Assembly: GCA_013139985.1 (NCBI GenBank)
Contig: WSZT01000246.1
Span: forward strand, 1-32,000
Direction: 5' to 3'
Source: Candidatus Methanophagales archaeon
GTDB lineage: Archaea; Halobacteriota; Syntropharchaeia; Alkanophagales; Methanospirareceae
DNA length: 32,000 nt
The number at the start of each line of letters is the position of its first letter. Position 1 is the first letter of the stretch. Below the pieces are notes generated by a model. It did not search any database and was not told the DNA's origin. It worked only from the letters and a program-made list of their open reading frames with translations. Of the stretch, positions 1-32,000 are shown in pieces. The position numbers and the translations under genes are program-made.

Positions 1-112
1 AAAAGGCAAAACCTTTTCAGAAAAAGAGATGCTAAAATTATATTTAGAACGACACAAAAAACATCCGAATTGGAACTACACAATCAAACCACAAAAAGCA
101 TAAAATCGGAAT

Positions 113-805
113 TTATTTTACGGTGGCACCTAAAGGTTTTACAACGCTCTCAGTTTTCAATCCACATGCCTGCACATCGTCTGTCTTTACCTTAAAAGTA
201 TAAGCACCAATAGTCCACCCTGCGGTCTCGAGGTTGCTAGCGCCATACTTGTTATTCAACGCCGCAACGGTTATGTCTGTAAATTTCTGATAATTTACGA
301 CATCATATTTTATTTGCCCATCAGGACCATTTATAACGAGCTCAACTTGATCCTCAGGAAATAAGTTCATTCCACCGGTATCTATTGTAAGTTTTGTTCC
401 CAAAGCGATGGTCGATACCTCCTTTGTACCTACTTTGAGTTCTAATGGCATAACCGGCTCTTCCACTAAAAGCTGGGCTTGGTCGGCAGTATTATAGGCT
501 ACATAATAAGCACCTGATGTTGGCCAATTAACGTTGTAAATTTGGTTTTTAGCATCTGTGGTATACACATTCTTTACATCACCACTTACTAGCCTGGATA
601 CTGTCACTGTCCCGGTGAACCCGACAAATTGCAAATTCTGTCCGATTAGCACTTTTTGGGCTGGCTGCATTTTTAAGATATAGTTGAAGTTATCGCCTCT
701 ACTCGCTGCACCTACCATCGGTACAGTCGCTGCAAGTACAGAAACAATCATAATCGCAGCCATTGAAATACCTATTATCGCTTTGCCTTTCATCTTTGTT
801 CCCAT
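113..805 (-). CDS. secreted or membrane-anchored hypothetical protein
   Basis: 230-aa ORF. The N-terminus MKGKAIIGISMAAIMIVSVLAATVPMVGAAS reads as a signal/anchor helix. AGGAGG lies 13 nt upstream of the first ATG. No family recognised. Confidence 0.6.
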   Translation of the reverse strand: MGTKMKGKAIIGISMAAIMIVSVLAATVPMVGAASRGDNFNYILKMQPAQKVLIGQNLQFVGFTGTVTVSRLVSGDVKNVYTTDAKNQIYNVNWPTSGAYYVAYNTADQAQLLVEEPVMPLELKVGTKEVSTIALGTKLTIDTGGMNLFPEDQVELVINGPDGQIKYDVVNYQKFTDITVAALNNKYGASNLETAGWTIGAYTFKVKTDDVQACGLKTESVVKPLGATVK

Positions 806-896
806 TTTTTCTTTTTTGCCTCCTAAAATATTCTACTGCACTCATCGCATTAAAATTTCTTGTGTAAATCAGTGTAATCTCGTGGTTTAAAACCCA

Positions 897-1967
897 TTAC
901 TCGAAATCCGGCAACGCCGAACAAGCCCGACAACGTACACAGCCCGCCTTATTCTTCTTCTGGCTTACGCCAGTATCGCGTAATATCACCGCCACCTGCT
1001 CGTATATCGCACGCATCCTATCAGGACTTGGCGGCTTCTCCTTCTTGAGCAAAGAACCCGGTATAGGACGCAGAGGCACAATAAAGGGATACACGCCAAG
1101 TTCCGCTAATATCCTGCTGCCATTTATAATAGATTCATCACTCTCGCCCAGTCCTGCAATCACATAACTACTGACCTGACTATCGCCAAAAACATCTACA
1201 CTCCGCTTCCATGCATCCACATAATGCTGAAACGGGATCTCCGCCTTGCACGGAGCCACATACTTAAGCACTTCGCGGTCGAAGCTCTCCACATGGATAC
1301 CCACGGTATCCACCGAATCCGAGAGCCGGTCAATAATACGAAGGTCTTCGGGCGGTTCGAATTGAGCATGAATAAGCAACCCGGTTGCTTCTTTTATCGC
1401 GCTCGCTATTTTTGCAAGGTGGTCTATACCATTGTCAGGCGTGGAAGTTGTACCCGTAGTAAGTGTTACATGCTTTACATGATCCAGCTTTTGCGCTGCA
1501 AGCGCCACTTCGGCAAGTTGCTCCGGCGTCTTCTTCGCTATTGTCGCACCACTCTTCAGTGAGAGCTCGATTGCGCAGAACTTACATCGCTTTGCCGTGT
1601 TCCAGTAAACGCAGGTCTGTATCGTGGTAGTAGCCAAGCAGTTCGCACCATGTAGAAGAGCGATTTTATAATAGGGTATCCCCTCTTTAGTCTGTAACTC
1701 CTGGAACTTCGCTTGCGGGAATTTAACTTCAGTAATTCGTTCACCTTCTCTCTTGATCACATATCTTCCTCCGTCTTCGGCTTCCACTGTATATGGTGAC
1801 TGAGCGACGAACCAGCTCTGTGTTGGAACGTTAACTACCGTGCCGCCAAAGAGGAACATACCACCTGCGGCGGGTCCCGCACCCGCTCTCCTACCCTTAT
1901 CCAAGCCGGACGCTCTTGCGCCCAGACATAACAAATCCACTTTCAGATTCTTAGTTTCCATTGCCAT
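897..1967 (-). CDS. radical-SAM-like Fe-S enzyme (TIM-barrel type), unassigned subfamily
   Basis: 356-aa ORF with the Cys triad C-x8-C-x2-C (TCVYWNTAKRCKFCAIE) and a C-terminal C-x2-C-x2-C (CVRCRAC). It overlaps the upstream COG1900 gene by 25 nt, which suggests an operon. Confidence 0.6.
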   Translation of the reverse strand: MAMETKNLKVDLLCLGARASGLDKGRRAGAGPAAGGMFLFGGTVVNVPTQSWFVAQSPYTVEAEDGGRYVIKREGERITEVKFPQAKFQELQTKEGIPYYKIALLHGANCLATTTIQTCVYWNTAKRCKFCAIELSLKSGATIAKKTPEQLAEVALAAQKLDHVKHVTLTTGTTSTPDNGIDHLAKIASAIKEATGLLIHAQFEPPEDLRIIDRLSDSVDTVGIHVESFDREVLKYVAPCKAEIPFQHYVDAWKRSVDVFGDSQVSSYVIAGLGESDESIINGSRILAELGVYPFIVPLRPIPGSLLKKEKPPSPDRMRAIYEQVAVILRDTGVSQKKNKAGCVRCRACSALPDFE

Positions 1968-3472
1968 CTCCGCTCTTTACCTATCAATCTACTTATACCA
2001 TCACTTGTTATCATCCCAGTGACCTTTTGGTCCCTGTCAATGACGGGTAACGCGGAAATGTTATATCTCTCCAACTTTCTTATCACCAGCTCCAGAGGCT
2101 CCTCGGAATCCGCAGTTATCACATCCCTTGTCATTATTTCAGCCAAACCCTCGTGCCGCGTAGCCACAGCCGTTGAGATGTCCCAGGCTGTTACTATCCC
2201 TTCAAGTATTCCTTCTTCTGATATAATAGGGATATGCGTAATCTGAGATTTCATCATCAATTTCGCAGCATCTGCTATACTTGCGCTCTCGCTTATAGTC
2301 GCAACTTCTCGTATCATCACGTCCTTCACCGGTGGCAGTTCCTTCGTCTGTTTCATTGGTTTACAGACAGTATCTGTAGGCAATCGCTCTACAGGCTGTG
2401 TCAGGAAGAACTTGCCACCCTTTATCTCTCTCTTCAACGCATCGGCAACTTTATTCGCCATATAAAAACTAGAAAGCGGCGAAGTTGGCACTTCCTTCCC
2501 TTCTATCTCGATCATACCAGACTTTAACTCTTCGTATGTTACTTTTCTTATTACCGGACGTTCTCTCCTGAGAACACTAAAATCAAGCACTTCTGTTGTA
2601 AGGTCTGCATCCCGTACCCCTGTTTTCGCCGCTATCCTTGCATTCAATACAGGTATCGGTATTCCAATACCTACGTACAGCGTTACGCCATAGCGGTATA
2701 AGGTGGCACCTCTTATGTATTCCGGACTCATCTCCTTCAAGTTCCCGGAGACCATTAATGTTCCAAAGCGGCTAATAGGCTCATGCTGCGTTCCCATCCC
2801 CACTATATGGCCTTGAGCACCACAGAGGAAAATCCTTGTACCTATCCCTATGGTCTCGAAATCAGGATCGTTAGAAATAGGTGACAGTGTGCCGGCACCA
2901 CAATAATTAGCATTGCGTGAATTCGGAAGTAGCATACCCATATAAGTGTATAACGTCCGGTCTGTGGAGTTTGTTGCTACTTCATGGCGCTGAAAAGCAT
3001 TTCGTGGATTTAACATAACCGCCTGATTCAGGTCTTCAAGTGTAATTGTTGTTTCTAGCTCTTTTCTGGGATAGCAATCTGTGCCAGAGCTAAGGGCCTT
3101 CACTTCTATCTGCTTACCCGCTACTAAATCTTCTATTACATATCCACCGCCATAGTCTAAGCCTTTGCTCTCTGATAATTGCGTTGCGCCGATATAAGCA
3201 TCTACCGCTGCGATTCCTGTATACGCTTCTACATCATTAAGCCACACTCGCTGCATTCTTATTGGCGGATCTGCCTGACCTAAGTTGATAAATGCACCTG
3301 AGGAGCACATAGGGCCAAAAGTGCCCGTGGTGACAACGTCTACTTCTTTCGCTGCTTCTTCCGCACCCAACTCGGTCACTATCTCACTCATTCTATCCGC
3401 CGTCACTACATGAACACTGCCATCCTCAATTCTTTCGTTTATCTCCTCTATGCTTTTCTTCGTCTCCGCCAT
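1943..3472 (-). CDS. COG1900/DUF39 homocysteine-biosynthesis protein with C-terminal CBS pair (MJ0100/MA1821 type)
   Basis: 509-aa ORF with a DUF39-like body (TGTFGPMCSSGAFINLG, GTLSPISNDPDFETIGIGTRIFLCGAQGHIVG) followed by two CBS repeats. The length equals that of MJ0100-type proteins. Confidence 0.8.
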   Translation of the reverse strand: MAETKKSIEEINERIEDGSVHVVTADRMSEIVTELGAEEAAKEVDVVTTGTFGPMCSSGAFINLGQADPPIRMQRVWLNDVEAYTGIAAVDAYIGATQLSESKGLDYGGGYVIEDLVAGKQIEVKALSSGTDCYPRKELETTITLEDLNQAVMLNPRNAFQRHEVATNSTDRTLYTYMGMLLPNSRNANYCGAGTLSPISNDPDFETIGIGTRIFLCGAQGHIVGMGTQHEPISRFGTLMVSGNLKEMSPEYIRGATLYRYGVTLYVGIGIPIPVLNARIAAKTGVRDADLTTEVLDFSVLRRERPVIRKVTYEELKSGMIEIEGKEVPTSPLSSFYMANKVADALKREIKGGKFFLTQPVERLPTDTVCKPMKQTKELPPVKDVMIREVATISESASIADAAKLMMKSQITHIPIISEEGILEGIVTAWDISTAVATRHEGLAEIMTRDVITADSEEPLELVIRKLERYNISALPVIDRDQKVTGMITSDGISRLIGKERRWQWKLRI

Positions 3473-3603
3473 ACGTAAATATAAGAGAAAGACCTTTAAA
3501 TATTTGTGTATTCAAAATATTTACCGGTGTTGCCGTTGAACGTGACGGTCAAATAATAATTTCTGGTAGAGGCCAGGAAGCAGCCGAAGAATTTGGCAAT
3601 ATC

Positions 3604-3894
3604 GTGGCTTCTGCTATGTATGGAAGGATAAGGGAGGTAGTAGGAAAAGTGAAATTAATGATCTGGGTGGGTATGTTGATATTCCTTGCGGGAATGGTAA
3701 TTATGGGTGCATATAGTCTATATCCTCTATTTAACCAAGAGGTAGGTGAATTTACAATCTTATTTGGCATTAAACTCAGTATGGCTTTGATGGGTGTCGG
3801 TGCGGTTATTATATTAATATCAATGTGCTTTGAGCGATATACGGAATGGAAGAGGATGAAAGAGGAGATAAGTGAGGAGGAGTTGAGGCCATGA
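3604..3894 (+). CDS. small two-TM membrane protein (start uncertain; GTG at 3649 is favoured by GGGAGGT at 3632-3638)
   Basis: Two hydrophobic helices and an acidic tail. The stop overlaps the next gene's start (ATGA at 3891-3894), implying translational coupling. Confidence 0.5.
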   Translation: MASAMYGRIREVVGKVKLMIWVGMLIFLAGMVIMGAYSLYPLFNQEVGEFTILFGIKLSMALMGVGAVIILISMCFERYTEWKRMKEEISEEELRP

Positions 3895-4211
3895 GCGTAA
3901 TAGTTGTGAATACTGATTTCGTTACGGGAAAGGAGATAGTAGAGATTTTAGGACTTGTAAAAGGTAATGTAATCCAGGCGAAGCATCTAGGTAAGGATAT
4001 AGTGGCAGGATTCCGAACGTTAGTCGGTGGTGAGATTTTGGAATACACGGAGATGCTGAGCGAGGCACGTGAGATTGCATTGAAACGGATGACAGAGAAA
4101 GCGGAAGAGATGGATGCGGATGCAGTTGTCAATCTCCGGTTTATGACCTCTATGGTGATGAGCGGCGCAGCGGAAATACTTGCTTACGGGACTGCCGTTA
4201 AGTTGAAGTGA
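3891..4211 (+). CDS. YbjQ/UPF0145 family protein
   Basis: 106 aa. The pattern TTDFVTGKEI..LGLVKGNVIQAKHLGKDI.AG.R.LVGGE...YTEML.EAR..A..RM...A...GADAVVN.RF is typical of UPF0145. Confidence 0.8.
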   Translation: MSVIVVNTDFVTGKEIVEILGLVKGNVIQAKHLGKDIVAGFRTLVGGEILEYTEMLSEAREIALKRMTEKAEEMDADAVVNLRFMTSMVMSGAAEILAYGTAVKLK

Positions 4212-4250
4212 GTAGGGAGACTAATTTGGAATATTAAAGTGTAAAGATGG

Positions 4251-4279
4251 ACGGCAAAAGCCATTTAATCTGCCGTTTT
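4251..4279 (+). terminator. hairpin plus T-run downstream of the ybjQ-like gene
   Basis: ACGGCA (4251-4256) pairs with TGCCGT (4271-4276), with a 14-nt loop, followed by TTTT. Confidence 0.3.
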
Positions 4280-4737
4280 GTTCACTACAAGTTGTGTCGC
4301 TGTTTTTCCAACACTCGGAACCAATTACAACAAACACTCCCTGAACTATTTATCTCATTCATAACTGATATAAATACAATATGATAATCTGAAATATTTG
4401 GGACAACGTCCTCCTTCTGTGACACTCAATGAGTTCATAGAAATAGACGCACGCACGTATGTATTCAAATCCAAGAAGTAAAAAGTCATGTTCTTGAGGA
4501 TTTCACGGCCGATCGTCTTAGTAAATGACTGCAAGACCTACCCTCATCCACATTCTACAGGGCGAGGAAACAAAGAGCAAACAAAAACACTTACGAATTT
4601 CTCATTGGGCTGTTACAGGAATTCACCAAAGATGGGTTGAATTAATTCCACTTCCATCTGGACGAAGGAAAGGGATTTTTCGATTTGGCCTGTGTAGAAA
4701 CGAATTGGACGTATTGGTCAAATAAAGACAAACGAGC

Positions 4738-5802
4738 TCAATATATAACTTCACTTAGAGAGTGTTCCTTAAGCGCCTCTTTTATCTCCCTTGATATTCG
4801 CCGACCGGTGCTCATTGGCACATCGTAGAGCAGTTGCGAATATGGCGAACCATTAATGTAGAGGTTCGTGCCCGCGACAATTCTGGCAGAAATCTCGAAT
4901 GCGATAAACTCCAGATCTTCTGTGCATACTGTCTCTATGCAGAAAGGACCGATTACGCCCGGACTGAACAGTTCCTGAGATGTTTCGATCACTTTCTGAC
5001 CCATTTCCAGTACTCGCGGTAGGAGCGACTCTCTAATTACCACTGGTAGATTGCCAGTAACCACAAATGAAGGTTCCGGATGACTATCCTGGAGGATATA
5101 CGATAGCCTGGCGATGCCATCTATGTTGGATTCATAACGGATGTCCATACTGAGGAGTTCCACCCGATCCTTTAACGGAGAATAGAAATAGTGCGGATAG
5201 AACCGGGTCCCTATTACATACTCCTGTAGTGTGAAATTCTCTTTATCGCTCAGTTCTAGTTCCTTGTGCTTCTGTTCAAACTCATTGGGATTACTTGCAA
5301 GGACATAGCCCTTCCCGCCCTTAGCACCCGGGAATTTCACTATTACTAATCGATCTATATCATTAGGGTCTTTGAATTCTCGTGGTAGTTTCAGCTCGGC
5401 ACGATCCATCCATTCTCGTTCCTTACCGCGATTGGCTTCCCAGTCCAGAACCTTTCTATTCCCGAACATGGGTACCGCGAGTTCGTTCTCGATCCTGATA
5501 GGCGAGAGATACTCCACAAATGAGCCATGCGGGATAAGAATGGCGTTTTGTGCTATCAACTTCTCTTGAAACGTTTTTTCCATGACCTGCGTGTATTTTT
5601 CGACAGTTAGTACTTCATCCGCCAACCCAAACTGCCGATAAACATCTTCTGTGCCTTCTTTGCAGATCACCATATTCTTGAAGCCTTCATCCCTAGCACC
5701 CTTAAGTATCTGGAGTGCGGTATGGCTCCCGATCGTGGCTATGGTGATCATTTTTGGGTCATAACCCTCCAGAATGCTATGGATTTCGCTTTGGTGTATC
5801 AT
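4738..5802 (-). CDS. purP: PurP-family ATP-grasp enzyme (FAICAR synthetase paralog)
   Basis: The start was moved to Met71 of the 424-aa ORF (MIHQSEIHSILEGYDPKMITIATIGSHTALQILKGA) because the longer form overlaps the upstream purP. It aligns along its length with the neighbouring paralog. Confidence 0.8.
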   Translation of the reverse strand: MIHQSEIHSILEGYDPKMITIATIGSHTALQILKGARDEGFKNMVICKEGTEDVYRQFGLADEVLTVEKYTQVMEKTFQEKLIAQNAILIPHGSFVEYLSPIRIENELAVPMFGNRKVLDWEANRGKEREWMDRAELKLPREFKDPNDIDRLVIVKFPGAKGGKGYVLASNPNEFEQKHKELELSDKENFTLQEYVIGTRFYPHYFYSPLKDRVELLSMDIRYESNIDGIARLSYILQDSHPEPSFVVTGNLPVVIRESLLPRVLEMGQKVIETSQELFSPGVIGPFCIETVCTEDLEFIAFEISARIVAGTNLYINGSPYSQLLYDVPMSTGRRISREIKEALKEHSLSEVIY

Positions 5803-5803
5803 T

Positions 5804-6931
5804 TCACGTAACCGTCTCTTCCAATCTGTTCTGTTGTATTGCTTTCCTGATTTCCATTGCCACCCGCTTGCCGACCGAAAGCGATTCGCCGTAGTAGTAG
5901 CCCGAATAGGGCGTGAACCGGGTTCCCGGCGAGCCCTGTACGCGCATGGAGATGTCAAATACAATCGCCTTTTCTGACGGTGGACCTGGTATGAACGCGG
6001 ATTGTAACGCAAAAGGCCCTATAATCCCTGGTGGATATTCCTGCCTTGCCACACGCACAAATTTCTCGCCCAAGTCGAATATCTGCTCTAATAGTGATTC
6101 CTTCACCGTGCATGATATGTGCCCGGCTTCGATTGCTTTCACATCTATGTACTTCAATGCTTCTAACTGCTGTGTTGCGGGAAGACGGAGAATGCCGTCT
6201 AAATTGGTCTGTCTCCGAGTGTCAGTCCCCAACAGTTCCAGTCGCTGGTCTAATATTGAATAGAAGTAGTTGAAGTTGGACTGCGTGCCCATAACGAATT
6301 CTTCTATTACCGCTTTCTTCAGTCCCGCCTCCGTTATCTTGCCCGCGTGAATCATCTGCTCTGAACTCTTATAGAACTCATCAGTGGAAGAAGCGAAGAA
6401 GAACGCACGTTCATACGTCCGCTGTGCTTCCGGTGCTTTAACCAGAACCAAACGGTCTATCTCCTCGGGGCTATTATAGGTCCTAGGATATGGAATTCCT
6501 CCTTTTTCCATCAGATAATACTGGTTCCTATCGGCATCTCGCTCCTCTGCTCGGAGTATGCCCCTGGTGCCAAAGAGCGGCAGCAGGAATTCATCCTCTA
6601 TCTGATCAAACCCTACGTACACCTCAAAGGAGCGGTGTGGTATGAAGATAACATTCTGTTCTCGCATTTCCTTCTGCACTCGTTCCTGTGTTATATCAGT
6701 GAAGTTATCCAGTATTATTGTCCGGTCCACTATACCAAGTGCGTCTTCCGTACGATAATACCTGGCATAGGTTTGCTCCCGGCCCTTCTGGCACACTACC
6801 AGCGTTCTGAAGCCCAGGTCCTTCGCGCCTCTGCATATATCCAATGCGGAATGTGACCCCAGAACGCCTATGGTCACCTCATTCAGGTTGTATTCATCTA
6901 AAACCGCTTTTATCTCTTCTTGTGAAATCAT
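5804..6931 (-). CDS. purP: 5-formaminoimidazole-4-carboxamide ribonucleotide (FAICAR) synthetase PurP
   Basis: MISQEEIKAVLDEYN..TIGVLGSHSALDICRGAKDLGF is the PurP N-terminal signature. AGGTG lies 6 nt upstream of the ATG at 6931. Its stop is 1 nt from the next purP start. Confidence 0.8.
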   Translation of the reverse strand: MISQEEIKAVLDEYNLNEVTIGVLGSHSALDICRGAKDLGFRTLVVCQKGREQTYARYYRTEDALGIVDRTIILDNFTDITQERVQKEMREQNVIFIPHRSFEVYVGFDQIEDEFLLPLFGTRGILRAEERDADRNQYYLMEKGGIPYPRTYNSPEEIDRLVLVKAPEAQRTYERAFFFASSTDEFYKSSEQMIHAGKITEAGLKKAVIEEFVMGTQSNFNYFYSILDQRLELLGTDTRRQTNLDGILRLPATQQLEALKYIDVKAIEAGHISCTVKESLLEQIFDLGEKFVRVARQEYPPGIIGPFALQSAFIPGPPSEKAIVFDISMRVQGSPGTRFTPYSGYYYGESLSVGKRVAMEIRKAIQQNRLEETVT

Positions 6932-7186
6932 ATGGAACACCTGTTAAATATTTGTGTTTAGTATAAAAAAACCTTTCTATCACACTTAAACTTGACTTTC
7001 GGAATTATATAAATCAAGGAAAAAGTTAACAGCACCATTTTCCCCCATCACCTTCTTTCTATTTGCCATAGGAGACATTTTAGGTATTCTGTAATCAGAA
7101 AGTTCATCTATCCTCCTTTCAAGACGCAATTTAATTCGGGAATATTTATATAACCGATTTAGTTACTTTTATGAGGAAAGACATAA

Positions 7187-7630
7187 ATGCGTGATGATAT
7201 TGGGCTGTCACTGGAGGAACTCAAGGAACACCTGGAAAAAGAGGGTATTCATCCGTCATACCATCGGTTGAAGATTCTGGAATATCTGATGAGCCACAGG
7301 ACTCATCCAACTGTTGAGCGGATACATAATGAACTTTCAAAAGAGATCCCAACACTATCAAAAACGACCGTTTATAATACTCTAAACCTTTTTGTGAGCA
7401 AGGGCATTGTCCAAGAGCTGACAATAGAAGAGAAAGAAGTGCGATACGATGCCGATACAAAACCACACGCGCACTTCAAGTGTATTGAGTGTGGGAGCGT
7501 GTATGATGTAGCTCTGGAATCTAAAATCTTTGAGCAGGGGCTGGTAACAGAAGAGGGTCATAAAGTTATAGAGTGTCAGGTTTACCTTAAAGGCATTTGT
7601 AACGATTGCTTAAAAAATGCCCAAAATTAA
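7187..7630 (+). CDS. fur: Fur/PerR-family metalloregulator
   Basis: 147 aa with a winged-helix N-domain (RLKILEYL..HPT.E.I), the motif HAHFKCIECG, and a C-terminal CNDC Zn site. Confidence 0.85.
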   Translation: MRDDIGLSLEELKEHLEKEGIHPSYHRLKILEYLMSHRTHPTVERIHNELSKEIPTLSKTTVYNTLNLFVSKGIVQELTIEEKEVRYDADTKPHAHFKCIECGSVYDVALESKIFEQGLVTEEGHKVIECQVYLKGICNDCLKNAQN

Positions 7631-7649
7631 ATTAAAGTCCCGAAAAATT

Positions 7650-7831
7650 AAAATACCAAAAACCAACAGAAAAAGTAGCTATTGGCGAAGTGTGGTGCAA
7701 TGTTTCGGACAGATTCCGTTGTATCCCACGCTGGATGACCTTGACCTTGACCTTGACCTTGAGTACCAGACCGATAAAATCGGCCCGAATGGCAGTATAA
7801 ATCTCTTATACTTAGATGTGCGGACTCAGAT
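7650..7831. repeat. degenerate, deletion-riddled copy of 11750-11885 + 12425-12460
   Basis: Aligned by eye. gctattggcgaag..tgtggtgcaa.gtttcg..ttccgttgtat.ccacgctgg..gagtaccagaccgataa matches 11783-11877. cgaatggcagtat.aatctctta matches 12430-12452. Confidence 0.7.
7737..7760. repeat. (GACCTT)x4 hexanucleotide microsatellite
   Basis: Four perfect units. The homologous site in the intact copy (about 11848-11860) reads ggacctcggtttt, with no repeat. Confidence 0.9.
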
Positions 7832-7927
7832 GAACGTTTTGCTGATTTCTGGATACGTACGTTACTTATAACAGGGAGCTAAGATGGACCTGATAGTGAT
7901 ATACAGCGGCGAGTTCGGAGAACGAGT
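7832..7927 (+). repeat. 96-bp direct repeat, copy 1 (partner at 12600-12695)
   Basis: gaacgttttgc[t/g]gatttctggatacgtacgttacttataacagggagctaagatggacctgatagtgatatacagcg[g/a]cgagttcggagaacgagt; 94/96 positions identical. Confidence 0.9.
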
Positions 7928-8040
7928 CATTGGAAACCTCATAAACTACTCAACGTTCTGCATATCCTGTGCAGAGGTGTGCACACACTATAAAGAGGAC
8001 AAATACTGTCTACTTGAACTCCTGCCGGTTTCAAAGGATT
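7884..8040 (+). pseudogene. DUF166 N-terminal fragment (about 52 codons)
   Basis: MDLIVIYSGEFGERVIGNLINYSTFCISCAEVCTHY matches the DUF166 N-terminus with its Cys cluster. The rest of the 108-aa ORF runs antisense into the Lrp gene and shows no DUF166 similarity. Confidence 0.55.
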
Positions 8041-8067
8041 TTAGGATTGAAGCGATTGATATGGCAG

Positions 8068-8646
8068 TCACCATATTTTACCCCGATAATGCCCTATTGC
8101 CGGGCAGCCCAGGCACTTGTATTCTCTATAACGTAGACAATGACCTGGCTCAATATCCACACCGCAGGGGCTTCGCTGGAATTGCCCCCTATTCATCGTT
8201 ACGGGCATGACCACATCCTTTGCTGACGATATAACGATATTAAAATCAATTGATTGTACTTCCGGGTGTACACGCAAATGATAATTCACAATAGCTTCCA
8301 GAGTCGCCACATCCTCGCTCACAAAGAACAAACACATATTGTTCTTTCCGCTTGTAATAAGCGCGTTTAGAAAGAACGGGCAGTCTGTGAAGGTGTTAAT
8401 TATCTTCGCCGAGTTGTTCGCAGTAACATCCACCTTAGCAATGTAAAGCCCAACTTTCGTGAGGTTCATTCCCACGAGTTCTTCAACAAATCCCCTTTCC
8501 TTCAGTTGTTTTAACCGCGATGCAACGGACGGTTGGGACAGTTTTACCTCGTCACCTATTTCCTTCTGCGAAATTTTGGGGTTATTGAGAACAAGCGCAA
8601 TAATTTTCTTGCTTTTTTCGTCCAGCTTTGGTTTCAAAACATGCAT
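8068..8646 (-). CDS. Lrp/AsnC-family regulator with a C-terminal 4-Cys extension
   Basis: HTH (KIIALVLNNPKISQKEIGDEVKLSQPSVASRLKQLKERG) followed by a RAM-like domain and a 40-aa tail C-x8-C-x7-C-x2-C. It is divergent from hcp. Confidence 0.8.
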   Translation of the reverse strand: MHVLKPKLDEKSKKIIALVLNNPKISQKEIGDEVKLSQPSVASRLKQLKERGFVEELVGMNLTKVGLYIAKVDVTANNSAKIINTFTDCPFFLNALITSGKNNMCLFFVSEDVATLEAIVNYHLRVHPEVQSIDFNIVISSAKDVVMPVTMNRGQFQRSPCGVDIEPGHCLRYREYKCLGCPAIGHYRGKIW

Positions 8647-8759
8647 TTTTACAGCACTTCGTGACCTATACTTGCAATAGCCCTATATAGTTTGACATTA
8701 TCTCCTATTTAGCATATAGCGTATAAGTAAATAAATCAAATTTTCGATTTTTATTGTGC

Positions 8760-8779
8760 TATAAAAAAGTGTATAATGC
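8760..8779 (+). promoter_or_regulatory. candidate TATA elements for hcp
   Basis: TATAAAAAAG followed by GTATAATGC, 42-61 nt upstream of the ATG at 8821. GAGG lies 10 nt upstream of the ATG. Confidence 0.35.
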
Positions 8780-8820
8780 TAAATGTGGTATCTATTCGTT
8801 ACGTTACGAGGCGTAAAAAG

Positions 8821-10125
8821 ATGGAAAAATTGGAAATGTTTTGTTATCAGTGCTCCCAGACGGCAAAAGGGACTGGGTGTACAGTAAAAGGGGTATGTGG
8901 CAAAGAGCCCACGGTAGCGCGACTGCAGGACAATCTCATATTTGCACTGAAAGGAATAAGTGCATATTTGTATCATGCGAGAGAACTCGGATATGCAGAC
9001 CCCGAGATAGATGCTTTTGTTGAGGAAGCGTTCTATACAACGTTCACGAATGTGAACTTTGATGCAGAAGAACTGGTCAAGTTTGCAGTAAAAGCAGGTG
9101 AAATGAACATAAATACGATGCGGCTCCTGAAGGAAGCACATAACAAGTCCTTCGGTGTGCCGGAACCCACCAGTGTGCAGACAGGAACAGAAAAAGGGCA
9201 TGGTATTATCGCTACGGGACACAGTATGAAAGCGCTTGAGGAATTGCTCAAACAAACAGAAGGAACAGGAATAAAAGTTTACACACACTCGGAATTACTA
9301 CCTGCTCATGGTTATCCTGAGTTGAAGAAGTATAAGCATCTGGTGGGCAACCTTGGGAAATCGTGGACCGACCAGAGCAAATTATTTGCAGAATTCCCCG
9401 GTGCTATTCTTGGAACAACAAACTGTGTGCTTATACCAACGGACGAATACCAAGACCGGATGTTTACAACAGGACCTTGTAGATTGCCCAATGTGAAACA
9501 TATAGCGGGATACGATTACACAGCGGTTATAGAGAAAGCGAAATCGTTGCCCGAACTGGAAGAAAAACCGGGAGATGTTGTGTTATCCACGGGATTCTCA
9601 AAATCGGTGATTTTATCCCTGGCAGGGAAGATTAAACAGTTGGTAGAAGAAGGGAAGATACGTCACTTCTTCCTCGTGGGGGGCTGTGATTCACCGACGA
9701 AGAAAATGGAATACTACCGTGAGTTTGTTAAGCTTCTACCAGAGGATACTATTGTGCTTACGCTTGCATGTGGCAAATTTAGATACAACGATTTGGATTT
9801 GGGCGAAATAGAAGGAATTCCAAGACTTATTGATTTCGGTCAGTGTAACGATGCGATAGATGTCATTGACGTTGGTGCCGCGCTTGCCGAGCTCTTTGGC
9901 ATAGGACTAAATGAGCTACCACTTACAATAGTCCTGAGTTGGATGGAGCAAAAAGCAGTAGCGATACTCTGGAGTCTGCTTTCGCTTGGGGTCAAAGGCA
10001 TATATCTGGGTCCTGTGCCTCCCGCGTGGGTGAATGACGATATTCTGGCGGTGTTAACAGAAAAGTATGACTTGCACCTGACAGGCAACCCGGAAGAGGA
10101 CCTTAAGCAGATGTTGACTGCATAA
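8821..10125 (+). CDS. hcp: hybrid cluster protein (short, class-III-like Hcp)
   Basis: Start moved to [28 protein letters not shown], the N-terminal Cx2Cx8Cx5C cubane motif. 434 aa with Hcp-like motifs throughout ([29 protein letters not shown]). Confidence 0.9.
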
Positions 10126-10170
10126 GTCTGCTGGTATGAATAGGGCGAAAAAGTAGGTGGAGAAGGAATT

Positions 10171-11133
10171 ATGAGAAGAGACGTATTATTTTTGGTTCTG
10201 GTGCTTTTGATCCTTCCTGTTATGGGATCTGCAGCAGCATCAGAGTGTACTGACTGCCATAGCGGTGTTACACCGAAGATCGTTGAGGACTTCCGGAGCG
10301 GTGCGATGGGCGATGACGTTGACTGCTCAGGCTGCCATGGATCTGCCCACAACTCGGCTTTCACCGTGGGTAAGGCGGAAATGCCGACACATGAGTCCTG
10401 TGCTGCCTGTCACGCGGAGCAGGATTTTCAGTTTATGGCTGGTAAGTACAGCATCGCATGGGCTACACTATTTGCGCTACCGACAACAGGAGATCAGCCA
10501 AAAGAGCTCATGGAGGGTCAGAAGGGCTGTGGAGGTTGTCACAAGATTGGAGCAAAGAACAGCACAGGCTGGGATGCGTACGAGTACGGAACGGTAAGCT
10601 GTGATAACTGCCATACAAGACACAGCTTCTCAGTACTTGAGGCAAGAAAGCCCGAAGCCTGTCTACCATGCCATCAGGGCTTCGATCATGCTCAGTGGGA
10701 GATGTACTCGACCTCAAAGCATGGTGTGATTTACCAGACAGAGGGTGATGAGTGGGATTGGAGTGCACCTCTTAGCGATGCAGGAGAAAACTACACTGCA
10801 CCCACCTGCCAGATGTGCCACATGAAAGACGGAGACCACGCAGTGCTTACCAGTTGGGGATTCCTCGGTGTCCGGGTAGAGGAGCCGGATGAGGAATGGA
10901 TGGATGATCGGGTATCAGTACTAAAGGCATACGGTGTCCTCGATGCTGACGGGAATCCAACAGCGAGGTTCGATCCCGTGGGTCCTGCGAAGCTTGCAAG
11001 GCTCACGATGGACGACTGGAACGCCACCCGAGAGGGCATGATCGAAACATGCGGTGATTGCCATTCAGAGGAATTTGCAAGGACATCGTTAGAGGAGGGT
11101 GACCATATACTGCGAGAGTGCGACAGGATATAA
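10171..11133 (+). CDS. hao: exported octahaem cytochrome c, HAO-family-like, ending at an in-frame TAA
   Basis: Signal peptide MRRDVLFLVLVLLILPVMGSAAA and eight CxxCH motifs (CTDCH, CSGCH, CAACH, CGGCH, CDNCH, CLPCH, CQMCH, CGDCH). TAA at 11131-11133. Confidence 0.8.
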   Translation: MRRDVLFLVLVLLILPVMGSAAASECTDCHSGVTPKIVEDFRSGAMGDDVDCSGCHGSAHNSAFTVGKAEMPTHESCAACHAEQDFQFMAGKYSIAWATLFALPTTGDQPKELMEGQKGCGGCHKIGAKNSTGWDAYEYGTVSCDNCHTRHSFSVLEARKPEACLPCHQGFDHAQWEMYSTSKHGVIYQTEGDEWDWSAPLSDAGENYTAPTCQMCHMKDGDHAVLTSWGFLGVRVEEPDEEWMDDRVSVLKAYGVLDADGNPTARFDPVGPAKLARLTMDDWNATREGMIETCGDCHSEEFARTSLEEGDHILRECDRI

Positions 11134-11522
11134 TACACGGACTCAATAGAAACCGTTGCTTCTCTGTATAGGGACGGTGTGCTTCAGGAGCCCGAATATA
11201 GCGATGAACTGCCATCATATCCGTATACAGATGTTCTGAGGCTCTACGATCAGGCAACACCGATCGAGGAGGATCTCTGGCTCATGTGGATGGAGTACAG
11301 GATGCGAGCTTTCCAGAGTGCGTTCCATGCAAACCCGGATCACACACAGTGGTATGGCTGGGGACCGCTTAAGGAGACTGCAGTCAGGATAACGCAGAGG
11401 ACGCACGACTACGACTAGAGGCAGAAGCGAAAGAGAATAGTGCGAGCACACCCGGATTTAGTTTGGTCTTAGGGCTTGCAGCGATTGCCACGCTGGTTGT
11501 TATTTTAAGAAGGATGGGTTAA
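11134..11522 (+). pseudogene. hao: displaced C-terminal remainder of the hao-like gene, including a PGF-CTERM anchor
   Basis: The same frame continues open directly after the TAA (YTDSIETVASLYRDGVLQEPEY...AFHANPDHTQWYGWGPL) up to the TAG at 11416. In frame 3 (open from 11373), 11418-11522 encodes EAEAKENSASTPGFSLVLGLAAIATLVVILRRMG*. Confidence 0.7.
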
Positions 11523-11538
11523 ATAGCCCCGATCTTCA

Positions 11539-11591
11539 TTTTTTATCTTGTTGTTTCAGTCGTTTTTTTTCATTCAAAACCTAACTTTTTT
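11539..11591 (+). terminator. three oligo-T tracts (T6, T8, T6)
   Basis: Archaeal-type oligo-T terminators directly after the PGF-CTERM stop. Confidence 0.5.
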
Positions 11592-11677
11592 ATGCTAAAT
11601 CATTTGTATCTATAACAAGGCATTCTAAATCAATAAATAAAACGGGAAATTGTTGAAAAGAGTAAAGAGGACTAACA

Positions 11678-12376
11678 ATGACAGAAGAATGGAAAAGCAA
11701 AAAAGAATTGTTTGATGTCTTAGATGGCAGAGTCGAGGCAGGTGATTTCCTGCCGGTCGTACTAAAAAGAGCAGAGAAAGTCGCTATTGGTGAAGGGTTG
11801 TGTGTGGTGCAAAGTTTCGAGCCGGTTCCGTTGTATTCCACGCTGGTGGACCTCGGTTTTGAGTACCAGACCGATAAGGTTTCGGATAACGAATACCGCG
11901 TGTATTTTTATCGGAGAGAAAGTAAAGAAGCAAGCATGGGTAAGACGCTACACCCCGCAGCGCTTGTCAATTACGGTAAAGCAGATAAAGCACTTGGTAA
12001 GATAGCAGCACAGTTCTGGCAGCTTACATGGAAGAAAGAGAATCCTGCCATAGACATTAAGACAAAATACCTGCTCTCGCTTGCCAACGCAGTGGGTGCC
12101 GGTCGTCTTCGTCAGGCTACTCGGGAACTGGTAAAGGCCTATTCTGCCGGTGTCACGGTTGCCGAACTGGACGAACTTTTTACGTTGTTCGCCTGGAATC
12201 AGGGTTTTGGTACTTTCGCATCGGAGATAAGCCCTTCTGCGTTATTTGCTGCTTATTTATGGATAAAGGAACAGGAAAAGAAGGGGAAATCACGGGGTGA
12301 TGTGATGAAAGAACTGTTGGATAAGTTCGGAGAGAAGAACCCAGAGGTCGGGGTGTTTTACGAGAGTAAAATGTAA
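11678..12376 (+). CDS. DUF2249-like domain fused to a carboxymuconolactone-decarboxylase (CMD/AhpD-like) domain
   Basis: N-domain GEGLCVVQSFEPVPLYSTLVDLGFEYQTDK..EYRVYFYR. C-domain IDIKTKYLLSLANAVGAGRLRQATRELVKAYSAGVTVAELDELF follows the CMD pattern but has no CxxC. Confidence 0.65.
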   Translation: MTEEWKSKKELFDVLDGRVEAGDFLPVVLKRAEKVAIGEGLCVVQSFEPVPLYSTLVDLGFEYQTDKVSDNEYRVYFYRRESKEASMGKTLHPAALVNYGKADKALGKIAAQFWQLTWKKENPAIDIKTKYLLSLANAVGAGRLRQATRELVKAYSAGVTVAELDELFTLFAWNQGFGTFASEISPSALFAAYLWIKEQEKKGKSRGDVMKELLDKFGEKNPEVGVFYESKM

Positions 12377-12386
12377 AGCCACGGAA

Positions 12387-12650
12387 ATGCTCATCATTGA
12401 GACGTGCCATAAGGACTTGAGCAACTGCTCGAATGGCAGTATTAATCTCTTAGACCGAGGTGTGCGGCTACTTGTGGGTGGCAAGCTCGGGCGGCACCCT
12501 CGGCTTGCACAGGTAATAGGCGAATTTGATGAGTTGGATGTGGGTATTCACAGGATTGGTCAAATCGTAGAGGCGTATATCGAGTATGCCAATTCCGGTG
12601 AACGTTTTGCGGATTTCTGGATACGTACGTTACTTATAACAGGGAGCTAA
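12387..12650 (+). pseudogene. possible C-terminal fragment of a small sulfite/nitrite-reductase-like protein
   Basis: LLVGGKLGRHPRLA...ERFADFWIR resembles the tail of assimilatory-type or group-III sulfite-reductase-like proteins. There is no N-terminal catalytic part. A weak call from memory. Confidence 0.3.
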
Positions 12651-12695
12651 GATGGACCTGATAGTGATATACAGCGACGAGTTCGGAGAACGAGT
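12600..12695 (+). repeat. 96-bp direct repeat, copy 2 (partner at 7832-7927)
   Basis: See copy 1. The spacing between copies is 4768 bp. Confidence 0.9.
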
Positions 12696-13231
12696 TCCCT
12701 GACGCGGACATGGCCATTGTATCGGAGATACACAATGACCTTCTGCTTGAACTTCCAACTATTTTGAAGGATTCCGGGATTAAAGCGATGATTGTGCCAC
12801 AAGAAAGTGCTGCCATGATAGCAAGACCGCAGGTTGAAGAGATATGCGATAGAGAAAGGATAGAGGTAGTTTTTCCCAAGCCGTTTTGTGATTTGCATTT
12901 AGAGCCGCAGGATGACAAGCCCCTGGTTCAAAGATTTATCGCCGAGTTCGGGATTGGAAGACCCGAAGAGAGAGTAGAAGTGGATAGAAGAGGGCGTATG
13001 GCTCATGTGGCGGTGTTGAGAAGCGCACCTTGTGGGAGTACATGGTTCGTGGCAAAGCAGTTAGAAGGCATAGAAGTTGAAGATAAACGGGAACTCCACG
13101 ACCGAATCAGTGAATCTCATCATTCCTATCCTTGTACCGCGAGCAGGGAGAAAGATAGAGAGCTTGGCGATACGATTCTGCACAGGGCAGGATATATTAT
13201 CAGAGCGGCGGTGGAAGCAGTGTTGCTTTAA
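12652..13231 (+). pseudogene. DUF166 gene with an internal out-of-frame deletion (intact C-terminal ORF 12710-13231)
   Basis: MDLIVIYSDEFGERV (frame 1) stops at 12700. Frame 2 then reads FPDADMAIVSEIHNDLLLELP...VLRSAPCGSTWFVA...ESHHSYPCTAS...GDTILHRAGY, a DUF166-like C-terminal two-thirds. About 50 codons, including the Cys cluster, are missing. Confidence 0.6.
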
Positions 13232-13239
13232 TTTGCTAG

Positions 13240-13572
13240 TTCGGGTGTCTGGCCGATTTTGTCCTCGGATTAATTGCCGGGCTAAAAGAGGACATAAGGC
13301 GTGTAATCGAGCCTATGCGCTGGTTGTTGATGAGTGTGCCACCTGTTGTTCTGGAGGTTGTGTGCATGATCTGGTTTGGTATGGGAAGCGCGCAGACCAT
13401 CTTTGCCACATCGCTTTTGATCCTCCCGATTATGTGCCTCAATATGATCACGGGCATAGAGTCTGTGGACTCGCAGATTCTAGAGATGGAAGGTGGAGCA
13501 GAAAAGTTTTATAAATATTACAACTATATACGTAATGTAAGGTGCATAATAAATAAAAAGGAGGCGAGATGA
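13240..13572 (+). pseudogene. fragment of an ABC transporter permease (SsuC/TauC-like)
   Basis: VIEPMRWLLMSVPPVVLEVVCMIWFGMGSAQTIFATSLLILPIMCLNMITGIESVDSQILEME matches the core of the BPD-type permease domain. Only about 100 codons remain, truncated at both ends. Confidence 0.55.
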
Positions 13573-13575
13573 GAA

Positions 13576-14024
13576 ATGGTTTGGCGAAGAAGATATATAT
13601 GGGACTCCTTTGAAGAGCTAAGAAGAATGGAAGAATTGGTAGACCGAGCGTTTGGTGAGACCGGACCTGACTATTTTGGTCGGCGAGCACTGCCTGGAGC
13701 TACTGGAGAAGAACTCGCAGAGACCGCAGCACCCTATGTAGATATAAAGGAGAAAGAAGGCAAGATTATTGTAGCCGCCGATATACCTGGCGTTGAAAAG
13801 GGCGACATCTCTATAAATATCAGGGGTGATACGCTCGAAATAAGTGCGGAGAAGAAAGAGGAAAAGGAAGAAGAGGAAGAAGTTATAAAAAGTTCTACCG
13901 GTCTATACCGCTGCCCACGGAGGTGGACAAGGATAATGTGGATGCAACTTTCGAGAATGGCGTACTCCAGATAGAGATGCCGAAGCTAGCAATAGAAGAA
14001 GTGAAGAAGATCGAGCTAAAATAA
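13576..14024 (+). pseudogene. hsp20: Hsp20/alpha-crystallin small heat-shock protein, frameshifted
   Basis: Frame 1 reads ...PYVDIKEKEGKIIVAADIPGVEKGDISINIRGDTLEISAEKKEEKEEEEE. Frame 3 then reads SYKKFYRSIPLPTEVDKDNVDATFENGVLQIEMPKLAIEEVKKIELK*. The shift lies in the GA-rich tract at about 13850-13885. Confidence 0.75.
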
Positions 14025-14096
14025 ATATCCGTGCAAAAAAGATTCTTTATTATTTTATTTTTGTGCTGTGCTGTGAGGAAACGTATGAGGTAATAA

Positions 14097-14864
14097 ATGC
14101 TGCAAATAAAAGATTTGGCTGTGGAAGTAGAAGGAAAAGAAATAATACGTGATTTACACCTTAATATAGAAGAAGGGGAGGTGCACGTATTATTTGGGCC
14201 CAATGGCTGTGGAAAGACAACACTTCTGATGACCCTGCTTGGTTTTCCTAGTTATAAGGTCACAAGAGGACGCATAACGTTCAAAGGCGTTGATATAACC
14301 GAGTTCCCAACTAACGAACGTGTGAAGTTAGGTATGGGTATGTCATTTCAGCATCCACCGGAGATAAGAGGTGTAAAGCTCGGTGATATGGTGAACATAG
14401 CACAGGGAAGAAAAGAAGAGGAGATAGACGAAGATGTGATAGCCCTTGCAAAAAGGCTAAACATCTCGGTTGACTTTTTGAACAGAGATGTGAACCTTGG
14501 CTTTTCAGGCGGAGAAGTCAAAAGGTCGGAGATACTGCAACTGCTCGCACAAGCACCTGACTTCATCATGTTCGACGAACCCGACTCAGGCGTGGATGTC
14601 GAGAACATAGAGCTCATAGGCAAGATAATGAGTGAGCTTCTGGATAGGAACAAGATGCCGAGCAAAAGAGATAAGTCAGGACTTATAATTACACATAGCG
14701 GGTCCATAATGCGTCACATAAAGGCAGACCGAGCACATGTAATGCTTGAAGGCCGGATAGCTTGCTCGGGAATGCCGGACGAGATAACAAAGAACGTCAT
14801 GGAGACCGGTTTTGAAAGATGCGTGGAGTTATGTGCACGTAATAAGGAGGTAGATGCAGAATGA
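14097..14864 (+). CDS. sufC: Fe-S cluster assembly ATPase SufC
   Basis: Walker A (GPNGCGKTT), ABC signature (FSGGEVKRSEILQL), Walker B (FIMFDEPDSGVD). The stop overlaps the next start (ATGA). Confidence 0.9.
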   Translation: MLQIKDLAVEVEGKEIIRDLHLNIEEGEVHVLFGPNGCGKTTLLMTLLGFPSYKVTRGRITFKGVDITEFPTNERVKLGMGMSFQHPPEIRGVKLGDMVNIAQGRKEEEIDEDVIALAKRLNISVDFLNRDVNLGFSGGEVKRSEILQLLAQAPDFIMFDEPDSGVDVENIELIGKIMSELLDRNKMPSKRDKSGLIITHSGSIMRHIKADRAHVMLEGRIACSGMPDEITKNVMETGFERCVELCARNKEVDAE

Positions 14865-16081
14865 CGAAGAAAGAGACGATTGAGCGTGCGGAACGTGCAA
14901 AGCGGAAAAAAGCAGCTTTAGGTGAGGACATTGCGATTGGAGAATATATGACCGGGAAAGAACACCAGTCTTTAAACTCACTGGATGAATTTCCGGCTGA
15001 GTATCAGCAGGACCTGCTCGATGCTGGTATTGAACCTACAGAGAAAGACCGGTCTGGTTCGTTTTTACAGCGAGACTGTTCCGTGGTGTTTTCAACGGTT
15101 AAATATCCGGGTTTGGAGCTCATGAGCACGACAGATGCTTTAAAGGAACATGATTGGCTAAAAGAGTATCTATGGAAGGCAGTTCCAGTAGATACGGATA
15201 AATACACCGCGGAAGTCGAATTAGATCAGACACATGGGTACTTTATCAGGTCGGAAGCGGGCAAAAAGGTAACTATGCCTGTGCAGTCCTGTCTCTTCAT
15301 CAGTTCCGATAAAATCGGGCAGAAGGTGCACAACATCATAATTGCAGAAGAGGACTCGGAACTGCATATCATCACCGGTTGTTCTGTCTCCCATGCGGTC
15401 AATTCGGCACTCCATCTTGGCGTGTCTGAGTTTTTTGTGAAGAAAGGTGCAAAGATCACCTTTACCATGATACACAACTGGAGTCGTGGTATGGTGGTCC
15501 GACCGAGAAGTGCTGTGATGATTGAGGATGACGGCGCTTTTATCAGCAACTACATCTTAATGACGCCTGTTAAATCGCTCCAGATGTACCCTACCGCTTA
15601 TTGCGTGGGTAGAAACGCAAGGGCAACATTCCAGACAATTATATATGCTCATGGAGATACGAAGATTGATTCTGGGTCGAGAGCAGTGCTTCGAGGCGAA
15701 GGCAGCAGATCCGAGATCATATCGCGGGTGATTGCTACCGATAATGCGCAGGTCATCGCACGTGGTGAGGTCATTGGGGAAGGAGCAAATGCAAAGGGGC
15801 ATATCGAGTGCCGGGGCTTGATGCTTTCTGATACTGCGGAACTAGATTCGATTCCCGAGCTTAAAGCGACACGAAAAGACTTGGACCTTTCGCATGAAGC
15901 TGCGATAGGCAAGGTTGCGGAGGAGGAGATTCAATACTTGATGGCACGGGGATTGAGCGAGGAGGAGGCTACTTCGGTGATTATTCGCGGGTTCTTGAAT
16001 GTGGACATTACGGGTCTTCCGGATGCGCTTGCACGAGAAACGAAGAAGATGTTTGATATGAGTCTGGAGAAGGTGATGTAA
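14861..16081 (+). CDS. sufB: Fe-S cluster assembly scaffold, SufB/SufD family
   Basis: 406 aa with a beta-helix-type body (HIITGCSV..., RSEIISRVIA..., GHIECRGLMLSD, IPELKA...DLSHEAAIGK..EEIQYLMARGLSEEEA). Confidence 0.85.
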   Translation: MTKKETIERAERAKRKKAALGEDIAIGEYMTGKEHQSLNSLDEFPAEYQQDLLDAGIEPTEKDRSGSFLQRDCSVVFSTVKYPGLELMSTTDALKEHDWLKEYLWKAVPVDTDKYTAEVELDQTHGYFIRSEAGKKVTMPVQSCLFISSDKIGQKVHNIIIAEEDSELHIITGCSVSHAVNSALHLGVSEFFVKKGAKITFTMIHNWSRGMVVRPRSAVMIEDDGAFISNYILMTPVKSLQMYPTAYCVGRNARATFQTIIYAHGDTKIDSGSRAVLRGEGSRSEIISRVIATDNAQVIARGEVIGEGANAKGHIECRGLMLSDTAELDSIPELKATRKDLDLSHEAAIGKVAEEEIQYLMARGLSEEEATSVIIRGFLNVDITGLPDALARETKKMFDMSLEKVM

Positions 16082-16139
16082 AACCTTTCTTTAAAAAGTT
16101 TTAAAAACTTTACCAAAGAAACATCGTACTTTATATGCA

Positions 16140-16772
16140 ATGCTAAAACTTTTTGGTATCTCTGGTAGCCCAAGAATAGCCGCGACCGATTGGATAATTA
16201 AAGAAGCGTTACGGTATGCAGAAGAGAAATGGAATGCCGAGACGCGATACTTCTCCGTTCGCGGTAAGAAGCTCAACTTCTGTCTCCACTGCGACCACTG
16301 CATAAAAGAAGGAAGTTGTATTCATGACGATGGAATGAAAGAGGTATATTCTGGATTTGAATGGGCGGATGCCATTTTGATTGGAACGCCGGTTTATCAG
16401 GGGACACTCAGCGGTCAAGTAAAAGTGGCCCTCGACAGAATGAGAGCATTTGCGGCGAGCAATCCCCACGGGCTAAGGGGAAAAATAGGAGCAGCAGTTG
16501 CTGATGGCGGCGACCGTATAGGCGGTCAGGAGATTGCAATCAGGTCAATAGTTGATTTCTATCTGATAAATGAGATGGTTCCCGTAGGAGGGGGATCTTT
16601 CGGTGCAAACCTCGGTGCCACCTTCTGGTCGAAGGATAAAGGTGCAGATGGTGTTAAAGCGGATAAAGAAGGTTTGAAAAGCCTTTATAAGACGCTGTAT
16701 CGACTTGCGGAGGGTTGGGTTATGATGAATAAAAAAGGAGGAGAAAGAGAAAGTGGAAGGAAAGAGCTTTGA
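16140..16772 (+). CDS. isf: iron-sulfur flavoprotein (Isf-type NADPH-dependent FMN reductase family)
   Basis: GISGSPR flavodoxin-like start and the compact Cys motif CLHCDHCIKEGSC (Cx2Cx2Cx5C) typical of Isf. Confidence 0.75.
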   Translation: MLKLFGISGSPRIAATDWIIKEALRYAEEKWNAETRYFSVRGKKLNFCLHCDHCIKEGSCIHDDGMKEVYSGFEWADAILIGTPVYQGTLSGQVKVALDRMRAFAASNPHGLRGKIGAAVADGGDRIGGQEIAIRSIVDFYLINEMVPVGGGSFGANLGATFWSKDKGADGVKADKEGLKSLYKTLYRLAEGWVMMNKKGGERESGRKEL

Positions 16773-17322
16773 AGAGGGTGAGCATATTAGGATAGCATGG
16801 GCAATTACAGGCTCCGGGGATAAGTTAACGGAGTGCGTAACTTTTATGGAGCAACTCACAGCGAAGTACAACTTAGAGGTTCACGTCTATCTCTCGAAAG
16901 AGGGCGTGGTGGTTTTAAAGTTCTACAAGCTCTTGAAAGAAGTTAAAGATTATTTTCCAAAGCTGAGTACAGAAAAAGGACCAAATGCTCCGTTTCTATC
17001 AGGAAAAATACAGTTAGGCACATACGATTTCGTTTTGATCGCCCCTGCTACGGCGAATACGGTGGCGAAGATAGCATATGGCATCGCGGATTCGCTGATT
17101 ACAAATTCGGCTGCACAAGCGATGAAGGCGGACGTGCCTGTCTATATCTTCCCCGTGGATCAGAAAGAGGGTGAAATATTGACAACGCTTCCCAATGGTA
17201 GTGACTTGAAACTACGAATGCGGAAAGAGGATGTGGAGAACGTAGAGAAGTTACGAAGGATGCGTGGTATCTCTGTCTTGGGCAGGATTGAAGATATAGA
17301 AGAGGTGGTGAAGAAGATATAA
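16753..17322 (+). CDS. afpA: archaeoflavoprotein AfpA-like (PPC-decarboxylase-fold flavoprotein)
   Basis: IAWAITGSGDKL...FVLIAPATANTVAKIAYGIADSLITN. GTG start, overlapping the isf end by 20 nt. Confidence 0.7.
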   Translation: MEGKSFEEGEHIRIAWAITGSGDKLTECVTFMEQLTAKYNLEVHVYLSKEGVVVLKFYKLLKEVKDYFPKLSTEKGPNAPFLSGKIQLGTYDFVLIAPATANTVAKIAYGIADSLITNSAAQAMKADVPVYIFPVDQKEGEILTTLPNGSDLKLRMRKEDVENVEKLRRMRGISVLGRIEDIEEVVKKI

Positions 17323-17326
17323 CACT

Positions 17327-18532
17327 ATGGTCCGTTTAGATAGGGATAAAAAAGCCGCTTTAGTATCCATAGTGGTAACAGCCTTTCTCGTAGTCATAAA
17401 ATATACCATTGGCCTCCTTTCCGGAAGCATTGCCTTGATTGCGGATGCCGTTCACTCTTTTACTGATGTTATAAGTTCCATCGGTGTCTTTATCGGTCTT
17501 AAGATTTCAAGTCGTAAGCCCACAGAAACTTTCCCATACGGATTTTACAAAGCAGAGAATATAGTAAGCCTGTTCCTTGCACTTGCGATCTTTTATGCAG
17601 GATATGAGATTGTTCTCACATCGGTCGAGAAGTTTGAAGCGGGTGCACTGACAAATGTTCCGGCTGCGATCTCAGTTGCACTGGCATCGCTGGTGCTCAC
17701 ATTGCTTTTGAGCAGTTATAAGCTCAAGGTCGGTCGAGAGATGAACTCGCCCAGCTTAATCGCCGATGGCAAGCATACAAGAGCAGACGTTTATGCTTCC
17801 GCAGTCGTATTGCTTGGCATAGTGGGCAATTATCTGGGTTTCTATGCCCTTGACCAGATGGCGGGTATTCTGATCGCTGTATTCATCTTCAAATCAGGCT
17901 ACGAGATATTAAAAGATTCGATAAAGGTCCTTTTGGACGCATCCATAGATTATGAGAGCCTTCATAGGATAAGAGAGATAGCCTCTGAGGTTCATGGCGT
18001 CAGAAAGATAGACTCATTGAAGGCGAGAAGCTCTGGTAAATTCATATTTGTAGAGCTGGAAATAGAAACGAACCTGAGAGACCTTGAAAGGGCACATCAA
18101 CTGAGCGATAAGATCGAGGATCAGATAAAATCCGAGCGGAAAGACGTAGATAAGGTCATAATACATATAGAACCAGAAGAGAAGGAATTTGTACGGTATG
18201 CTGTCCCATGCACGGAAAATAACGGTATGCGATCTAAAGTCTCCATGCATTTCGGGGGGGCGGAATATTTCTGTATATTTGATATAAAGACAGAAGATAG
18301 AGAACTGACCGACATGAGATTCATAAAAAATCCGTTTATTGCATTAGAGAAAAGAAAGGGGCTTAAGGCCGCTGAACTTCTGGTTGCAAGTAATATAGAT
18401 AAATTAGTTACAAAAGAGAGCATAGCAAAAAAGAGTCCGTTCTATGTCTTGGAAGATGCTTATGTAGAGTCGGATGTGACAGATGCTGACACTATCGGAG
18501 AGGTCATCGACAACCTTTCTTTGTATAAATAG
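17327..18532 (+). CDS. cation diffusion facilitator (CDF) transporter fused to a NifX/NifB-C-like (MTH1175-type) domain
   Basis: Six TM helices with the HSFTD and ADGKHTRAD metal-site motifs, a CDF cytoplasmic domain, and then about 115 aa (RYAVPC..VSMHFGGAEYFCIFDI...GLKAAELLVASNIDKLVT...) that fit the FeMo-cofactor-binding-like fold pattern. Confidence 0.85.
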   Translation: MVRLDRDKKAALVSIVVTAFLVVIKYTIGLLSGSIALIADAVHSFTDVISSIGVFIGLKISSRKPTETFPYGFYKAENIVSLFLALAIFYAGYEIVLTSVEKFEAGALTNVPAAISVALASLVLTLLLSSYKLKVGREMNSPSLIADGKHTRADVYASAVVLLGIVGNYLGFYALDQMAGILIAVFIFKSGYEILKDSIKVLLDASIDYESLHRIREIASEVHGVRKIDSLKARSSGKFIFVELEIETNLRDLERAHQLSDKIEDQIKSERKDVDKVIIHIEPEEKEFVRYAVPCTENNGMRSKVSMHFGGAEYFCIFDIKTEDRELTDMRFIKNPFIALEKRKGLKAAELLVASNIDKLVTKESIAKKSPFYVLEDAYVESDVTDADTIGEVIDNLSLYK

Positions 18533-18583
18533 AAATAGTCCTAAAATTTAGTAAATTAATTATTGGTCTGGGGATATAGACAG

Positions 18584-19321
18584 ATGAATAGAAGAGATAA
18601 AAAAGAAGAAATTGGAGTCAGTTTTCAACAAGAGACGAAATATCAAAGAGGACATCTTCCCGCTTGGCACTTAGATTGGACGTGCAAACCGGATACGTAT
18701 AAGCGGTATCCATCCGCGCCAAAAGTCCCGCTCGAACCACCGAAAGAGGAAGGAGGAGCACCGTTATGGGAAGTCATGAGACACCGCCGAAGCGTTCGAA
18801 ACTTCAACAATGAGCCGATGACAAAATCAGAACTCTCTCAACTCTTGTGGGCAGCACAGGGTATTACCAACTCCGAATCGGGGTTCCGAACCGCGCCATC
18901 AGCCGGAGCGTTGTATCCCGTAGAAACATATCTCGTGATTAATCGCGTGGAGCACATTGACCCTGGAATTTATCATTATGCCGTGGATATGCACGAGCTC
19001 GAACAGTTACAAGCGGGAGATTTTCGTATCCCTGTTGCACAGTCTGCTCTCGATCAAGAAATGGCGTACCATGCAAGCATGGTCTTCATCTGGACTGCCA
19101 TCTGCGAACGTTCAAAGTGGAAATACAAGCAAAGAGCCTACCGCTACATATATTTGGATGCTGGACATATAGCGCAGAACGTGACGTTAGCCGCAGTTGC
19201 ACTGAATCTCGACAGTTGTCAGGTGGGTGCGCTCTACGATGACGAAGTAAACGCTTTGTTGGGCGTAGATGGCACAGAGGAGTGTGTAGTTTACATGACG
19301 GTCCTTGGAAAGGCAAAATAG
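18584..19321 (+). CDS. SagB-type dehydrogenase / nitroreductase-family protein
   Basis: Start moved to the ATG (MNRRDKK). Motifs RRSVRNF, LSQLLWAAQGIT, PSAGALYP, YIYLDAGHIAQNV. Confidence 0.75.
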   Translation: MNRRDKKEEIGVSFQQETKYQRGHLPAWHLDWTCKPDTYKRYPSAPKVPLEPPKEEGGAPLWEVMRHRRSVRNFNNEPMTKSELSQLLWAAQGITNSESGFRTAPSAGALYPVETYLVINRVEHIDPGIYHYAVDMHELEQLQAGDFRIPVAQSALDQEMAYHASMVFIWTAICERSKWKYKQRAYRYIYLDAGHIAQNVTLAAVALNLDSCQVGALYDDEVNALLGVDGTEECVVYMTVLGKAK

Positions 19322-19338
19322 ACGGGAAAATACTAGGG

Positions 19339-19539
19339 CTAGCATTCGTCAGGCAGTGGAATCTGATGAAACTTTAGTTCATCTCTATCGCAGTGACGGA
19401 GAAGATTTTTCGGGTTGATGCGCAACAATTTTACGAGCAGACGGGCTTCGCGAAACGAAAAAACTACACGCTTCTTCTTACGCTTATCCTCCACGCCATA
19501 GTTGAAAATATTGAGTGAATATGCTATTTCCATTCTCAT
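19339..19539 (-). CDS. small hypothetical protein (about 66 aa), doubtful
   Basis: The ORF fills the SagB/larE spacer. It has a basic core (KRKKKR) and an H/C-rich tail (HCDRDELKFHQIPLPDEC). There is no recognisable family and no clear promoter. Confidence 0.25.
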   Translation of the reverse strand: MRMEIAYSLNIFNYGVEDKRKKKRVVFSFREARLLVKLLRINPKNLLRHCDRDELKFHQIPLPDEC

Positions 19540-19601
19540 ATATGGTATTAATATCGCTGGGAAAGTTATGTAACTAAGCAAATACAATATGTTGATACAC
19601 A

Positions 19602-20399
19602 ATGGAAAAACTTAAGCTGCTGAAGAAAGAAATAGAAGAAAAAGAGAACTTACTTGTTGCTTTCTCTGGTGGTGTGGACAGTGGCTTTCTACTTAAAGTA
19701 GCCCATGATGTACTTGGTGAAAAGGTATTAGCAGTAACAGTATACAGTGAACTGTTCCCGAAAAGGGAATTAGAAGAAGTCGAGAGCTTTTTAAAGCTCT
19801 CCTGTATCTCTTATAAGATAGCGCAGTTCTATCCGCTAAGAAACGACAATTTTGTCGGAAATCAGTGTAACCGATGCTACTATTGCAAGCGTGATTTTGC
19901 GATGCTATTAAAGGATATTGCGACTGAGGAAGGCATAACAACCATCGCAGAAGGCGTTACCTCTTCCGATATTGATGAATACCGACCTGGCATTGCCGCA
20001 TCTAAAGAGGAAGGGGTATGGCATCCTCTTGTTGAGGTTGGCATTACAAAACACGAGGTAAGGCAAATAGCAAAGGATATAGGACTACCTTTTTGGGATA
20101 AACCCCCTTCTCCTTGTTTAGCTACAAGGATAGAATACGGAGAGCGGATAACGCCGGAAAAAATTAAGATGATAGGAGAGGCAGAGGCTTTCTTGAAGGA
20201 TTTGGGGTTCAAGCAACTTAGGGTTAGACTGCATCGTGGCGGTATAGCGAGGATAGAGGTGGATAAGGAAGAACTGGCTGGTTTTTTTGATACTAACGTG
20301 CTTAGGGTGGTATCCAGAAGATTAAAAACGCTTGGGTTCAATTACGTCACGCTTGACCTCGAAGGATTCCGGAGTGGTAGTATGGATACAGGTAAATAA
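19602..20399 (+). CDS. larE: PP-loop ATP pyrophosphatase, LarE-like sulfur transferase family
   Basis: SGGVDS PP-loop, CYYCK, and PSPCLATRI motifs. 265 aa. Confidence 0.8.
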   Translation: MEKLKLLKKEIEEKENLLVAFSGGVDSGFLLKVAHDVLGEKVLAVTVYSELFPKRELEEVESFLKLSCISYKIAQFYPLRNDNFVGNQCNRCYYCKRDFAMLLKDIATEEGITTIAEGVTSSDIDEYRPGIAASKEEGVWHPLVEVGITKHEVRQIAKDIGLPFWDKPPSPCLATRIEYGERITPEKIKMIGEAEAFLKDLGFKQLRVRLHRGGIARIEVDKEELAGFFDTNVLRVVSRRLKTLGFNYVTLDLEGFRSGSMDTGK

Positions 20400-20485
20400 A
20401 TCGTATTTGCTCAATATCCGGTGGATTAAAATTCCAAACTACAAATCCCAAATGCCAAACAATACCCAATGTCAAAATTCCAATG

Positions 20486-20518
20486 TTCAAAACACTCTTG
20501 CTAAGGGTTTGTTTTGAA
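20486..20518. terminator. perfect 9-bp hairpin between convergent genes
   Basis: TTCAAAACA (20486-20494) pairs with TGTTTTGAA (20510-20518), with a 15-nt loop. Confidence 0.35.
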
Positions 20519-20657
20519 TTTAGATATTTGAATTTATTTGTGATTTGATGCTTGGGATTTTCCACAATCTAGTGAGCATGTACGGAGAATTTGTCCACTA
20601 TAAAGGTTATCAGAGATACGAATCTTTTCTTTTCGTTTACTCCTTACTAATAGTTAG

Positions 20658-21869
20658 TTATTCTGTTATATGGCAGTAAACGGATGTACTGGTTGGACCT
20701 ATATCCACATCCAATGTAAAACATGCCTCGAATGGTTCCTCGGAGATAATAGGTACTACGCGATCTAAGGGTAGACTAGGTCTTAGCACGCCGAAGTCTG
20801 CACCTTCATGCAGGAGCGCCTCACCACTAGGCGTACAATCCCAAATGACGTGTGCATCCGAATAAAAATCAGGTTCAAGCAGTAAGTTATTGCCCTCTCT
20901 TTGCCCTCTGATTTCGACAGAGAAGGGCATTGGACCGGTTTTGCAAGTAACCCTTTCTTTATGCTTATATTCGTCATACCGCCAACTAATTTCCCATTCG
21001 CTATATCCCAATCCTGAACCATTAATCATGCCATCATCGTCAATATCAAATGTGAAATCATACTCATCTAAGAAAGACTGGTATCCTGCACCTCCGATAC
21101 CGTTGGGATCACCAACCTCGAAAAAAGCTCTATAATATCCGCTGTAATTGCCTTTATTACAGTCAAGGACAAAATCGACCTGGAAATCTTCTTTGCACTT
21201 TAAGTCAACAATCTTCGTCTGGGTATCCTTTCCGTTCTCACAGGTTGCTTTCACTTCTGCTTTTCCTTCTGCATTTGCGATTAGAAGGTAGTAGCCCAAA
21301 AAATCTGTGGGGTAGGAGTCCTTATTCCCTGCGGAATCGGTTATTTCAACTTTGGCACCTTCGATGTATTCTCCATTCATGTCCGTGATTTCTCCATTGA
21401 TGAGTATTTCACCATCAAACAATCTAAAATCATGTGTTTTTGTTTTTCCCGCTCGCAGCGTAACATCATATTCACAGTGCATAGGACATTTCTCTTCACT
21501 TTCCGCATATTCTGCGCAGCAATCATAGGTAGCTTCCATATTTGGATAGGGTACACTAAAAACATCCTCTTTTAGAAATATATCCTCTATGGTGTAACTG
21601 CCATCCCCTTTAGAAAATGCTCTATTAAAATCGCTCTTAACCATAACCTTTGCATCCTCAACTGGATTTCCTTCAGTATCCCGGACGGTACCTGTCATCC
21701 TGCATGAGGCGGCAACAAGAGGAACGTCTAGCCCATAAGTGGCACCCGCTTCGGTTACCCTCACAGTGGAATAAAGCTTAGTAGTCTCAAAGAGAAAATG
21801 CTCGCTCTCACTATAAGCATCCATTAATTTGTATTCACCCAAAAAAGAGCTGGAATTATTACTTGCCAA
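20658..21869 (-). CDS. C-terminal segment of a large secreted protein (carboxypeptidase-regulatory-like beta-sandwich repeats)
   Basis: 403-aa ORF beginning at a TTG with no signal peptide. Motifs GTVRDTEGNPVEDAKVMV...GSYTIEDI and GEITDMNGEYIEGAKVEI. It appears to continue from ORF 21824-22467 after a frameshift. Confidence 0.6.
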   Translation of the reverse strand: MASNNSSSFLGEYKLMDAYSESEHFLFETTKLYSTVRVTEAGATYGLDVPLVAASCRMTGTVRDTEGNPVEDAKVMVKSDFNRAFSKGDGSYTIEDIFLKEDVFSVPYPNMEATYDCCAEYAESEEKCPMHCEYDVTLRAGKTKTHDFRLFDGEILINGEITDMNGEYIEGAKVEITDSAGNKDSYPTDFLGYYLLIANAEGKAEVKATCENGKDTQTKIVDLKCKEDFQVDFVLDCNKGNYSGYYRAFFEVGDPNGIGGAGYQSFLDEYDFTFDIDDDGMINGSGLGYSEWEISWRYDEYKHKERVTCKTGPMPFSVEIRGQREGNNLLLEPDFYSDAHVIWDCTPSGEALLHEGADFGVLRPSLPLDRVVPIISEEPFEACFTLDVDIGPTSTSVYCHITE

Positions 21870-22467
21870 CTCCCGATACCACGCGTAAGGGAAATGAGAA
21901 AATCTTTTTCCTCACAATAAACTGCGAGCTCAACCTTGCTGGGGCTTTCCTCATAATCCCCGTCCAGACGAACATTCAAGTTTATATATGCACAACCGGA
22001 TGTAGTAGGAAACCCATACGGCTCGAAGACCGAGAAATGACGAGTACAAAACGTGACGGCTTTCGAGTCCCCATCAACTTTCTCGGGGACAATGAAAGTA
22101 GTGTTACCGCTCTCGTCACGTGCGATAACAAAAAGCTCGCCCTCCACTCCGGTAACGTTTAGCGGCAGCGTTACCCGAATCGAAACCTCAAACTTAACAC
22201 CTTCCGGATAGAATCGGTATGCTTTACCCACCGATTTCGCACCTGCGAATTCATAAGCTATGGATGGGCTTTCGTTCACACTGAAATTGTACGATTCGCT
22301 CAATGGAGCGAGAGGCGTTAGCTCGATGTTCTCCACGAACTGGAGAACCTCACCCACAGAAGTAACTGTGGCTGATGTTGATTCCCTACCACCCCGCCGT
22401 AGGCAACCACGCACACACAACTCAGCAGCAAAAGCAGCACTAACATCCGAGATACTAACTTTTTCAT
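21824..22467 (-). pseudogene. N-terminal segments of the same secreted protein (signal peptide in a third frame)
   Basis: The ATG at 22467 gives MKKLVSRMLVLLLLLSCVCVVAYGG, then runs out of frame. Restoring one G in the GGGG run (plus-strand CCCC at 22392-22395) joins it to GGRESTSATVTSVGEVLQFVENIEL... of the 272-aa ORF. Confidence 0.6.
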
Positions 22468-22553
22468 TTTTAGCACTACCTTTTTTATACTTCCGTCTAA
22501 AATTTATTATCTGTGGATACATAAAAAGCTTTAGGAGGTGAAAAGGGAAAAAG

Positions 22554-23696
22554 ATGAAAAGCGAAAATGTGAAATTTAGAAAACAAAAGGCATTGATAAT
22601 CTCTGTTCTATTCCTCATGCTTGCATTCGCAATTGTAAGCATTGGATGCGCATCATCCGCCGATCTAAATGATGGCTTAGTTGCCTACTACCCATTCAAT
22701 GGTAATGCTAATGATGAGAGTGGAAATGGGTATAATGGAACGGTAGATGGAGCGACTCTGACAACTGATAGGTTTGGAAATGCCAGTTCTGCATACTATT
22801 TTGATGGTAACGATGACTTTATTTATGCACCGGTGAACATAAATCCGGACATAATGCCAAGCATGACTATGTCTGCTTGGGTTAGAGCGGATGAAGACTC
22901 GTCAATTAGGCAGGTTATTTCTCATGATAATCGTGGCTATGATCGTTCCTTAGGTATCGATTCCCGGGGTGGTGGAATAGGTTGGTCCGCTTTTAGTGGC
23001 TCAGGAGATGTTTTGGGATATTCCCCAGTTACAATAGGCGAGTGGGTTTTTGTGGCTGTTGTTTACGACCAGAATGTTAGCACCGTAAAACTCTACGTAA
23101 ATGATACTATCTATGAAGGAGAAGGAAACCTCGGATCAGGCTTGGATTATATTCATATAGGTTCCAATCCATCTCATGCAGAGTATTTTGCCGGAGCCAT
23201 AGATGAAGTTCGCATCTATAATTATGCCTTAAATCAATCCGAGATCAAAGAGGATATGGAAAAATGCACTCTATCTACACTACTTAGTTTAGCGGAGGCT
23301 GTGGATAACTCAGGACTTACATGGTTCACAGGCGGGGATGCAGACTGGTCTGGACAGAAATCAACTTATTATTACGATGGAGCTGCAGCACAGAGCGGAA
23401 ACATATCCCATAATCAGTCCACATGGATCCAAACAATGGTATCCGGACCCGGAAACCTGAGCTTCTACTGGAATGTCTCATCAGAAGCAAATTCCGACTC
23501 CCTAGAGTTCTATATTGATTGCATAAAGCAAGATAGTATCAGTGGTGACGTTAATTGGGAGCAGAAGAGCTATGACATAGGTCCTGGATTGCATACACTG
23601 ATGTGGAAATATAGGAAAAACGAGAGTATTGACGGCGGATTAGATTGCGGGTGGCTGGACAAGGTGACATTTAGTGCTGGTTCGACACTAGACTAA
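22554..23696 (+). CDS. secreted LamG/concanavalin-A-like lectin domain protein with a second beta-sandwich domain
   Basis: Signal/lipobox-like N-terminus (LAFAIVSIGCASS). LVAYYPFNGNANDESGNGYNGT...WVFVAVVYD...KLYVNDT...IDEVRIYNYALNQSEI is the LamG_3 pattern. AGGAGGTGA lies 11 nt upstream. Confidence 0.75.
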   Translation: MKSENVKFRKQKALIISVLFLMLAFAIVSIGCASSADLNDGLVAYYPFNGNANDESGNGYNGTVDGATLTTDRFGNASSAYYFDGNDDFIYAPVNINPDIMPSMTMSAWVRADEDSSIRQVISHDNRGYDRSLGIDSRGGGIGWSAFSGSGDVLGYSPVTIGEWVFVAVVYDQNVSTVKLYVNDTIYEGEGNLGSGLDYIHIGSNPSHAEYFAGAIDEVRIYNYALNQSEIKEDMEKCTLSTLLSLAEAVDNSGLTWFTGGDADWSGQKSTYYYDGAAAQSGNISHNQSTWIQTMVSGPGNLSFYWNVSSEANSDSLEFYIDCIKQDSISGDVNWEQKSYDIGPGLHTLMWKYRKNESIDGGLDCGWLDKVTFSAGSTLD

Positions 23697-23722
23697 TGTC
23701 TCGGTACGAACACCGGGATGAC

Positions 23723-23758
23723 AAAAAAACAAAAAATAACGTGTTTTTTTTTATTTTT
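23723..23758. terminator. bidirectional A-run/T-run terminator between convergent genes
   Basis: A7-C-A6 ... T9-A-T5 gives oligo-T tracts on both strands. Confidence 0.45.
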
Positions 23759-23852
23759 ACCACGTCTTTGCAGATGCTGCACCAATGGAAACATAAACTA
23801 TCAGAAAAGCAATACCCCAATATCCCGGTATTCATTTTTCCATTCGTTAATA

Positions 23853-25313
23853 TCACGCCAACATCTTTTCTACTTCGGCGATCGGAACCCGAACCTGCTT
23901 CATCGTATCTCTTTCCCGTATCGTCACTGCATCATCATCCAGGGTTTCGTAATCTATGGTGATACAGTATGGCGTGCCTATCTCATCCTGACGCCGATAC
24001 CGCCTGCCAATACTGCCAGATCCATCATATTCAACGAATATTGATGCATCGCGCAGATTTTGAAACACTTCCCTCGCTTTTTCTTTCAACTCAGCCTTGT
24101 TAAGTAAAGGAAAAACAGCCGCTTTTATCGGTGCGAGTTCGGTTTTCAACTTCAGCACTTGCCGGTTCTCTTTCCCCACTTGCTCTTTATAATATGCACT
24201 TTCCAGTAGCGCATAAAATATCCGGTCTATACCGTAAGAGGGCTCAATCACATGCGGTATTATCTTTCCCTGCTCTGTACGCACACTCATATCGGTATTA
24301 GAAGAAGATGCATGCGCTTTGAGGTCATAATCACCTCTATCTGCCACCCCTACTATCTCCATCCAACCATACCTATCACTAAGGAACTCGGCATCCCAGC
24401 AATCGGTAGCATAATGCGCCATCTCATCACGGCGATGCTGCCTGAACCGTAGCTTAGCACGAGTAATACCTAGCCCCTCTAAGAACTCGTCCACCTTCGC
24501 TATATGATACCCTAAATACTCATTTGCAATTATCCCACTTCTAACAGCTTCTCCTACGCTCTTATCCTCGTAATTCTCAATGCCTAATTCGTAATTCGTA
24601 TTTGAACTCGCGGGAACGAGCCGCAGCTGCCTATCCGCCACAGTTTCAAATTCGGGATGGCTGTTCTTATCACTCGGTGCTACAAACACCTCCACCTCTG
24701 CCAGTGTGAACTCGCGTAACCGAATAAGGCTTTGCCTTGGTGAAATCTCATTTCGATATGCCCTGCCTATTTGTATTATCCCAAAGGGCAGTTTATCCCG
24801 GTTGAATCGTAGCAGACGTTGAAAATTGAGAAAGATACCCTGTGCCGTTTCAGGTCGCAGATAAGCTTCACTTTTCGTCTTTTCTTCGCTACCCGCTTTA
24901 GGCACGCCTATTCTCGTCTGAAACATCAGATTAATTTCGCCTGCAGCTTCAAGCACACCACCACAGTCCGGGCATCTTTTACCTACATCCAGATCTTCAG
25001 CCACCCGAAAGAAGTTCTTACAGCGTGTACACACAACTGTCGGATCTGTAAAGCTTTCCAAGTGTCCCGACGCCTCAAATACGCTTCGTGGTAGTACACT
25101 TGTCGTCTCTATCTCGTAAAAGCCTTCCCTCATATAAAAATCCCGCCATTGGTTTTCTACCCGCCTTTTTAGCCCTGCACCTAATGGACCGTAATCATAA
25201 AAACCCGCAGCCGCACCATATATCTCAAAAGCCTGCCCTAAGTAGCCCCTTCTACGTGCAAGCTCGGCCACTTCCTCTTTCGGCGCTCCTTTACTACTTC
25301 CTGTATCGGTCAT
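23853..25313 (-). CDS. glyS: glycine--tRNA ligase (archaeal/eukaryal alpha2 type)
   Basis: YGPLGAGLKRRVENQW, LRPETAQGIF, FGIIQIGRAYRNEISPR, IEPSYGIDR, plus a C-terminal anticodon-binding domain (GSIGRRYRRQDEIGTPYCITID). Confidence 0.9.
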   Translation of the reverse strand: MTDTGSSKGAPKEEVAELARRRGYLGQAFEIYGAAAGFYDYGPLGAGLKRRVENQWRDFYMREGFYEIETTSVLPRSVFEASGHLESFTDPTVVCTRCKNFFRVAEDLDVGKRCPDCGGVLEAAGEINLMFQTRIGVPKAGSEEKTKSEAYLRPETAQGIFLNFQRLLRFNRDKLPFGIIQIGRAYRNEISPRQSLIRLREFTLAEVEVFVAPSDKNSHPEFETVADRQLRLVPASSNTNYELGIENYEDKSVGEAVRSGIIANEYLGYHIAKVDEFLEGLGITRAKLRFRQHRRDEMAHYATDCWDAEFLSDRYGWMEIVGVADRGDYDLKAHASSSNTDMSVRTEQGKIIPHVIEPSYGIDRIFYALLESAYYKEQVGKENRQVLKLKTELAPIKAAVFPLLNKAELKEKAREVFQNLRDASIFVEYDGSGSIGRRYRRQDEIGTPYCITIDYETLDDDAVTIRERDTMKQVRVPIAEVEKMLA

Positions 25314-25372
25314 TTTTATTGCTTTTAGCTCATATCTAGCTCTTTTCTACTTAAAAAGCGCACCAAAAAAGG

Positions 25373-26245
25373 TCATTGCTCCGTACCTTCAAATAAAACC
25401 CGCAGCAAGTCTCTATCAATAAGCATGCCGGTCAATTTACCCCGTGCGGAAATAATAGGAAGCTGGTCAAATTTGCTCTCACTCATCTTCCTTGCGCAAT
25501 CACTCACCTCGCTATTACGCGTTACTGTAATCACATCCTTTACCAATACCTCCTTCACATGCTTATCCGGTAATTTTATCTTTGATACGTCATAATACAA
25601 TCTCATCGTGTCCCGCATCCCTTCCCAGGTCCATGCATCCTCGTCCGAGCCCAAAGATAAGTCGGATTGTTCTGTTGTATCCTCTATCACCGATACATTT
25701 ATCAAATCCAGGTCGGTTATCAGCCCAACCAATTCAAGCTCCAAATTTAGCACTGGCGCTGCTTTTACCCGTGCAAGCTCCATTATTCTACCCACAACAG
25801 ATAGCGGCATCTCGTCCCATACCGCCATAGTAGTATCCCCTATGTAATTCTCTATGGACTCTTTATAGTCTCTCTTCGCAATTTCTCTAATGAGATCAGC
25901 AATAGATATAAGCCCTACGAGCTTTTCACCTACCACCACGGGCAAACGACGTATTCCATGCGAATGGATAATCTCCGCCGCTTCTGCAATGGTCGCTTCC
26001 GGACTGATTATAATCGGATTTCTGTGCATCAGTAGCGCTATTTGATCCTCATCGCGATTTCTTAGCACGTCTTGTCTTGTAACTACACCCACTACTTGCC
26101 CTTCTTTAAGAACCGGAACCCCGGAGATGCGTTTGCTCTTGCATACCTCCATCAACTGCTCTCTCGTTCCCGGGACTGTAACGTAAGCGACATCATCTAC
26201 CATTACATCCCTTACTTTTGTCCCTTCGCTTTCTTTCCCTTTCAT
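25373..26245 (-). CDS. four-CBS-domain protein
   Basis: 290 aa with four recognisable CBS repeats (..ISGVPVLKEGQVVGVVTRQDVL.., ..IRRLPVVVGEKLVGLISIADL.., ..AAPVLNLELELVGLITDLDL.., ..FDQLPIISARGKLTGMLIDRDLL..). Confidence 0.8.
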   Translation of the reverse strand: MKGKESEGTKVRDVMVDDVAYVTVPGTREQLMEVCKSKRISGVPVLKEGQVVGVVTRQDVLRNRDEDQIALLMHRNPIIISPEATIAEAAEIIHSHGIRRLPVVVGEKLVGLISIADLIREIAKRDYKESIENYIGDTTMAVWDEMPLSVVGRIMELARVKAAPVLNLELELVGLITDLDLINVSVIEDTTEQSDLSLGSDEDAWTWEGMRDTMRLYYDVSKIKLPDKHVKEVLVKDVITVTRNSEVSDCARKMSESKFDQLPIISARGKLTGMLIDRDLLRVLFEGTEQ

Positions 26246-26269
26246 CTCATCATTATTTTCTAAACACTA

Positions 26270-26659
26270 TTATTTTACATCTACCTTGTATTTACCATCA
26301 TAGACTAAAAAAGATATCTCCTTGCCCTGTTCAATTCGGCCCTTCTCCAGCAAATCCGCAGGTATCTTGATTTCTGTGGTCGTGTAGTCTTCCAGATCCA
26401 TAATTTGCGCAGTATCTCCCAAAACAGAGAGTATCTGGCCATTCTTTCGCTCTATTACAGGCACGTAAATCTTCGCAGTAACCGGCTGAATCGCTGTTCT
26501 TTTTTGTGAATCAAAGACACCAATCCCTTCTATCCTCGCTTTTGCTGCCCCATGCTTTCCTGGCTTTGATGTAGACATGTTCACTATCGTGCACGGTTCC
26601 TCATCTAAAATAACATATTTCCCTTCCTTTAAAGTCCTTACCTCTGTTAGCCCCTTCAT
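26270..26659 (-). CDS. eif5a: translation initiation factor 5A (aIF5A)
   Basis: The hypusine loop STSKPGKHGAAKA. 129 aa. Confidence 0.9.
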   Translation of the reverse strand: MKGLTEVRTLKEGKYVILDEEPCTIVNMSTSKPGKHGAAKARIEGIGVFDSQKRTAIQPVTAKIYVPVIERKNGQILSVLGDTAQIMDLEDYTTTEIKIPADLLEKGRIEQGKEISFLVYDGKYKVDVK

Positions 26660-26875
26660 ATTTATGTCATAACCTCCCTTCCCCCTTCTTTCGGATATTT
26701 TCTCTTCATTTTCTCTTTTTTAAATATTATGCACACGACAAGTTTATAAATACCAGAGACATATCCTCAATTGTTGCAATCGAAGAGAGATGAACAAGAT
26801 TCATTTTCGCCTTAGCTGTGAGAAATCATAAATCCTAAACACCAAATTCTAATATCTAAACCAGAAATTCAAAAT

Positions 26876-27174
26876 TTGCGACTAATCTTATCGGGATTCT
26901 TCGCTGGCTCTGAAACTGCACTGATTAGGATAGGGTGGATAAAAGCATGATCTTTGCGTGAAAAGGGCGTGGAAGGAGCTAAGACCGTCCAGAAGCTGGT
27001 GGATGATCCCAAAGCTTTGCTCACAACGATAAATATTTGGAATAATATAGTAAAGTCCCTATTGCTATTGTCGTGGACAAAGAAGGGATAACACATGGTT
27101 TGGTTAGCTCAAAGGACCTTTCAGAGGGAACAGTATGGGCTATAAATGATGAATACAACTATAATACACCATGA
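26876..27174 (+). pseudogene. remnant of a DUF21(CNNM)-CBS hemolysin/CorC-like gene
   Basis: LRLILSGFFAGSETALIRIGWIKA*SLREKGVEGAKTVQKLVDDPKALLTTINIWNNIV is a DUF21 core with an in-frame TGA at 26948. A frame change at about 27058 leads to PIAIVVDKEGITHGLVSSKDLSEG, the end of a CBS domain. Most of the gene is deleted. Confidence 0.55.
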
Positions 27175-27404
27175 GAAAAATTAAAGGCATGGAAAAATTA
27201 TAAGGGCTCTGATTAGAGCATGTAGTAAGCAAATTACAAACTCACTTCTTATACCTCATCTTCTTCCGCCTTTTCTTCAACTTATGCTTTCGCATCTTTG
27301 CTACCTTTCTCTTCTTTCCGCAGGGAATTTGTAATCACCACCTTTCATATCTTTTACTCATACCTTTTTAATTAGATAAATATAAATGTTAGGGTGGAGA
27401 TGAG

Positions 27405-27998
27405 ATGGGTAGAATAGAGCGAGCACCGGGTTGGATACTGAAATACAAGGGAAGGATAGAGCAAGGGGCCGTAACGGTGGAGGCTATTTTAGAGGAGGAG
27501 AACAAGCTAAGGGCAGAGCCAATAAAGATATCATCGGTGACGAGAGCGATAAATGCGATGGGCTGCCCAATCACAGGACTACGAAGAGAGAAACAGGTTG
27601 GCGTAGATAGAACGAAAGCGGACGGAGAAGCGGGGCGATCAATTGAAAAGGGATCTGAGGGAATAGTAGGCGGACCGGATTGGCTGCAGAAATACCGTGA
27701 ACGGATAGAGAAAAAAGCGATAACGGTGGAAGACATTTTAGAGGAAGAGAACAAGCTAAGAGAACAGCCGATAAAACTGTCAACCGTGACGAGAGCGGTA
27801 AATACAATGGGTTATCCAATTACTGAGTTGCGAAGGGGGAAGAAATCAGAACAAGGGGCAGCAGTAGGTGGCGGGGAGAAGAGCGAGGGCGAAGCGATAA
27901 AAACGAGATCTGAGCGAACAGGGAGTGGGCCAGGGTGGCTGCAGAAATACCGTGAACGGATAGAGAACGGTACGATAATGGTGGAGGGCATTTTATAG
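27405..27998 (+). CDS. tandem-repeat protein, modules 1-3a, ending at an in-frame TAG
   Basis: GGTGGA lies 6 nt upstream of the ATG. The repeated module is GW(I/L)(L/Q)KY..RIE....V(E)(A/D/G)ILEEENK(L/I)R.(E/Q)PIK(I/L)S(S/T)VTRA(I/V)N(A/T)MG(C/Y)PI..LR. TAG at 27996-27998. Confidence 0.6.
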   Translation: MGRIERAPGWILKYKGRIEQGAVTVEAILEEENKLRAEPIKISSVTRAINAMGCPITGLRREKQVGVDRTKADGEAGRSIEKGSEGIVGGPDWLQKYRERIEKKAITVEDILEEENKLREQPIKLSTVTRAVNTMGYPITELRRGKKSEQGAAVGGGEKSEGEAIKTRSERTGSGPGWLQKYRERIENGTIMVEGIL

Positions 27999-28331
27999 GA
28001 AGAAAACAAAATAAGGGGCGAGCCGATAAAGATCTCTTCGGTGACGAGAGCGGTAAATGCAATGGGTTATCCAATTGTTGGCTTGCGAAGGGGAGTAAAA
28101 GCGGAAGCTGAAGCGAAAGCTAAAAAGTCCTTTAAACAGGGCGAAGAGCCTGGGAAGATGGAGAAAGGGCCAGGGTGGCTGCAGAAATACCGTGAACGGA
28201 TAGAGAACGGTACGATAATGGTGGAGGGCATTTTAGAGGAAGAAAACAAAATAAGGGGCGAGCCGATAAAGATCTCTTCGGTGACGAGAGCGGTAAATGC
28301 AATGGGTTATCCAATTGTTGGCTTGCGAAAA
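27426..28331 (+). repeat. four tandem coding modules (27426-27587, 27675-27836, 27930-28091, 28170-28331), periods 249/255/240 bp
   Basis: 27927-28089 equals 28167-28329 (163 bp) apart from T27996 versus G28236. Modules 1 and 2 are more diverged. Confidence 0.9.
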
Positions 28332-28571
28332 GAGCGGAAGGGCGAAGTTAAAAAATCGGAAAAGTCAAAGAAGTTAGCTGGTACCATAGAACCTCAATAT
28401 TTTGGTATTGACAAAATATCGGAAGAGACGGAGAAGCGATTTATATCAATCAAGAAGAGCTGGGAGGAAGAGTTAGGTAAATCCTTGAATAACGACTATT
28501 TTGTAAATGTACTCATTGCATTAGCAAAGCTCGTTGAGTATGGGAAAACACTTACGCCAGTGGTAAGCTAA
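28041..28571 (+). CDS. same-frame continuation of the repeat protein (module 3b, module 4, unique C-terminal domain)
   Basis: Frame 3 is identical on both sides of the TAG. The listed GTG start lies inside module 3, so an independent start is unlikely. Confidence 0.4.
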   Translation: MTRAVNAMGYPIVGLRRGVKAEAEAKAKKSFKQGEEPGKMEKGPGWLQKYRERIENGTIMVEGILEEENKIRGEPIKISSVTRAVNAMGYPIVGLRKERKGEVKKSEKSKKLAGTIEPQYFGIDKISEETEKRFISIKKSWEEELGKSLNNDYFVNVLIALAKLVEYGKTLTPVVS

Positions 28572-28601
28572 GCGAAAATAAAGTAAAATAAAGTAAAGGA
28601 A

Positions 28602-29486
28602 ATGAAGATAATGGTGGCAGAGTATGCCGTTGGTAAAGGTGGGGGCAAATTAGTAGCGGAAGGAAAAGCGATGCTAACAACGCTAAAAAATGGCTTTTAT
28701 GAGTTAGGACATGAAGTTATCTATCCTGAGGCCGTAACTGATTTCGGAGTGGCAGTGGATAAGCTATCAAAGGAAAGTGACGCAGGCGTCGTTATCGCCC
28801 CCGACGATATGCTATGCGAGTTTACAAAGCTCCTAGAATCGAATACTGTCAATTTGGGCTGCTCTTCGGATTCTGTTAAAATCTGTGCCGACAAGAAGCA
28901 GACAATAAAGGTATTAAGCGAGGGGGGGATACAGGTGCCGAGAATTGTGTCAAAGGAAGAGGTGGCGAGTGAGCAGAGATACGTGAAGAAGCCGAGATAT
29001 GGGTGTGCATCGGAAAACGTCTTCATACAGAAGGGCAAAGATATATGCCCCACGCCAGACCATATTATAACGGAATTTATAGATGGTGAGGATATAAGCA
29101 GCAGTGTAATAATCGGTAAATTTTCGGTGCTGCCTCTGACGATAAACAAGCAATTTATAAGAGTTGATGGCGAAAGGCTACGATATGGTGGGGGATTAGT
29201 GCCTTATTCCGTAGAGCAAGAAGCCGAGAGCGAGATAATGCGCATGAGTGAGAAGGTGGTAACCCTGCTTCACTGTGAGGGCTATGTGGGAATAGATTTC
29301 ATATTGGGTGATGATGGGAGTGCCCATGTGGTAGAGGTAAATCCTAGACCTACAACATCCATTGTAGGTATAGCGAAAGTATTAAATTATAACGTAGCCG
29401 ATTTGATTTTAAGAGCGAAATTTGGATCTTTACCTATGCCCAATGAAGTTAAAACCGAAGGATCGTTTATCTTTGAACTCTCTTAG
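28602..29486 (+). CDS. mfnD: ATP-grasp tyramine--L-glutamate ligase (methanofuran biosynthesis), MfnD-like
   Basis: IAPDD...NLGCSSDSVKICADKKQT, EFIDGEDISSSVI, GYVGIDFIL....HVVEVNPRPTTS. This is the same pattern I recall for MJ0815. Confidence 0.7.
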   Translation: MKIMVAEYAVGKGGGKLVAEGKAMLTTLKNGFYELGHEVIYPEAVTDFGVAVDKLSKESDAGVVIAPDDMLCEFTKLLESNTVNLGCSSDSVKICADKKQTIKVLSEGGIQVPRIVSKEEVASEQRYVKKPRYGCASENVFIQKGKDICPTPDHIITEFIDGEDISSSVIIGKFSVLPLTINKQFIRVDGERLRYGGGLVPYSVEQEAESEIMRMSEKVVTLLHCEGYVGIDFILGDDGSAHVVEVNPRPTTSIVGIAKVLNYNVADLILRAKFGSLPMPNEVKTEGSFIFELS

Positions 29487-29546
29487 TGTCATTACCATTA
29501 ATCAAAGAAACTTTAAAAACTAATGCTTTTTAGGTAGGGTGAAAAG

Positions 29547-29978
29547 ATGCATAAAAAACGAATGATTGCAAGCATAGCGAAAGATGTCCTGGATCTTATC
29601 ATGGAAGTAAGCAAATATAATCATCCGAAAGAGTTTATCGGGCTGTTGTGCGCTGAGGATGACCTCATAACCGACGTTTTATTCCTCCCCGGCACTATTT
29701 CATCCGGTGAGAATGCAATTATACGATTGGATATGCTACCAATGGGTCTTAGCTACATAGGGTCTGTTCATAGTCATCCGCACCTGACAGTTATGAAACC
29801 GTCAGAACAAGATCTTTTTATGTTCTCTAAGACAGGAGACTGTCATATTATCTCTTTTTACCCATACGAAGAGCACAGTTGGAGATGTTATAATTCGAGG
29901 GGGGAGGGGAGAGAACTAGAAATAGTGGAGCGAGATACAAACGAGTTAGAAGTGGGCGAAGAATGGTACGAATTTTAG
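29547..29978 (+). CDS. JAB/MPN (JAMM) metalloprotease-family protein
   Basis: EFIGLL..., GSVHSHPHLTVMKPSEQD (the HxHx7Sx2D JAMM motif). Confidence 0.75.
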   Translation: MHKKRMIASIAKDVLDLIMEVSKYNHPKEFIGLLCAEDDLITDVLFLPGTISSGENAIIRLDMLPMGLSYIGSVHSHPHLTVMKPSEQDLFMFSKTGDCHIISFYPYEEHSWRCYNSRGEGRELEIVERDTNELEVGEEWYEF

Positions 29979-30412
29979 CAACAGGGACATTTGAACTACT
30001 CCATCCAGGGCATTTACTCTATTTGGAGGAAGCGAAGAAGTTAGGAGATGAGCTTTTTGTAATCGTTGGAAGAGATGTAAACGTGAGAAAGCGAAAAAGA
30101 ATGCCGATTATATCTGAGCAACAGCGGTTGAAGATGGTATCGGCTTTAAAGGTGGTAGATAAAGCGATGTTGGGTAGCGAAGAAGATATGTATGAACCTT
30201 TATATAGTATAAAACCGGACATAATAGCAATAGGATATGACCAGGGTTTTGATGAAGAGTCGCTGGAAAGGGGGCTTAGGGAAAGGGGATTCAACTCGAA
30301 AGTTATCCGCATAAAAGCGCATGATTCTAATGCCTTCTGTAAGGTTGAAGCGATAATAAAGCATATATCAAAATTGGTAGAGGTAGAAAAATGGAAGAAG
30401 AACGTGGATTGA
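29963..30412 (+). CDS. ribL: archaeal FAD synthase RibL (nucleotidyltransferase family)
   Basis: ILATGTFELLHPGHLLYLEEAKKLGDELFVIVGRD. Confidence 0.8.
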   Translation: MVRILATGTFELLHPGHLLYLEEAKKLGDELFVIVGRDVNVRKRKRMPIISEQQRLKMVSALKVVDKAMLGSEEDMYEPLYSIKPDIIAIGYDQGFDEESLERGLRERGFNSKVIRIKAHDSNAFCKVEAIIKHISKLVEVEKWKKNVD

Positions 30413-30813
30413 CTCGAATAGGGGTATCACTGCCATCCAATCTGTTGAATAAGTTTGACAAGATAATTAGAGGGCGAGGATATTCCTCGAGGTCTGAAGG
30501 GATAAGAGATTCGATTAGGGCATATATAATAGAATATGAGTGGATGGAGCGCGAATCAGGAGAAGAGATAGGAACCATAACCTATCTCTACGACCATAGT
30601 CAAAGAGGCTTGGGTGATGAACTAACGAAGGTGCAGCATCATTACATAGGTCTGATAAGAACATCGACTCACATCCATTTGGACGAAGAGAATTGCTTTG
30701 AAATCGTAGTGATGAAAGGGGATGCGAAGAAGATAAAGACGTTAGCGGAAGATATAATGAGTCTTCGTGGGGTAAAACATGTAAAGCTGACGACAACACA
30801 TGGGGGAATATAA
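30391..30813 (+). CDS. nikR: NikR-family ribbon-helix-helix nickel-responsive regulator
   Basis: RIGVSLPSNLLNKFDKII..RGYSSRSEGIRDSIR, followed by an ACT-like domain with His residues (HHY, HIH). Confidence 0.8.
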   Translation: MEEERGLTRIGVSLPSNLLNKFDKIIRGRGYSSRSEGIRDSIRAYIIEYEWMERESGEEIGTITYLYDHSQRGLGDELTKVQHHYIGLIRTSTHIHLDEENCFEIVVMKGDAKKIKTLAEDIMSLRGVKHVKLTTTHGGI

Positions 30814-30816
30814 GTA

Positions 30817-31449
30817 ATGGATATAATGGATCAGGTAAAGAAGGGAACAACTACCATCGGCTTGATATGTGGTGAAGGTGTAGTATTGGCGAGTGAGAAG
30901 CGTGCGACAATGGGCTCTTTTATTGCTTCTAAAACAGCAAAGAAGATATATCTGGTGGACGACCGCATAGCTATGACAACAGCGGGGATAGTGGGCGATG
31001 CGCAGGCACTGGTTAGGATAATGTCGGTGGAATTGCAGCTTTATAAGATAAGGCGAAATGAACCTATGACAGTAAGAGGAATCTCAACGCTATTATCCAA
31101 TGTGCTGAATGGGCAGAGGTACTATCCGTATATTGTACAACTCCTTATAGGCGGTATAGACAGAGACGGAGCGCACTTATACACATTAGATCCGTTTGGT
31201 GGTAATACGGAGGAGAGTGAAATTGCAGCTACTGGCTCAGGTTCTCCTATTGCATACGGTGTGCTTGAAAATAAATATACGAAGGATATCTCATTGGAGA
31301 AAGGGACAGCGCTTGCGATACAGGCACTGTACTCCGCGATAAAGAGAGATAGCGCCTCGGGTGAGGCGATAGAAGTGGTGACAATAACAAAGGATAGGTA
31401 TGAGTCGTTAGGCGAAGAAAAGATAAAGGAATTAAGGACGTCTTCGTAA
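30817..31449 (+). CDS. psmB: proteasome beta subunit
   Basis: A propeptide followed by the GTTTIGL catalytic Thr. 210 aa. Confidence 0.9.
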
Positions 31450-31485
31450 TCCAAGTTTTGCTCTTGGAGCTTTTATTATTTTATT
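31450..31485 (+). terminator. hairpin plus T-rich tail after psmB
   Basis: TCCAAG (31450-31455) pairs with CTTGGA (31463-31468), followed by gcttttattattttatt. Confidence 0.4.
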
Positions 31486-31560
31486 AGGTCAAGAGGCTAT
31501 AGGAGCTGAAGGTAGAGTATCGTTCTAAGCTATGGAATTAAGATAGAGATAGGGATAGCA

Positions 31561-32000
31561 ATGTCAGCAGAAGGAAAGCTTTCAGAATTAAAGAAACGAA
31601 TAAGAGAGATATTACAGGATGACGTGAGTATTTCCGGAGTGGAATTTGAGGGACCGGAACTCGTCATATACACAGAGGACACGCTGAAATTCGTTGATGA
31701 TGGCGCCATGGTTAGGACATTGGCGAAGGAGCTGAAGAAAAGGATTTCCGTTAGACCAAGTAGTAACATATTAATGGAGCAGGAGAAGGCATCTAAGGTT
31801 ATTTACGATATTATACCCGAGGAAGGTGGTATAAAGGATATTTATTTTGATATGGACAAGGCAGAGGTGATAATAGAAGCAGAAAAGCCAGGGTTGGTGA
31901 TAGGCACTCATGGGGCAACACTTAGAGAAGTCGCAAAGGTGATTGGATGGCGCCCTAATGTTATCAGAGCACCACCTATACAATCTACTGTAATAAAAAA
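31561..32000 (+). CDS. fttA: aCPSF1/FttA beta-CASP ribonuclease, N-terminal KH-domain part (runs off the window)
   Basis: Not in the ORF track because there is no stop in the window. ATG at 31561. MSAEGKLSELKKRIREILQDDVSISGVEFEGPELVIYTED...AEVIIEAEKPGLVIGTHGATLREVAKVIGWRPNVIRAPPI matches the aCPSF1 N-terminus. Confidence 0.85.
   Translation, partial: MSAEGKLSELKKRIREILQDDVSISGVEFEGPELVIYTEDTLKFVDDGAMVRTLAKELKKRISVRPSSNILMEQEKASKVIYDIIPEEGGIKDIYFDMDKAEVIIEAEKPGLVIGTHGATLREVAKVIGWRPNVIRAPPIQSTVIK

Follow-up and report, generated by a model that had tools for sequence, protein, structure and literature searches.

A single reading frame on the forward strand of contig WSZT01000246.1 (assembly GCA_013139985.1, Candidatus Methanophagales archaeon) encodes four copies of one module, the last two nearly identical in DNA, and is broken by an in-frame TAG. 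This raises the questions of what protein the gene encodes, how its copies came to be so alike, and whether the stop codon belongs to the organism or to its assembly. We examined the gene within the window, by which we mean the whole stretch of 32,000 nucleotides (nt) that was analysed.

Translation of 27405-28571 gave 388 sense codons with an internal TAG at codon 198 and a terminal TAA, in agreement with the initial annotation, which had described one frame interrupted only at 27996. The gene is currently split in GenBank. The entry NOR79157.1 (GQ523_12290), a hypothetical protein, covers only its first 197 amino acids (aa). A repeat search recovered four in-register copies of 163 nt starting at 27423, 27672, 27927, and 28167, with identities to the third copy of 74, 81, 100, and 99% for copies 1-4; copies 3 and 4 thus differ by one base, T27996 versus G28236, as had been read from the letters. 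Tandem Repeats Finder reported a period of 240 nt over 27681-28329 (score 724). The partition into four modules of about 55 aa, linkers of 25-30 aa, and a unique tail of about 80 aa likewise held, with linkers of 28, 30, 25, and 26 aa and a unique C-terminal part of 79 aa when linker 4 is counted in. In module 3, the TAG takes the place of the first Glu of a conserved ILEEEN motif, which belongs to helix 2, and the tail carries the conserved motif F..IKKSWE..LGK.L.NDYF.N.LLALAKL. The encoded protein is basic (pI 9.4), with basic modules and an acidic tail. The segment preceding the ATG is likely the promoter and ribosome-binding region of the gene, and orthologous loci have a similar upstream layout of A/T-rich box and Shine-Dalgarno-like element. 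An Rfam scan of 26000-29000 gave no match, nor did a sigma-70 promoter scan, whose model is not applicable to archaea.

Table 1. Features of the repeat gene and its downstream neighbours, in window coordinates.
Feature	Coordinates	Strand	Evidence and remarks
A/T-rich box TTTTTAATTAGATAAATATAAAT, then Shine-Dalgarno-like GGGTGGAG 5 nt before ATG	27365..27399	+	Read from sequence
Whole repeat gene	27405..28571	+	388 codons plus TAA, single TAG interruption; intact 388-aa orthologue P0001
Module 1, aa 7-61	27423..27587	+	Signature WILKYK; sole module with family-wide positional orthology
Linker 1, 28 aa, Gly/Glu/Lys-rich	27588..27671	+	Predicted disordered; pLDDT <50 over residues 63-87
Module 2, aa 90-144	27672..27836	+	Repeat alignment, homologues, AlphaFold2 model
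Linker 2, 30 aa	27837..27926	+	Predicted disordered
Module 3, aa 175-229	27927..28091	+	Contains the in-frame TAG
In-frame TAG, codon 198	27996..27998	+	GAG (Glu) in 4 independent assemblies and at paralogous codon 28236
Linker 3, 25 aa, unique sequence	28092..28166	+	In all 387-388-aa orthologues; absent in 307-308-aa forms
Module 4, aa 255-309	28167..28331	+	1 base differs from module 3 across 163 nt
Linker 4, 26 aa, Lys-rich	28332..28409	+	AlphaFold2 model, composition
C-terminal tail, aa 336-388	28410..28568	+	Two amphipathic helices, 340-357 and 363-378
ATP-grasp ligase gene	28602..29486	+	Pfam ATP-grasp_3; best NCBIfam match MfnD (tyramine-glutamate ligase), below cutoff
JAB/MPN metalloprotease gene	29547..29978	+	Next in conserved gene string; 44/46 loci

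The repeat architecture lies far beyond chance, recurring by sequence comparison in 120 homologous proteins and in 55 loci of separate species genomes. The repeat gene was found in all 55 Methanophagales-type species genomes retrieved, and the survey of relatives that the initial annotation had proposed thus yielded homologues whose module copy number varies from 1 to 5. A search of 1.84 billion representative proteins gave 33 matching clusters; as far as these sequences indicate, the family is restricted to ANME-1/Methanophagales and a few related archaea. Two proteins from that search, P0133 (4853 aa) and P0152, were set aside as low-complexity coiled-coil repeats and not relatives, as were ten IMG/VR matches, which are P2-like phage capsid proteins sharing only the chance string GPGWLQKYRE. 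No viral relatives were found by tblastn against GenBank phages, and literature on ANME-1 combined with helix-turn-helix contained no description of this protein. Module dN/dS was 0.09-0.3 in nine of the ten computable comparisons and 0.59 in the remaining one, and linker dN, set against module dN in 11 comparisons, was about 3-5 times as high in the eight with greater divergence. Codon comparisons of this kind establish that the repeat gene is real and under purifying selection.

The initial annotation had suggested that the array is growing by new unit duplication. The near-identity of modules 3 and 4 is instead shared by every close orthologue and reappears in species of only 55-60% identity, a pattern that points to concerted evolution or to turnover of copies and away from a single recent duplication. 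In 51 of 61 proteins, no module from a divergent homologue came as close to module 3 as module 4 of the same protein, and the paralogous sites 28017 (module 3) and 28257 (module 4) change together between strains. Positional orthology was confined to module 1, whose identity between divergent proteins was 0.72, versus 0.59-0.62 for module 1 against other modules. These alignments demonstrate that the internal modules are homogenised, gained or lost via recombination between copies, and modules 3 and 4 are nearly identical because of that homogenisation.

It is very improbable that the four-module array is an assembly expansion of a gene with three modules. Versions that are 97-99% identical and lack exactly one 240-nt unit do exist (P0014, P0017, P0018, L016), but linker 3 occurs in at least seven independently assembled four-module sequences, and the linkers flanking modules 3 and 4 are all different. 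Linker 3 is unique and must separate two module copies, which argues that the four-module form is real; the three-module forms more probably reflect collapsed assemblies or genuine deletions by unequal crossover. Among the 55 species loci, 16 end inside the repeat gene; short-read assemblies break at its internal repeat, and long reads are therefore needed to confirm any copy number derived from MAGs.

The same caution bears on the TAG. Four independent assemblies, about 99.3% identical in DNA, all have G at 27996 and show three other base differences in 1167; homologues at 95-99% identity encode Glu at the TAG position and are intact, as are 120 homologues in all. On these comparisons the G-to-T change in the conserved Glu codon is private to this MAG. 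A search of JGI metagenome contigs for the 36-mer containing the TAG found none, an uninformative result given that the wild-type 36-mer occurs there only once, in a contig that stops inside the repeat gene. The initial annotation had allowed that the true base might be G and the gene ordinary and intact; this holds for every relative examined, as distinct from this MAG's own reads. It had also supposed that the newest duplication coincided with a nonsense mutation or reflected an assembly problem. The first option is not supported, given the near-identity of modules 3 and 4 in all close orthologues, while a fault of assembly or sequence is still a live one.

A consensus or sequencing error and a very recent strain-specific null allele are about equally likely. 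The first, by which the short-read consensus of this MAG is wrong and the organism's gene intact, has an even chance: all relatives have GAG, and the repeat disrupts assembly, both in the truncated species loci counted above and in the only wild-type JGI contig. Two conserved genes elsewhere in the same 32 kb are also broken, an HAO-like cytochrome gene by an extra TAA codon from an ATA duplication and a small heat-shock protein gene by a frameshift, so that the TAG likely stems from an error or from a recent null allele. Against an error, the surrounding differences from relatives resemble genuine strain variation. Over 6.2 kb, strain L002 differs at 40 alignment positions, made up of 30 substitutions and one 10-bp indel, and the coding changes between the two are mostly synonymous, the TAG being the sole disruptive one. 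Since the MAG represents a distinct strain, with a divergence of about 0.5-0.7%, a real SNP at 27996 is possible.

The chances of a real, recent, strain-specific nonsense mutation fall just short of even. It would have left either a fresh pseudogene or a 197-aa product comprising modules 1-2 and half of module 3, with no tail and possibly with effects on downstream expression. Besides the natural look of the strain differences, the two other broken genes carry different lesion types, and the genome of another species, L060, has a frameshift in this same repeat gene. Yet the allele occurs in no other assembly, purifying selection acts on the family, and 120 of its proteins are otherwise intact. 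A poor consensus would account equally well for three broken genes out of 34 reading frames, and the lesion falls within the 163-nt internal repeat, the kind of sequence in which consensus calls from short reads are least to be trusted.

Like the pyrrolysine-encoding methyltransferase genes of methanogens, this is a conserved archaeal gene with a TAG in frame. Some Methanosarcinales, relatives of these archaea, decode TAG as pyrrolysine, and the frame beyond the TAG is open and conserved, but decoding here (as pyrrolysine or by programmed read-through, to yield the full 388-aa protein) is extremely unlikely. TAG is an ordinary terminator in the window: of the 34 other frames counted as genes, 6 end in it, among them the two genes that come next, with further stops close behind several of them. 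The orthologues all have GAG (Glu) at this conserved helix position, as does the paralogous codon of module 4, and no pyl genes (pylTSBCD) were found within the 32-kb window.

AlphaFold2 predicted the single module as three helices (residues 5-16, 21-31, and 38-47) with a mean pLDDT of 87.7, and in the full-length model every module formed three helices at pLDDT 80-95, joined by linkers below 50. The connector between helices 2 and 3 has 6 residues, longer than the classical helix-turn-helix (HTH) turn, and four residues are invariant (in module numbering Arg32, Lys37, Arg43, and Asn46), all of them on the loop or the third helix. The module is predicted to be an all-helical, HTH-like bundle without a wing. 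Of the winged-helix-like nucleic-acid-binding unit suggested by the initial annotation, binding is still plausible, but the wing is not supported: no β-hairpin is predicted, and neither AlphaFold2 model contains a strand.

The view that module and tail belong to no known family was borne out, in that Pfam, NCBIfam, PDB, and Foldseek gave nothing credible, and at the sequence level the module falls into no described family. Pfam searches with single modules yielded no match, apart from scattered sub-threshold hits, and the repeat protein gave just a sub-threshold TonB match in NCBIfam. Sequence searches of the PDB returned no match with the whole-family profile and one chance match with the module profile, a Girdin peptide at E 0.75. 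Foldseek found no significant match; GcrA, the Timeless DNA-binding repeat, and Slx4 CCD came up as weak neighbours, all of them helical domains that bind DNA. With the full-length model, all Foldseek matches in the PDB had E >1, and the disordered linkers make that global superposition meaningless. No significant similarity of the module to a known HTH family was detected in sequence or fold.

Whole-protein Pfam matches (DUF3400, EAD11, DUF1902, GntR, FrmR-like, and about 55 others) were rejected as weak repeat matches summed. DUF1902, the N-terminal domain of HicB-like antitoxins, scored 27.7 bits for the whole protein against a family cutoff of 22, but the match covers 35 of 74 profile positions (32-66) in module 2 only, and a lone module gave no match. 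The DUF1902/HicB-like fold mixes helix and strand, and the fold predicted here is all-helical. Some pipelines label the protein "predicted RNase H-like HicB family nuclease" after DUF1902. For EAD11, an effector-associated adaptor domain, 8 of 44 single modules matched below threshold, with E 0.0033 at best, as did 34 of 61 whole proteins, but a single domain never reached the gathering score (26 bits), and the low whole-protein E values are four weak matches summed.

The tail, which had been given a strand-helix-helix look, is predicted by AlphaFold2 to be a two-helix hairpin, with both helices at pLDDT of about 85 and no strand. Like ribbon-helix-helix (RHH) proteins (CopG/Arc/MetJ/NikR), it has two helices after a short conserved SSIGKIS of alternating polarity and terminates a putative DNA-binding protein. 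An RHH assignment is nevertheless not supported: hhalign against a NikR/CopG/Arc RHH profile, part of which was entered by hand, gave a probability of 0.1%, and the tail alone had no Pfam RHH match (3 of 61 whole proteins matched the PutA RHH domain, within the repeat-summed noise). The missing strand is a weaker point, as monomer prediction can miss a dimer-dependent strand. A clean tail profile showed no similarity to the module (hhalign probability 0.1%). The amphipathic hairpin is the one feature from which we propose the tail as an oligomerisation element.

Our best reading of the protein is a multivalent DNA-binding regulator or architectural protein, which we infer from sequence and predicted structure. 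It would be built as beads on a string, with an N-terminal module, 0-4 further three-helix modules, disordered linkers of 25-30 aa, and the two-helix hairpin at the end. Each module would contact nucleic acid, most likely DNA, through the loop and third helix that bear the four invariant residues; the flexible linkers would allow several modules to engage neighbouring sites, and the tail may oligomerise the protein, which could then act in transcription regulation or as an architectural factor. DNA binding is suggested by the basic modules, the conserved basic and polar residues on loop and helix 3, and the DNA-binding nature of the weak structural neighbours. It is suggested further by distant homologues, of which P0142 and P0144 resemble classical HTH sequences over the same stretch, and by fusions, in P0140 with a protein resembling an HTH plus LAGLIDADG endonuclease and in P0145 and P0147 with Cys-rich stretches similar to zinc ribbons. 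The long connector between helices 2 and 3 speaks against DNA binding, and we count against it, too, that no candidate DNA-binding sites were identified. As an explanation of the whole locus, a multivalent DNA-binding module array under concerted evolution, with a TAG that is an error or a recent null allele, seems to us evenly poised between right and wrong.

The ATP-grasp ligase gene begins 0-35 nt 3′ of the repeat gene in all 46 loci that extend far enough, stop and start overlapping in places, and the repeat gene occupies a constant slot between this ligase and a tiny eL41-like ORF beside aIF5A. Co-expression with the ligase gene is probable, and control of that gene by the repeat protein is possible. 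Such tight and universal adjacency could also be read to mean that the modules are protein-protein adaptors, several identical docking units making the protein a scaffold or partner for the ligase and perhaps for the JAB protease. We consider this unlikely. In L074, where the surrounding genes are otherwise different, a single-module relative does lie upstream of the ligase orthologue, which is 49% identical, and the sub-threshold matches to EAD11, a helical adaptor family, recur. However, those scores sum weak repeat matches, and the same proteins match 60 other unrelated families; the modules are basic, with conserved Arg, Lys, and Asn where an HTH contacts DNA; and fusions to nuclease and zinc-ribbon-like parts fit adaptors poorly. 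Some relatives, moreover, such as the single-module P0132 and P0144, do not adjoin an ATP-grasp gene. Outgroup ATP-grasp orthologues have no repeat-gene partner, and the adjacency could thus be conserved gene order in a housekeeping region.

A multivalent DNA-binding protein of this design has its closest parallels in tandem HTH or tri-helical arrays (Myb R2R3, paired/Tc3 bipartite HTH, multi-HTH sigma factors), which also carry several three-helix units per chain, conserved basic or polar residues on the third helix, and flexible connections for multi-site contact; sigma factors and the SETMAR/Mos1 DNA-binding domains were among the weak full-length Foldseek neighbours (all E >1). Unlike these arrays, the repeat protein has no significant sequence or fold match, its helix 2-3 loop is longer, its linkers are disordered and not short, and its internal copies are homogenised per genome while their number changes between species. 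In TAL-effector and bacterial surface-protein repeats, too, adjacent copies are near-identical in DNA within a genome and divergent between species, and copy number changes in whole units. Here, by contrast, unique linkers separate folded 55-aa modules, so that the tracts of homogenisation (163 nt) do not extend beyond the module, and the first module escapes homogenisation.

Possible, though doubtful, is a reading in which these proteins form an undescribed DNA-binding class in the ANME-1 core genome. In it, recombination would tune the number of novel three-helix modules between 1 and 5, and gene conversion would maintain the identity of the internal copies. The array would serve as a chromatin-like organiser or multivalent regulator that is functionally coupled to an MfnD-like ligase and so possibly to cofactor (methanofuran) biosynthesis in these methane-oxidising archaea.

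The TAG should be taken neither as recoding nor as evidence that duplication and nonsense mutation arose together; it is a caution on the consensus quality of this MAG. More interesting than the stop codon is the gene family, which Pfam, NCBIfam, and PDB all lack although purifying selection acts on it. If its DNA binding is true, uncultured archaea that control the flux of methane in the sea would possess in this protein a regulator or architectural factor specific to their lineage, and nature would have supplied a clean case of a folded protein module that evolves in concert and changes in copy number.

Translation of the repeat gene gave 388 sense codons interrupted by a single TAG, as the initial annotation had read it, and a repeat search recovered its four modules (M1 to M4) as in-register copies of 163 nt, the third and fourth being 99% identical with one mismatch. 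Tandem Repeats Finder reported a period of 240 nt (score 724). The four linkers measure 28, 30, 25 and 26 aa, and the C-terminal tail agrees with its earlier description. The protein has a pI of 9.4, with net positive modules and a net negative tail. Within the proteins annotated in the region (NOR79154-NOR79160), its first 197 aa form a separate hypothetical protein, NOR79157.1.

Coordinates of features in the window
Feature	Position	Strand	Remarks
Adjacent paralogous purP-like genes (ATP-grasp, FAICAR-synthetase-type)	4738-6940	-	mechanical ORF of the second runs far upstream, overlapping the first
HAO-like multihaem cytochrome gene	10171-11418	+	extra TAA codon at 11131-11133
Small heat-shock protein gene	13576-14020	+	frameshift near 13880 inside purine-rich GAAGAAGAGGAAGAAG run
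75-aa ORF	26869-27096	-	probably spurious
Variable upstream segment	27015-27170		overlaps the 75-aa ORF and the direct repeat
Imperfect direct repeat	27170-27205		17-19 nt
Terminator-like hairpin of tiny ORF	27206-27219		
Tiny ORF, unannotated	27242-27328	-	encodes (I)PCGKKRKVAKMRKHKLKKRRKKMRYKK, then stop
SD-like motif of tiny ORF	27334-27342		GGTGGTGAT
Repeat gene	27405-28571	+	TAA at end
163-nt copies 1-4	27423, 27672, 27927, 28167 (starts)	+	
In-frame TAG	27996-27998	+	codon 198
Spacer tandem repeat	28575-28597		10-nt unit AAAATAAAGT, 2.3 copies
ATP-grasp ligase gene	28602-29486	+	
JAB/MPN gene	29547-29978	+	

Among the best 120 of 142 homologues, 63 proteins have four modules, 55 three and 2 five. 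In 55 loci from genomes of separate GTDB species, complete genes with 4, 3, 2 and 1 modules occurred in roughly 20, 12, 9 and 1 loci, MAG-derived counts that are unreliable since short-read assemblers systematically break at the repeat. The contig ends inside the gene in 16 of the 55 (L050-L059, L062 and L078 among them), so the internal repeat visibly breaks such assemblies; one further locus (L060) carries a frameshift. The four-copy form is real, because linker 3 is unique and must sit between two module copies, and the near-identical three-copy forms (P0014, P0017, P0018 and L016) arose either through unequal-crossover deletion or through collapse during assembly.

The initial annotation had the newest duplication either coincide with a nonsense mutation or reflect an assembly problem. 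The coincidence was not supported: most four-module lineages have M3 and M4 0.80-1.00 identical within a protein, also where whole proteins share only 55-60% identity with each other, and some have M2/M3 as the near-identical pair instead. For 51 of 61 four-module proteins, the protein's own M4 was nearer to M3 than any module of a divergent homologue. Between divergent proteins, M1-M1 identity was 0.72 versus 0.59-0.67 for all other pairings, and module 1 is the only one with positional orthology. Paralogous positions 28017 and 28257 co-vary between 99%-identical strains. The internal modules evolve in concert, and these comparisons indicate gene conversion or unit turnover as the likely process, rather than a single fresh duplication in the window genome.

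The 142 relatives returned by the homology search were, among the best 120, nearly all labelled ANME-1, Methanophagales, Methanospirareceae or Syntrophoarchaeum; several of these 120, of 387-388 aa and 95-99% identical to the read-through product, have Glu at position 198. Four independent ENA assemblies bearing the intact 388-aa orthologue P0001 match the window at all but 4 of the 1167 gene bases, and all have G at 27996, so that codon 198 there is GAG. Over 6.2 kb, strain L002 differs at 40 alignment positions (30 substitutions plus a 10-bp indel), of which the TAG alone is disruptive. The coding differences are mostly synonymous, which marks the window MAG as a genuinely different strain, and the TAG could be a genuine SNP of that strain. 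TAG ends 6 of the 34 reading frames taken as genes in the window, including the next two genes; it is an ordinary terminator here, and recoding of codon 198 is very unlikely. The TAG-allele 36-mer was absent from JGI metagenome contigs, a comparison with no power because the wild-type control occurs there just once, on a contig that also terminates inside the repeat gene. The TAG is ordinary: a lesion or error private to one MAG, within an old homogenising repeat.

Two other conserved genes of the window are also broken. The HAO-like gene reads ATA-TAA-TAC where homologues read ATA-TAC, the extra codon apparently having arisen by tandem ATA duplication. Homologues of 400-480 aa are uninterrupted at this point, P0319 differing there merely by the missing codon. 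The closest full-length relative, labelled Syntropharchaeales, is only 82% identical; the homology search found no full-length 99% ANME-1 match, and the fragment P0332, of 289 aa, shows 100% identity across 63% of the query. Once its two frames are joined, the small heat-shock gene encodes a full HSP20 domain again, covering positions 1-100 of the 102 in the profile. Three lesions in 34 reading frames suggest either that the consensus is poor or that the population is in unusual decay.

Module dN/dS was 0.09-0.3 in 9 of 10 computable comparisons (0.59 in the tenth), and that of the tail mostly 0.06-0.35, reaching 0.54. Linker dN was about 3-5 times module dN in the eight more divergent of 11 comparisons. 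The repeat protein is conserved, constrained, basic and modular, and by these measures its gene is evidently functional in its family.

AlphaFold2 with the family alignment predicted four three-helix modules (pLDDT 80-90), disordered linkers (below 50) and a helical-hairpin tail (340-357, 363-378). A single-module model from 44 diverse modules (mean pLDDT 87.7, pTM 0.73) has helices at 5-16, 21-31 and 38-47 and zero strands. The predictions thus depart from the winged-helix-like module with short strands and the strand-helix-helix tail suggested initially. Invariant module residues are Pro4, Trp6, Tyr10, Glu28, Arg32, Lys37, Arg43 and Asn46, the last four lying at the helix 2 end, loop and helix 3, which would be the place where an HTH meets DNA.

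That module and tail fall outside known families was borne out. A single module had no Pfam match; per-module hits were weak and scattered (EAD11 in 8 of 44, GntR in 5 of 44), and whole-protein matches to 61 unrelated families were rejected as repeat summation. NCBIfam gave nothing credible for the protein (a sub-threshold TonB match only), PDB sequence searches yielded no credible match, and Foldseek against PDB and BFVD reached E-values of 4.2 and 0.89 at best, its non-significant neighbours including GcrA, the Timeless DNA-binding repeat and Slx4 CCD. The tail profile resembled neither NikR/CopG/Arc ribbon-helix-helix domains (hhalign 0.1%) nor the module profile.

HMMER, run exhaustively against 1.84 billion representative proteins, recovered just 33 clusters, two of which were removed as coiled-coil false positives. 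The informative distant relatives are a single module with tail (P0129 and P0132, 141-142 aa), a divergent module resembling a classical HTH with tail (P0142, P0144), a module with a Cys-rich segment (P0145, P0147), and an HTH and LAGLIDADG_3 endonuclease-like protein with the module at its C-terminus (P0140; locus L075, 2397-3368). These architectures favour a nucleic-acid-binding role. The P0140 gene sits within a polysaccharide-biosynthesis cluster; the P0144 locus (L077), with small unknown genes and a C2H2 zinc-finger protein, resembles a virus or other mobile element in appearance. The repeat family is uncharacterised and moderately interesting.

The neighbours of the repeat gene are archaeal housekeeping genes: glycyl-tRNA synthetase, a CBS-domain protein and aIF5A upstream on the minus strand, and the ATP-grasp ligase, JAB/MPN protease, RibL-like nucleotidyltransferase, NikR and proteasome beta downstream on the plus strand. 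The wider string is kept in divergent loci L005-L008. Within the 745-nt upstream intergenic region, the variable segment is replaced or shortened in L001, L003 and L004 and kept in L002. The tiny ORF is conserved in amino-acid sequence across 21 separate ANME-1 loci, in each of which it runs divergently from the repeat gene. Its conservation reaches upstream of the sole ATG, and an ATT lies 5 nt past the SD-like motif, which suggests a non-ATG start; the product looks like ribosomal protein eL41 or a COX24_C/bS22-type basic peptide (Pfam E just 0.25). The 30-nt spacer to the ligase gene is one 10-nt unit shorter in L002 and hence polymorphic in length.

The ligase gene begins 0-35 nt past the repeat gene in all 46 species loci long enough, with the JAB gene next in 44 of them; this adjacency is obligate within ANME-1. 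The ligase matches Pfam ATP-grasp_3, its best NCBIfam match being MfnD (tyramine-glutamate ligase; 127 bits versus a cutoff of 400). Single-module P0129 precedes an orthologous ligase (49% identity) by 24 nt in surroundings that are otherwise unrelated, which argues for a functional pair; P0132 and P0144 without an ATP-grasp neighbour, and outgroup ligase orthologues without a repeat-gene partner, count against it. A protein adaptor or scaffold for the ligase is an unlikely role, and some other function takes the probability that this reading and the following one leave. We give roughly even chances to a combined reading in which the modules would contact DNA by way of the loop and helix 3, the tail would oligomerise the protein and the linkers would permit multivalent binding, so that the repeat protein may regulate or organise transcription, plausibly of its own operon.
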